From Myxococcales bacterium (GTDB taxonomy: Bacteria > Myxococcota > UBA727 > JABDBI01), in contig CANFCB010000001.1 of assembly GCA_947445025.1 (NCBI GenBank), forward strand, positions 2,816-66,815: a DNA stretch of 64,000 nucleotides. The letters are read 5' to 3'. Positions 1 to 64,000 of this stretch are shown here, piece by piece; positions within the stretch are counted from its first letter, which is position 1, and the number at the start of each line of letters is the position of its first letter. The position numbers were made by a program, and so were the translations under genes. The notes beneath the pieces are model-generated. The model saw only the letters and a program-made list of their open reading frames with translations, did no database searches and was not told the DNA's origin.

Positions 1-724
1 TGGTGTCGGTAAAATTATTGAAGAAAAGTTTGTTCCTTACTATGTAGCTTCGCCTGGCGTTGGACCAGCATTGCTCATCGCCATTTTACTTTGCCTTTTG
101 GCTAGTGTCGTCTTGTTTAAGGCCAGAAAAAAAAGTGATATCCCAACTGGGTGGGTGAAAATTAGCTATTTTGCGGGAGTGCTCGCCATGCTTACCGTCG
201 CTATCATAATGATATCCAATGATCTGCTCATGACCAATGTCACTGTCGATGCTAAAGTCGCTCCAAGTTTGCTGCCCCCTGGTCCATGGCGTCTGGCTTT
301 GCAGTCGAACATGTGGGATTTGGGATTTTTATGCTTCATTTTGCTTGGACAAATTTTTATTGGTCTGGTGATTTTATTTCCAGAAAAAATTCGCGCGTTG
401 CTGCCAAGCGTGAATCAATTAGACCGGGTCGCTTATTCTAATATTATGGTTGCTTTCTCGCTCGTCGCTGTGGTGCTAGTAACCGGTGCACTCTGGGCCC
501 ATTATGCCTGGGGGCGTTATTGGGGCTGGGATCCTAAAGAAACTGGCGCGTTAGTTATTTGGCTGAACTATGCGCTTTATTTGCACACACGTGTCACCTA
601 TGGCTGGACAGGAACACGTTCGGCAGTGATAGCTATTTTAGGATTCTTTATTATTTTAGCAGGATTTCTCGGTGTCAATCTCGGATGGTTTGCCAATGGA
701 CTACACAGCTATGGTAGCGCTTAA
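1..724 (+). CDS. ccsA: Cytochrome c-type biogenesis protein CcsA/ResC (system II), C-terminal part; the gene starts upstream of the window
   Basis: Polytopic membrane protein carrying the WWD-domain signature WGRYWGWDPKETGALVIWLNYALYLH. The ORF is open at the window edge. Confidence 0.75.
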   Translation, partial: GVGKIIEEKFVPYYVASPGVGPALLIAILLCLLASVVLFKARKKSDIPTGWVKISYFAGVLAMLTVAIIMISNDLLMTNVTVDAKVAPSLLPPGPWRLALQSNMWDLGFLCFILLGQIFIGLVILFPEKIRALLPSVNQLDRVAYSNIMVAFSLVAVVLVTGALWAHYAWGRYWGWDPKETGALVIWLNYALYLHTRVTYGWTGTRSAVIAILGFFIILAGFLGVNLGWFANGLHSYGSA

Positions 725-738
725 AAACTGGCAACTTT

Positions 739-1258
739 TTAAAACCGACTCTTTATAATGAAGAAGGCTTCAAGCACAATAAAAAAACGCGCCAGCACAA
801 TTTCCAATTTTTTCTTCTTTTTGAAATCAATAAACTGTCCCAAAATATTATGGGTTATCGAGGTGCTTGAGGCCAGAAGCGCACTGTCTACCGTAGAAAG
901 AATAGCTGAAGTCAACGCCACCTCGCTGACCATTGATATTTTTGCGGGTGACAATTGGCTAAGCACGCTCATAGGATAAAAATCTGGTATCTGCGTAAAA
1001 ACAATAATCATGAGAACAACATACATATCCGCGAGCAGTCCAACAAACGCGGTGTAGATAACAGCTACTAGCGTCGCTATAGCAACCGCAACGGCAAGAC
1101 TCATTTCTAAATGCATGGAAATAACATGGCCAAAAGCGCAAATTTGCCCAGCCGCCCAGCAACATAGAAATCATGGCAGTTTTGATATACCTGGAGACAA
1201 ACACACCCACCAGGATTTGCAGAAGAATGAACCCAGCCAAAAAGCTAATGGTAAACAT
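739..1258 (-). pseudogene. Possible frameshifted membrane-protein gene (two overlapping hydrophobic ORFs in different frames)
   Basis: Minus-strand ORFs 959..1258 and 739..1116 are both strongly hydrophobic and overlap in different frames, consistent with one ~170-aa membrane protein carrying a frameshift. No family recognised. Confidence 0.25.
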
Positions 1259-1335
1259 TTAGTCAAAAAAAAGTGTCAAATAAAAAATCAGGTGGATTTA
1301 TTGTAAAATGTTAAAAATTACATTACTTAGTTTTC

Positions 1336-1962
1336 ATGATGTCATTGTCAATTAAAGATGCCCAATATATTTTGTCTGCCCCTACCGTGGCACTTTTACC
1401 GGAAAGCAAAACTGCGCAAGTGGCTTTCGTGGGTCGCTCAAATGTCGGAAAATCTTCTTTACTTAATTTCTTAATGTCACGCAAAAATTTGGCGCGAATT
1501 TCTCGCACTCCGGGACGAACCAGGGCTTTGAATTTATTTTCTGCAACGATCATGCAAAAAAATGAGGAAGGCGTCAAAAGCGAGAAATTTTTAAACCTGG
1601 TCGATTTACCAGGAATTGGTTACGCTAAGCTTTCGCACGAGGAGAAAGCACTTTTATCAGAAACATTATCTGATTACTTAGACAGCAATCACCCCATTCG
1701 CATGGTTTTTCATTTGCTTGATTGTCGTCGCAAGCCTACTAGCGAAGACATCGACTTAAGTCTGCTCTTGAGACAGTCTGAGCGAAACTATGTCGCCGTT
1801 ATCACCAAAATTGACGAAGTTCCCGTTTCTAAGCGCAAGCCTCTAATGGCGCAATTCACCAAAGATCTTTCTCTTAATCCCGCTGATTGCATCATGGCTT
1901 CTAGTCATGCTAATATGGGCAGGGAAGTGCTTTTGTCGAAGATATGGGAACACGTGGCATGA
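1336..1962 (+). CDS. engB: Ribosome biogenesis GTP-binding protein EngB/YsxC/YihA
   Basis: G1 box FVGRSNVGKSSLLN, G3 box DLPGIGYA, length and organisation typical of EngB. Confidence 0.9.
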   Translation: MMSLSIKDAQYILSAPTVALLPESKTAQVAFVGRSNVGKSSLLNFLMSRKNLARISRTPGRTRALNLFSATIMQKNEEGVKSEKFLNLVDLPGIGYAKLSHEEKALLSETLSDYLDSNHPIRMVFHLLDCRRKPTSEDIDLSLLLRQSERNYVAVITKIDEVPVSKRKPLMAQFTKDLSLNPADCIMASSHANMGREVLLSKIWEHVA

Positions 1963-2414
1963 TATCGATTTTAAAGCTAGAAAATCTAAGCGTTTTGAGC
2001 AAGTTAGATCAAGAGTGCTTTGCTATTTTTTGGTCTGAAGCCGAACTTGCAGATGAATTGACACATAAAAATGGGATTGCCCTTGGCTATTTCGAAAATG
2101 GAAATTTACTAGGAGCCTTGCTGGCCCGAGTAATAATCGATGAAATTTGGATTTTTCGCATAATGGCCCATCCTGATCATCGACATCAAAAGATTGCACA
2201 TGCCTTGGTGACCAGGATAAGTGATCCTTTAAAAAATGCGGAAGCAGCAGCACCTGCCTCGATCTGGCTTGAAGTTGCCAAAAGCAATGACGCTGCTATT
2301 GGTTTTTATGAAAGTGAAGGTTTTTTACGTGTATCTTCACGCTTGGGTTACTACCAAGCCAATCACCTGCGTAGCGAACCCGAGGATGCTTGGGTGATGT
2401 GCCGAAAGTTTTAA
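1944..2414 (+). CDS. GNAT family N-acetyltransferase (RimI-like)
   Basis: 156 aa with a GNAT-like core (…IWIFRIMAHPDHRHQKIAHALV…). Overlaps the engB stop by 19 nt, which suggests an operon. Confidence 0.55.
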   Translation: MGTRGMISILKLENLSVLSKLDQECFAIFWSEAELADELTHKNGIALGYFENGNLLGALLARVIIDEIWIFRIMAHPDHRHQKIAHALVTRISDPLKNAEAAAPASIWLEVAKSNDAAIGFYESEGFLRVSSRLGYYQANHLRSEPEDAWVMCRKF

Positions 2415-2417
2415 AAT

Positions 2418-3257
2418 ATGCAACTAGATTACGTATTACTTGACTCGGGAAATCAAAAAAAATGGGAACGGTTTGGTAACAATACTATCATTCGCCCAGA
2501 GGTGCGGGCTGTGTGGCAGCCACGGCTTACAGAATGGTCAGCTAGTGCCGAGGCTAGGCAGCAGGAAAAAGGGGCCTATGTTTGGCACCAAGAGGTTTCC
2601 TGGAAGGAGCCTTGGCTTATTAAAATGGACCAGCTTTGTTTCGAGCTGCATCTTTCACAAGCGAAGAATATTGGCATTTTCCCTGAACAGATTAAAAATT
2701 GGCAGTGGCTTTCCCATGTCATCCAAAATAGCCCAAAGCCAAACCCAAGAGTGTTAAACCTCTTTGCTTATACAGGTGCGGCCACATTAGTCGCAGCCTC
2801 AGCCGGGGCAGAGGTTTGCCATGTGGATGCGTCAAAATCAACGTTACGCTGGGCCTCAAAAAATGCGCTTTTAAGTCAATTGGATAATCAGTCTATTCGC
2901 TGGATTGCTGACGATGCCATGCAATTTTTGAAACGCGAAATCAAACGCGGTGTTTTTTATGATGGAATTATTTTAGATCCACCGCCAGTTGGACATGGCC
3001 CTAAAGGAATCTTTACTTTTAAGAATAACGTGGAACAGCTCCTTGGCTTATGCAAACAAGCTTTGGCTCCCAAACCACTTTTTTTCTTATTTAACTGTTA
3101 TGCCATGAACTATACGCATGCCATGGCTAAAGAGCTCGTTGCTTCTGTTTTCCAACAAGAAAAGTTCAAAAGCGCGGAACTCTTTATTCAAGAAGAATGT
3201 CGCAAAAAACAAATTTCTTGCAGCGTTTATGTGCGATCTCAGCTTGATTTAGGCTGA
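2418..3257 (+). CDS. Class I SAM-dependent (RNA) methyltransferase
   Basis: Motif I-like NLFAYTGAATLVAA and motif IV ILDPPP(V)G, typical of m2G/m5C/N6A-type Rossmann methyltransferases. Confidence 0.55.
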   Translation: MQLDYVLLDSGNQKKWERFGNNTIIRPEVRAVWQPRLTEWSASAEARQQEKGAYVWHQEVSWKEPWLIKMDQLCFELHLSQAKNIGIFPEQIKNWQWLSHVIQNSPKPNPRVLNLFAYTGAATLVAASAGAEVCHVDASKSTLRWASKNALLSQLDNQSIRWIADDAMQFLKREIKRGVFYDGIILDPPPVGHGPKGIFTFKNNVEQLLGLCKQALAPKPLFFLFNCYAMNYTHAMAKELVASVFQQEKFKSAELFIQEECRKKQISCSVYVRSQLDLG

Positions 3258-3518
3258 TTGCAGCTTAGCTGCTTGCTTCATTAATCTTGAAGTACGGCGG
3301 GCGGCTGTTTTCTTGTTAAGAACACCTTTACGAGCAGCAATTGCTAATTCTGTTTGAGCGGAACGAATCTCTTCGCTGTTTGGAGTTGCAGTCTTATTAC
3401 TGATAGCAGCACGGGCTTTTTTAATTTTACCAGCGAGTATGCTTTTGATGGCGCGATTTCGCACGCGTTGCTTTTCAGATTGCAGATGACGTTTTTTTGC
3501 AGACTTGTGATTAGCCAT
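3249..3518 (-). CDS. rpsT: 30S ribosomal protein S20
   Basis: MANHKSAKKRHLQSEKQRVRNRA… is a near-canonical S20 N-terminus. It is a small basic protein. Confidence 0.9.
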   Translation of the reverse strand: MANHKSAKKRHLQSEKQRVRNRAIKSILAGKIKKARAAISNKTATPNSEEIRSAQTELAIAARKGVLNKKTAARRTSRLMKQAAKLQSA

Positions 3519-3603
3519 GTTAGGTGATTTCTCCAAATAAGTGCCTTAAAGACCGCTCACTTAAAACTATTTGCCAATACTTGTCAAAGGGGCAAATGCA
3601 CTT

Positions 3604-4455
3604 TTAAACAAAGCGACCGTGGTTATTAGTCTCAAAGCGAGTGCGTTTCAACAATACCGGCTCACTTTTTTGGGAATAGAGTTTATCGCCGGGGAGAGCT
3701 AACAAAAGTTTCCCCTTCTCGTCGAAACCTACCTGTGGACAGATAGGCTGGTTAGGCTGCACAAACACCTCTGGGAACCTCTCAAAAGAAGCCATTTGAT
3801 CCAGCAATTCCAACATGGCCAACGTCGGTGGTGCTAAAATCAGATCGCCGGAAAAATAGCTGTTAAGTGCCTGATTAGGTATTATAAAATCCCCTAAACT
3901 GGATTCACTGTAATTGATTCTGGGTGTTTGCCCGACCGGCTTTCTGCTTAAAAAAAATCGGGTATCGTAACGCCGTTTTTCAATTTCAGGTGTAATCCAC
4001 CAAGAGATGGGCACTAGCGCCTGAACATGGGGAGTTAATTGGTGATGTAGCAGTGTTTTATAAAAAGAGTCGCCAGCATCAATGGCATCTAAAACACTGC
4101 TGACTATCTCGAGACTTGGGAAATTCCCCAAAGCATCAATCGCATATAATAACCCAGCTTCTTCAGCCGTCTCCCGTATAGCCGCCAAGAAGAAGGCGAG
4201 GGCTTCCTGAGAAGGATGCTTATCGCCCAAGCTCTCGCTGATGGTACGCAAAAAGCCATGCTCTTGCTGATGGCTCCACTCGGTATCAGCGATGTCGACA
4301 GCTCCGCCAGGAAAGACATGGGCATTTGCAAAAAAACCACTTTGACTTTGTCTTTTGAGCATTAACACTTGAGGAGGGGCTTGTTCAGACCAGACCAGAA
4401 GAGTCGCTGCTGGTTTTGGTGAAAGAATTGAGCTCATGGGCGCCTTTGTTAGCAA
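3604..4455 (-). CDS. NUDIX-like hydrolase with an inserted segment in the Nudix box
   Basis: FPGGAVD…(insert)…AIRETAEEAGL matches the REUXEEXGU half of the Nudix box, but the spacing to the GG is much longer than canonical. Confidence 0.4.
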   Translation of the reverse strand: MLTKAPMSSILSPKPAATLLVWSEQAPPQVLMLKRQSQSGFFANAHVFPGGAVDIADTEWSHQQEHGFLRTISESLGDKHPSQEALAFFLAAIRETAEEAGLLYAIDALGNFPSLEIVSSVLDAIDAGDSFYKTLLHHQLTPHVQALVPISWWITPEIEKRRYDTRFFLSRKPVGQTPRINYSESSLGDFIIPNQALNSYFSGDLILAPPTLAMLELLDQMASFERFPEVFVQPNQPICPQVGFDEKGKLLLALPGDKLYSQKSEPVLLKRTRFETNNHGRFV

Positions 4456-4575
4456 AAGTTTTTATTCTAGATGGAAATCTTCATTTTTGGCGAGTAATCA
4501 TTTTGATTGATAGGTTATAAAAGTGTAACAATAAAAGAAGACGAGCGTTTTTAACGAGCGGTGTGAAATAAATCA

Positions 4576-6750
4576 ATGTTGCGACTAAACGATATTATTG
4601 AAATTGTAAGAAGTTATCATCCCCAGGCCGACTTGGACCTGATCCATAAAGCCTATGTCTATTCGGCAAAAGTGCATGCCGGCCAAGTGCGTCAAAGCGG
4701 TGAGCCTTATTTAAGCCACCCTTTGGAGGTTGCTAAAATTTTAGCAGAGCTAAAGTTGGATGAAGCAAGCATTTGCACGGGCTTGCTCCACGACACCATT
4801 GAAGACACCCTCGCCAGTGCAGAAGAAATCAAACAACTTTTTGGCAACGACATTGCTTATCTGGTAGAAGGTGTCACCAAATTGTCGCAAATTAAATTTC
4901 AAAGCAGCGAAGAGAAGCTGGCTGAAAATTTTCGCAAAATGCTTGTGGCCATGTCTCGGGATATCCGCGTCCTTTTAGTGAAATTGGCAGATCGTTTGCA
5001 TAATATGCGCACCTTGCAACACATGACGCCAGAAAAACAAGAAGCCATTGCTCTGGAAACCATGGAGATCTATGCACCCTTGGCCAATAGACTTGGTATT
5101 GGATGGCTGAAACTTGAACTAGAAGATTTAAGTTTTAAGTATTTAAAGCCGCTTGATTTTAAAGAGTTGCGCGAAAAAATTGGAAAAACCAAACGCGATC
5201 GAAGTAAATTTATCGACGAGGTTTCCTCTGAAATTCAAAACGCGCTATCTAATTCGGGCATGACAGATTTCGAAGTTTCGGGACGTCCTAAACATTTGTG
5301 GTCAATTTACCGCAAGATGATCGATAAAAATTTATCTTTTGAAGACATCCATGACTTAATTGCTTTTCGCGTATTGGTAGGTTCGATTGGGCAATGCTAT
5401 GAAGCCCTGGGGCATATTCACGCTATGTGGCGGCCCATTCCTGGGCGTTTTAAAGACTACCTCGCGATGCCTAAGCCTAACGGTTATCGCAGTCTGCATA
5501 CCACGCTGATTGGCCCCAGAGGCGAGCGGGTTGAAATTCAAATTCGGACCTGGGACATGCATGAAGTTGCCGAAAAAGGGATTGCGGCGCACTGGAAATA
5601 CAAGAAAGGGGGTGGCTCTCCAATTTTAGTCGGCGACGTCGCGGACAAAGGCTTTTTGTGGTTACGCCAGTTGATGGATTGGCAGCGCGATCTAAAAGAT
5701 CCTAACGAATTTTTAGATTCCGTAAAAGTCGACCTATTTACCGAAGAAGTCTACGTCTTTACACCTAGAGGCGACGTCATCGAACTTCCTCGTGGAGCCA
5801 CGCCCATCGATTTTGCTTTTGCCATTCATTCCAACGTGGGAACGCATTGCATTAGTGCCAAAGTGAACAATTGCATGGTCACGCTGCGACATTTATTGGA
5901 GAACGGCGATACCTGCGAAATTGTAACGCAAAAAAATCAGCAGCCTAAAAAAGCGTGGTTAGCTTTCGTCAAGACCTCACGCGCTCGAACCAAAATCAGA
6001 GCGATTTTACGTCAAGTTGAACGAGAAAAAAGTTTAGAAATCGGTCGCCAATTATTGGAAAAGGAATTTCGACGCTATGGAACTACACAGCAAAAATGGA
6101 GTAAAAGTCCTGAAATAGAAGCATTTTTTAAGCAGCATAAATATCGCACCCTCGATGAAACACTCATTGCCATTGGCTACGGCAAGTTAGACACAAAAGC
6201 CGTTATCGAAGGCATCTTGCCCGATGAAGCACGTAAAGCACCACCAGCTGAGGTGAAGAAAAGCCGCATAAGTCAACTGTTTGATCAAGTTGCCCGTCGC
6301 ACCCACACAGGAATTAAACTGGAAGGCATCGACGACGTCTTGGTGCACTACGCCAAGTGCTGCGCTCCGGTAAAAGGCGATCCGGTTATCGGATTTATTA
6401 CGCGCGGTCGCGGTCTCACCGTTCATCGTCGTAACTGCTCTAAAATTATGGAACTTGACTCTGAGCGTCGTATCAATGTGAGTTGGGATGCCAGTTCGAC
6501 CTTGCTGCGTCCTATTTCTATTCGCGTAGTCACCGATGACAGAGGCGGTATGCTTGCAGATATTTCCGCGGTCTTCACCAAAATGAATGTTAATATTTCC
6601 GAGGCTAATTGTAGAACATTTGGCGACGGTCAGGCCATCAATACTTTCAAATGTAGCGTTGCTGATTTAGATCAGCTGAAAAAAATCATAAAAATGCTGG
6701 AATCGATTAAGGGCGTTCACTCTGTGGAACGCGCACGAAGTAAGCAGTAG
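4576..6750 (+). CDS. spoT: Bifunctional (p)ppGpp synthetase/hydrolase (RelA/SpoT family, long RSH)
   Basis: HD hydrolase domain (HPLEVAKILAEL…LLHDTIEDT), synthetase domain (RFKDYLAMPKPNGYRSLHT), TGS and C-terminal ACT regions; 724 aa. Confidence 0.9.
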   Translation: MLRLNDIIEIVRSYHPQADLDLIHKAYVYSAKVHAGQVRQSGEPYLSHPLEVAKILAELKLDEASICTGLLHDTIEDTLASAEEIKQLFGNDIAYLVEGVTKLSQIKFQSSEEKLAENFRKMLVAMSRDIRVLLVKLADRLHNMRTLQHMTPEKQEAIALETMEIYAPLANRLGIGWLKLELEDLSFKYLKPLDFKELREKIGKTKRDRSKFIDEVSSEIQNALSNSGMTDFEVSGRPKHLWSIYRKMIDKNLSFEDIHDLIAFRVLVGSIGQCYEALGHIHAMWRPIPGRFKDYLAMPKPNGYRSLHTTLIGPRGERVEIQIRTWDMHEVAEKGIAAHWKYKKGGGSPILVGDVADKGFLWLRQLMDWQRDLKDPNEFLDSVKVDLFTEEVYVFTPRGDVIELPRGATPIDFAFAIHSNVGTHCISAKVNNCMVTLRHLLENGDTCEIVTQKNQQPKKAWLAFVKTSRARTKIRAILRQVEREKSLEIGRQLLEKEFRRYGTTQQKWSKSPEIEAFFKQHKYRTLDETLIAIGYGKLDTKAVIEGILPDEARKAPPAEVKKSRISQLFDQVARRTHTGIKLEGIDDVLVHYAKCCAPVKGDPVIGFITRGRGLTVHRRNCSKIMELDSERRINVSWDASSTLLRPISIRVVTDDRGGMLADISAVFTKMNVNISEANCRTFGDGQAINTFKCSVADLDQLKKIIKMLESIKGVHSVERARSKQ

Positions 6751-7142
6751 GGATTTAGTCCCCCTTAGAAAAATGGGACCTAACTGCAGCGCCCCTGCGC
6801 ACCTAGCCATATGCCGCTACCGCAGTTACGATAGTTAGATAATCGTGACGGCGATTCTAATTCCGCAACATCATCAGCTCCGGAACACGCACCTATAAAA
6901 CATATTAAAAATCAGCAGCAGCATTACCATTATTCTCTTAACCACAAATGCTCCCACTTTTTTCGGTCATATATATTAATATATTAACACACATAGGTTG
7001 GGGAACACAAATTTTCACGAGATCACTTGAGTTATTCAGGCGCCGGGCTGCATTTCTTAACCATAAATAACCCCTCATTTTATGGTATAGCGCAGACGAT
7101 TAACGCTTTCTGGAATCTGAACAAAACTTCGCCAAAACTACG

Positions 7143-8552
7143 CTACCCGCTCATCGAGGCTATAAAATCGTGATTGGTTTTAGTGCCTTTCATGCGGCTA
7201 AGCAAGAATTCCATGGAATCGATGACGTTAAGCGGATGCAAAAGCTGACGTAAAATCCACACGCGATTAAGGACTTCCTTATCGAGCAAGAGTTCTTCTT
7301 TACGCGTTCCTGACTTATTGATATCGAGACAAGGGAAAATTCGCTTTTCCATGAGCTTACGATCCAACACAATTTCGGCATTACCTGTGCCTTTGAACTC
7401 TTCGAAAATGACTTCATCCATACGACTGCCAGTATCGACGAGTGCGGTACTGATAATCGTGAGGGAGCCACCTTCTTCCACATTACGTGCGGCACCAAAG
7501 AAACGTTTTGGTTTATGCAAGGCATTTGAATCCACGCCACCAGACAAAATTTTGCCGCTGGGAGGAACAACTGTGTTATAAGCGCGCGCCAATCGCGTGA
7601 TAGAATCAAGCAAAATAACCACGTCTTTTTTCATTTCGACGAGTCGTTTTGCTCTTTCAATAACCATCTCAGCAACCTGCACATGACGCTGTGGAGGCTC
7701 ATCAAAAGTAGAGGCAATCACTTCACCTTTAATGTGACGCTGATTGTCGGTTACTTCTTCAGGACGCTCATCGATTAAAAGCACAATCAAAACCACTTCA
7801 GGGTGATTGGTGGTAATCGAATTGGCGATGTCTTGCATGAGAACTGTTTTACCAGCCCGTGGCGGCGATACGATAAGCGCTCGTTGACCCTTACCAATTG
7901 GGCAGAGCAAATCGATAATTCGTGTTGAATTATTTTCATGGCTTCTTTCCAGCTTGAAACGCTCATTTGGGAATAGGGGCGTTAAGTTATCAAAAGAAAC
8001 TTTATTGCGATGCTCTGCCGGAGTAATGCCGTTGATGGTGTCGAGCTTGAGCAATGCATAATAACGCTCTTTTTCACCAGGCGGTCTAATCTGACCACGA
8101 ACAGTATCGCCGGTTCTTAAGCTGTAAGCACGAATCTGTGATGGAGCGACGTAAATATCATCTGCTGAAGGTTCGTAATTGTAGGTCGGCTCACGTAAAA
8201 AGCCATAACCTTCAGGAAAGGTTTCCAATACGCCTTCACCAAAAATAGCGCCACGATTGCTGGCCTGCCATTTCAATAAGGCAAAAACCATATCTTGCTT
8301 ACGCAAAAGTGCATCAGCGTCGACATTTGTCTTCTGAGCTCTTACTTGTAAGTCTTCGATTTTAGCATGTTTTAATTCTGACAAATCCATAGAAGGCACA
8401 TCAGGATTTATTTCAACCGGAACTGGTGCAGGACCTGAGACAGGTGCTCGTTCACGTTCAGGTCGGGGCGGGTAATTTCCTCGACCTCTTCTCTTCAAAT
8501 TTTCTCGTGAAGAGGGGGCATGGCTGCGATTGTCGACCTTTTCTTCGCTCAT
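7143..8552 (-). CDS. rho: Transcription termination factor Rho with a ~54-aa Arg/Gly/Pro-rich N-terminal extension
   Basis: From [14 protein letters not shown] onward it aligns to canonical Rho (N-terminal helix bundle, OB/RNA-binding, P-loop GKTVLMQ, RecA-like ATPase). An AGGGAAG Shine-Dalgarno-like site sits before the upstream ATG. Confidence 0.9.
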
Positions 8553-8711
8553 TTAAACAACTTCCCTTTTAAAGGATAAAAAACTTTTTGTGAATGATTA
8601 GGTAGGATGATGACACGGACTTCCAATGATATGGAGCCAAAGGGATGAAACAAACTGTCACCAAGTATTCACCATTCTTACGCTTTTTGTCAATAGCCTG
8701 CTTTTTTAAAG

Positions 8712-10235
8712 TCAGCATTGCTGAATAAACGCTACTAAGGTTCTAACCCCAAAGCCAGCTCCTCCCTTACTCGTATAAGCATGATCTTTATCTTGCGTGG
8801 CTGGACCAGCAATATCAAGATGCGCCCAGGCAATGCCATCATTGACAAACTTCTTCAAAAAGAGCGCAGCAGTAATAGCGCCTCCATAACGGGTGCCAGT
8901 ATTCTTCATATCCGCAACAGTGCTTTTAAGTTGGTCGCGCAAATCTTCATTGAGCGGCAAGCGCCAATAGTCCTCACCTGCTGTTTTTCCAAGCGATATT
9001 AAAGTCTCTGCGAGTTCATCTTGCGTCGAAAATATCCCGGCAGTTTGAGGCCCTAAAGCGATCATGCAAGCGCCGGTCAACGTCGCCAAGTCAATCAGGT
9101 AGTCAGGTTCTTCTTTGCTTTGGGCATAATCAAGCGCATCTGCCAAAACCAGTCGTCCCTCAGCGTCGGTATTATTAATTTCGACAGTTAATCCGCGACG
9201 AGACTTGATCACATCTCCGGGGTGATAAGCATGTGGCCCTATTCCATTTTCAACACAGGAAAGATAACCAGTGACTGAAACATTGGGCTTTAATTTAGCG
9301 ACCGTGAGCATGGTAGCAAAAACAGCAGCGGCGCCAGACATGTCAACTTTCATATCCAGCATACCATCGGCGGGTTTGATATCTAAACCGCCTGAATCAA
9401 AAGTGACGCCTTTGCCCACCAGCGCAATATGTTTTTTGGCTTTTTTATCCGGATGATATTTCAGTACAATCAAACAGGGAGGGGCAACTTTGGCCGACGC
9501 TTTACCCACTGCTAAAATCAGACGCATGTTTTCTTTTTCGAGCTCTTTCTCTTCAAGAACTTCTACTTCAAGACCCAAAGCTTTTCCTTCTTTTAAGGCA
9601 AGTTTAGCCAGGGCAGGCGGGTTCACAACCCAAGGACCCTCATTGATGAGATCACGGGCGAAGCAAACACCCTCGCTTATGGCTTTTGCTTGGCGGACTA
9701 ATTCTTGATCGATTTTGTAATTTTTATCTGTGCAAGTGAGAAAAACATCTTTGACAAATATTTCAGGCTTGTTTTCCGTAAAGTATTTATCAAAACGATA
9801 ACGGGACAAATACACGCCTTCCGTTGCTGCAGATAAAGCTGCTTCAGGAGCAATTTTCGAGGCTGGCACTGATAATAAAAGATTAAAGCTAACCGCACGT
9901 TTATCGTTAGCAAGTCGAAAAGCCTGGCCGCCAGCGACGCGATAGCCATCAACGGTTATTTTATCTTGAAGCCCCAAACCAATCAAGGCAATGTAACTAG
10001 CGCCTGCTTCAGACAAGGTGCTGACAACAAATTGCTGTCCTGATTTTCCGCAAAACCCTTCTTTTTGCGCAGTGGCGATGATCTGTTTTTGCAACGTCGC
10101 GGTAGTTAATTTTAAGGCAGAAAAAAGCGAAGACAATTCAGGACATTTTTTCTCGCCAGAATCAAAAATGCCATAAGCAAAGATATCGATCTTTTTATTT
10201 TTTAGATCTCCAAGGGAGACAATAGATACTTTCAT
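8712..10235 (-). CDS. pepA: Leucyl/cytosol aminopeptidase (M17 family)
   Basis: NTDAEGRLVLADAL signature, M17 metal ligands, ~500 aa. Confidence 0.85.
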   Translation of the reverse strand: MKVSIVSLGDLKNKKIDIFAYGIFDSGEKKCPELSSLFSALKLTTATLQKQIIATAQKEGFCGKSGQQFVVSTLSEAGASYIALIGLGLQDKITVDGYRVAGGQAFRLANDKRAVSFNLLLSVPASKIAPEAALSAATEGVYLSRYRFDKYFTENKPEIFVKDVFLTCTDKNYKIDQELVRQAKAISEGVCFARDLINEGPWVVNPPALAKLALKEGKALGLEVEVLEEKELEKENMRLILAVGKASAKVAPPCLIVLKYHPDKKAKKHIALVGKGVTFDSGGLDIKPADGMLDMKVDMSGAAAVFATMLTVAKLKPNVSVTGYLSCVENGIGPHAYHPGDVIKSRRGLTVEINNTDAEGRLVLADALDYAQSKEEPDYLIDLATLTGACMIALGPQTAGIFSTQDELAETLISLGKTAGEDYWRLPLNEDLRDQLKSTVADMKNTGTRYGGAITAALFLKKFVNDGIAWAHLDIAGPATQDKDHAYTSKGGAGFGVRTLVAFIQQC

Positions 10236-10264
10236 AATGGGTCCTTAATAATTTATTGGCGAGG

Positions 10265-11497
10265 TTATAACCGTTTTAACAAGCGAGTTGTTCCAAGCAA
10301 CATCAGGGAAATAACGCTAATGTAAAAACTTGGAATCCACAAGCTTTGACTCCAATTAATAAAATAAATAAGCAGCATTGGCGCCGTTCCTCCAAGCACT
10401 GCAGTGCCTAAATTGAATCCCAGACTGACCCCAAGATAGCGTATCGCGGGAGGAAAAAGTTTTTGCATGTAGGGGTGCTCACTGGCAGATATTCCTCCGC
10501 ACATTAAAGCAAAGACGAAGGTTCCGAGGATGAGAAAACCGAATTGAAGTAATGCAAAACTAACAAAACTTCCCAGGATAAAAAGGCCTGACATCGTCGG
10601 AATGAAGCTATGGTTTTCTCCCAGACGATCATAGAGCATGCCCAGCAAAGGGGTAGCAACCAAATAAAAAATCAATCCCAAAGTTGCCATCAAAGAGGCT
10701 TTGCTTGTCGCAACTCCTAAAAATACTTCCATGTAGATTTTTAAAAAAGCGATCAACATGTAAAGAAGCGTTCCGTCGAGAGCGCCTATTAAAACTGTTA
10801 TTAAGAGACTAAGTTTATGACGGCTAAGTGTTTTGAAATACGCTTTTGCATTTTTGGGCAGCAGGTTTTTTTGCAGCGCAGAAAATACCGGTGTTTCCTC
10901 TAAACGACGTCTTAGCCAAACACCAACCAGACTGATTAAACCACCGATAATAAATGGAATTCTCCACGCCTCGGTTTGGCCAGAGAATGTCACGAGATAG
11001 CTTGCTCCAATGGCGCATAAGGCCCCAACGCCTCCAGATACAGAAACAAGTGATCCGGCTAAACCAGGAGATTTTTTCTCAACATGTTCGAGCGCAAAAA
11101 TAGCAGCTCCAGTAAATTCTCCTCCTGAGCTTAAGCCCTGAATCATCCGACACAAAAATAATAGGATAGGGGAGATAATACCAGCGGATGCATAACTTGG
11201 AAGAAGTCCCATAATTAGGCAGGGAATGCCCATGAGTAAAATGGAGAGGGAAAGCGCATTTCGCCGTCCATGCTTATCACCAAGATAACCAAACAATATG
11301 CCGCCCACGGGACGCATAATAAATCCAGCTGCGAAAGCTCCAAAAGCTGCTAGCAAGGAAGCGATTTGGCTGGTTTCAGGAAAAAAATACTGGCTAAAAG
11401 TGCTGATGAAAATTGCATAGAGAGTAAAATCATAAAACTCGAGCATGGTGCCGAGCACACTGATGCCGATAATTTTTCGATGCTTCAAATCAATCAC
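10265..11497 (-). CDS. MFS transporter, metabolite:H+ symporter (ProP/KgtP-like) family
   Basis: 12-TM profile with the GYLGDKHGRR loop motif typical of the MHS subfamily. Confidence 0.7.
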   Translation of the reverse strand: MIDLKHRKIIGISVLGTMLEFYDFTLYAIFISTFSQYFFPETSQIASLLAAFGAFAAGFIMRPVGGILFGYLGDKHGRRNALSLSILLMGIPCLIMGLLPSYASAGIISPILLFLCRMIQGLSSGGEFTGAAIFALEHVEKKSPGLAGSLVSVSGGVGALCAIGASYLVTFSGQTEAWRIPFIIGGLISLVGVWLRRRLEETPVFSALQKNLLPKNAKAYFKTLSRHKLSLLITVLIGALDGTLLYMLIAFLKIYMEVFLGVATSKASLMATLGLIFYLVATPLLGMLYDRLGENHSFIPTMSGLFILGSFVSFALLQFGFLILGTFVFALMCGGISASEHPYMQKLFPPAIRYLGVSLGFNLGTAVLGGTAPMLLIYFINWSQSLWIPSFYISVISLMLLGTTRLLKRL

Positions 11498-12374
11498 GAG
11501 AAATCTCTCTTCTATGTTCTTGTCTGATTAAGAATGTCATGAGTAGCCCACCTAAGATCATTAATCCTGTCAAAGCAAATCCCTCAGACACACTGTTGCT
11601 GATTTGCGATGGCCACAGTGTGCGCAGTGCACCGATCATTAAGCCGGCTAAAATGGCCATGACAGTAGATTGATGATGATGCAACAGCCAAGATAATAAT
11701 TTGGAAAACAGCATGATTCCCGTGGCCATTCCCAGTACAAATATGGCAACGACCATAAGAGATGACATCTCAAGCAAAAACGCCTTGTGTAAATTAACTA
11801 GCAAATACTCATATTGGCCAAACACTTTGAGTAAATAACTGCCTGACAAACCCGGCAAGAGCAAAGCACATGCGCCCATGACACCATAAATAAAGAGCCA
11901 ATCATGGCTGCCGGTCGACGTTGGCAAAGCAACCAACACAAAAGTAATAGCTGCACTAGCAATGATAATCATGACTTGTTTTAAGTGAATAGCATTAATC
12001 TGACTCAAGGGAATATAGACAGAAACCAACACGAGACCAAAAATAAAGGCATTAAATGGCCCCGGATAATTCCCGCTAATCATAGGGATTACCCCAGATA
12101 TTGCCCAAATAGCAATTACAGATCCCAATGCCAGCGGCGTCAAAAATGACAATTGCATTTTATTGGCATACAAACAAAATTGACGGCTTTTAAGCAGCCC
12201 CCATAAATTAAGCAGCGTTATACTTTTTAGTGCATCCATAATGCGGGTATAAATACCCAGTAAAAGAGCGATGGTCGCCCCGTTTACACCAGGAATAGCC
12301 TCGGCAATGCCCATGCCTACACCTTGCCAGAAGTGCGTCATAAAATGCTTTCGTGATTCTTTTATTTTTTCCAC
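11490..12374 (-). CDS. DUF368-family inner membrane protein
   Basis: Polytopic protein with a …IPGVNGATIALLLGIY… segment as in DUF368. Overlaps the preceding MFS gene by 8 nt. Confidence 0.45.
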   Translation of the reverse strand: MEKIKESRKHFMTHFWQGVGMGIAEAIPGVNGATIALLLGIYTRIMDALKSITLLNLWGLLKSRQFCLYANKMQLSFLTPLALGSVIAIWAISGVIPMISGNYPGPFNAFIFGLVLVSVYIPLSQINAIHLKQVMIIIASAAITFVLVALPTSTGSHDWLFIYGVMGACALLLPGLSGSYLLKVFGQYEYLLVNLHKAFLLEMSSLMVVAIFVLGMATGIMLFSKLLSWLLHHHQSTVMAILAGLMIGALRTLWPSQISNSVSEGFALTGLMILGGLLMTFLIRQEHRREISRD

Positions 12375-12512
12375 AATTTCCCCTCATTGCCAGCCATGTT
12401 ATTTTTTTTGCACAAACAACATTATTAACGCACTAATAAAAATCCAACATCGCCTAGTTGTGCATATCAGGATTAAAGCTTTTTTAAATTGTAAATCATT
12501 AACCTCTAACAC

Positions 12513-13907
12513 ATGATGAGCGATTACATGAATCTGTTTAGAACCAAAAGCGTCGAAAGCATTGAGATGAACTCTGGCCAACTGAAACGTTGTCTAACTG
12601 CCTGGGACGTTACCTTTCTAGGTATTGGCGCTATTATTGGTGCTGGCATCTTCGTGTTAACTGGCGTGGTAGCAGCAACTAGTGCCGGGCCTGCCATTAT
12701 TCTTTCTTATGTCATGGCAGGGCTTGCCTGCGTATTTGTCGCTCTTTCTTATGCAGAACTCTCTGCCAGCATCGGCGGATGCGGTAGTGCTTATGGATAC
12801 GCTTATGCAGGTCTTGGAGAGCTCATAGCTTGGATTATTGGCTGGGATCTTTTACTAGAATACGGACTTGGCATCTCAACCGTTGCAGTCGGCTGGTCAG
12901 GCTACGTCGAGAGTGCCTTTGCTTCCATGGGCATAACTTTGCCGACGGCTCTGGTCAACAGTCCTTTTGAAGGCGGTATTATTGATTTACCAGCGATGTT
13001 AATTATTCTTCTTTTAGCAGGATTGCTCTGTTTGGGCACCAGAGAAAGTTCTCGTTTCAATACTGGGATTGTATTTATTAAGTTACTCGCCATTGCTGTT
13101 TTCATAGGAGTTGCGGTTTTTCACGTTGACACCCAAAATTGGAAGGTCTTTATGCCTTTTGGCTGGGACGGAATGATGCGCGGTGCAGCACTGGTATTTT
13201 TTGCATACATTGGATTTGACGCCGTCTCGACTGCGGCCGAAGAAACTATTAATCCGCAACGCAATTTGCCCATCGGTATCATTGCATCTTTGTTGTTCTG
13301 TACAATAATTTACATCGTGGTTTCGGCGCTCTTAACATTGGTGGTTCCTTATACCAGCCTTAACGTCTCATCACCCGTTGCTAGTGCTTTGTTACTGCTA
13401 CAGCAGCCTCTTGCTGCAGGTCTTATTTCTGCCGGTGCCATTGCTGGGCTCACTACAGTGATGCTGGTGCTTTATTTTGGTTTTTCACGTATTTTTTTGG
13501 CCATTTCACGAGATGGTTTATTGCCAGCCCGTTTTGCCAAGATCAATCCCAAGACGCAAACTCCCGTGTCCATTATTTTAGGCAGCGGTGTTATCATGGC
13601 GATTACCGCAGGATTGACGCCTATTAATGAGCTCGCAGAACTAGTCAACATTGGTACTTTGGCTGCCTTCGTATTGGTCTGTGCCGGAGTTATCGCTCTT
13701 CGCATCACCAAACCAGATATGCCCAGACCCTTTAAGTTATCATGGCATCCCGTGATTCCGGTTTTAGGAATTATTTTTTGTCTGGCTTTGATGTTTAGTC
13801 TGCCAGCGACGACCTGGTTCAGATTTTTAATATGGATGATTGCGGGTTTCGTTATTTATGCTGTCTATGGCTACAAACACAGCAAGATTGGTCAAACGGA
13901 AAAGTAA
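12513..13907 (+). CDS. Amino acid permease (APC superfamily, cationic amino acid transporter-like)
   Basis: 12-14 TM segments with a characteristic N-terminal region (WDVTFLGIGAIIGAGIFVLTG). Confidence 0.8.
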   Translation: MMSDYMNLFRTKSVESIEMNSGQLKRCLTAWDVTFLGIGAIIGAGIFVLTGVVAATSAGPAIILSYVMAGLACVFVALSYAELSASIGGCGSAYGYAYAGLGELIAWIIGWDLLLEYGLGISTVAVGWSGYVESAFASMGITLPTALVNSPFEGGIIDLPAMLIILLLAGLLCLGTRESSRFNTGIVFIKLLAIAVFIGVAVFHVDTQNWKVFMPFGWDGMMRGAALVFFAYIGFDAVSTAAEETINPQRNLPIGIIASLLFCTIIYIVVSALLTLVVPYTSLNVSSPVASALLLLQQPLAAGLISAGAIAGLTTVMLVLYFGFSRIFLAISRDGLLPARFAKINPKTQTPVSIILGSGVIMAITAGLTPINELAELVNIGTLAAFVLVCAGVIALRITKPDMPRPFKLSWHPVIPVLGIIFCLALMFSLPATTWFRFLIWMIAGFVIYAVYGYKHSKIGQTEK

Positions 13908-14644
13908 GCTTTCCAAAACACATAGATGGCCAGCGTTAATAAAAGCAGCACAAAATACTTGGTGATGGTTTGATCTTTTAAATGGGGCAGCAGGCGTGCC
14001 CCCATTTGTGCACCAATAAGACCGCCTACGCCCAATAAAATTGACTGCTGCAAATTAATGTTGCCAGCGACGTAGTGCCCTAGGCTTGAAAAAAAAGCAG
14101 AGATCATCACTACCCCAAGACTGGTACGCACGGCAGTTTTTAAGGGGTATTTTAAAATCAAAACCTGCAAGGGAACCATTACCGCGCCGCCACCAACTCC
14201 AAATATCCCTGATAAAAAACCGCCAAGTCCACCGACCCATACTAAAGAATAGATCTGTTGCTTCGCAATTGGTGCTGGTTCTAAATGCACACTTTTGCTG
14301 CGTAATTTGAACAAAGCGATACAAACCAATAAAAAAATGCCAAAGAAAAAAAGCAGCCAAAAGGCAGGAAGCTTCGATGCTGAAAAAACCCCAATCTGTG
14401 TCGAGATGATGCACGGTAAAGACATGTAGGTTAGTTTTTTGTGATCTAAGTGCCCCTGGCGCCAATTATGAAAGCTGGCGGACATGGCAATAATTAAAAC
14501 GGCTAAAGCACTGGTTCCCACGGCGTTCAAGGGGGCGCTACCCAGAAAAACCAAGAAAGGCACAATAATGAGGCCGCCACCAACGCCGAGAAAACCTGAA
14601 AGCGTGCCAATCAAACATCCGCTAATTAATAGTATAAAAATCAT
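13892..14644 (-). CDS. TauE/SafE (DUF81) family anion exporter
   Basis: Duplicated 4-TM repeats with GVGGG(L/A) motifs. Its 3' end overlaps the 3' end of the convergent permease gene by 16 nt. Confidence 0.75.
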   Translation of the reverse strand: MIFILLISGCLIGTLSGFLGVGGGLIIVPFLVFLGSAPLNAVGTSALAVLIIAMSASFHNWRQGHLDHKKLTYMSLPCIISTQIGVFSASKLPAFWLLFFFGIFLLVCIALFKLRSKSVHLEPAPIAKQQIYSLVWVGGLGGFLSGIFGVGGGAVMVPLQVLILKYPLKTAVRTSLGVVMISAFFSSLGHYVAGNINLQQSILLGVGGLIGAQMGARLLPHLKDQTITKYFVLLLLTLAIYVFWKAYFSV

Positions 14645-14653
14645 GAGGCACTG

Positions 14654-15838
14654 TTACCATTTTTTTAAAGAAGTTTTTAATAATTGCACAGATTCTACAA
14701 TTTTGTCGGTTGCCACATTTTTTCGTTTCGCTAAATCTTTGCTATCCGCAACAAATCCAGAGGAATGTGAAATTAAGGTAGGCTGAAATAACCAACTCTT
14801 GGGGTTATTTAACAGCGCAAGCTCAACTGTGGCTTTTTGGTAAACAGGTTTTTCTAATCGGGTAATCCAGAGTTTATGATCAGCCATCACCAGCATGCCA
14901 TGATCATTGGGACTATCGCCGGCAATCAGATAAGGCATTTTTTTGATCCACTGTAAAATATTGGCTGATTTCCCATAATAAGCAGACATGGGAGGCACAA
15001 TTTGCGTCGACAACTTATATTATGATAATACAGCTGCACTTAAATTGGCATACTGCGTATTTTCAATTGCTAAAAACGGATCTTTATAAAGAAGCTCTTT
15101 TGGTCCATGTAAAAGCGCGGAGATGCCAATTATTTGTTGCGGTTTAATGCCGTTGCTAACGCCCCGTTCTTGTAATTTTTTATTTAACACTTGAGTGACT
15201 ATCCATCTCACACTCCAAACATTACTCGCCGATATAATCCAAACATCATAATCCGCCTTTAATAGCTCCCCGAGCAACTCCACCATTTCTGGATAAAAAT
15301 ACGGAACCGGTGTCTTTTCGATATGCGTCCATGATTCAGGATGCCTCATATCGTGTTCGGCTTTGCCATTCTGGTAGGCTAGCGAGGTTTTTTCAACAAT
15401 TTGTTGAGGGGTGAGACCTGCCATAATTTGCACAAGCCAAGCATAGGCATTTAAATACGGCGCTTTATCCAAAACATGATGGTTGCTGCTTTCCAGATAA
15501 GTTTGATAGACTGCCATTAAATCACCACTGGCAACAGAAATTGGCGTCGTTCCTTGGGGCAGATTTTCTGCAGTCAAAAGACCATCGCGTATCATGACCG
15601 CAAAGGTGGCTTCGCCGATATCACGACAAACCAGCGTGTTGTCAAAATCAAATACCACCGGAAGTTTCTGACCTTTTTTGGCCTCGATAATTTCAATGAG
15701 TCTTTTTTTAACGAAAGGATTCCAACCAGGCTCTTCTAGTTTAACGGTGCTCAATGCTGTACTTATTGATTGAGTAGCAAAAATAATAAAAGCTAAAAAA
15801 CAAAAACGCATCTTGAACTCCTTTAATTGGACCTTCAA
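14654..15838 (-). pseudogene. Secreted HAD-superfamily hydrolase gene interrupted by an in-frame TAA (two ORFs in the same frame)
   Basis: Upstream ORF has a signal peptide and HAD motif I (VVFDFDNTL). Downstream ORF has motif IV (AGDSPNDHGML). A single TAA at ~15020-15022 separates them in the same frame. Confidence 0.5.
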
Positions 15839-15875
15839 GAAACGATAGCTTCTGATAATTTGTTCCTATATTATT

Positions 15876-17051
15876 TTAAAAAAACTGCAGTTTTTTCATG
15901 TCATCGTGACGTTCTTTATCGATAGCGTGTACATAACGACGCGTTGTTTCATCACTTTCGTGACGATGATTGGCCTTGATGTGTCCAAAACGAATACCGA
16001 CTCTGTCTTGCATAGAAGCCGATAAATGCCTGAGCCAATGAGGGGAGAAACACTTTAGTTTATTCGCTCTGCTGGGATTATCTGCAATGCTCATCGCGGC
16101 TTTCACAGCAAGCTGTTTAAGCAAATACCCCATTTGTCTGGCGCCTAAAGCATGTTGATGATGCCAAGAGGGAATCAACGGAATTGTTTCATCGCAAGCA
16201 GGCAACGGCGGCAAGTTTAGATGCAGGCGAAAACGTATTACTTCATCGAGCAGCGCCGGATTAACGGGAATCTTTCCTGGCTTATCACCTTTGCCTACCA
16301 CGAAAAACCACCAGTCCCCGTGAATTTGCTTAAAGGCATTCCAGCCATGGGTTTCCAATTCATGAATACGAAGTCCCAGCAAAAATAAAATTGCTACTAA
16401 AAAACGCAAGCGTGCTTTTTCATCTCGTTCACGCGCATTGGTTTCGGTTAAGTCTTGCAAGGTATTTAATAAAAGCTGCCAATCTTCATCTTCTAAAATT
16501 CGCTCATGAAGTTTAATAGCTTGTGCTTGTTGACGTTGATGCCGGCTTGCTTTGCGGCGCATTAAGCTTAACGGATTAAACTCTAAATAAGATGCTGCTA
16601 GCAAATATTGAAACAAGGAATCCAAAATCGTAAGCGCCGTCATTTGCGCTGTAGGGCTTAAAGGACCAACAAAAGGTCGCCACGAAGAGACATGTCGCTT
16701 GCTTGCTCTGCTTCCTTTGGGACCACACCAAACATGCGCGGGCAGGGGATCAGACAAAAAGTGAATATATTCTTCAAAATCCTGCCTGGTTAACGATGAC
16801 AAGGCTTTTTTCTTTTCAATTAGACACCATAACAGCAAACGCTCAGATTCTTTTTGGTAAGCGCGATAGGTCGAAGACTTTGCTATATATTCAGACAACC
16901 AACAGCAAATCGCTTCCCAATCATTGCTTGCCGCAATTTGACAAGTCCGCGTGTGGCAGCGATTGGCTCCAGTTTCGCCATTGAGATGCTTTAAAGAATC
17001 CTGCAATAAATTAAGAGGCGCTAATTTCTGTATTTCCTGTAGTGGTGGCAT
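15876..17051 (-). mobile_element. Tyrosine-type site-specific recombinase/integrase
   Basis: Box I GLRIHELE; box II HWLRHLSAS…RFGH…TTRRYVH with the catalytic Tyr; N-terminal SAM-like domain. Confidence 0.8.
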
Positions 17052-18075
17052 CCGCTTTTTCCTGATTTTTTTGGCGATAGATCAACTCACGTTGCAGTTT
17101 TTGCCAAAATCCTTTGTATTCAATACTACGCTTATTCGCGACAGCTAATTCGCCACGCACCGCGGCATGCTTAATTTCCAACGCCCGGCAAAGCTTTACG
17201 ACTTGCTCAGATTCCTGCTCTTGTTTGCATGCTTTTTTTTGTGCCATAATTAATTCTTGCCTATGCAGCTCAACTTTTTCTTGCTGTATGGCGTATTTTT
17301 TAAGCACCAGCTCATTTTTTTCATGAAGATGTCTTAAGGTCACACGAAATTGATTGCTTTCATCGCTAAATGCTTGCCACTGTTCTTTATAAGTTATTTG
17401 CAATTGCAAAACACTCTGCTCTTTTTCGTTAAGCGTTTTCTGTGCTTTGTCTTTCCAAAAATCGATTTCTTTTTCCTGCACGGTTTTAAGCTCAGCTTGC
17501 AGCAGACTAAAATCGGTTTTATATTGGTAAAATAATTTTTCGCTGGTTTGGTAACGTTGCATGGTCAGCGCGTGCGTATTTTTTTCTTCACTAAGCTGCA
17601 TGCGCAATTCGCCATGCTGCTGCCGCATGGCTGCGAATTGGCTGTCTAGAGTTTGATGGTGCGCCTGCAGTTTTTCATGGGCTTCTTTTAACACACTGTA
17701 TTCTTGGTGGGATTTTTGAAGCTTGTCCGCAAAATCCTGGTGCATTTTTTCTAAGTGATCCTGGCTTTCACTTTGAATTTGCTCATAAACCAAAGCAACG
17801 GCACGACTAATGGGGTCACTGGGAGAGTCCGCGGGTTCACCCCCCGTCTCCACATCAGAAATTCCTCTGCTCATTTTCCAGGAGCGGCGAAATTTATACA
17901 TTTCATTGGGACTGCCTTTTTTATAACCCAAAACTATTAGCTGATCGCGAATGGCATCCCCAGTGATCTTATTAGGCAAGGCATGAAGCGCCCATAAATC
18001 ATCGCAGGCCTTCCAAACTTCATTTTCTCTTCGAGTCCCTGGGTAATCCATCATCTCTCTCCGCTCTATCCTCAA
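17011..18075 (-). CDS. KfrA-like protein: N-terminal DNA-binding domain plus long coiled coil (plasmid/ICE-type)
   Basis: N-terminus (…NEVWKACDDLWALHALPNKITGDAIRDQLIVLGYKKGSPNEMYKFRRSW) resembles the KfrA_N DNA-binding domain, followed by ~280 aa of heptad-rich Q/E/K/L sequence. The 3' end overlaps the integrase start by 41 nt. Confidence 0.5.
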   Translation of the reverse strand: MRIERREMMDYPGTRRENEVWKACDDLWALHALPNKITGDAIRDQLIVLGYKKGSPNEMYKFRRSWKMSRGISDVETGGEPADSPSDPISRAVALVYEQIQSESQDHLEKMHQDFADKLQKSHQEYSVLKEAHEKLQAHHQTLDSQFAAMRQQHGELRMQLSEEKNTHALTMQRYQTSEKLFYQYKTDFSLLQAELKTVQEKEIDFWKDKAQKTLNEKEQSVLQLQITYKEQWQAFSDESNQFRVTLRHLHEKNELVLKKYAIQQEKVELHRQELIMAQKKACKQEQESEQVVKLCRALEIKHAAVRGELAVANKRSIEYKGFWQKLQRELIYRQKNQEKADATTTGNTEISAS

Positions 18076-18211
18076 GTTTTATCATGAAAAATATAAGCAG
18101 TGTTGACAGAATAATAATTTTTAGTCAATCATAGTATCAATACTAGGCCGTAGTATTAATAAAATAAGTACGAAATCTTCTGATAACCTTAATTATCAGA
18201 ACTTTACTAAT
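18076..18211. promoter_or_regulatory. Operator-like inverted-repeat cluster upstream of the KfrA-like gene
   Basis: TAGTAT/ATACTA hexamers alternate at ~18132-18157. A 9-bp-arm palindrome cTTCTGATAA-ccttaa-TTATCAGAAc lies at ~18178-18201. Confidence 0.35.
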
Positions 18212-19111
18212 TTATTTACAGGTTGCTTGTGAGCGCAATTTTTCCATTTGCATGCGCAATTCGAGGCCGCTTGTATCTAAAGATAGGAAGTATGCTCGAC
18301 CATTAAAGAATATGGTAGGCGTACCCTCAAGACCCAGCATCTGGGCTTCTTTAGTGCTGTTCTCGATTTTTTCAATTATCTTAGGGTTGCTCAAGTCAGA
18401 CTGAAATTTTGTGAGCTTTTTACCTTGAAGACCTATTTCTTTGGCGATGTTTAAAATGTGCTTTTCGCTTAAAGACTGTTTGCTGTTAAATAATGCTTCG
18501 TGCATTTCCCAGAATTTACCCTGTTCGCCTGCTGCTTCTGAGGCAATGGCTGCAGCAAAGGACATAGGGTGAACGGGTAGTGGGTAGTGTTTGTAGACGA
18601 GTCGCATTTCTCCTGGATATTTTTTAAGGAGCGCATTTAAGGCGGCCGCGGTGGTTTTGCAGTGCGCACATTCGAAGTCAGCGAATTCAACTAGAGTGAT
18701 AAGGGGTTTTGCTGCACCTTTGCCATGGTAATCCGCTAAATCAATTATTTGCGGTCTGGCACTGAATCCTAAACCAATCTCTTTTGTGAGCGGTTCGGCC
18801 ATGATCTCAAAAGGAACACCTTGGCGGATATTTTCGATTGCCCATTGGCTTAACACAACTGCAGGTTGGCATTGCTCTGGGGTTTGCAAGCATCCTGCCA
18901 GGGATTTTGGGCACTCGCATGGGCAAATTTCTTCGTTGGCAAATTTTAAAAAAGCTTCTTTTTGGGGCGTTGATAACCCTGCCATAGAAACAGCAGGAAG
19001 GCGGCTATATTTGATTTCTTTTTTGGCACTGGAGGCTGCGCTGCATCCTTCTTTAGACATGCAATTGGCCGTCATAATTAATATCAACAGCAAGGTGAGT
19101 GACGTTTTCAT
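18212..19111 (-). CDS. Secreted DsbA-family thiol:disulfide oxidoreductase with an extra Cys-rich N-terminal domain
   Basis: Signal peptide; thioredoxin-fold active site FECAHC; additional CPCECP…C…C cysteines upstream. Confidence 0.7.
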   Translation of the reverse strand: MKTSLTLLLILIMTANCMSKEGCSAASSAKKEIKYSRLPAVSMAGLSTPQKEAFLKFANEEICPCECPKSLAGCLQTPEQCQPAVVLSQWAIENIRQGVPFEIMAEPLTKEIGLGFSARPQIIDLADYHGKGAAKPLITLVEFADFECAHCKTTAAALNALLKKYPGEMRLVYKHYPLPVHPMSFAAAIASEAAGEQGKFWEMHEALFNSKQSLSEKHILNIAKEIGLQGKKLTKFQSDLSNPKIIEKIENSTKEAQMLGLEGTPTIFFNGRAYFLSLDTSGLELRMQMEKLRSQATCK

Positions 19112-19207
19112 CGATTTTTAAACCTTTTAATTCAAATATAAGAGCATTGCCAAATTATTCTCTGTGAGGCAATACTTTGGACAATTAAAACGCATACTAT
19201 TTTCAAG

Positions 19208-20269
19208 TTGGATATGACTGTGAGATTTCCGTACATACTGGCGATTGATACAAGTTGCGACGATTCAGCTGTCGCGATTTTAAAAGAAGATGGCCATATT
19301 GCTGCGGATATTGTTTATTCGCAAAATGAAATACATGCGCCCTATGGCGGCGTTGTTCCCGAAATTTCTTCTCGCCAACATGTAAGTCGGATAGCAAGGG
19401 CAGTTCAGGAAGCATTTTTTCAAGCCGGCCTTCAGCCCCGTGACATCAAAGCTGTAGCCGTGACTTTTGGACCTGGACTGATTGGATCTTTATTGGTGGG
19501 CGTTCAATTTGCCAAAGGTTTTGCCCAAGGACTTTCGCTGCCCATTATAGGTATCCACCATATCGAGGGACATTTAATGGCGGCGTGCGGGGACGCAACA
19601 TTTCCTTCGCCACCGTTTATTAGTTTGATTGTTTCGGGAGGACACTCTGCTATTTATATGTGCGATAAAAACTATCAATTTAAAACGTTGGGCGAAACCA
19701 GAGATGATGCTGCAGGCGAAGCCTTTGATAAAATTGGACGCATGCTGGGTTTTAATTATCCTGCAGGAAAAACCATTGATGACTTAAGTGCACTTGGCGA
19801 TGATAATATCTATGTTTTTCCTGTCGCGATGCGCTCCAAGGCAACTTTAGATTATTCTTTTTCAGGGCTTAAAAATTCAGCCCGGCTCTTGATACAAACC
19901 CTCCTAAAAGAGCACGGCGAGATTAAAGGAAAAGTATTATTTGATTTTTGTGCAGGTCTCAGAAAAGCCATCGTTGCAGCGTTATTGAATAAAGCTTTTA
20001 TGGCTTGTCACGCGCAAGAAATAAAGCACTTGGTTTTAGGTGGTGGCGTTTCGGCTAATTCTCTTTTACGTACTGAAGCAGTCAGGCGAGGAGATTTAGA
20101 AAAAATTCAAGTCCATCTTCCACCTGTCAATCACTGTGTTGATAATGCCGTTATGATTGCCAGAGCAGCTTTGCGTCGTCTAAAAGAAGGGCAACAACAT
20201 ACTTTAGATTTTAATGTCATAGCAAATGTTTCTGTCGATACCGTTAGCGGTCAACCTCCAAACCGGTAA
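19208..20269 (+). CDS. tsaD: tRNA N6-adenosine threonylcarbamoyltransferase TsaD (Kae1/YgjD)
   Basis: ILAIDTSCDDSAVAI start and the metal-binding GIHHIEGH motif. Confidence 0.9.
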   Translation: MDMTVRFPYILAIDTSCDDSAVAILKEDGHIAADIVYSQNEIHAPYGGVVPEISSRQHVSRIARAVQEAFFQAGLQPRDIKAVAVTFGPGLIGSLLVGVQFAKGFAQGLSLPIIGIHHIEGHLMAACGDATFPSPPFISLIVSGGHSAIYMCDKNYQFKTLGETRDDAAGEAFDKIGRMLGFNYPAGKTIDDLSALGDDNIYVFPVAMRSKATLDYSFSGLKNSARLLIQTLLKEHGEIKGKVLFDFCAGLRKAIVAALLNKAFMACHAQEIKHLVLGGGVSANSLLRTEAVRRGDLEKIQVHLPPVNHCVDNAVMIARAALRRLKEGQQHTLDFNVIANVSVDTVSGQPPNR

Positions 20270-21485
20270 TCCCCAGGCTGAGGATGATAAGCACAACATT
20301 GTCAATGTCTGCATTTTGTAAAAAAGCAGAAATCGCCGCCGTATGGAAAAATGAAGGTGTGCGCAATCGGACGCGATAGGGTACATTTTTGCCATGAGAG
20401 ACGATGGTCACGCTTAGCTCTCCTTCTGGTGATTCAATCGATGCGGTTTGCATGCCAGGTATTATTGTCTGCTCATCGTTCCATATAGATTCATAAGGGA
20501 TGATCAGTGATTCTGCAGCTTTCATCTCTTTTAAAATTTCGTGGATGATTTTTTGGACGACCACAAAAGATGTTTCTACTTCATTAAGACGGACGTTAAA
20601 GCGCGACCAAGCATCTCCGTATTTTTGCGTACAAATAGCGGGCGCATAAGAAAAATAATTAAAATAAGGATGACTACGTCGTAAATCATCGGCAACGCCA
20701 CATGCGCGCAGAGTTGGCCCGGTGAGACCAAAAGACAGAGCGCTTTCTTTGCTGAGGACCCCGATACCGGTCAATCTTTTTTCAATTTGTGCTTCCTCCA
20801 AAACACTTCTTTTTAGAATATGGATCGCCTTTGACGTCGCATTCGCCTCTTTTTGAAACTGCTGTATCCATATTTTATAAATAGGCTTAGATATCCCGCC
20901 AACTTCCCACCTAGGAAGGTTGTCTTGGTCATGATTGACGAGAGTTTGTAAAATCTGCGCCATCTTTAGAGCATGAGCTGATGATTGTATAAGCGCATAA
21001 GGAGCAATTAAAGAAACTGTTTGGTGAATGACGTTGAGATGATGAAAAATACGGGCACATTCGAGCATGAGAACACGGTAGTCTTGTGCCAACTTTAGAA
21101 TTTTTCTTTCAATTTGCAGTGTTTTTTCTAAAGACAAAATGAATGTCAAGGCAATAGGAGCAGGAACCAAGGGGTTAATACGCGTGGCAAATGCAGGCCC
21201 TGTCTTCCAAGGAATAGTTTCAAAGGCTTTTTCCATTCCTTGATGTAGCCATCCAATTTCTGCTTTGACAGTCGTGATGTTTTTTTCTTGCAGCCAAATT
21301 GATAAGTGAAGCGGAAAGGGCAGAGAAATATGGGTGGGCCCAAATGATTGCATCAATTCTGTCGGTAGCTGACGCCTGAATCGATGTAGATATGCTGATT
21401 CTGTTTGCCTGTAGGAGCGAGTTTCCTCCTCGCTGGGCGAGAGAATTAATTCATGATGGCTTTTGTAAAAATAGTTTTGTTCCAT
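20244..21485 (-). CDS. nuoD: Divergent NADH:quinone oxidoreductase 49-kDa subunit (NuoD-like)
   Basis: FGPTH…IGWLHQGMEK and the C-terminal PEGELSVTIVSHGKNVPYRVRLRTPSF…LEVDR align to NuoD. The likely start is the internal Met just after the nuoC stop. Confidence 0.7.
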   Translation of the reverse strand: MEQNYFYKSHHELILSPSEEETRSYRQTESAYLHRFRRQLPTELMQSFGPTHISLPFPLHLSIWLQEKNITTVKAEIGWLHQGMEKAFETIPWKTGPAFATRINPLVPAPIALTFILSLEKTLQIERKILKLAQDYRVLMLECARIFHHLNVIHQTVSLIAPYALIQSSAHALKMAQILQTLVNHDQDNLPRWEVGGISKPIYKIWIQQFQKEANATSKAIHILKRSVLEEAQIEKRLTGIGVLSKESALSFGLTGPTLRACGVADDLRRSHPYFNYFSYAPAICTQKYGDAWSRFNVRLNEVETSFVVVQKIIHEILKEMKAAESLIIPYESIWNDEQTIIPGMQTASIESPEGELSVTIVSHGKNVPYRVRLRTPSFFHTAAISAFLQNADIDNVVLIILSLGITGLEVDR

Positions 21486-21487
21486 GT

Positions 21488-21976
21488 TTATGTTTTTTGG
21501 TAAATAGGGACTAAGGCTTGTTCTTTGGTGATGGGATATGAACGTCTCATGGGATGTCCGGCAAAGCCTGCGTACATAATCAAGCGGGAAAGATGGGGAT
21601 GCCCTTCTGCAAGGATACCAAACATATCCCACATTTCTCGCTCTAGCCAGATAGCGCTCGCGTATAAAGAAGAGAGGCTAGGTAGCGTTGGCTCAGATTC
21701 GTCTAATAAAATGCTAATCGATAAACGATATCCAAGTTTAGAGCTGCGCAATAAATAGAAAACTTCTAGTTGATTCTCACCATGATCCAGACAAGTGATA
21801 TCAAGCAGTAAATCTAAAGAGGCGTCAGGATCCTTATTTAAAAAATTAGCCACTTGTATGAGATGATTTTTTCGAATTAAAATTTTTTCATCTAGGCTAT
21901 TTTCCTGACTTTCCACGATAAAATCACCTTTGAGGCGTTTTTTAATTAACATCTGTAGATGCCTATTGGTACTCAT
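21488..21976 (-). CDS. nuoC: NADH:quinone oxidoreductase 30-kDa subunit (NuoC-like)
   Basis: WLEREMWDMFGILAEGHPHLSRL core motif of NuoC/Nqo5. Confidence 0.7.
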   Translation of the reverse strand: MSTNRHLQMLIKKRLKGDFIVESQENSLDEKILIRKNHLIQVANFLNKDPDASLDLLLDITCLDHGENQLEVFYLLRSSKLGYRLSISILLDESEPTLPSLSSLYASAIWLEREMWDMFGILAEGHPHLSRLIMYAGFAGHPMRRSYPITKEQALVPIYQKT

Positions 21977-22407
21977 GGTTTTCCTTGAGTGGATTTGTTA
22001 AGATTTTTCAGTGCATTTTTAATTTCTACAAAAGTCATGGGGCAACTGTCGATGGTTGTGTCTATAGGAATGACGTTTTGTAAATGTCGCAGAGTGGCGT
22101 AATCGACGACATGTGTTGTACAGCCTTTCAAGTGGAGAACAGAATTAGGATAAAGCATATTGGCGTAAAAATGTTGCAAGACAGGTGCTTGCTTGTGTGA
22201 GATGCGTCCCACGATGATGAGCAAATCCGTTTGCGCGGCTTTATGTGCCAACAAAATATGGGCAAATTGATAAAATGCCTCGGGATTTAGCCAGGCTGAC
22301 ATTTTTTCGCAGCAGGGCGCACCTAAAAAGGGGAAAAAATAGCGACGATAATCGGAAACAAAGTCAGGTAGTTTCATTTTAAAATTCCTTGGCGCCAAGC
22401 CCACCAT
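21973..22407 (-). CDS. nuoB: NADH:quinone oxidoreductase 20-kDa subunit (NuoB-like), short and divergent
   Basis: PCCEKM (cf. ACCAVEMM), DLLIIVG…KQAPV, KGC, DSCPM correspond to the NuoB N2-cluster ligand positions. Confidence 0.6.
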   Translation of the reverse strand: MVGLAPRNFKMKLPDFVSDYRRYFFPFLGAPCCEKMSAWLNPEAFYQFAHILLAHKAAQTDLLIIVGRISHKQAPVLQHFYANMLYPNSVLHLKGCTTHVVDYATLRHLQNVIPIDTTIDSCPMTFVEIKNALKNLNKSTQGKP

Positions 22408-22691
22408 AATCCTAAAAATAGCGCGCCAATACCTACGAGATAAACGGCATCGCTAAATAAAATGATATTTCCCAGCATGATCCATAAAAAATGAAGCAGG
22501 ATAATATTTTCAATATGCCGTGTGGAGTGCTTAGGGTGGCCTCCTTGAAAAAAAAGATTATCGAGAGCGTGCGATAGGCGAATTGCGGGATTCTCTTTTG
22601 GAGAAAATATCCATTGCAGTATTTCTCCAAAAAGCATGAACAAAGTAACAACGATAGCGATAGATAAGAAACCCACAATGTTTGATATCAC
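22374..22691 (-). CDS. nuoA: NuoA-like small membrane subunit
   Basis: 3-TM 105-aa protein with a C-terminal LGLWWAWRQGILK (cf. NuoA …YEWKKGAL), directly upstream of nuoB-like with overlap. Confidence 0.5.
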   Translation of the reverse strand: MISNIVGFLSIAIVVTLFMLFGEILQWIFSPKENPAIRLSHALDNLFFQGGHPKHSTRHIENIILLHFLWIMLGNIILFSDAVYLVGIGALFLGLWWAWRQGILK

Positions 22692-22736
22692 GACGAATCC
22701 TATAACAGTTTGTACTTGTAAATCCTATCATAAGAG

Positions 22737-23699
22737 GTGTTATCTATGGTAACAATTATTGATATAGAAAAAGCACATGAGCGAATTTATGATTTTATTT
22801 TTGAAACGCCCTGTATTTTTTCTGAGGATTTAAGCAAAAGCACCAATGCCTCAGTCTTTTTAAAGCTCGATAATATGCAGCGCACTGGATCGTTTAAAGA
22901 GCGAGGTGCTTTAAACCGGTTGCTACTTTTGGATGCCCAAGAAAAAAGCAAGGGCGTAGTGACCGCATCTGCGGGAAATCATGGCCAAGCGGTTGCCTAC
23001 CATGCCGCAAGATTGCAAATTCCTGCCCAGGTTTTTATGCCGCTGAATTCGCCTGCGATCAAAATATCGCGAACCGAAAATTACGGTGCCAAGGTGCATC
23101 TGGTTGGCGATAATTATGATGACGTCCATCAGGCAGCTTTGCTGTTTGCTCAAAAGACCGATGCTTTTTATTTGCATGCCTATGATGACGCCGCTGTGAT
23201 TGCAGGGCAGGGGACAGTGGCCTTAGAAATTAAAAAACAACTGCCCAATGTGGATACCATCATTGTGCCTGTGGGCGGGGGAGGATTGATATCTGGAATA
23301 GCTGTGGCGACGGCGTCTTTTAAGTCCGCACCGCAGGTAATAGGTGTTGAGGCATCAGTAATGCCATCGATGGCCGAGGCGATTGCCGCAAAGGGGCCGG
23401 TCAAATTGCCCATTGCTGATACCATTGCCGATGGTATTCGCGTGCGCTTGGTCGGTAAGTTGACCTATGCTATTTGTGCGCAAATGGTTACAAACTGGGT
23501 TTCGGTAGATGACGATCAAATTGCCCGGGCAATTTTGTTTTTACTGGAGCAGCAAAAAACCATTGCCGAGGGGGCAGGAGCCGCTGGTGTGGCGTCGTTG
23601 CTTGCGGGGAAAATATCTTACAAAAAAAACAAGTGTATTTGCATTTTGGTAAGTGGTGGGAATATTGATGTCCACACGCTTGCTCGTGTAATTACTTGA
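22737..23699 (+). CDS. PLP-dependent threonine/serine dehydratase (fold type II; TdcB/IlvA catalytic-domain-only or serine racemase-like)
   Basis: PLP lysine motif SFKERGA, glycine-rich loop GGGGLISG; 320 aa with no ACT regulatory domains. Confidence 0.75.
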   Translation: MLSMVTIIDIEKAHERIYDFIFETPCIFSEDLSKSTNASVFLKLDNMQRTGSFKERGALNRLLLLDAQEKSKGVVTASAGNHGQAVAYHAARLQIPAQVFMPLNSPAIKISRTENYGAKVHLVGDNYDDVHQAALLFAQKTDAFYLHAYDDAAVIAGQGTVALEIKKQLPNVDTIIVPVGGGGLISGIAVATASFKSAPQVIGVEASVMPSMAEAIAAKGPVKLPIADTIADGIRVRLVGKLTYAICAQMVTNWVSVDDDQIARAILFLLEQQKTIAEGAGAAGVASLLAGKISYKKNKCICILVSGGNIDVHTLARVIT

Positions 23700-23769
23700 A
23701 ATTCTTTACTCATGCGCGCGAAAGGGTATATTGTATAAATAAAATATATATTCCACAGGATCATGGTGA

Positions 23770-25662
23770 ATGACAGAACCACTACCCCTCACTGAGTTTG
23801 AATTTCGTCCCCAAATAACAGTCGCGCGTCGTTTAGCTTTTCGAACTGCTGTCCTCGGTTTCATATTATTATTGGCAACTTTTTCCATACTAATTCCTTG
23901 GCAAATTCGGACCGTGAAAGCGGGGGCTGTGCGCCAAGCGCAATCCTTGGCCAAGGTGATCGCTTCTCTTTATCAAGCAGTCGAACGTAACGAAGACGTG
24001 GACGAAGTGAGTCGGCTTATTTTGAAAGTCGCCCATATGCCGAGCGTCGCCTTTGTTAGTTTAATCGATGAAAATGGGAAAGTCATACACAGCACCGACT
24101 TTCATCAAATCAATCATGTGTACCCTAAGGCGTCTCGTAAGAGTGAAGTAGATAATTTTCTTTATGTGACTCAAGCGATACCAGATCCCAAACTCGACGT
24201 GTCTGCGGTGTTGGTGGTTATGGATCTGTCAAGCATCTACGCTGATTATATACGTTTTTATGTTGAGCTTGCTTGCGGATTTATTCTAGCGATTATTTTA
24301 TTGGCGTTGATTATGGCATGGATAACCAGGAGCATTGTTGGTTCTCGTTTAGCACGACTAGCGAGAGCGATGGGTAATGCGGAAAAGGGTTCCTTTTTAG
24401 TGCGCGCCCAAGTTGATAAAATGGACGAAGTGGGTGCGGTCACGGTCGCTTTCAATAAGCTCCTGGCCGCCATTACCAATTTGCAAGTAAAAGAGATTGA
24501 GCGAGAACAAGATTTAAAAAGTGCTCAAAAACAGTTGTCGATCAAGGCCCAATTAGAAAAAGTCGCAGACGAATTACAGGCTTCTAATAAAAGTTTAAAA
24601 CGAAGGGTGAAAGCACAGGAATTACTGATGGATGCGGCGCATCATTTGGGCGGTATTTTAAATAAAGAAGCTTTGGTAAGTCGTTTGGTGGTTTTGATAC
24701 GCGACAAACTGGGATGGCCTGATTTTGCAGTATTTTTAAAAGAGCCTGACCAAGATCAATTGCGTTTAGTGATCGCCTCAGGACTGCCTAATATTGACAT
24801 TATTAAAGAACTTTCTTTTCGCTTTGGCGAAGGTATTACTGGTTTAGTTGCTGAAAAAGCCACGCCTATCGCGATAGGTGATTTAGCCAAAGAACCGCGC
24901 ATAAAATTATGGTCTAAATTCGACAACCTCGACAATTTGCCGGATTTTTTAAAACACGGTTCGATGCTGTCGGTTCCTATGAGTTATCAAGGACGTGTAG
25001 TTGGCGTAATGGATTTTTTCTATCCTAAACTAAACGCTTTTGACGAGGAAGATGTTACTTTACTGCATGCCCTTGGTGCTTTGCTGGCGACTTCAATTGT
25101 TAATGCTGATTTGTACGAAGCGACCTTGGAATTAGCCACCTCAGATTCTTTGACTGGCGTGCTAAATCGTCGTGCCATGGAGCGTGTCATTGAAAATGAA
25201 GTTGCTCGTGCCCAACGGTTTTCTACGCCTTTGTCTTTGCTGCTCGTCGATGTGGATCATTTTAAAAACTATAATGATCAAATGGGTCATTTGATGGGAG
25301 ACGTAGCCTTAAAAGAAATTGCTTCTTGTTTACAAAAATCTGTGCGCAAGGTCGACAGTGTAGCGAGGTTTGGCGGCGAAGAGTTTTGTGTTATTTTGCC
25401 GCAAACCAGTGAGCAGGCGGCCATGGAGGTTGCTGAAAAACTTTGTGTGGCAGTGCGCAAACTCGATATACCGGGCGCGTCTATGCAGCCTCTAAAAAAA
25501 ATATCGGTGTCTATTGGGGTGGCTGTTTATCCGGATCATATGCCACCCATTTTAGAGCAGCCTCCGACTATCGAATTAATCCACGCCGCAGATGAAGCCT
25601 TATATGCCGCCAAAAGGAAAGGCCGAGACCGAGTGGTACGTTTTGAAGAAATCAATAGCTAA
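23770..25662 (+). CDS. Membrane sensor diguanylate cyclase (2 TM periplasmic sensor-HAMP-GAF-GGDEF)
   Basis: GGEEF active site (RFGGEEF), upstream GAF-like region, HAMP-like segment after the second TM. Confidence 0.85.
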   Translation: MTEPLPLTEFEFRPQITVARRLAFRTAVLGFILLLATFSILIPWQIRTVKAGAVRQAQSLAKVIASLYQAVERNEDVDEVSRLILKVAHMPSVAFVSLIDENGKVIHSTDFHQINHVYPKASRKSEVDNFLYVTQAIPDPKLDVSAVLVVMDLSSIYADYIRFYVELACGFILAIILLALIMAWITRSIVGSRLARLARAMGNAEKGSFLVRAQVDKMDEVGAVTVAFNKLLAAITNLQVKEIEREQDLKSAQKQLSIKAQLEKVADELQASNKSLKRRVKAQELLMDAAHHLGGILNKEALVSRLVVLIRDKLGWPDFAVFLKEPDQDQLRLVIASGLPNIDIIKELSFRFGEGITGLVAEKATPIAIGDLAKEPRIKLWSKFDNLDNLPDFLKHGSMLSVPMSYQGRVVGVMDFFYPKLNAFDEEDVTLLHALGALLATSIVNADLYEATLELATSDSLTGVLNRRAMERVIENEVARAQRFSTPLSLLLVDVDHFKNYNDQMGHLMGDVALKEIASCLQKSVRKVDSVARFGGEEFCVILPQTSEQAAMEVAEKLCVAVRKLDIPGASMQPLKKISVSIGVAVYPDHMPPILEQPPTIELIHAADEALYAAKRKGRDRVVRFEEINS

Positions 25663-25713
25663 AAACTGGTATTTACTGTGCGATTCATAGTATGATTAAA
25701 ACATATTAGGGGA

Positions 25714-26085
25714 ATGTTTATGATTAAATCTATGAATGAGATACAGCCGAGTCAAGATACATTTGTTAATGAATTACGCCAAAAAAAATATGAAGCAGGC
25801 GCGAAATTGGCCATTAAAAAGTCGGAAATGGCGGCCATAGAAGCGCAGCAGCGTAAGTTGAAAGCGCTGCTTGATGCGGAAAAAAATTCAAACCACGCAA
25901 GCAAGCAGAAAAAAAGCAAAGGCCATGGCAAAAACAAGGAAATTCGACTAGATATCGTGCGCAATGAGAAAAATTTTAAAGAGCAGCTGAGTCAGATTGA
26001 CAGCCTGCGCAGAGAAGTTCAGCATTTGGAAATGGATTTGAAATCTCTAACACATGATTTAAACGTGGTTGAACAAAATCACTAA
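25714..26085 (+). CDS. Hypothetical coiled-coil, lysine-rich protein
   Basis: ORF only; heptad-like charged sequence, no recognised family. Confidence 0.3.
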   Translation: MFMIKSMNEIQPSQDTFVNELRQKKYEAGAKLAIKKSEMAAIEAQQRKLKALLDAEKNSNHASKQKKSKGHGKNKEIRLDIVRNEKNFKEQLSQIDSLRREVQHLEMDLKSLTHDLNVVEQNH

Positions 26086-26157
26086 TTTGTGTTAGTTGAT
26101 CGGTTCACTGCATTAGGATAAAGCCCTCATGCACTAGAAAGCCTGTGGGTTCTTATC

Positions 26158-27954
26158 ATGATTTCAGATCAGATTCGTTATATTATTAGTCAAACCTTGC
26201 AGTATTTATGTGAGGCCGGTGGCTTGACGTTGGCCGTTGAGGCGCAGACGGCGATTTTTTCCGTCGAGCTTACTAAAAATCCCGATCATGGTGACTACTC
26301 CAGCAATGTGGCCATGGTGCTGTCAAAATTGGCGAAACAATCTCCAAAACAATTGGCGACAAACATTGTTCAGCATTTACAAGATCCCACCGGAGCCATT
26401 CGGAAAGCTGAAGTTGCTGGACCAGGATTTATTAATTTAACCATGACCGATGCGGCATTGCATGAAATAATACCTGCTATTTTAAAGGCCCAAGCGCAGT
26501 TTGGCCGGCACCCTGCCAATGGTCAAAGCGTTTTAGTAGAATTTGTTTCAGCTAATCCCACCGGACCTTTGCACGTAGGCCATGCCAGGTGTGCTTTTAT
26601 GGGCGATGCTGCGGCGCGCCTGCTTAGTGCTGCAGGTTATAAAGTCACCCGAGAATTTTACGTTAACGACGTAGGTAGTCAGGTTAAAACCTTGGCGCGC
26701 ACCATCTATGCTCGCTACCAGGAACTGCATGGTGAAGCAATTCAGTTGGCAGCAAACGCTTACCCTGGTGCGTACGTTATCGATATTGCCAGGGTCTTGC
26801 AAAAAGAAGACGGCAATAAGTGGATGCATCAGCCAGAATCAGTTTGGCTTCCTCGGTGTCTCGCCTTAGGTATTGCAGAAAATCTTAAAAATATTCGAGA
26901 AGTGTTAGGGCAGGCTGGGATTACTTTTGACAACTGGTACTTTGAACATAGCTTGCACGATGAGAAAAAAGTTAGCAAAATTATTGAAGATTATCGCGCC
27001 AAAGGCATGCTTTATGAAGCAACTAAAGCCGAAAATAGCTTCGATAAAGTCCGCCGCGAAGACAGCAAGTCTGCGCAATATTCTCATCAACAATTAGGCG
27101 GCACTTTCTTGAAAACTGCGCAATACGGTGATGAAGAAGATCGTATTTTGTTGAAAAGTGACGGCGAACCGGTCTATTTGCTGGCTGATTTGGCGTATCA
27201 TCAAGAAAAATATGCGCGCGGATTTGATTTGCTGATTGATGTTTTTGGCGCTGATCATGCAGGTCATGTGCCTCGTATAAAAGCAGGCATGCAAGCCCTG
27301 GGCCTAGACGATACGAAGTTGCATATTTTGTCTGTGCAAATTGTACATTTGCTAAAAGAAGGCAAGGAAGTTCGTTTCTCTAAGCGCGCTGGTGATATTT
27401 ATTTGTTGGAAGATTTGCTTGCTGAAGTTGGTGTGGACGTCGCTCGTTTTATATTCCTTATGCGTAGTGCTCATACTCAGTTTGATTTTGATTTAGATTT
27501 GGCCTTGAAGCAAAGCAACGATAACCCGGTTTTCTATGTGCAATATGGTCATGCGCGCATGGCGACATTGCTCAAACGTGCCCTCGAGGCTAATCAGCCA
27601 TTTATGGGCGCAGAGAAGCTACACGAAATAGATTTGCAAAAATTATGCCTGCCAGAAGAGCGACGCATGTTGATGAAAATGGATTTATTTCCAGAAGTTG
27701 TCATGTTGGCGGCAAAAAATTTAGAACCGCATCGGGTTATTTATTTCGCTCAAGAATTAATCAGTGAATTTCATTCTTATTTTAGCAAATACCGCCACAG
27801 TGAGCGCATTATTTCAGACGATAAAGCTTTAACGCAAAGTAGACTTGCTTTAGTGGCAGCCTTAAAACAAACTTTGTATAATGCCTTAATGCTTTTAAAT
27901 ATATCGGCCCCTGAACACATGCAGCCCAGCGGGGAAGAGCTGCTCGAGGCATAA
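26158..27954 (+). CDS. argS: Arginine--tRNA ligase
   Basis: HIGH-type motif PTGPLHVGHAR, Arg-tRNA-synthetase N-terminal add-1 domain, C-terminal anticodon-binding DALR region. Confidence 0.9.
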   Translation: MISDQIRYIISQTLQYLCEAGGLTLAVEAQTAIFSVELTKNPDHGDYSSNVAMVLSKLAKQSPKQLATNIVQHLQDPTGAIRKAEVAGPGFINLTMTDAALHEIIPAILKAQAQFGRHPANGQSVLVEFVSANPTGPLHVGHARCAFMGDAAARLLSAAGYKVTREFYVNDVGSQVKTLARTIYARYQELHGEAIQLAANAYPGAYVIDIARVLQKEDGNKWMHQPESVWLPRCLALGIAENLKNIREVLGQAGITFDNWYFEHSLHDEKKVSKIIEDYRAKGMLYEATKAENSFDKVRREDSKSAQYSHQQLGGTFLKTAQYGDEEDRILLKSDGEPVYLLADLAYHQEKYARGFDLLIDVFGADHAGHVPRIKAGMQALGLDDTKLHILSVQIVHLLKEGKEVRFSKRAGDIYLLEDLLAEVGVDVARFIFLMRSAHTQFDFDLDLALKQSNDNPVFYVQYGHARMATLLKRALEANQPFMGAEKLHEIDLQKLCLPEERRMLMKMDLFPEVVMLAAKNLEPHRVIYFAQELISEFHSYFSKYRHSERIISDDKALTQSRLALVAALKQTLYNALMLLNISAPEHMQPSGEELLEA

Positions 27955-27956
27955 AA

Positions 27957-28631
27957 ATGGAGAAGCAATTGGGTTTAAAAATACGTATTTTTTTTTGGGA
28001 AATGCTGGATTGGCGTTTTGGCAGACTTGCCGCAGCAACAGCGGTATTGGGTTTAGTGTTTGGTTTTGGCTTTTTGCTGGGATCTTTAAGCGCGCCAGCC
28101 AATATAAAAGCGGTATACCAACAAGATGCTTTAAGTGAACTGACGCAAAAAGAAGAAAAATACGCACAGGTTCAAAATCAAGTGAAACTCACTTATTATA
28201 AAGAGTTATTGCAAAGTCCTAAAACCGAACCAGCAGAACAAGCAAATGAGCCTGAAATAGAGCCTCCAGCTTTAAAACCGAATACCTTGACCAATAATAA
28301 CCAACCTTCTTCTAAACGCATGGCTGAAGCACTGGCCCATGTCTTGGGAACAGATACGCCCGAGTCTGTTAACGAGGCCATTCAGCAAGCCTTGCCCACT
28401 AGTACTGGCTCTGCTTTTGCCATACAAATCGCTTCGCTGCCCAGCAAAGAGGCAGCTGAAAGTATGCGCCAGCAAATGCAAAAAAAAGGACACAATGCGC
28501 GTTTAGTGCAAGCTGAAATAGCCGGTAAAAAGACTGTTTATCGCTTGCGCATCCATGGTTTTAAAACGCGTGAAGATGCTGAAAATTATTTGCAGAAAAA
28601 CCATATCGAAGGCATCACTGTCGCCCAGTAA
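27957..28631 (+). CDS. SPOR-domain cell-division protein (FtsN/DedD-like)
   Basis: N-terminal TM anchor, Pro/Glu-rich linker, C-terminal SPOR fold ([18 protein letters not shown]…[15 protein letters not shown]). Confidence 0.65.
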
Positions 28632-28681
28632 TCTGCTTTATTGGTTGCCATCCCGGCCGATTCTCGCTATGCATAGTCCCT

Positions 28682-30478
28682 ATGGCAAACCGTTTTATCC
28701 GTAATTTTTCAATCATTGCTCATATCGACCATGGCAAAAGCACCTTGGCTGATCGCATTTTAGAAACGACGGGCGCGCTTGCTGCCAGAGAAATGAAAGA
28801 GCAGTTTCTCGATAAAATGGAGCTGGAACGCGAAAGAGGGATTACCATTAAATCCCAGTCGGTCCGCCTTTCTTTTAAAAGCGACGACGGTAATACTTAT
28901 TTACTCAATCTCATCGATACCCCCGGACACGTGGATTTTGGCTATGAAGTGAGTCGCTCTTTGGCTGCTTGCGAAGGGGCTTTACTGGTTGTTGACGCCT
29001 CTCAAGGTGTGGAAGCGCAGACCTTAGCTAATGTGTATCTGGCTTTGGAAAATGATTTAGCGATTGTGCCGGTGATTAACAAAATCGATTTGCCAAGTGC
29101 AGAGCCTGAGCGTGTTAAAAAAGAAATTGAAGAAGTAATTGGCATTGATGCGTCGTATGCGGTTTTGGCTTCGGGGAAGACTGGAATCGGAATACACGAG
29201 GTCTTGGAAGCTTTAGTGAAGCATATTCCGCCGCCAGCGGGAGAGTCACATCATCCTTTGCAAGCACTTATCTTTGACAGTTGGTTTGATACCTATCGCG
29301 GCGTGGTTGTTTTGGTTCGTGTGGTTGAAGGTGAGATTTTACCAGGACAAAGAATTAAATTAATGCACAACAATAAAGAATTTGTCGTGCAAGAAGTGGG
29401 TGCGTTTGCGCCGCACCCGATTAAATTAGATAAGATTGCTGTGGGTGAAGTGGGTTTTGTCGTCGCCAATATTAAAGTTGTCACCGACGCTAAAGTAGGT
29501 GACACTATTACCAATGTCGAGAATCCTGCTGAAAAGCCTTTGGCTGGATTTAAAGAAGTGCGGCCCATGGTTTTTGCCGGTATTTTTCCCATTGAGAGTA
29601 CGGATTATGAAACGCTGCGCGACGCTTTGCAAAAATTAGCGCTTAATGATTCCTCGCTGGTTTTTGAACCTGAAAGTAGTCAGGCTTTAGGATTTGGTTA
29701 TCGTTGTGGCTTCTTGGGATTGTTGCACATGGAAATTGTGCAAGAACGTCTGGAACGTGAATTTGATTTAGATTTAATTACCACGGCGCCAACAGTTATT
29801 TACAAAGCCTATTTGCGATCGGGCGAAGAAATCTGCATTGATAACCCAGCGAAAATGCCGGATCCAACCAAAGTGGACTATTTAGAAGAACCTTATATCC
29901 GCGCCCAGATACATGCGCCTTGTGAGTACGTCGGTGCGCTGATTACTTTGTGCGAAGAAAGGCGAGGGGAGCAGGTGGGGATTGAATATCCCACACCGAC
30001 TCATGCCGTGGTTGAATACATATTGCCGCTGGCTGAAGTCGTTTTTGATTTTTTCGACAAACTCAAATCTTTGAGCCGTGGTTATGCCAGTCTCGATTAT
30101 GAACTGGAAGGCTATCGTCGCTCCAAGTTGGTTAAGGTTGATATTTTATTAAACGGCGATCCTGTTGATGCATTGTCGTTGATTTTGCACCAGGCTTCTT
30201 CTCAGCAGCGCGGCAAAAATATTTGCGAAAGAATGAAGGAAATTATTCCGCGCCAGCAATATCAAGTAGCGATTCAGGCGGCCATTGGTGGCAAAATTAT
30301 TTCACGCGAAACTATTTCTGCGCTTAGAAAAGATGTGACCGCCAAATGCTATGGCGGTGATATTAGTAGAAAACGTAAGTTGCTTGAAAAACAAAAGAAA
30401 GGTAAAAAACGCATGCGGCAAATTGGCAAAATTGAAGTCCCACAAGCTGCGTTCTTATCTGTCCTTAAAATTGATTAA
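28682..30478 (+). CDS. lepA: Elongation factor 4
   Basis: [19 protein letters not shown]1 box, [12 protein letters not shown], LepA-specific C-terminal domain. Confidence 0.9.
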
Positions 30479-30488
30479 AAAGAGTGGA

Positions 30489-31790
30489 ATGATGAAATCG
30501 AGTTTTTCTTTAGGTCGTGCCGTAGCGCTAATTCTAGGCTTTTTGCTGGTATTTGTCTTATGGGGTTTGGTTTTTTCGCCAGGTGGTTCTGGTTCAAATA
30601 TCCTGCTCGGCATTATGCTAGCTATTGCTGGTGTTTATTTTATAGTGGTCAATTTGGGCCCATATTTTGATGCTTATTTTTTTCATGGCGGCACCAAACA
30701 AAGAGCGGTGTTATTTTATGAAAGCAGCCGTGCTTTGCTGGAAATGCAGACACGACTTCGAGAAATTTTAGCTAAAAAGAAAACACGCGCAAAATACAGC
30801 GAAGCAGTTTTGCAAAAAGTGGAGTCTTCTTTACAAAATTTACAACAGACTATTTTAAAGGTTCAAGCAGAATGGTCCAATCAAGCCAAAGCCAATGAAC
30901 ACGTCTTCGCTTTACAATCGGCTTTAGCATCTGCTCAAGAATCGATGAAAACTCTTTTGGGAAAAGCAATGCGTCAGCATTTTCTAAGTGGCTGGGATTC
31001 TTTGTTGTTGGCTCTGTTGGCTGCTTTGGCTTTGCGAGCTTTTATTATTGAGCCTTTTCAAATTCCCTCGGGATCAATGATACCAACGTTACTGGTTGGT
31101 GATCATCTTTTTGTTTCTAAACTACGCTATGGCATTGTTAATCCATTTTCCAAAACGCCCTCATACTTTGTGCAATGGTCAACCCCAAAACCCGGCGACG
31201 TCGTGGTATTTGAGGCGCCTCATTATGTGGGTAGTCATGCCGGGCAGACTTGGATTAAAAGAGTGGTAGCAGGGCCAGGGCAGACTGTTCATATCGAGAA
31301 TGCTGTGGTTCACGTTGATGGCAGGCCTTATCTGCATATTACGCCGGCAAAAGAAGTGAATTATTTAGATTATTTTGGCGCGGGATCCAGTGGCTGGATT
31401 TTTAGTGACGATGGTGTTTGGCGAGAACAGGAAGCTATGTCGACGCGTGAACAAATATCTGAGGATGTGACACACGATATTTATATGCGTTTGCCTGGTA
31501 TGCGTTTGCCCTTTGAAGATCAATGGCCAGCTTTTTCACAACCGGCATTGCCAGGGCTTACTTGCACTTCTTCTGAGTGTACTGTTGATGATGGATATTT
31601 GCTGGTGATGGGAGATAACCGCGGCAATTCCAGCGATGGCCGTGTTTGGGGAGCCTTGCCTATTAATAACGTAAAGGGCAAAGCGATTTTTGTGTGGATG
31701 AGCGTTGACGGCTATAGAAACTTAGTGAAAATAGGCCGATTTTCGCTGCCTGATTTTCGCTGGTCGCGCTGGTTTACTCGAATTAGGTAG
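30489..31790 (+). CDS. lepB: Signal peptidase I
   Basis: Catalytic Ser box GSMIPTLLVGD, Lys box, GDNRGNSSDGR. The ORF extension overlapping lepA is rejected; an ATG with a GAGTGG Shine-Dalgarno-like site lies at ~30489. Confidence 0.85.
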   Translation: MMKSSFSLGRAVALILGFLLVFVLWGLVFSPGGSGSNILLGIMLAIAGVYFIVVNLGPYFDAYFFHGGTKQRAVLFYESSRALLEMQTRLREILAKKKTRAKYSEAVLQKVESSLQNLQQTILKVQAEWSNQAKANEHVFALQSALASAQESMKTLLGKAMRQHFLSGWDSLLLALLAALALRAFIIEPFQIPSGSMIPTLLVGDHLFVSKLRYGIVNPFSKTPSYFVQWSTPKPGDVVVFEAPHYVGSHAGQTWIKRVVAGPGQTVHIENAVVHVDGRPYLHITPAKEVNYLDYFGAGSSGWIFSDDGVWREQEAMSTREQISEDVTHDIYMRLPGMRLPFEDQWPAFSQPALPGLTCTSSECTVDDGYLLVMGDNRGNSSDGRVWGALPINNVKGKAIFVWMSVDGYRNLVKIGRFSLPDFRWSRWFTRIR

Positions 31791-31797
31791 TGGCGGC

Positions 31798-33036
31798 TTA
31801 CTTTATAACCACCGTCGCCCAACGTTTTTTTCCGGCTCGTATTGCATAAGAGCCGGGACTTAATTGGTGTCCCGCGTCTTCGATGCGTGTGCCTTCGACT
31901 GAAATAGCGCCTTGTTTTATCAAACGTTTCGCTTCGCTGCTGGAAGGCGCTAGATCTGCTTTAACTAATACTTGCAGCAACAGCAGTGTTGGTCCGTCGC
32001 TGTGAATTACTACCTCAGGAGCATCATCAGGGATTTCGTGGCGTTTTCCGGCGCCAAACAATTCATGAAATTGCGATAAAGCCGATTCTGCTGCAGTCTG
32101 ACCGTGGAATCTAGAAACTATTTCTACGGCCAGTGCTTCTTTAGCAAGCTTTGGATGACCGGCTTTTAAGTCTTCAATTTCTTGTGGACTTTTAAGTGAC
32201 AAAAGATCGAAGTAGCGCCACATGAGCGGATCGCAAATGCTCATTAATTTACCAAATTGTGAGCCAGCATCTTCGTCAAAGCCAACATAATTGCCCAGAG
32301 ACTTAGACATTTTATCGCCCACAATGCGGCCATCTTCAACGCGCGCTTCCAGTCCTTCTAGAAGTGGAACGGTCATAATGCATTGCGGTTCTAGTCCGTA
32401 GTGCCTCATCAAATCACGGCCAACCAACAAATTAAATAATTGATCGCTACCACCTAATTCAATATCAGGTTTCATGACCACGGAATCGTATCCTTGCATC
32501 AGTGGATACAAAAGTTCGTGCATGCTAATGGGTCGGCCTTCGCTTAGGCGTTTTTTAAAATCATCACGTTCAATCATGCGCGCTACCGAGTACTTGGCGG
32601 CCAAACGAATCAAATCCATGAGATTCATAGGGGCTAGCCACTCAGAATTAAACTGCACAACGGTTTGCTCTGGGTCTAAAATTTTGAAGACTTGTTTTCT
32701 GTAGGTGGCAGCGTTGTTGATAATATCGTCATCGCTAAGAGGAGGGCGTGTGACATTTTTCCCGGTAGGATCCCCTATGCGCGCGGTAAAATCACCGACT
32801 AAAAAAATAACGCGATGGCCCAAGTCTTGAAACTGGCGCATTTTAGTGAGCAAAACTGCGTGTCCTAAATGCAAATCAGGAGCGGTTGGATCAAAACCTG
32901 CTTTTACTGTGAGCGGCTTACCTTCGATACGGCTTTTTTCTAACTTCTTTTTAAGCTCCGCAAGCACTTCTAATTCAACAATGCCACGTGTCAGTATGGC
33001 CAATTGTTCATCTACAGGAGCAAATTTAATTTTCAT
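31798..33036 (-). CDS. tyrS: Tyrosine--tRNA ligase
   Basis: HIGH motif (PDLHLGHAV), KMSKS, C-terminal S4 domain. Confidence 0.9.
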   Translation of the reverse strand: MKIKFAPVDEQLAILTRGIVELEVLAELKKKLEKSRIEGKPLTVKAGFDPTAPDLHLGHAVLLTKMRQFQDLGHRVIFLVGDFTARIGDPTGKNVTRPPLSDDDIINNAATYRKQVFKILDPEQTVVQFNSEWLAPMNLMDLIRLAAKYSVARMIERDDFKKRLSEGRPISMHELLYPLMQGYDSVVMKPDIELGGSDQLFNLLVGRDLMRHYGLEPQCIMTVPLLEGLEARVEDGRIVGDKMSKSLGNYVGFDEDAGSQFGKLMSICDPLMWRYFDLLSLKSPQEIEDLKAGHPKLAKEALAVEIVSRFHGQTAAESALSQFHELFGAGKRHEIPDDAPEVVIHSDGPTLLLLQVLVKADLAPSSSEAKRLIKQGAISVEGTRIEDAGHQLSPGSYAIRAGKKRWATVVIK

Positions 33037-33551
33037 AAAATAATCTCAAAAGAAGGTGTACGTATCATATTCATGCATTGATCGTGTTCATCAACGGGGA
33101 TTTCTTCAAATAGTTGAGAGTCTAGACCAATTCCAATCGTAAAAATTTGCTCTGGGGGGATGCTAGCTAAAAAACGATCATAATACCCTTGGCCTCGACC
33201 TAGGCGGTTACCTCGCATATCAAAAGCGACCCCGGGAACAATCATCACCGCAATGTCATTAATATCATTATCGCAAAATTGCATCGAATAATCGGCAGGG
33301 TTGGTTTTTGGAAAAAAGTATTTGATATGATGTTGCCGTAATAATTCACAAAGCGGCTCGGTACTAATTTCATCGGAAAAACTTTTAAATACCGCGACGC
33401 CTTGTTGTGGGGCTAATTTGTCATGTATGACCGGCAATATGGCCTTGGCTACAATTGTTCCTGCTTCTAGCTTTGCTTTCGCGTCAATCTCAGCAAGCTT
33501 GTCTAGGCAAGATTTACGAAAACGGGTTTTTAATGAGATCATCTGTATCAC
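33033..33551 (-). CDS. ygfA: 5-formyltetrahydrofolate cyclo-ligase
   Basis: GVAFDMRGNRLGRGQGYYDRFL signature. Confidence 0.8.
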   Translation of the reverse strand: MIQMISLKTRFRKSCLDKLAEIDAKAKLEAGTIVAKAILPVIHDKLAPQQGVAVFKSFSDEISTEPLCELLRQHHIKYFFPKTNPADYSMQFCDNDINDIAVMIVPGVAFDMRGNRLGRGQGYYDRFLASIPPEQIFTIGIGLDSQLFEEIPVDEHDQCMNMIRTPSFEIIL

Positions 33552-33870
33552 TGTGATGATGTGGCAACAAAGAAAGTGCGTCTTGAACTTCTCTTAAGGC
33601 GCCTTCGGCACGTTCTTTTAATCCCTGTTTAATACGCAGCAACTCATCTTCTTTTTGCAGTAATTGATCTGCCAAATTCAACGCAGTTAATAACGCAACA
33701 TGATAAGTTGACACCGTGTGGCTTTGTTTTGCCACATTTTCTAATTGCGAAGTGACATATTGGGCAACGGCCTGAACATATTCTTCGCTTTTATCAGACC
33801 GTAGCGTAAAACGCTGGCCCAATAAGGATACTTCGACTCTTTTCTTGTTATTTACCTGATTGACAACCAT
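33514..33870 (-). CDS. zapA: Cell division protein ZapA
   Basis: VSLLGQRFTLRSDKSEEYVQAVAQYV matches the ZapA N-terminal domain, followed by a coiled coil. Conserved zapA-ygfA synteny. Confidence 0.7.
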   Translation of the reverse strand: MVVNQVNNKKRVEVSLLGQRFTLRSDKSEEYVQAVAQYVTSQLENVAKQSHTVSTYHVALLTALNLADQLLQKEDELLRIKQGLKERAEGALREVQDALSLLPHHHSDTDDLIKNPFS

Positions 33871-33910
33871 ATTTTTGGGCTCCTTTTATCCCATCATAAA
33901 GTAAAAATGG

Positions 33911-34522
33911 CTATTCATTCAATAAGCGTTTGCGAATTTTTTCGCGATCAAAGCTGGCTAATCTTTGTGTGCGGACAATAGACGTTAGATCAAAAAGCGC
34001 ACGATCCAATTTTTCATTGTTAATGACATAATCATAGTGATCCAGACCGATACGAATTTCATCTCTGGCGGCCAGTAATCTTTTTTCAATCAGATCTTCT
34101 GGATCTGTGCCACGGTTGCGCAATCTTGTTTCTAATTCATCAAGAGATGGCGGCAAAATAAAGATAAGAACGGCCTGCGGATAATGCTTTTTAATCTGCA
34201 ATCCACCCTGGACATCAATATCAAACAAAACATCTTTTCCTTGGGCCAAGGTGGCTTCAGTCCATTCTGCCGAGGATCCATAATGATGTCCATGCACCGA
34301 AGCCCATTCAATGAAAGCGTTATCGAAGATCATTTTGTCAAATATTTCTGGCGTGATAAAGAAATAATCTAAATCACTTTGTTCGTGTCCACGTGCATGG
34401 CGAGTGGTGTGACTTACGCTGATTTGTAAGTTGTTCATGCTATCGACGAGCAAATGAGCCAAGGTGGTTTTTCCGGTACCGCTCGGTGCGCTTAGCACCA
34501 CAGGAAATGCGTTTCTAGCCAT
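33911..34522 (-). CDS. gmk: Guanylate kinase
   Basis: P-loop SAPSGTGKTTL and GMP-binding residues. Confidence 0.9.
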   Translation of the reverse strand: MARNAFPVVLSAPSGTGKTTLAHLLVDSMNNLQISVSHTTRHARGHEQSDLDYFFITPEIFDKMIFDNAFIEWASVHGHHYGSSAEWTEATLAQGKDVLFDIDVQGGLQIKKHYPQAVLIFILPPSLDELETRLRNRGTDPEDLIEKRLLAARDEIRIGLDHYDYVINNEKLDRALFDLTSIVRTQRLASFDREKIRKRLLNE

Positions 34523-34579
34523 TTTAGAACCCTCTCATTTTGCTAATATAAAAATGGGTAGATAGCACAAAGCGTGGTT

Positions 34580-35476
34580 TTATTCAATGTTTTGGACTTG
34601 TTCACGCAGTCGTTCAATTTCAGCTTTAATTTCGACAACCAGATGTGAGGCAAAAGCATTGGCGCATTTATTCCCAATAGTGTTGGCCTCACGGAACATT
34701 TCTTGGCACAAAAAATCTAATTTCCGGCCAGAAGATTTACTGCCACAGAGACTAAAAAAATGATCAAAATGTGCGAGTAAGCGATTTATCTCTTCGGTGA
34801 CATCGGATTTATCAGCGAGAAAAGCAGCTTCCTGGGCAAGTCTTGTATCATCTAAACCATGTTCTGCCAAAAGTTCTCTCATGCGTCCTAATAAATACGC
34901 ATGATGTTGCTTTGGTGTTTCTTGAACATGGACTTTTAGCTCAGCCACCATTTTTTTACATGAAGAGAGCGCCTCAGATATAGGTAAGAAAAGATTTTTA
35001 CCTTCTGTTTCTCTGGCCGCCAAAAGATCAATAAGCGCCAAATCAATGGTTGTTTGAGCCAAAGGTTTTATTTTTTCCGTCAAGTCAGTCAAATCTTCTA
35101 CGGAAAACAACTCGTGAATACTGAGGAGATCCCCAATGCGTATATTAGCATCGAGACCGGGTTTTACTGCTCTAAACGCCAGCAAGGCATCTACTAAATT
35201 TGCTGCGGCCTGTGAATCAAACTTGATTTTCTTTAAATTAGTCAATTGATGACTGAGTGTCATGTGAATGTCGACGCGTCCTCTAGAAAATAAACGCTGC
35301 ACCTTTTTGATATACTCAGATTCACAGCTAAATAATTCTTTGGGAAGTCGAATTTTGACATCTAGCCCCCTATGATTGACGCTGCGAATTTCACAAATAC
35401 AAAGAAAATCATTTTGTTCAGCGACGCCTCGACCAAAACCAGTCATGCTTTGTATGTTGAGATCATTTTTCTCCAT
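34580..35476 (-). CDS. yicC: YicC-family stress-induced protein
   Basis: N-terminal MTGFGRG start, YicC_N plus DUF1732-like C-terminal domain. Confidence 0.8.
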   Translation of the reverse strand: MEKNDLNIQSMTGFGRGVAEQNDFLCICEIRSVNHRGLDVKIRLPKELFSCESEYIKKVQRLFSRGRVDIHMTLSHQLTNLKKIKFDSQAAANLVDALLAFRAVKPGLDANIRIGDLLSIHELFSVEDLTDLTEKIKPLAQTTIDLALIDLLAARETEGKNLFLPISEALSSCKKMVAELKVHVQETPKQHHAYLLGRMRELLAEHGLDDTRLAQEAAFLADKSDVTEEINRLLAHFDHFFSLCGSKSSGRKLDFLCQEMFREANTIGNKCANAFASHLVVEIKAEIERLREQVQNIE

Positions 35477-36626
35477 TTTTCATAACCTGATGGGGATCCA
35501 GTGCGTCACGCATACCGTCGCCAAAAAAATTAAAGCAAGAGACCGTGACCAGAATAAAAAATCCTGGCCAAAAGGCTAGCATAGGAGATGTTTTTATATA
35601 ATCCACGGCGTTATTGAGCATGTTGCCCCAAGAAGAAACCGGAGGCTGAATACCTAACCCCAAAAAGCTAAGAGCAGCCTCGTAAAGAATATTTCCTCCC
35701 ACTTCCAAAGTAGCGGCGACAATAATCGGCGCTAAAGCATTTGGTAATATGTGCACCAGCAATATACGTCGGTCCCCTGCCCCAAGCGATCTGGCAGCAG
35801 TCACAAACTCCATATTTTTTAATTGCAAAGCCGCAGCACGAGCAAGTCTAGCCACGGTCATCCATCCAAAAAAGACAATAATTAAAATGAGCTTAATAAC
35901 CGACGCCAAATTGCCGCTGCCCACTGATTTCCAGTCGACCATTTTAAAAACTAAAAAGTAACCGGCAAACAAAACTGCCCCGGTGATCAGAGAATCGACA
36001 AGCATGCGACTAAACGACATGGAGTGCTGGCTTTGCGCTCTGGACGATGAAGCAAAACGAAAACATAAAAGCAGTACCGAAAAAATAGCACAGGTTACTA
36101 AGGCGCTCATGTTGTTGCCGTGGCCAAAGAGCACATCTAATTCAAGCGCAGAAAAAACGATCATGAGTGGCAAGACTGGCACGGAAAGCATGGCATCAGT
36201 GAAGCGCATTAATAAGGAATCAACCAGGCCACCATAAAATCCGGCTAAAAGACCGATGATAGAACCGATAATTGCCGACGTAAGTGCCGAAATAATACCA
36301 ACCGAAAGCGATATGCGACCGCCAAAAATAAGTCTGGTAAAGACGTCTTGCCCCAGTTCGTTGGTTCCTAAAAGATGGGGCCAGCCCGGCGCCAAATTGA
36401 CCATCTCTAAAGATGCTGCATCGTGAGATACGTGTAATAATGATTCGATGACACCTGCTAAAAGAGACAGGAGACAGAGAAAAATTAAAATAAAAGCAGA
36501 ATAAAGGGCGAGACGATGTTTGCTAAAACGCTTCCACACCAGATTGCCAAAAGTTTCAATCTGTTCTGGGCGCGCCTTACTCTCTTTTTGAAAGCTAGCG
36601 TTTGGATTCACAGCTTGTGCCACCAT
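35463..36626 (-). CDS. Peptide/nickel ABC transporter permease (OppC/DppC-like)
   Basis: EAA loop …EAALSFLGLGIQPP…, 6 TM. Confidence 0.8.
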   Translation of the reverse strand: MVAQAVNPNASFQKESKARPEQIETFGNLVWKRFSKHRLALYSAFILIFLCLLSLLAGVIESLLHVSHDAASLEMVNLAPGWPHLLGTNELGQDVFTRLIFGGRISLSVGIISALTSAIIGSIIGLLAGFYGGLVDSLLMRFTDAMLSVPVLPLMIVFSALELDVLFGHGNNMSALVTCAIFSVLLLCFRFASSSRAQSQHSMSFSRMLVDSLITGAVLFAGYFLVFKMVDWKSVGSGNLASVIKLILIIVFFGWMTVARLARAAALQLKNMEFVTAARSLGAGDRRILLVHILPNALAPIIVAATLEVGGNILYEAALSFLGLGIQPPVSSWGNMLNNAVDYIKTSPMLAFWPGFFILVTVSCFNFFGDGMRDALDPHQVMKNGEK

Positions 36627-36649
36627 GTTTAAAAAACCTCTTTGCTAGG

Positions 36650-38512
36650 CTATCCGTGCCGAATACGTGGATCAACAATGACGTAAAGTAAGTCAGCCAA
36701 TAAATTGCCGATCATGACCAAAACCGCCGCTATAAGAAACACCACAATAGCCACGTAATAATCACTGCTGGCAATGGCGTCGTATTCTAAACGACCAATA
36801 CCTGGCCAAGAAAACACGGTTTCTGTGAGCACAGCGCCACCAAATAAGGCCGGTATCGACAATGCCAAAATAGTGACAATGGGAATCAAGGCATTTCGTA
36901 AAGCATGTTTTAAGATGACCACTTTTTCAGAAAGCCCCTTGGCCCTCGCGGTGCGAATATAATCGGCGGGCAAGATTTCCAGCATGGCCGCACGCATATA
37001 TCTGAGCCAACGCCCAATGTAAGCAATGGAAAGCACCAGCGTTGGTAAAATAGCATGGGTAAGGCGATCGGATAATACCGCGGAGAGCCCTTCATCTTGA
37101 ATACTTGGTGTTTGCACTCCCCCCGCCGGAAGCCACTGTAAGTTTTCAGCAAATAAGTACATGACCATGATGGCAAACCAAAATACTGGCAGCGAAATAC
37201 CGATAAAAGCAAAGAAGTTGACGATGTAATCAAGCCAAGAATATTGCCGATAGGCACTCAGGATTCCCAGCGGCAAGGCAATGATCAGCGATAGTAAAAT
37301 AGCCGGTATCATGAGTTGCAAGGTGTTACCAATGCGTCCCGAAGATACTATCATGCCCGTGACCTTGATCTTTATGCGCGCCCAAAGAGATAGGCCGACT
37401 GTTGGTGTGGTTACCGAGGGTGTTCCGGCTAAAAGTTCCCAGACCGGTCGTTTGTAAGTGTTAGAAAAACCCAGCGCATTTTTATCACCAGCGAAGACAA
37501 AGATAAAACCTCTGTTAAACCTTGCAGGATCAGGGATGGGTGCTTTTTCCACTGAAAAGGCCGCTTTTGCCTGGTGCCCTTGCTTATTTGTGACAACAAA
37601 TAAAATAGCTGTTTGCCCTGCACCGTCGAAAATATGGGTATAAATTCCATTTTGATCAATGCTTCCCTGGCTGCCCTCAAGTAGTTGATAATGATATGCT
37701 TTAAGGTTGCTATTTTCTTGGTCCACATAAGAAGCTAGATCAACTTTAAAGAGTTTAGGATCGTCGACAACCTGGCTGGGAATAGGATTTACCACAAAGG
37801 TATTTTTTACAAGATTTTTCTTCGTTGATTCTACTGTCACAGTTGCTGATCCGACCGTCTCTAGCCCCACTTTATTTTTGATCACAAACCAAATCTGATG
37901 AAATCCTGGTGTATAAAAAGTTTGGGTAACGGTTAGGCCCTTGCTGCTTGCCCCAAAAAGTCCGTTCACAGTTAATTCTTGTAAGGATTTTTGCTGCATG
38001 TTTTTTTGCAGAACTTGATAATAGGCTTGGTCTTCTGTGGCAATTAATTCTAACATTACGTCTACAACTTCATTGGAACTGGCGGTTTGAATAGCGCTGT
38101 TTGCTTGCATTTTTTGCCAAATTTGCGGACGATTGGTTTTGATCAATTTGGTAATTTCATCTTTTTGCATTCGATAATTGTTATTAAAAATGGCATCGCT
38201 CAAATCAATTGAGGCGAGAGCGCGATTTTCCTTATCCATGTGGACCGTGACGGGTTCAATTTTTTGTGTGGTTGCGGCCCGAAAGGGATCATCGTAGCCC
38301 CAAATCCAACGCACATATTGAACATGCCAAGGTTTATCGAGGCCACGCAATTTTTTGAGGCGTACCACGTCTTCAGGTTTTACGCGTGGATTACTCATAA
38401 CAAGCATATCAACCGGATTGCCCGGCATAGCTGAAAGCAAAGCGAAAAGCGCCATGCTTAAAAATGCGATAATCACCAGCATTTGGCTAAAGCGATATAA
38501 GAGGTGCTTCAT
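36650..38512 (-). CDS. Peptide/nickel ABC transporter permease (OppB/DppB-like) with a ~300-aa periplasmic insertion
   Basis: Canonical OppB N-terminus (…ALFALLSAMPGNPVDM) and C-terminal EAA region (ARAKGLSEKVVILKHALRNA); 620 aa versus ~310 typical. Confidence 0.75.
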   Translation of the reverse strand: MKHLLYRFSQMLVIIAFLSMALFALLSAMPGNPVDMLVMSNPRVKPEDVVRLKKLRGLDKPWHVQYVRWIWGYDDPFRAATTQKIEPVTVHMDKENRALASIDLSDAIFNNNYRMQKDEITKLIKTNRPQIWQKMQANSAIQTASSNEVVDVMLELIATEDQAYYQVLQKNMQQKSLQELTVNGLFGASSKGLTVTQTFYTPGFHQIWFVIKNKVGLETVGSATVTVESTKKNLVKNTFVVNPIPSQVVDDPKLFKVDLASYVDQENSNLKAYHYQLLEGSQGSIDQNGIYTHIFDGAGQTAILFVVTNKQGHQAKAAFSVEKAPIPDPARFNRGFIFVFAGDKNALGFSNTYKRPVWELLAGTPSVTTPTVGLSLWARIKIKVTGMIVSSGRIGNTLQLMIPAILLSLIIALPLGILSAYRQYSWLDYIVNFFAFIGISLPVFWFAIMVMYLFAENLQWLPAGGVQTPSIQDEGLSAVLSDRLTHAILPTLVLSIAYIGRWLRYMRAAMLEILPADYIRTARAKGLSEKVVILKHALRNALIPIVTILALSIPALFGGAVLTETVFSWPGIGRLEYDAIASSDYYVAIVVFLIAAVLVMIGNLLADLLYVIVDPRIRHG

Positions 38513-40200
38513 TTAGTCCAGCTCCATTCTTGGGAGTTCCAGGTGACAGGTTGCAGTATTCCCGTTGGTTTCCAATTCTTAAGCCCTTTTTTGGTGATAC
38601 TCACATCTACCCGGAAGAATAAAGGCAGAGACGGTAACTCTTCAGCCCACAAGGCTTCAAATTCTTGGCCAATTTTGGCGCGTTTTTGATTGTCGAGTTC
38701 CAAAGATGCCGATTTCAGAAGTTGATCTGCTTTGGCGTTACAAAATCCTGATTGATTTTGTCCCAAAAACCCATTTTTGCTGCTGGGAATATAGTCACAT
38801 CGCCAAAGGGTATCGGAAACCGCCAAGGGGTCCTTGACCCAAGAAAACATTGCCATATGGGCGTATTTCCTGCGCCGCAAAGTGTCTCCAAAAAATACTT
38901 TAGCCGGTTGGTTCTGAATTTGAATATCAACACCTATCTCACGCCACTGTGATTGCAAAAGTTGTTCAATTCGCTCACGTGATTTATTGCCGGCAGTGGT
39001 CATCAAAATAAACGCTAGCGGCTTGCCGTTTTTAGAACGAATCTCTTCTCCGTCTTTTTTTATCCAACCAGCTTCGCTTAAAAGTTGATTGGCCTTGGTC
39101 TTATCAAATGGATATTTCCTGATGTTGTCGTTGAAGTATGGCGATTTTTGTGGCTCTGTTCCATGGGCCACAGGCTGTCTACCTTTAAACAATAATTGCC
39201 CAATCCCTTCTCGGTTAGCGCCGTATGCCAAAGCCTGGCGAACGCGTTTATCTTTTAAGATTTCATTGTCCAAATTAAAGTCAATGTGTTCCCAGACCAG
39301 CCCCGAGGTATAATAAAAGTTGTAATTATTTTTATGTCGCTTTTCGAATTCCAAAGCTTGATCAAAATCTAGGCCAACTGGCGAAATAGCGTCGATGGTC
39401 CCAGAAACCAGATTGGATTCTAGCGTATTGGTTTGCGGAATAATGCGCCAAATAATTTCGTCAATATGTGGCTTGAGATAACCTTTGGCAAAAAGATTTC
39501 TTATGGCGATAATGTGGCTTCCCGGTGACCATTCTTTAATGGTGTAGGGTCCAGCCAACATTGGCGTTTGTCCGAAGGGATGTTTTTTTAACTTTTCTGG
39601 GGAGGCTCGATAAATAGGTTCAACAATATGCTTAGGCACAGCCTCGTGCTGACGATAGTTGTGATAATAAGCATAAGGCTCTTTCCAAGTAACAACTAAG
39701 GTTTTGTGATCTTTGCCTTTGCTTTCCATTTTTTCAATTTTTTCAATTACAGTGCGATCAATAATTTCCTGTGAGGGATCTTTGTAGATTTCATAGGTAA
39801 ATACGAAGTCGTCAGCGGTCAGTGGCCTGCCATCGGCCCAAAAAAAGTCGTCTTTGATTTCCCAAGTGCTGCGCATTTTAAGCTGACCATTTTCGCGAAA
39901 CAGCTCGAGCTTTTTATTTTCAAGTGTAGGAATTTCTTTGGCTACCCAAGGAATGAGTTTCCAATTTTCATCAAAAATTGTGAGTGTATAAGTTCCCACC
40001 CGGGACACTTCTTCTGCGGCCATCATTTCTTTATAAGGCATAAACAAGGAGTCGGGTTCTTGCGATATGCCGATGGTCAAGGATGACTCCTTACGGTTCT
40101 CCTGCTTCCTGGGAGTGCAATCGAGTAAACTTGCTACGCATAATGTCGCGACGATAAGTCTGCATATCTTTAAAACTATTTTTTTAGTTATCATGGCCAC
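38509..40200 (-). CDS. ABC transporter substrate-binding protein, family 5 (OppA/DppA-like)
   Basis: Signal peptide plus SBP_bac_5-like sequence. Translationally coupled to the permease genes. Confidence 0.75.
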   Translation of the reverse strand: MAMITKKIVLKICRLIVATLCVASLLDCTPRKQENRKESSLTIGISQEPDSLFMPYKEMMAAEEVSRVGTYTLTIFDENWKLIPWVAKEIPTLENKKLELFRENGQLKMRSTWEIKDDFFWADGRPLTADDFVFTYEIYKDPSQEIIDRTVIEKIEKMESKGKDHKTLVVTWKEPYAYYHNYRQHEAVPKHIVEPIYRASPEKLKKHPFGQTPMLAGPYTIKEWSPGSHIIAIRNLFAKGYLKPHIDEIIWRIIPQTNTLESNLVSGTIDAISPVGLDFDQALEFEKRHKNNYNFYYTSGLVWEHIDFNLDNEILKDKRVRQALAYGANREGIGQLLFKGRQPVAHGTEPQKSPYFNDNIRKYPFDKTKANQLLSEAGWIKKDGEEIRSKNGKPLAFILMTTAGNKSRERIEQLLQSQWREIGVDIQIQNQPAKVFFGDTLRRRKYAHMAMFSWVKDPLAVSDTLWRCDYIPSSKNGFLGQNQSGFCNAKADQLLKSASLELDNQKRAKIGQEFEALWAEELPSLPLFFRVDVSITKKGLKNWKPTGILQPVTWNSQEWSWTK

Positions 40201-40277
40201 CTTACTTTTTTATTGGCATCCTTTAAGCTCTCTTGTTATATGCACCACTACATTCCATTGGCTTTCGGAGGCATTTT

Positions 40278-40775
40278 ATGCTGAACCTGTTCAAATCTTT
40301 TTTTCTTTTACTGTTTTTTTTGGGCATTTCTTCTCTGTCTGCTTGTAAACCGAGATTATTGCCGATGTCGAGTGTTTCCAATACCGCGACAAATCGCGCG
40401 ATCATGCAATTCATGGATCAATACAAAAATGCCATTGAGCAGCACTCAGTTGCAGAAGTGATGACATTAGTGGCTCCTGATTTTTATGAATCCAGTGGAA
40501 CCGATAATACCAAGGATGATTATGGCTATGCTCAGCTGCAACAAAAATTAGAAAAAGCATTTGCCCGCGTCAAAAATTTAACGCTGCGCTACCATGTGCA
40601 ACAAATAGAACGCAAAGACGATCAAGTATTAGTCTATTATTATTTTAACGAGCACATCTTGGCTGATTTTCCTGTTGGCGAAGAGTGGATGGCAGGCAAT
40701 GACGTGAATCGTTTAGTGCTGCGCGTACGAAGCAAAGCGCAAGGTGCTGGTTATGAGATTCTCAGCGGACTGTGA
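40278..40775 (+). CDS. Lipoprotein, possibly NTF2-like/DUF4440 fold
   Basis: Lipobox LSAC after a hydrophobic signal segment. The fold call is inference only. Confidence 0.4.
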   Translation: MLNLFKSFFLLLFFLGISSLSACKPRLLPMSSVSNTATNRAIMQFMDQYKNAIEQHSVAEVMTLVAPDFYESSGTDNTKDDYGYAQLQQKLEKAFARVKNLTLRYHVQQIERKDDQVLVYYYFNEHILADFPVGEEWMAGNDVNRLVLRVRSKAQGAGYEILSGL

Positions 40776-40817
40776 GTCAAAATGAGTCAACGCGCGCTTT
40801 GGAACTGGAAGCGGCTT

Positions 40818-41306
40818 CTACCCGGGTCTCGAGGTGTTTATCTGCCGCATGGCCTCAAAGGTAGCCACGGCTGCACATTGGGCTAAATTTAATGATCGTA
40901 CGGGACCAGTTTGCGGCAAGGTGAGAATGCGATCTGAAAATTGGATCAACAGCGTTTCGTCAACGCTGCTGGTTTCTGGACCTAAAATAATCACATCGCC
41001 TTGAACAATAGCAACATCCCAAGGAGCCTTATCGCTGCCTACCTCGATAATCCAAGGTTTTTTTTGTAGCAGCTTCAAGCATCTGTGGATGTTATGATGA
41101 AAATGAACGCGGGCTCCATAAAAATAGTCGAGCCCTGCCCTCCATTTGGTTTTATCGCTGTTGTCGAAGACCAAAGGACCACATACATGCAGTGCACACT
41201 GCGTGGCCGTTGCAAGCCGAACAATTGAGGCAATATTGGCTGCAATGCGCGGTCGATCAAGCACAATATGCAGCAAAGGTTTAGTTAATACGGAAATGGA
41301 GTTCAT
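40818..41306 (-). CDS. trmL: tRNA (cytidine/uridine-2'-O)-methyltransferase, SPOUT class
   Basis: ~160-aa SpoU-like protein with C-terminal LNLAQCAAVATFEAMRQ. Confidence 0.7.
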   Translation of the reverse strand: MNSISVLTKPLLHIVLDRPRIAANIASIVRLATATQCALHVCGPLVFDNSDKTKWRAGLDYFYGARVHFHHNIHRCLKLLQKKPWIIEVGSDKAPWDVAIVQGDVIILGPETSSVDETLLIQFSDRILTLPQTGPVRSLNLAQCAAVATFEAMRQINTSRPG

Positions 41307-41329
41307 TTTTCTGGTATATATTTTAAAAA

Positions 41330-42175
41330 TTATTTTACCAGAGCAGCTTTTTGATAAATCACAGCCTTCTCTGTGTTTGCTTGGAATTTGGAAAGTTGTT
41401 TTCTAAAATAGTCTTCGTGAGGGCTTAAATTAATAGCTTGCTTAATTAAAGAAAGTGCCTCTGTTTTTTGCCCTAACTGAAATTTAATTCCTGCCAGGGT
41501 ATCGATAAAATTAGCATTGTTGGGTTCTAGTGAGTTGGCTTCTTCTGCATAAGCCAGCGCATTTTTTAAGTTATGAATCCGTTGGTCGTTTGACTCAGCT
41601 AGGATATAGGCAATGTTATTATGGGCATTGCCATTTTTTAAATCGATACGAATTATTTCTTTAAAAACAGACAATGCTTCTGTATCTCGGTGAGCTTGCA
41701 GTTCCATGGCGCCAATGGCCGTCCATAGATTGACAGAATCAGGATTATCAATAGTTCCATCGAGCAGCGTTTCCATAGCTTTGGTGGGATCTCCCATCAG
41801 TCCATAGGACCTGGCAATCAACAAATAGGCATTAGTATCATGGGGATTTAATGCGATGCTTTTAAAGCCATCCAGTATTTGATTGTAAATATGGAGAGTG
41901 AATGTCTGCTTGAAAGTGACAATCAAAGACTCACTATTGGGGTTCTTTGAGAGAGCACTCAGTAAAATATTAATTGAAGTCTCATACTTTTGCTGCTTAT
42001 TTAGGTCTGCAACGGATTGTATGGTAGATGAAATCGTCGACGCTTCCGCGTTTTTCAAGGGCAAGATATCATTTTGCAAGGCAATCATTGCGGCCAAACT
42101 TAAAATAATAAAAATTCTAAAAATTGGCGCATTAAAGTAATTTAATTTTAATTTTAACACCATCCCCCCTGGCAC
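41330..42175 (-). CDS. Secreted TPR-repeat protein
   Basis: N-terminal hydrophobic segment then repeated 34-aa TPR-like units (…AYLLIARSYGLMGDPTKAMETL…). Confidence 0.6.
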   Translation of the reverse strand: MPGGMVLKLKLNYFNAPIFRIFIILSLAAMIALQNDILPLKNAEASTISSTIQSVADLNKQQKYETSINILLSALSKNPNSESLIVTFKQTFTLHIYNQILDGFKSIALNPHDTNAYLLIARSYGLMGDPTKAMETLLDGTIDNPDSVNLWTAIGAMELQAHRDTEALSVFKEIIRIDLKNGNAHNNIAYILAESNDQRIHNLKNALAYAEEANSLEPNNANFIDTLAGIKFQLGQKTEALSLIKQAINLSPHEDYFRKQLSKFQANTEKAVIYQKAALVK

Positions 42176-42245
42176 TGTTTAAAGTATAACAATGGCCAGG
42201 AAAAATGTCTTATTTTTTATTGCATTTAATTCTAAGTGCCTATTT

Positions 42246-42674
42246 TTACTGATTATTTGCTAATTCACTGGCGGCAAAAAACCAGGCGATTTCATTCTGA
42301 GCAGTATCAGGGGCATCTGATCCGTGCACGGTATTTTCACCAATGGAAAGCGCATAAAGTTTGCGAAGGGTATTATCTAAGGCGTCAGCAGGGTTAGTTG
42401 CGCCCATGATTTCGCGATTTTTGAGAATGGCGTTTTCACCTTCCAATACCATCAAAAGCACTGGACCCGAACACATGGAATTAACCAATTCTGCGTAAAA
42501 TGGTCGGGTACTGTGAACTGCGTAGAAACCTTCTGCTTCGTGACGGCTTAGTTGCTTCATTTTTGCACCAACCACAAAAAGACCTTCTGATTCAAAGCGG
42601 GCAATAATTTTTCCGATCAAATTACGAGACACACCGTCTGGTTTAATGATGGAAAATGTTCTTTCTTTTGACAT
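42246..42674 (-). CDS. ndk: Nucleoside diphosphate kinase
   Basis: [15 protein letters not shown] start and the NTVHGSD active-site His. Confidence 0.9.
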
Positions 42675-42686
42675 AATTCTCTCCTT

Positions 42687-44123
42687 TTATACGTGTAATT
42701 GAGTTTTAATAACTTGTAAGGCTGCGCGCATGCGGGTTCGACATCGCTCTTTTCCTAAAACCGCCATGGTTTCAAATAAAGGCGGCGATGCTTTTTTTCC
42801 GGTCACCATCAAACGAACAGGCATAAATAAATCGCGGCTTTTAAGATCATGATCTAAACAAAAAGCACGCAAAGCCGTATCGATGCGTTCCACGTCAAAA
42901 GGTCTTAAGCTTTCCAGTTTTTCAATCAAAGCTTCATAAATCTCGGCGAGCTTTTTCTTATCTGCAATGCCCTTAATTTCATAATTTTCAGGGGCAACTG
43001 TAACGTCGCCTTTAAAGAAAAAGTCGGCGTAAGCTATAAAATCTTCTGATTTTTCCACACGTTCTTTTACCAAAGTAACGATTTGACTTAAGTAGTCGCT
43101 GGCAAAAAGCTGATCTTGCAAATACTTTGTGAATTGCGCGTTATCTCTGAATTCGCGCAAATAACGTCCATTAAGCCACAACAATTTTTGCAAATCAAAA
43201 ACCGGGCCACCCAAAGAGACTCGATCTAATTTAAAATTTTGTACGAAGTCGGCCAACGAAAAAATCTCGCGACCATCTGCAAAAGAAAAGGCCATGAGAC
43301 CTAAAAAGTTTAAAAGCACTTCGGGCAGATAGCCTGCTTCTTTAAAATACTCTAAGGATACGGGATTTTTTCGCTTGGAAACTTTGCTTTTGTCAAAATT
43401 TCTCAGCAAGGGTAAATGGGCAAATTGCGGAGGCTGCCAGCCAAAAAATTGATAGAGCAAAATATGTTTTGGGGTTGAGCTAATCCATTCTTCCCCGCGA
43501 ATAACGTGGGTGATTTTCATGAGATGGTCATCGACGACGTTTGCTAAATGATAAGTCGGAAAACCATCGCTTTTGAACAAGACCTGGTCATCAACTTCGC
43601 TGCTTTCAATAACGATATCGCCACGCAATAAATCGTTAAAAATAATCTTGCCTTCTTTTGGTGTTTTTAAGCGCACCACGCCTTCTGTTTGTGACAATTC
43701 TCGGCAATGACCATCGTAGCCGGTGGGTTGTTTCAAGGCGAGCTGCCTTTTACGCACTTCAGCTAGACGTTCTGCGGAACAAGTGCACCAATAAGCATGG
43801 CCACTCTCGACCAACTGGTCGACGTACTTTTTGTAAATATCTAGACGTTCGCTTTGACGATAAGGACCATGTGGACCACCGACATCGGGACCTTCATCCC
43901 ATTGCAGTCCCAGCCATTTGAGCGAAGATAAAATTGCGCGTTCACTATCTAAACTGGAACGTTTTTGGTCAGTGTCCTCGATGCGTAAAATAAATTTGCC
44001 GTTTTTCTGTTTGGCAAACGCATAGTTAAATAAGGAAACGTATGCTGTACCTACATGAGGGTCGCCGGTCGGCGATGGCCCAATGCGAACGCGAATTTCA
44101 TCGGTTAAGTTAGCCATATACAT
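42687..44123 (-). CDS. gltX: Glutamate--tRNA ligase
   Basis: HIGH-type motif GPSPTGDPHVGTA, KVSKRK (KMSKS); 478 aa. Confidence 0.9.
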   Translation of the reverse strand: MYMANLTDEIRVRIGPSPTGDPHVGTAYVSLFNYAFAKQKNGKFILRIEDTDQKRSSLDSERAILSSLKWLGLQWDEGPDVGGPHGPYRQSERLDIYKKYVDQLVESGHAYWCTCSAERLAEVRKRQLALKQPTGYDGHCRELSQTEGVVRLKTPKEGKIIFNDLLRGDIVIESSEVDDQVLFKSDGFPTYHLANVVDDHLMKITHVIRGEEWISSTPKHILLYQFFGWQPPQFAHLPLLRNFDKSKVSKRKNPVSLEYFKEAGYLPEVLLNFLGLMAFSFADGREIFSLADFVQNFKLDRVSLGGPVFDLQKLLWLNGRYLREFRDNAQFTKYLQDQLFASDYLSQIVTLVKERVEKSEDFIAYADFFFKGDVTVAPENYEIKGIADKKKLAEIYEALIEKLESLRPFDVERIDTALRAFCLDHDLKSRDLFMPVRLMVTGKKASPPLFETMAVLGKERCRTRMRAALQVIKTQLHV

Positions 44124-44162
44124 CCATATTAATTTTAAAAAATCCTGTTAACAGTATATGGC

Positions 44163-44855
44163 TTAAAAACCAATACCGTATTTGGCCGCTTCCTTTTTAA
44201 AAAGTTCGGGCACAGGCGCAATGAGCTTTAAGCCATCCGGCAAAACCAGCGAGTCGGCATGCAAGGCATGTCCAGGTAAATAAGCGGCTTCAGGGCCGCC
44301 ATAGAGTTCATCCCCAAGCAAAGGGTGTCCTGCATCGGCGAGGTGAATGCGGATTTGATGACGCCTGCCTCCCCGGATTTCCACGCGTATCAACGTGGCC
44401 TCCTCGCCCCAGGCGATAGGCTCAACAAAAGTAGTGGCAGGCTTAGGTTGTCCGCGAAAAAACCTTGTCTCCTCTTTGACTACTATCATTTTGCTTTTGT
44501 TCTTGGCGTGATGGGCAATCGGTAAATTAAAAACCATGGTGCCGGGAATACGTCCTTGCACGAGGGCCAGATAGCTTTTTTCAATTTGACTAGTTTGGAT
44601 GAGCTGGCGAAAAAAAGTATGAGAGGCAAGGTTGCGTGCAAAAATTAATAAACCAGAAGTGTTATTATCGAGCCTGTGAACCAGGCCGCCTTCACGCTGA
44701 TCTAAAGAAGCCAGCGCAACTTCTGGATAATGCGCAACGACCCTGTCTAACGCGGTATCGCCCTCACCTTTTTTTAAGGCATGGGAAGGCATGCCGGCCG
44801 GTTTATTGAAGACAATCACGTCTTTATTGACACAGACAAAATCATCCATAGACAC
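44163..44855 (-). CDS. RluA-family pseudouridine synthase
   Basis: Catalytic Asp motif [15 protein letters not shown]. Confidence 0.8.
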
Positions 44856-45714
44856 TTTTCAAAGTAATGCCAATTTCAGCAGGCGTTGGGGCAACTTTGA
44901 TACCAGCCTCTTCAAAGGCAGCTATTTTATCTTTGGCGGTCCCCTTTCCTCCAGAAATAACCGCGCCGGCATGGCCCATACGACGGCCTTCAGGAGCGGT
45001 AGCGCCGGCAATAAAGCCGACCACGGGTTTTTTCATATTGGCTTTCACGAAAGCTGCAGCTTCTTCTTCAGCGTTGCCACCGATTTCGCCGATCATAACT
45101 ACAGCGTGAGTGTCTGGATCGTTATTAAATGCTTCTAGTACCTCGAGAAAGCTGGTGCCATTTACTGGATCGCCGCCAATCCCGACACAGGTGGATTGCC
45201 CTAGGCCTAAATTAGTTAATTGAAAAACTGCTTCATAGGTCAAAGTGCCAGACCGAGAGACGACGCCGACATGGCCTGGCTTGTGAATAAAACCTGGCAT
45301 AATGCCAATTTTGCAAGCACCAGGCGTAATCACGCCAGGACAGTTGGGTCCGATCAATCTGCTTTTAGATCCTTGCATGGCCCGCTTTACTTTGACCATG
45401 TCAAGCACAGGGATGCCTTCGGTAATGCAAATGACCAGCTCAATTTGTGCGCTGACCGCTTCCAAAATGGCGTCGGCAGCAAAAAGCGCTGGCACAAAAA
45501 TGACAGTCGCGTTGGCTTTGGTTGTGCGCACAGCCTCTGCAACCGAGTTAAAAATAGGGACTTTGCCCGCAAAGAGTTGGCCGCCTTTTCCCGGGGTAAT
45601 GCCGCCTGCAATTTGCGTGCCGTATTCGAGCATTTGTTCTGCATGAAAAGCGCCTGCTGATCCAGTAATGCCCTGAACGAGAACTTTGGTGGAACTATTG
45701 ATGTAAATACTCAT
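44842..45714 (-). CDS. sucD: Succinyl-CoA synthetase alpha subunit
   Basis: CoA-binding Rossmann domain, phospho-His loop (…SRSGTLTYE…). Confidence 0.9.
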
Positions 45715-45735
45715 GAAATCCTCAAGAAATAAATT

Positions 45736-46896
45736 TTAAGCAGCAGCAGCGGCTACAGCTTTTTTGGCGCCGTCTAATAAGTCATCAGCGGGGATAATCG
45801 ATAAGCCTGATTGCCGCAAAATTTCCTTGCCTTTACTGGCATTGGTACCTTCCAGGCGCACAATTAAAGGAACATGCAGGCCAAGTTCTTTGACTGCGGC
45901 AACTACCCCGGTGGCAATGACGTCGCATTTGGCAATGCCGCCAAAGACATTAATTAAAACTGCTTTGACGCTGCAGTCTTGCAAAATAATTTTGAGTGCT
46001 TCGGTAACTTTTTCTTGGGTAGCTCCGCCCCCAACGTCTAAAAAGTTAGCAGGTTCACCACCGACGTGCTTAATGATATCCATGGTGGCCATGGCAAGTC
46101 CAGCGCCGTTGACCATGCAGCCAATATTACCACCTAAAGCTATGTAGCTTAGCCCATGATGCTGCGCCATTGCTTCGCGTGGATCGTCTTGGGTGGGATC
46201 CTGAAAAGCCATGATTTTGCTTTGACGAAACAAGGCGTTGTCGTCGAAGGCAATCTTGGCGTCCAAAGCAACCACTTCGTTGCTAGCGGTGACTACCAAA
46301 GGATTGATTTCTATTAAGGAAGCATCGGTATCAATAAACGCTGAGTAAAGTGGCAATAAAAAGCGTACAATTTTTTTGCTGAGATCATCAGATAAATTCA
46401 GTCCATATGCGAGCTGACGTGCCTGATAAGGCATCAAACCGGCTACTGGATCGACCCATACTTTCAAGATTTTTTCGGGGTGATTAACAGCGACTTCTTC
46501 AATATCCATGCCACCTTCGGTGGAGGCCATAAGGCAAACGCTATTTTTATCGCGATCAATTAAGACGCCCACATATAATTCTTTGGCGATTTGACAGCCT
46601 TGCTCGACCAGAACAGAATTGACAGGCTGCCCTTCTGGTCCAGTTTGTGGCGTGACCAGTTGCATGCCTAAAATGGCGGTTCCATGTAGCAAAGCTTCCT
46701 TTTTATTTTTTGCTAATTTAACGCCGCCACCCTTTCCGCGACCGCCAGCATGAATTTGTGCTTTGATAACACATGGATAGCCTAACTCGTTGCATGCGCT
46801 GGAAACCTGATCGAGCGTCGTACACACACGGCTTTCCAGGGTTTTAATACCATACTGTCGCAAAACTTCTTTCGCTTGATACTCGTGGATTTTCAT
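45736..46896 (-). CDS. sucC: Succinyl-CoA synthetase beta subunit
   Basis: [12 protein letters not shown] start, ATP-grasp domain. Not adjacent to sucAB in this window. Confidence 0.9.
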
Positions 46897-47009
46897 GAGT
46901 TCTGGCACCTGCTAATAAATAAGGAGCAAAAAGACTCCCATAGCAGGCTTGTTTGTAGATTCAATACATGTATACGCAAGTATGAGCTTTTAATACCAGC
47001 GAGGCTATA

Positions 47010-47177
47010 GTGACGATATTAACACGATTGTTTTTTCTTGTTCTCATGTCAACTTCGCTTTATGCCGACCCCAATTCCTCGGATGTCTGTTCTTTGGAAA
47101 AATCCCCAGCAGAATTTAGAGATTATGAGCATGCCCCCACGCGTGTTCTCGAATTTTATCGGGACCAGCAATCGTGA
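47010..47177 (+). CDS. Candidate small secreted peptide (55 aa, GTG start)
   Basis: GAGG Shine-Dalgarno-like site 6 nt upstream of the GTG. Signal-peptide-like VTILTRLFFLVLMSTSLYA then a 36-aa hydrophilic tail. Below the ORF-track length cutoff; weak. Confidence 0.2.
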   Translation: MTILTRLFFLVLMSTSLYADPNSSDVCSLEKSPAEFRDYEHAPTRVLEFYRDQQS

Positions 47178-47343
47178 ACCTGCTCAATGTGGGAAAAAAA
47201 TATTCAAACGATGAAAAATATTTATGGGAGTAATCATTGCCCTTACAGGGCGATTTGGATGGTGGTGTTGCTTTACCCAGGGCGACGCTGCGCTATGCCC
47301 TGGGCTGTTGCACGGGTTGCTCCTGCGGAGCGCAAATTCACCG

Positions 47344-48204
47344 TCACGACCTGTGTGCATCGGGTAGTTTTTCTAAGGGGGATTTAAGAAGTTCATCCTC
47401 GATTGCTTTTGGTCGAAATAATATAAAAAGCAAAATAGAAAATAGCAAAATAAAGGCAAATTGGTTTTGTGAGTCAGCGCTGAATGATTGACAAGAAAGC
47501 GATTTGTTCGGACTAGTGAATTTTCTAGGAAGAGCCTTTTTTACTTCTTTTTCTGTTTCTGTTTTTGTTTCTGCTTCTGCTTCTGCGCCTGCTGACGTCA
47601 GGCAAGATATTTTATGTGGCAACAGCATAGCATCCTGATGGCAAAATCCTCCCACGGCTCCAGGCGAAGCAAAAATATTGGGCATGATTTCGCAGTCCTC
47701 GATATGCCACCACCGCAAATCATCGTTACCAAAAAGCGTGGGAGATTTATTATAGCGAGATTGTCCGTCGGGAAACGTTGCTGAATTATTAAAAGGCGCG
47801 CAGTCTTCTAGCTCGCTACTGGTTTTAAAACAAAGCGTTTGGGTTCCTGAATTTTTAAAAGCAAAATCTGGATCGCTCACCAAAATGATTGTCATATCTA
47901 AACAAAGCTCAATGCCTAGATCTTTTTTTTGCGCAATAACCGCATAGTGTTGCGGCGCAAGCAGCGAGGTGGCGCCGGAAAGCTGAATGCGCCATGCCTC
48001 GGCTTTTTTGATGCCATCCAAGCGCCTGACAATGGCATCGCTCAAATCAATCGAGGTCGAACCGATATTGTAGACTTCAAACCATTCCAAGCCCTGGTCA
48101 CGTTGACCGCCGTCGCCGTTGGCATAGACTTCACTAATAACCACTTGCGCGCTGAGCTGCGCCGTAAAAGCCAGGTAGAAAATTACCAACAATAAAATTT
48201 TCAT
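47344..48204 (-). CDS. Secreted lamin-tail-domain (LTD) protein with Ala/Glu/Thr/Lys repeat and C-terminal hydrophobic anchor
   Basis: Signal peptide; LTD signature VVISEVYANGDGG…LEWFEVYNIGSTSIDLSDAIV; low-complexity AGAEAEAETKTETEKE; terminal FAFILLFSILLFILF segment. Confidence 0.55.
   Translation of the reverse strand: MKILLLVIFYLAFTAQLSAQVVISEVYANGDGGQRDQGLEWFEVYNIGSTSIDLSDAIVRRLDGIKKAEAWRIQLSGATSLLAPQHYAVIAQKKDLGIELCLDMTIILVSDPDFAFKNSGTQTLCFKTSSELEDCAPFNNSATFPDGQSRYNKSPTLFGNDDLRWWHIEDCEIMPNIFASPGAVGGFCHQDAMLLPHKISCLTSAGAEAEAETKTETEKEVKKALPRKFTSPNKSLSCQSFSADSQNQFAFILLFSILLFILFRPKAIEDELLKSPLEKLPDAHRS
47548..47595. repeat. Degenerate (TTCTGY)n hexamer microsatellite inside the LTD gene
   Basis: ttctgtttctgtttttgtttctgcttctgcttctgc encodes the AEAEAETKTETE low-complexity stretch. 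Confidence 0.6.
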
Positions 48205-48230
48205 AAAAAGAAAGTCGGCAACTAGTTTTT

Positions 48231-48953
48231 TTAAGTAGATGATCCACCGCCGCCATGGTCAGCGCAAGGCCGATAGAGAAAATAAAATTGCAGAGCATTG
48301 GGATTTACTGGATCGTTGATAGTGAGATCAGCAGAATCAATGGTCGACATGGCTTGATCATTATGCATATTACTTTCAACCACTAAATCGGTATTAACGC
48401 GAAAGGTGACAGGAGTACTGCAGTCAGACCATCTCACCGAGGCAGTGTGCACTGAGTCTTGTAGTAAAAAGTTGCTAGCTAAAGGTCCGTTAAAAACCGA
48501 CGTGAAAGGCAGCGTGTTTTCGCCTGCTAAAAAATATTCAACCGTAAAACGAGATTGCGCTCCACTCGGCAAATCGTTAAAGCCGCGATAGTCTGCCCCG
48601 ACGATGCCGACTTGGAAGCCAAGCGGGACATGGAATGGAATGGCAATGTCACAATTTTTCCTGCCGTTAGCAGAACCTGCCCCTGCTCCTGCTTCCGCTC
48701 GGTAGCCATCAAATAGAACGCTTAGGGCTGTTTGGTCGGGAGAAAGCGATGTTGATACGGTACCTACAGGACAGCCTGAACCATTATAGTCAGGAGTCTC
48801 AATGTAGGGCCCTACTCCGCTTGCTGCGAAGAGTGGATTGAGTTTATAAGGCGCAGGCGTAGTTGTATTGGCATCTGAGGTGGCATTGTCAGCATAGAGC
48901 GTGGTTATGTGTGCATAAAGTGCGATAAATAAACATATGTATTTCCATTTCAT
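48231..48953 (-). CDS. Hypothetical secreted protein
   Basis: Signal peptide MKWKYICLFIALYAHITTLYA; mature part rich in Gly/Ser/Thr/Asn, beta-rich; no family recognised. Confidence 0.35.
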   Translation of the reverse strand: MKWKYICLFIALYAHITTLYADNATSDANTTTPAPYKLNPLFAASGVGPYIETPDYNGSGCPVGTVSTSLSPDQTALSVLFDGYRAEAGAGAGSANGRKNCDIAIPFHVPLGFQVGIVGADYRGFNDLPSGAQSRFTVEYFLAGENTLPFTSVFNGPLASNFLLQDSVHTASVRWSDCSTPVTFRVNTDLVVESNMHNDQAMSTIDSADLTINDPVNPNALQFYFLYRPCADHGGGGSST

Positions 48954-49024
48954 GAGATCATCCTGTGATGGCTTATTTTAAAGAAACTCAATGTCCAACA
49001 ACATGTGTTTTTGGATAATTATTC

Positions 49025-64000: not shown

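Follow-up and report, generated by a model that had tools for sequence, protein, structure and literature searches.

Why should a tyrosine recombinase gene, overlapped by a gene for a KfrA-like coiled-coil protein, sit among housekeeping genes on a bacterial chromosome, and what might such a pair do there? The question arises from the window analysed here, i.e. the whole 64-kb stretch of DNA, for which an earlier sequence-only reading had offered two answers: a decayed integrated element or, alternatively, a domesticated recombinase pair. The comparisons described below favour the second of these and probably allow it to be put more specifically, as a self-contained module in which a tyrosine recombinase is assisted by a helper, operating in the manner of the resolution systems of transposons and plasmids. 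The genes concerned are the following.

15876-17051, minus strand: tyrosine recombinase gene, 391 aa (ORF call)
17011-18075, minus strand: helper gene (KfrA_N domain plus coiled coil), maximal ORF of 354 aa (ORF call)
17011-17051, minus strand: overlap of the helper and recombinase genes, 41 nt (ORF call)
18212-19111: DsbA/Thioredoxin_4-like gene (Pfam match)

The recombinase narrowly passes the Pfam Phage_integrase threshold (27.9 vs 27.1 bits), its only other Pfam match being a weak one to SAM_4; DUF3701 is absent. The catalytic boxes are nonetheless complete, as the sequence-only reading had stated, with R228, K254, H338-x-x-R341, H364 and Y373 forming invariant columns in a 30-sequence alignment of the family. 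Homologues number 689, hundreds of them more than 50% identical, so that the three-part module of site, helper and recombinase appears widespread. Classification of the enzyme, which had been proposed as a check, gave 29% identity over the full length to XerL of Coxiella burnetii, 33% over the core-binding and catalytic domains to the TnpR of Tn4401, and 53.8% to a protein encoded on plasmid 4 of Aquicella. Relatives in viral contigs are only 23-26% identical, on which ground a phage origin was rejected, and similarity to TnpS was not detectable (BLASTP E >1; hhalign probability 0.2%). Judged by these relationships, the recombinase belongs to the XerL/Tn4401-'TnpR'-related clade, within which its sequence marks it as a paralogue and not an orthologue of XerL, given the 29% identity and the fact that Aquicella lusitana has both a chromosomal XerL and, on plasmid 4, a member of the window family.

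What kind of protein is its partner? The helper scores 33.8 bits on KfrA_N in Pfam, above the cut-off of 26.1, which bears out the N-terminal domain assigned to it earlier, and an AlphaFold2 model built from an alignment of database homologues (mean pLDDT 83) consists of a three-helix N-domain (residues 15-70, with helices at 15-31, 39-48 and 56-70), a linker and a single helix spanning residues 88-336. The coiled-coil part thus comes to ~250 aa, not the ~280 aa first estimated. The true start is likely to be the ATG at 18051, which gives 346 aa, since M9 is invariant in the alignment and the database protein P0241 is 346 aa long. No NCBIfam model matched the helper, and its C-terminal part matches the coiled coils of myosin, lamin and BST2. 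More informative is the comparison of the helper family alignment with TnpT of TnXax1, which returned an hhalign probability of 98.5% (E 2e-15, 164 columns); pairwise BLASTP of helper against TnpT detected nothing, and TnXax1 TnpT itself scores 96 bits on KfrA_N. Because of this homology and of TnpT's own KfrA_N score, the KfrA-like protein is, on sequence grounds, better read as a recombination helper of the TnpT type than as the partition or host factor that had been supposed.

The 41-nt overlap of the two genes had been described before, and the ORF calls agree with it. It is identical in the orthologues L009, L001 and L051, the two genes overlap or abut at other loci too, and translational coupling through the 41-nt overlap is probable. 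At nearly all of 39 genome loci, from MAGs with the labels Coxiellaceae, Francisellaceae or Legionellales, the recombinase gene is abutted or overlapped by a KfrA_N gene, in two size subfamilies; the same pairing is present on Aquicella lusitana plasmid 4 and in metagenome contigs. Relative to the window, recombinase identity is 88% in L009, 84% in L001 and 66% in L051, and in all three the HAD-TauE-permease-PepA synteny with the pair is kept. Both genes are under strong purifying selection, with dN/dS values of 0.05-0.08 for the recombinase and 0.12-0.17 for the helper.

These data bear on the idea that the pair is what remains of a larger integrated plasmid or ICE that has since decayed, the DsbA-like and HAD genes being cargo left behind by it. 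The HAD-like gene of the window is indeed broken, being split by an in-frame TAA as was noted earlier, KfrA_N is a plasmid-associated domain, and in Aquicella the module resides on a plasmid. However, both genes of the pair are intact and selected, and HAD and TauE are intact and syntenic in the relatives. The flanks, rightly described as housekeeping, are core chromosome on the inner side (Rho, PepA and SpoT, together with transporters) and comprise the DsbA-like gene, TsaD and Nuo on the outer side. The DsbA-like gene itself, a Thioredoxin_4-like gene as had been recognised, lies outside the conserved block, is not beside the pair in L009, L001 or L051, and carries no TrbB or ICE signature, contrary to the affiliation that had been suggested for checking. 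Conjugation, phage and plasmid-replication genes were all absent near the pair, as were transposase-sized ORFs within 5 kb of it, the viral relatives are as distant as stated above, and no padloc match points to membership of a defence system. Synteny and dN/dS largely refute the decayed remnant, which we regard as highly unlikely; the domesticated pair, by contrast, is what the same synteny in L009, L001 and L051 and the same purifying selection speak for.

The noncoding sequence on either side of the genes adds the remaining parts of the module, one of which, a palindrome, is at odds with the earlier statement that no obvious att repeat exists nearby; a 17-nt direct repeat is the other exception to that statement.

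18178-18201, no strand assigned: candidate crossover site TTCTGATAA-CCTTAA-TTATCAGAA (plus-strand reading), 9-bp inverted arms with a 6-bp spacer (palindrome)
18131-18157, minus strand: accessory repeats, three TACTA/TAGTA half-sites, putative helper-binding operator (sequence reading)
18111-18140, minus strand: sigma-70-like promoter, -35 TTGATA, 18-nt spacer, -10 TATTAT (10/12 matches)
15842-15858, no strand assigned: solitary half-site with flank, ACGATAGCTTCTGATAA (direct repeat, 15/17)

The module thus begins with the core site, continues with the accessory repeats and promoter, and ends with the helper gene followed by the recombinase gene; the candidate core site, TTCTGATAA-N6-TTATCAGAA, lies ~125 nt upstream of the gene pair. 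It matches once in the 64-kb window, where a search allowing up to 3 mismatches gave no second copy, and hence no substrate pair is visible. The arms are identical in the window, L009, L001 and L051, remaining invariant although dS is ~1, whereas the spacers differ. Across the family, a match of at least 12/14 lies within 300 nt upstream of the helper gene at 14 of 38 loci, compared with a mean of 0.09 loci and a maximum of 2 in 500 shuffles, and the remaining 610 kb hold only 16 matches. About half of the loci have no recognisable match near the helper, and at some the match lies 1-3 kb upstream with other genes in between. Varying as it does in sequence, the spacer has the same orientation with respect to the operon, being T-first and G-rich (e.g. 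TGGTGA). To which of the two proteins does the core site belong? In relatives that have no helper (Variovorax plasmid L007 and the metagenome loci L127 and L163) it stands 30-85 nt upstream of the recombinase gene, the GC-rich Variovorax plasmid having identical arms 30 nt upstream of a recombinase that is 40% identical; this presence suggests that the core site goes with the recombinase and not with the helper.

Several other notions about the palindrome were discarded. It is not exclusive to the module, for an exact-pattern metagenome scan found it in at least 120 stretches, many of the occurrences being intragenic and only 3 adjoining a recombinase homologue. The paired sites, ~2.4 kb apart, that seemed to flank a module in L057, L104 and L121 are long inverted repeats inside other ORFs, and with the queries used no recombinase homologue was detected in these three. 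A similar core was not found upstream of Tn4401 tnpR or of the pHG1 recombinase. A Fur or LexA box was rejected on spacing relative to the consensus sequences, and a terminator was rejected too, as none was called there in the terminator scan and the stem is AT-rich.

Might the palindrome nevertheless be a transcriptional element only, be it an operator bound by the helper or by a regulator of the host, or a hairpin at which the upstream gene terminates, with the recombinase target lying elsewhere? It stands 6-12 nt past the stop codon of the DsbA-like gene, on the same strand, and is common in unrelated metagenome contexts; KfrA proteins, moreover, autoregulate via operator repeats. Yet the arm sequence, and not just its pairing potential, is conserved at 40% recombinase identity, including on the helper-less Variovorax plasmid, G-C pairs number only 2 in the stem, which lacks a T-run, and the upstream genes vary between loci in identity and orientation. 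The constant polarity of the spacer and the coincidence of synteny breakpoints with the site also speak against this possibility, which we hold to be very improbable.

Those breakpoints are placed with some precision. Synteny among the relatives breaks at 18206, within ~6 nt of the outer arm, and has done so twice independently: HemA is the outer neighbour both in L009 and in L051, which is the outgroup; in L001 that place is taken by an RCC1-repeat gene and purF, and in the window by the DsbA-like gene, TsaD and Nuo. Two independent breaks so close to the outer arm suggest, as far as sequence comparison can tell, that the core site has been used in evolution as a rearrangement breakpoint, and they indicate that chromosomal rearrangements in these genomes can arise through site-specific recombination. 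At other loci Abi and toxin-antitoxin genes adjoin the site, and AbiE, Abi_2, AbiJ, YhcG, toxin-like glycosyltransferase or LRR effector genes lie between the helper gene and the site with its promoter. Could the core site then be a place where the recombinase actively drives exchange, on chromosomes as well as on plasmids of host-associated bacteria? Outer neighbourhoods would be swapped and inner cargo collected, as in a capture or rearrangement platform that is integron-like yet mechanistically distinct, and divergent pairs of helper and accessory repeats would keep co-resident modules orthogonal. We consider this extension unlikely.

In the resolution-type module that we favour, the helper would have its own target in the accessory repeats. 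Their half-sites, at 18155-18151, 18145-18141 and 18136-18132, are ~10 bp apart, run forward-reverse-forward and are conserved in L009, L001 and L051. Loci with divergent helpers have other short repeats (TTACGT-type, TTACACT/AGTGTAA, GATGTCAC/GTGACATC); the repeats are kept where helpers are at least 43% identical (window, L009, L001, L051) and changed where helpers diverge, a pattern suggesting that the accessory repeats follow the helper. The -35 hexamer of the promoter-like element overlaps repeats 2 and 3; the number of sigma-70-like sites in the region is at chance level, and only the position of this one is suggestive. By analogy with KfrA, the helper probably autoregulates via repeats in its own promoter.

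The solitary half-site raises a further possibility. A search for direct repeats around the pair, another of the checks proposed earlier, yielded a 17-nt repeat (15/17) that brackets exactly both genes, one copy (18170-18186) being the inner arm and flank of the core site and the other (15842-15858) lying 17 nt past the recombinase stop codon. It is conceivable that a minimal integrative element, a 2.3-kb circle of site, helper and recombinase, once entered the chromosome between hemA and the HAD gene through the action of its own recombinase, with the helper as a directionality or architectural factor, and is now immobilised because one junction has decayed. The module does occur in many unrelated chromosomal contexts, some of them defence islands, with 2-3 modules in several genomes (one contig has two, 13 kb apart), and it is common to the Myxococcota-labelled low-GC lineage and distant Gammaproteobacteria. 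Being one-armed and, in L009 and L001, degenerate, and having seven further repeat families of comparable quality around it in these 7 kb, the downstream copy is, however, only suggestive; downstream half-sites were seen at none of the other loci, a search for empty sites gave none, and the unit has stayed in place across 66-88% recombinase identity under purifying selection. Of the hallmarks of integrative elements, the window offers no element genes, no tRNA gene in its whole 64 kb (in line with the earlier statement that none lies nearby) and only this one-armed 15/17 repeat downstream. Terminal overlaps indicating circularity were not found in short contigs carrying the module. We judge such an integrative origin rather unlikely.

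A last alternative is that the pair constitutes the lineage's primary chromosome-dimer-resolution (dif/Xer-like) system, with the recombinase gene beside its dif as in XerS/difSL or in XerL of Coxiella plasmids. The core-site arms have an inner ATAA-N6-TTAT geometry, which they share with classical dif. XerL, to which the recombinase is related, is a single-recombinase system whose arms are perfectly symmetric, and the gene pair has long been resident and under selection. A dif copy adjoins xerL on Coxiella plasmids (PMC9765430), and the outer neighbourhood is variable, as it is at Legionella dif (PMC9765430). Against this, the cumulative GC skew, computed on local sequence (~8 kb either side) in the window and 17 loci, has a minimum at the site (18.5 kb), where a terminus would be expected to give a maximum, and shows no sign change at the site in most other loci; in view of this lack of a consistent plus-to-minus flip, and of the opposite polarity in the window, the terminus idea was rejected. 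The multiple modules of several genomes, with two of them 13 kb apart on one contig, also fit poorly, and in Aquicella XerL is chromosomal while the module sits on a plasmid. Within the 64 kb of the window no XerC/D gene was found. A primary dif/Xer role appears improbable to us.

How, then, would a helper-assisted resolution module operate? Its anatomy, its conservation, the selection on both genes, the homology of helper and TnpT, the enrichment of the site and the breakpoints are shown by the sequence comparisons; we infer which protein binds which repeat, where crossover takes place and what the cell gains. Recombinase monomers would bind both 9-bp arms of TTCTGATAA-N6-TTATCAGAA, two core sites would synapse, and strands would be exchanged across the 6-bp spacer via Y373. 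The KfrA_N domain of the helper, in turn, would bind the three TACTA half-sites ~25-45 bp inside the core, and the bound helper would repress the operon's own promoter, its long coiled-coil stalk perhaps assisting the assembly or filtering of the synapse in the manner of TnpT on the accessory inverted repeat of rst. The most likely role would be to resolve dimers or cointegrates bearing the same site. An ancestry in mobile elements seems likely from the copy on Aquicella plasmid 4, the defence-island contexts and the sharing between the Myxococcota-labelled lineage and Gammaproteobacteria; we envisage a plasmid or transposon module that has long been fixed in the chromosome and kept functional.

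The module occurs in uncultured bacteria, among them a low-GC lineage with a Myxococcota label and MAGs that carry the labels Coxiellaceae, Francisellaceae and Legionellales, and the effector-like genes flanking some loci suggest host association. KfrA-like coiled-coil proteins may act in site-specific recombination, and a compact candidate pair of recombinase and site, with defined 9-6-9 arms, is a possible tool.

Among known systems, XerL of Legionellales (Lpg1867, and plasmid-borne in C. burnetii) shares the broad clade, the motifs WRPF, WWF-x-V-GKG and HWLRH, and the principle of a single recombinase on a perfectly symmetric site. It acts at a site beside its gene on Coxiella plasmids, and in yeast it is sufficient and needs no helper (PMC9765430); on QpH1 no helper gene adjoins xerL, whereas the window module has its KfrA_N helper. 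The arm sequence also differs from that of XerL/dif, and the window site is not at a terminus-type switch of GC skew. The family member on Aquicella plasmid 4, listed as an XerL-like match in Table S3 of the same study (PMC9765430), can now be understood as belonging to a separate system. The Tn4401 'TnpR', from a subgroup of simple tyrosine recombinases (Smyshlyaev et al. 2021, PMC8138268), is alike in having a resolvase-type role, in its case within a Tn3-family element, but carries an N-terminal DUF3701 in cis (92 bits), in place of which the window recombinase has a separate KfrA_N helper.

KfrA of IncP and IncU plasmids (RK2, RA3) combines KfrA_N with a long alpha-helical coiled-coil tail as the helper does, but the helper is not part of a korA/incC/korB/kfrB/kfrC maintenance operon and has the recombinase as its sole conserved partner. 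In TnpI/irs (Tn4430, Tn5401) and Cre/loxP the site likewise lies directly upstream of the recombinase gene and has an inverted-arm core, to which TnpI adds accessory repeats through which resolution is made selective and the promoter regulated (PMC7157771); there, in contrast to what is proposed for the window, the accessory repeats are bound by the recombinase itself and a separate helper protein is lacking.

The closest parallel in design is TnpS+TnpT/rst, the heteromeric resolvase of the Tn4651-type transposons of the Tn3 family (Tn4651, TnXax1 and TnXocp1), in which a tyrosine recombinase is paired with a ~350-aa helper, the TnXax1 TnpT being a KfrA_N protein homologous to the window helper family. 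The rst site combines a core inverted repeat with a separate, TnpT-bound accessory inverted repeat that overlap the promoters (PMC4619425, PMC7157771); the window counterpart, predicted from sequence, is a 9-6-9 candidate core plus three conserved TACTA half-sites. In Tn3-family elements toxin-antitoxin pairs adjoin res sites (PMC7157771), and passenger, toxin-antitoxin or Abi genes gather beside the site in both systems. The tnpS and tnpT genes, however, are divergent with rst between them, whereas the window genes overlap and point the same way, with the site upstream of both, and Tn4651-type transposons carry tnpA and terminal inverted repeats, of which the chromosomal, vertically inherited window module has neither. 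The window recombinase, moreover, is not TnpS-like, and what appears new is a helper of the TnpT type joined to a recombinase of a different, XerL/Tn4401-TnpR-like clade.

We propose that the module serves helper-assisted site-specific recombination of the resolvase type, in which the recombinase would act on a 9-6-9 core and the helper would act on adjacent accessory repeats, for autoregulation as well as synapse assembly or selectivity. Its anatomy and conservation, selection on both genes, the helper's homology and the breakpoints are shown in what follows; which protein binds which repeat, where the crossover falls and what the module does in the cell are putative assignments. Its parts in the window are:

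15876-17051, minus strand: tyrosine recombinase ORF, 391 aa
17011-18075, minus strand: helper ORF, 354 aa, overlapping the recombinase ORF by 41 nt
18155-18132: accessory repeats, three TACTA/TAGTA half-sites ~10 bp apart, between the core and the helper start
18178-18201: candidate core site TTCTGATAA-N6-TTATCAGAA, with 9-bp arms and a 6-bp spacer, ~125 nt upstream of the helper ORF

Both ORFs and their overlap lie where the sequence-only reading had placed them, and its description of the two proteins holds as well. The recombinase barely passes the Pfam model Phage_integrase (27.9 vs 27.1 bits), and its complete catalytic set (R228, K254, H338-x-x-R341, H364 and Y373) is invariant in a 30-member family alignment. 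The helper, whose probable start is the ATG at 18051, passes KfrA_N with 33.8 bits against a cut-off of 26.1; its AlphaFold2 model, built from an alignment of 21 homologues (mean pLDDT 83), has a three-helix N-domain (15-70), a disordered linker and a single unbroken helix (88-336), and resemblance of this tail to structures in the PDB is limited to generic coiled coils. Compared with two related loci, L009 and L001, at dS near 1, the window's recombinase gene has dN/dS values of 0.05-0.08 and its helper gene values of 0.12-0.17.

Homologues of the recombinase number 689, hundreds of them with >50% identity along the full length. In public genomes the family was found at 39 loci (designated here by L numbers, as are metagenome and plasmid loci with relatives or the palindrome), mostly in MAGs labelled Coxiellaceae, Francisellaceae, Legionellales or Gammaproteobacteria. 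A MAG labelled Myxococcales has the closest member (88%), and Aquicella lusitana plasmid 4 carries the pair too. In nearly all loci the gene immediately upstream encodes a KfrA_N protein and overlaps or abuts the recombinase gene, and the pairs fall into two size classes (recombinase ~390-400 aa with helper ~340-360 aa, or ~500 aa with ~250-280 aa). No close relative of the pair was found in viral contigs. The window's Rho has its nearest relatives in MAGs labelled Myxococcota, Deltaproteobacteria or Polyangia, and the sharing of the module by such distant lineages points to spread by old horizontal transfer. In one locus, L028, a frameshift or long-read error breaks the recombinase (10019-11186) into pieces of 309 and 85 aa; this locus, situated ~49% along a 1.75-Mb contig, contains two KfrA_N genes.

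Within the window's own lineage, the downstream order helper-recombinase-HAD-TauE is kept in L009 (88%), L001 (84%) and the outgroup L051 (66%), and the block runs on into Rho, PepA and SpoT. Such retention in place is what the sequence-only reading had named as the mark of a domesticated pair. Of its two interpretations, that of a domesticated pair stands, the module being resident and functional, and that of a decayed element falls: the pair is a conserved, selected unit rather than a decaying remnant. Its remarks on the surroundings were accurate, in that no tRNA gene occurs anywhere in the 64-kb window, 18212-19111 encodes a DsbA/Thioredoxin_4-type protein, and the HAD-like gene (14654-15838) that immediately follows the recombinase gene is cut into 272 and 119 aa by an in-frame TAA (15020-15022). 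The HAD orthologues of L001 (393 aa) and L051 (405 aa) are unbroken, and the stop reflects a recent nonsense mutation or else a sequencing error. Within the conserved block, ~6 kb downstream of the module, lies a gene for PepA, an M17 aminopeptidase (8712-10235). Escherichia coli PepA is an accessory factor in Xer recombination at plasmid cer/psi sites; its proximity here is probably coincidence.

The candidate core site overturns the earlier statement that no att-like repeat is present. It has no second match in the window, even with three mismatches, and its 9-bp arms are identical in the window, L009, L001 and L051 despite saturated synonymous sites, around spacers reading TTAAGG, TGGAGG, TTAAAG and TTGTGA, respectively, in the gene's orientation. 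A match of at least 12/14 lies at most 300 nt upstream of the helper in 14 of 38 loci, whereas composition-preserving (mononucleotide) shuffles average 0.09 and never exceed 2; the remaining 610 kb hold just 16 matches. Spacer polarity is constant relative to the operon (usually T-first and G-rich, most commonly TGGTGA). Which protein does each element follow? In helper-less relatives the arms stand 30-85 nt upstream of the recombinase gene, namely in a Variovorax plasmid whose recombinase is 40% identical (CTTCTGATAA-ccggta-TTATCAGAAG) and in metagenome contigs L127 and L163, so the core site tracks the recombinase. The TACTA/TAGTA half-sites, which overlap the -35 of a promoter-like element, are kept in the four syntenic genomes and give way to other short repeats where helpers diverge; the accessory repeats thus track the helper.

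According to a minor alternative, the module would be a once-mobile 2.3-kb integrative unit. A 17-nt direct repeat, ACGAnAnCTTCTGATAA (15/17), at 15842-15858 and 18170-18186 (spacing 2328 nt), does bracket exactly the two genes, its upstream copy comprising the core's inner arm and flank; however, the downstream copy is one-armed, its counterparts in L009 and L001 are degenerate, and the repeat is statistically not distinctive.

The palindrome is not exclusive to the module: at least 120 metagenome stretches carry the exact pattern and, among the matches listed, three adjoin a recombinase homologue and many fall within coding regions. At L057 (1168/3569), L104 (1105/3509) and L121 (4417/6904) it has the spacer CGGGCA/TGCCCG and is embedded in inverted repeats at least 50 bp long; the two opposed ORFs that contain these are ~2.4 kb apart and enclose ORFs of 156 and 278 aa. 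The arrangement resembles an invertible segment from an unrelated system, perhaps a phase-variable specificity-gene shufflon.

Homology among the window, L009 and L001 (~80% DNA identity) extends over at least 5-11 kb of genes common to them before ending at window 18206 (L009 5414, L001 8848), within ~6 nt of the outer arm. Beyond the site lie DsbA-like, TsaD and Nuo genes in the window, genes for HemA, a cytochrome c assembly protein and an aminotransferase in L009, and an RCC1-repeat gene, purF-L-Q-S and radA in L001. As HemA also lies beyond the site in the outgroup L051, HemA|module|HAD is the ancestral order, and the window and L001 were rearranged independently of each other, in both cases with the break at the site. 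These junctions are evidence that recombination has made use of the site in the past.

Could the module be the primary dif system instead? This reading is not favoured: the window's cumulative GC skew has its minimum at the site, not its maximum, skew does not change sign there in most loci, and several genomes carry two or three modules. From 6 kb onwards, cumulative skew in the window declines until ~18.5 kb, where its minimum coincides exactly with the core site; it then climbs steeply, peaks at 32 kb and levels off. This pattern (6000-32000) has origin-type polarity, with no dnaA-type context near the minimum, and may reflect the rearrangement joining the tsaD/nuo block to the site, or the composition of nuo membrane-protein genes. 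In several MAGs that hold two or three modules, core arms are near-identical (for example, L031, L033 and L038 share one MAG, and two of them the spacer TGGAGA); on contig JBEKHL010000009.1 (L034, L046) two modules of the 500-aa subfamily, ~13 kb from each other, point the same way. How, then, is cross-recombination between modules avoided?

At several loci, L006 among them, co-oriented genes stand between core site and helper, and since as few as 10 nt separate them from the helper start, this cargo appears embedded in the operon:

L032, L035, L039, L041: AbiEi/AbiEii pairs
L014: Abi_2
Aquicella plasmid: AbiJ_NTD4
L020, L025: YhcG nucleases
L033: TcdA/TcdB-type glycosyltransferase and LRR protein

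One module is part of a defence island that also contains TIR, HamA plus DEAD/DEAH-box helicase (a HamAB-like pair) and Schlafen-like genes; the pair itself matched no padloc model. These neighbours echo the toxin-antitoxin pairs that adjoin the res sites of Tn3-family elements (PMC7157771), an analogy that supports ancestry in mobile genetic elements. Eukaryote-like repeat proteins (RCC1, ankyrin and LRR) and toxin-type glycosyltransferases also occur beside modules (L001 7342-8562; L052 3310-3798; L033 308-2175), which suggests a host-associated life for the bacteria that carry them, the window's low-GC Myxococcota-labelled lineage included.

The module resembles the heteromeric TnpS+TnpT resolvase of Tn4651-type transposons, whose rst site combines a core inverted repeat for TnpS with an accessory inverted repeat for the helper TnpT, overlapping promoters (PMC4619425, PMC7157771). 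A 2020 review-type paper described TnpT as lacking homology to other proteins. TnpT of TnXax1 (pXAC64, L050 9736-10791; 351 aa) is itself a KfrA_N protein (96 bits on the Pfam model), a link that no text found in literature searches makes, and is homologous to the window's helper family (hhalign 98.5%, E 2e-15). Unlike in TnpS+TnpT, the window's genes are co-directional, its recombinase is not TnpS-like and a Tn3 transposase is absent. The recombinase is 29% identical over its full length to XerL of C. burnetii, a single-recombinase dimer resolvase with a perfectly symmetric site, a copy of which adjoins xerL on Coxiella plasmids (PMC9765430). Table S3 of that paper lists the Aquicella plasmid-4 family member beside the same organism's true chromosomal XerL; these systems are therefore paralogous. 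Tn4401 'TnpR', 33% identical, has an extra DUF3701 domain in cis (PMC8138268). A full-text literature search found no description of a TnpT-type helper with an XerL/TnpR-clade recombinase, and it is the recruitment of the one to the other, with a defined candidate site, that is new here.

Follow-up and report, generated by a model that had tools for sequence, protein, structure and literature searches.

Four consecutive genes at positions 20244-22691 of the window (the whole 64,000-nucleotide stretch of Myxococcales DNA analysed here) encoded divergent homologues of NuoA, NuoB, NuoC and NuoD. We lean towards the view that the first four genes of a nuo operon have here given rise to a stand-alone derivative, namely an independent, translationally coupled operon of uncultured Myxococcota, whose products do not serve as the functioning Q-module of an ordinary split complex I. 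The best reading of the sequences was a membrane-tethered Q-module derivative in which quinone reduction would have been lost. Since the quinone residues had disappeared and the genes never stood beside other complex I genes, the module is probably a repurposed or catalytically dead part of the respiratory enzyme.

Operon layout and genomic neighbourhood

The four genes, denoted A' to D' below, were all located on the minus strand and were flanked by plus-strand genes:

19208..20269, plus strand: tsaD, a convergent housekeeping gene (TIGR03723, 362 bits against a cut-off of 296 bits)
20244..21485, minus strand: D' (nuoD-like), 413 aa
21488..21976, minus strand: C' (nuoC-like), 162 aa
21973..22407, minus strand: B' (nuoB-like), an ORF of 144 aa with a probable product of 134 aa from ATG 22377
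22374..22691, minus strand: A' (nuoA-like), 105 aa, GTG start
22737..23699, plus strand: PALP enzyme, threonine ammonia-lyase-like (Pfam PALP, 1.7e-78), divergent, 45 nt from A'
23770..25662, plus strand: membrane HAMP-GAF-GGDEF diguanylate cyclase (Pfam GGDEF, 5e-45, with GAF and HAMP)

The A'/B' and B'/C' junctions were ATGA overlaps, in which ATG 22377 of B' overlapped the A' stop codon and the ATG of C' overlapped the B' stop codon, and the gap between C' and D' was only 2 nt. The start of D' was placed at ATG 21485 and the upstream GTG 21632 was rejected, in agreement with independent gene calls on identical contigs. At their 3' ends, D' and tsaD shared 26 nt. The four homologues named in the preliminary description were recovered: B', C' and D' were identified by HMM searches, D' also by its fold, and A' by profile methods only. 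The length of 162 aa given there for NuoC agreed with ORF 21488-21976. For NuoB, the PCCEKM motif was indeed present and aligned to ACC..EM with a two-residue deletion, but the length of 144 aa should probably be corrected to 134 aa. Rfam and tRNA scans of the window gave no matches, a scan for promoters and terminators gave nothing above shuffled sequence, and PADLOC found no defence-system match for A'-D' or for the PALP, GGDEF and DsbA-like proteins.

The neighbours had been described as tsaD and a dehydratase. The former was a TIGR03723 tsaD, and the latter was the threonine ammonia-lyase-like PALP enzyme, which matched NF005600 at 5e-110 over model positions 8-322 of 408 only. Among the related loci (L numbers; W is the window), tsaD adjoined the module only in the window's clade (W, L003, L005, L006, L008) and was 8 kb away in L014. 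The PALP gene was upstream and divergent in W, L003, L006, L007, L008, L009, L010, L011, L017 and L023. Of the 11 loci whose upstream DNA was long enough to judge, 10 had the GAF-GGDEF gene upstream on the opposite strand, in both clades of the family; the gene was directly adjacent to the module in L012 and L015. The PALP and GAF-GGDEF genes were usually conserved as neighbours, and they are at most candidates for a functional link to the module.

As previously noted, nuoE-N were missing from the window, where E. coli NuoA-N probes matched B and CD only. The source contig (MAG GCA_947491275.1), covered over 80 kb at positions 3576-84075, contained no other nuo gene. In about 216 kb comprising the window region and 17 related loci that held family members, the only nuoE-N homologue was a NuoH match right after D in the outgroup locus L021; NuoH/L/M/N-like genes were absent from every family locus. 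In lepA-based look-ups of relatives with contigs of 0.9 Mb and 7 Mb, synteny was lost and the module was not nearby. Genes for cytochrome c biogenesis on the source contig make respiration by the organism probable.

Divergence of the four subunits

C' was the least divergent of the four subunits (dN/dS 0.09-0.10). It matched Pfam Complex1_30kDa at 6.5e-34 and TIGR01961 at about 3e-31 (3.2e-31), where its 108.4 bits were just under the cut-off of 122.45.

B' (dN/dS 0.10-0.15) matched the NCBIfam model nuoB_fam with E-values of about 7e-14 to 8.4e-14 and scored 51.7 bits against a cut-off of 142.7; with Pfam Oxidored_q6, its 21.3 bits fell short of the gathering score of 27. All 40 of its PDB matches were complex I NuoB/PSST/NdhK chains (best 2.7e-10). 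The C-terminus was about 30 aa shorter than that of the mycobacterial chain. According to the alignment proposed earlier as a check of the N2 ligands, C32, C33, C96 and C122 of the window B' corresponded to all four ligands, including the tandem CC. The cysteines were kept in W, L003, L006, L008 and L015 and partly in L012 and L022, whereas all four were absent from L007, L009, L010, L011, L014, L016 and L017, which formed a sister high-GC clade.

A' was the hardest subunit to recognize (dN/dS 0.15-0.22). Single-sequence Pfam and NCBIfam searches gave no match, and hhalign failed against E. coli NuoA alone. However, the A' family profile matched NdhC/NuoA/Nqo7/ND3 chains in the PDB end to end (best E=4e-4), with the NuoA/ND3 family accounting for 8 of 11 matches, and hhalign against a canonical NuoA alignment gave 91.7% probability and E=7.7e-7 over 108 columns. 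By profile methods only, A' thus qualified as a NuoA/ND3 subunit, aligned over its whole length with the three-helix chains. Its C-terminal WWxWRxGxL resembled the canonical YxWKKGALE, and the acidic residues of the canonical TM2 motif FDxE were not conserved in the alignment with canonical NuoA.

D' (dN/dS 0.11-0.12) matched Pfam Complex1_49kDa at 4.2e-45 and NF004739 at 2e-62, with 211 bits against a cut-off of 360; for TIGR01962 the score was 178.5 against 459.35. All its NCBIfam scores were below cut-off, with NuoD at 211 bits, FpoD at 152 and NdhH at 114. The best PDB match was M. smegmatis NuoD (1.2e-35). In that alignment, P56 of D' fell on the histidine and P105 on the tyrosine that serve as quinone ligands (His38 and Tyr87 in Thermus numbering). 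The quinone-site comparison suggested in the preliminary description was extended to the family: of the 27 top-ranked members, 22 had proline at the position of His38 and 25 at that of Tyr87. The window D' also had Asn at the D86 position and carried a conserved acidic N-terminal extension. Its AF2 model had a mean pLDDT of 87.4, and the top Foldseek matches of this model were 49-kDa/NuoD chains with a TM of about 0.8, so the NuoD fold is retained in the predicted structure. In the D' family alignment, 19 positions were invariant and 29 others were at least 90% conserved.

A rare family and its possible roles

The module belonged to a rare family found in metagenomes only, which comprised about 30 clusters at 50% identity in a set of 1.84 billion representatives; the 10 clusters that were looked up were all metagenomic singletons. 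NCBI labelled the carriers as Myxococcota, Myxococcales or Deltaproteobacteria MAGs. In the family loci, A', B', C' and D' always co-occurred in the same order. The family formed one clade on a long branch of a neighbour-joining tree. When D' and C' were used in word-indexed searches, nearly all matches were family members, so these matches did not point to a nearest canonical lineage. No account of such a family turned up in the literature searched.

In complex I, a loop of NuoA clasps NuoB and NuoD. By analogy, A' would anchor a peripheral B'C'D' subcomplex, equivalent to a Q-module without NuoI, to the inner membrane. D' in this assembly would have the NuoD fold with prolines in place of the residues that hold the quinone head group, and no gene for NuoI, NuoE, NuoF or NuoG was nearby to feed electrons. 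Together with the loss of N2 in the sister clade, these features argue that the role common to the whole family would be neither NADH:quinone nor ferredoxin:quinone electron transfer. We infer that the module is most likely a non-catalytic or newly specialised membrane-associated complex with a structural or regulatory function. A single Fe-S cluster may be present in the module of the window's clade and could then sense redox state or iron.

The preliminary description offered three possibilities: a split nuo operon, a degenerate second copy or another complex-I-like enzyme. The orphan and divergent A-B-C-D set was borne out and could be extended to a conserved family, while the ordinary split complex I was disfavoured by the D' prolines, the sister-clade N2 loss and the sub-cut-off scores. 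The split-operon explanation would assign the whole nuoA-D complement of the genome to this locus: the four genes would supply the Q-module of a complete complex-I-like enzyme with its other subunits encoded elsewhere and its acceptor site remodelled, perhaps to use another acceptor or to resist myxobacterial Q-site toxins. The canonical A-B-C-D order, the NuoA-like anchor, the N2 ligands of the window's clade and the probably respiring host are all consistent with it. NuoH-N and NuoI may be encoded elsewhere in the genome and could then still dock this module, and since NuoA packs against other membrane subunits in complex I, the retention of A' argues for some membrane partner. Moreover, the available text of Degli Esposti 2015 (PMC4758237) reports NuoD proteins of Sulfolobus, Nautiliales and Desulfurobacteriales without His38 and Tyr87, which it regards as belonging to Nuo complexes without settling what they do; residue loss alone is therefore no proof of independence. 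The same text gives H38S and D86N for canonical Myxococcales NuoD, and the window D' shared the Asn at D86. On the other hand, the Tyr87 position was proline in nearly all members, the sister clade had no N2 ligand at all while the remaining module was equally conserved, every subunit scored under its curated cut-off, the family was on a long branch, and no family locus contained a further nuo gene. Since proline replaced both quinone ligands in nearly all members and the sister clade had lost N2, we consider an ordinary split complex I unlikely.

Another possibility was that the module, instead of serving the complex I membrane arm, had been recruited to cap or regulate an MscS-like channel and CPA-type Na+/H+ exchangers, or to work with the GAF-GGDEF cyclase. 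An MscS-like gene followed D' on the same strand in L007, L011 and L014; next to it, L011 and L014 had genes for a membrane protein of 413 aa and for a PF00999 exchanger. The gaps were short (39 nt in L014 and 98 nt in L007), later gene boundaries in L014 overlapped, and the upstream GAF-GGDEF gene was conserved across both clades. However, the MscS/CPA genes were not beside the module in the window's clade or in L017 and were displaced by 8 kb in L010, so we rejected this link as a family-wide feature. The GGDEF, DsbA-like and PALP genes were on the opposite strand, and their identity between the clades was 42-55% compared to about 30-35% for the module. Being better conserved than the module and oppositely oriented, this block may reflect inherited gene order and not a functional unit. 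Recruitment of this kind appeared quite improbable to us. A broader version is a doubtful speculation, in which a Q-module with an ND3-type anchor, freed from the proton-pumping arm, would have become a non-redox membrane-tethered pseudoenzyme; it might act as a cap or regulator of the MscS-like and CPA-type transporters in one clade and more generally in a c-di-GMP-linked envelope circuit, with the leftover N2-type cluster as a sensor in the window's clade.

Decay of nuo pseudogenes after complex I loss was suggested by the missing catalytic residues and by shortened D' variants (267 aa in L012; other forms of 336-362 aa). This explanation was rejected as largely refuted and now seems very improbable, since both clades had intact ORFs even at identities as low as about 28%, all four genes were under purifying selection (dN/dS 0.09-0.22), and D' combined many conserved positions with a confident model. 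Equally hard to credit was the core of a group 4 [NiFe] hydrogenase or Ehr-type complex, an affinity raised in the preliminary description on the basis of the shared B/C/D trio; the available text of PMC4758237 cites Ehr as also lacking NiFe ligands. The absence of CxxC pairs noted in the preliminary description was correct, since the sites corresponding to L1 RxCGxC and L5 DPCxxC read RINPLVP and GITGLEVDR, with no cysteine. The affinity itself was not supported: the PDB search ranked NuoD (1e-35) far above HycE (2e-18) and MbhL (5e-11), a NuoA-like gene came first in nuo order, and no NuoH- or NuoL-like gene was adjacent, in contrast to the NuoH right after D in the outgroup L021. An F420H2 dehydrogenase (Fpo) or NDH-1 was likewise not supported, since FpoD and NdhH scored 152 and 114 bits against 211 for NuoD and the Tyr87 equivalent was absent.

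Comparison with known systems

The preferred reading, an independent derivative without quinone chemistry, would imply that a Q-module can leave its enzyme and persist in another role, and the complex I family would gain a naturally occurring pseudoenzyme derivative. The module could also offer a compact system in which to examine the tethering of a Q-module by NuoA. If the rest of nuo was present and the genome had no other copy of B, C or D, then the module would belong to a complex-I-like enzyme whose acceptor site has been radically altered, which would be of interest as well.

Compared with complex I (Nuo/Nqo), the module had the same four proteins in the order found at the start of the nuo operon, a D' with a predicted NuoD fold, all four N2 cysteines in the window B', the 30-kDa domain in C' and an end-to-end NuoA/ND3 match for A'. 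It differed in having no NuoH, NuoI, NuoJ-N or NuoE-G genes nearby, in the prolines of D' at His38 and Tyr87, in the unconserved acidic TM2 motif of A', in the shortened B' with two residues deleted after the CC and no N2 ligands in the sister clade, and in subunit scores that were all under the curated family cut-offs.

Ehr and group 4 hydrogenase complexes had a similar NuoB/C/D-like core, and Ehr, whose substrate is not known, also lacked NiFe ligands. These systems possess NuoH-like and antiporter-like membrane subunits and are not known to have a separate nuoA-first order. In addition, the sequence of D' resembled NuoD much more than it did HycE or MbhL.

Natural loss or replacement of quinone-binding residues was shared with the Nuo complexes described in the available text of PMC4758237, but the module stood alone and part of its family had no Fe-S cluster ligands. 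Myxococcales NuoD resembled D' in the Asn at D86 and differed in apparently keeping Tyr87, which was not among the changes listed in that text. A survey of Nuo distribution (GBE 2025, PMC12361115) placed 2,171 species with only subsets of Nuo subunits in an 'Incomplete C-I' category. The module was similarly a subset; however, this category is generic, and in the available text of that survey we found neither nuoABCD nor Myxococcota nor a conserved ABCD-only family with dead sites.

For annotators, matches to nuoA-D in Myxococcota MAGs should not be taken as a working complex I. Complex I is thought to have originated from a soluble hydrogenase-like module and an antiporter module. If our reading is correct, a stand-alone A-B-C-D set maintained by selection without quinone chemistry, and in one clade without an Fe-S cluster, would represent the reverse of that step.

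The module and its homology to nuo genes

Four consecutive ORFs resembling nuoA-D were found by ORF calling, and we refer to their products as A', B', C' and D' and to the whole set as the module.

20244-22691, minus strand: module, four consecutive ORFs
22374-22691, minus strand: A' (NuoA-like), 105 aa, GTG start
21973-22407, minus strand: B' (NuoB-like), 144 aa, or 134 aa if translated from the ATG at 22377
21488-21976, minus strand: C' (NuoC-like), 162 aa
20244-21485, minus strand: D' (NuoD-like), 413 aa

On identical metagenomic contigs, gene calls made independently gave sizes of 105, 134, 162 and 413 aa. A longer, GTG-initiated D ORF (start 21632) overlapped C' and was rejected as the gene. 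The A'/B' and B'/C' junctions were ATGA overlaps and the C'/D' gap was 2 nt, as expected of subunits of a single complex whose translation is coupled. D' began with an extension (residues 1-45; 21350-21485, minus strand) that was predicted to be disordered (pLDDT <55) and contained a conserved acidic motif, ELILSPSEEE in the window and PPDDDDLIRPxxEEEL in the high-GC clade, the sister of the window's low-GC clade. This extension could bind a partner.

The NuoA, NuoB, NuoC and NuoD identities given in the preliminary description were correct, with NuoA being the weakest. Namely, C' and D' matched Pfam Complex1_30kDa (6.5e-34) and Complex1_49kDa (4.2e-45), and B' reached 21.3 bits on Oxidored_q6, under the gathering score. 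NCBIfam assigned B' to NuoB (7e-14), C' to NuoC (3e-31) and D' to NuoD (2e-62), with all three scores far under the curated cut-offs (211 bits versus 360 for D'). Among solved structures, the top match of D' was M. smegmatis NuoD (1.2e-35; HycE 2e-18, MbhL 5e-11), and all 40 matches of B' were complex I NuoB/PSST/NdhK chains. The AlphaFold2 model of D', with a 22-sequence family alignment as input, had a mean pLDDT of 87.4, and its top Foldseek matches were 49-kDa/NuoD chains (TM ~0.8). As a single sequence, A' had no match in the Pfam or NCBIfam search. A profile of eight family members aligned end to end with NdhC/NuoA/Nqo7/ND3 chains (8 of 11 matches, best E=4e-4), and an hhalign comparison with a small alignment of canonical NuoA sequences gave 91.7% probability (E=7.7e-7, 108 columns). 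At the sequence level, A' is recognisable by profile methods only.

Three features pointed to a true nuo operon, and not a group 4 hydrogenase, as the ancestor: the order of the genes, the NuoA-like gene in first position and the ranking of the scores. The NiFe-ligating CxxC pairs, previously described as not evident in D', were indeed missing, the sites reading RINPLVP and GITGLEVDR with no cysteine.

Of the E. coli NuoA-N probes, only B and CD had matches in the window, in agreement with the earlier statement that it lacked nuoE-N. The larger ORFs scanned with Pfam were ordinary chromosomal genes; the window encoded rho, spoT, sucCD, several aminoacyl-tRNA synthetases, lepA, lpxD-fabZ and an oligopeptide ABC transporter. 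The window lay inside contig CANLIP010000002.1 (101.6 kb, MAG GCA_947491275.1), viewed at positions 3576-84075, where its flanks had no nuo homologues and carried ResB/CcsA cytochrome c biogenesis genes, lon, mreBCD, pbp2-rodA and topA. Judging from the ResB and CcsA genes (system II; locus L026:6628-9389, ~3-5 kb upstream of the window start), the respiratory chain of the organism probably includes c-type cytochromes. No further nuo homologues were found in the family loci (~216 kb in total); the sole NuoH match came from the outgroup locus L021 (24% identity to D').

The family and its ligand sites

A word-indexed search with D' retrieved only nine relatives from a set of 5.8 billion proteins. 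When 1.84 billion representatives were searched exhaustively with a profile, ~28 full-length family members ranked first (at least 232 bits), followed by a few shortened forms. These variants (P0025, P0033, P0039, P0050 and P0053 of the ranking, 336-362 aa; L012:2166-2969, 267 aa) had lost a middle part and retained both conserved ends. All ten members checked were metagenomic singletons. Five MAGs among GTDB species genomes carried the family under the titles Myxococcales, Myxococcota, Deltaproteobacteria or 'bacterium', and the window LepA shared 81-83% identity with proteins from MAGs labelled 'Myxococcaceae' and 'Myxococcota bacterium'. The A'-B'-C'-D' order was present in all loci with enough sequence, and in an NJ tree without bootstrap the family formed one clade with low-GC and high-GC subclades. 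Between the window and two relatives (D' identity 78% and 73%), A' had a dN/dS of 0.15-0.22, B' of 0.10-0.15, C' of 0.09-0.10 and D' of 0.11-0.12. Thus, the four genes were functional and under selection, which ruled out pseudogene decay.

By the numbering of T. thermophilus, His38 and Tyr87 are the quinone head-group ligands of NuoD (PMC4758237). In HMMER alignments to solved NuoD chains, P56 of the window D' aligned on the His and P105 on the Tyr. When the top-ranked proteins were aligned, the window D' had Asn at the D86 position, and among the 27 highest-ranked family members Pro was found at the His38 position in 22 and at the Tyr87 position in 25. Judging from these alignments, no member of either clade has the canonical quinone site. 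Many metagenomic NuoD-like proteins ranked directly under the family (P0029-P0060) also lacked one or both equivalents, including a NuoCD fusion of Halobacteriovorax marinus, where the two residues are Lys and Phe; altered acceptor sites may be commoner than generally assumed.

C32, C33, C96 and C122 of the window B' aligned with the four ligands of the N2 Fe-S cluster, with a two-residue deletion directly after the tandem CC. These cysteines were kept in the low-GC clade (the window, L003, L006, L008, L015; partly L012 and L022) and all missing in the high-GC clade (L007, L009, L010, L011, L014, L016, L017). A single loss would be the simplest reading. Since the rest of the module was equally conserved in both clades, a function common to both cannot depend on N2.

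Gene neighbourhood

18212-19111, minus strand: DsbA-like thioredoxin-fold protein with signal peptide and Cys-rich N-terminal segment (CPCECPKSLAGCLQTPEQC)
22737-23699, plus strand: threonine ammonia-lyase-like PALP gene, 320 aa, matching model positions 8-322 of 408 (catalytic part)
23770-25662, plus strand: membrane HAMP-GAF-GGDEF diguanylate cyclase, upstream of the module
L011:11191-15382, L014:11332-15697 and L007:6422-8221, same strand as the module: extension in high-GC loci (Pfam)

The tsaD and dehydratase genes reported to flank the module were recovered as a convergent tsaD downstream, which was typical of the window's clade, and the threonine ammonia-lyase-like gene upstream. Conservation of the surroundings was unusually high: across the loci, the opposite strand upstream carried the PALP and/or DsbA-like gene and then the cyclase. 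The cyclase occurred in both clades (42-46% identity between them), in 10 of the 11 loci whose upstream sequence was long enough, and adjoined the module directly in L012 and L015. The PALP relatives in L003, L006 and L007 had 399-402 aa, and the C-terminal part of the enzyme appears to be lost in the window organism. The DsbA-like gene, whose product weakly matched the Rcas_1661 thioredoxin-like (seleno)lipoprotein family, accompanied the module in both clades.

In the high-GC loci L007, L011 and L014, D' was followed by a same-strand MscS-like channel gene (PF00924), and in L011 and L014 also by a 413-aa membrane protein and a CPA-type PF00999 Na+/H+ exchanger. Neither L017 nor the window's clade had this extension, and in L010 it was displaced. 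Neighbours were more conserved between clades than the module itself (42-55% versus ~30-35% identity), and may simply reflect inherited gene order. The ties to c-di-GMP signalling and ion transport are leads rather than findings. PADLOC gave no defence-system match.

Two other minus-strand loci of the window were recorded.

15876-18075, minus strand: tyrosine recombinase/integrase ORF (391 aa) overlapping a KfrA_N-like coiled-coil ORF (354 aa), beside the DsbA-like gene
56242-58093, minus strand: three tandem paralogous ORFs (175, 239 and 202 aa) with RING finger domains (Pfam zf-C3HC4_3, best 7e-15)

The integrase pair may be a small mobile insertion; L003 had an integrase in the same block at a different place. 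The RING ORFs, located between skp/ompH and lpxD-fabZ, combined eukaryote-type RING domains with signal-peptide or lipobox-like N-termini and could be effector-like. It is unusual for bacteria to secrete RING proteins.

Possible role and relation to known complex I variants

The best-supported reading was that the module is a membrane-tethered derivative of the Q-module, the NuoB/C/D-containing part of complex I, that lost quinone reduction and took on a structural, regulatory or otherwise new role. A' would anchor B'C'D' in a complex independent of the complex I membrane arm, possibly acting as a sensor or regulator. In the window's clade the module may still hold one [4Fe-4S] cluster.

The preliminary description offered a split operon, a second degenerate copy or a component of a different complex-I-like enzyme. 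The orphan, divergent character of the set stood. An ordinary split complex I, with nuoABCD here and the other nuo genes elsewhere, which that description had named as the unremarkable outcome, became unlikely: nearly all members had other residues in place of both quinone ligands, B' lacked Fe-S ligands in half of the family, and every subunit fell far outside the curated families. However, NuoD proteins without His38 and Tyr87 are known from Sulfolobus, Nautiliales and Desulfurobacteriales, and canonical Myxococcales NuoD has H38S and D86N (PMC4758237). These precedents, together with the Asn of D' at D86, kept the split operon alive at a low level. The module may also be a degenerate paralogue coexisting with a canonical nuo set elsewhere in the genome, may belong to a complex-I-like enzyme with an altered acceptor site if nuoE-N or nuoH-N are the only other nuo genes, or may truly stand alone with no further nuo genes.

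The module is of interest for the evolution of complex I and for annotating genomes. A 2025 survey listed 2,171 species with 'incomplete' complex I (PMC12361115); in the text searched, neither nuoABCD nor Myxococcota was mentioned and the module family was not described. D' and canonical Myxococcales NuoD both have Asn at the D86 position, which fits an origin of the module within Myxococcota.
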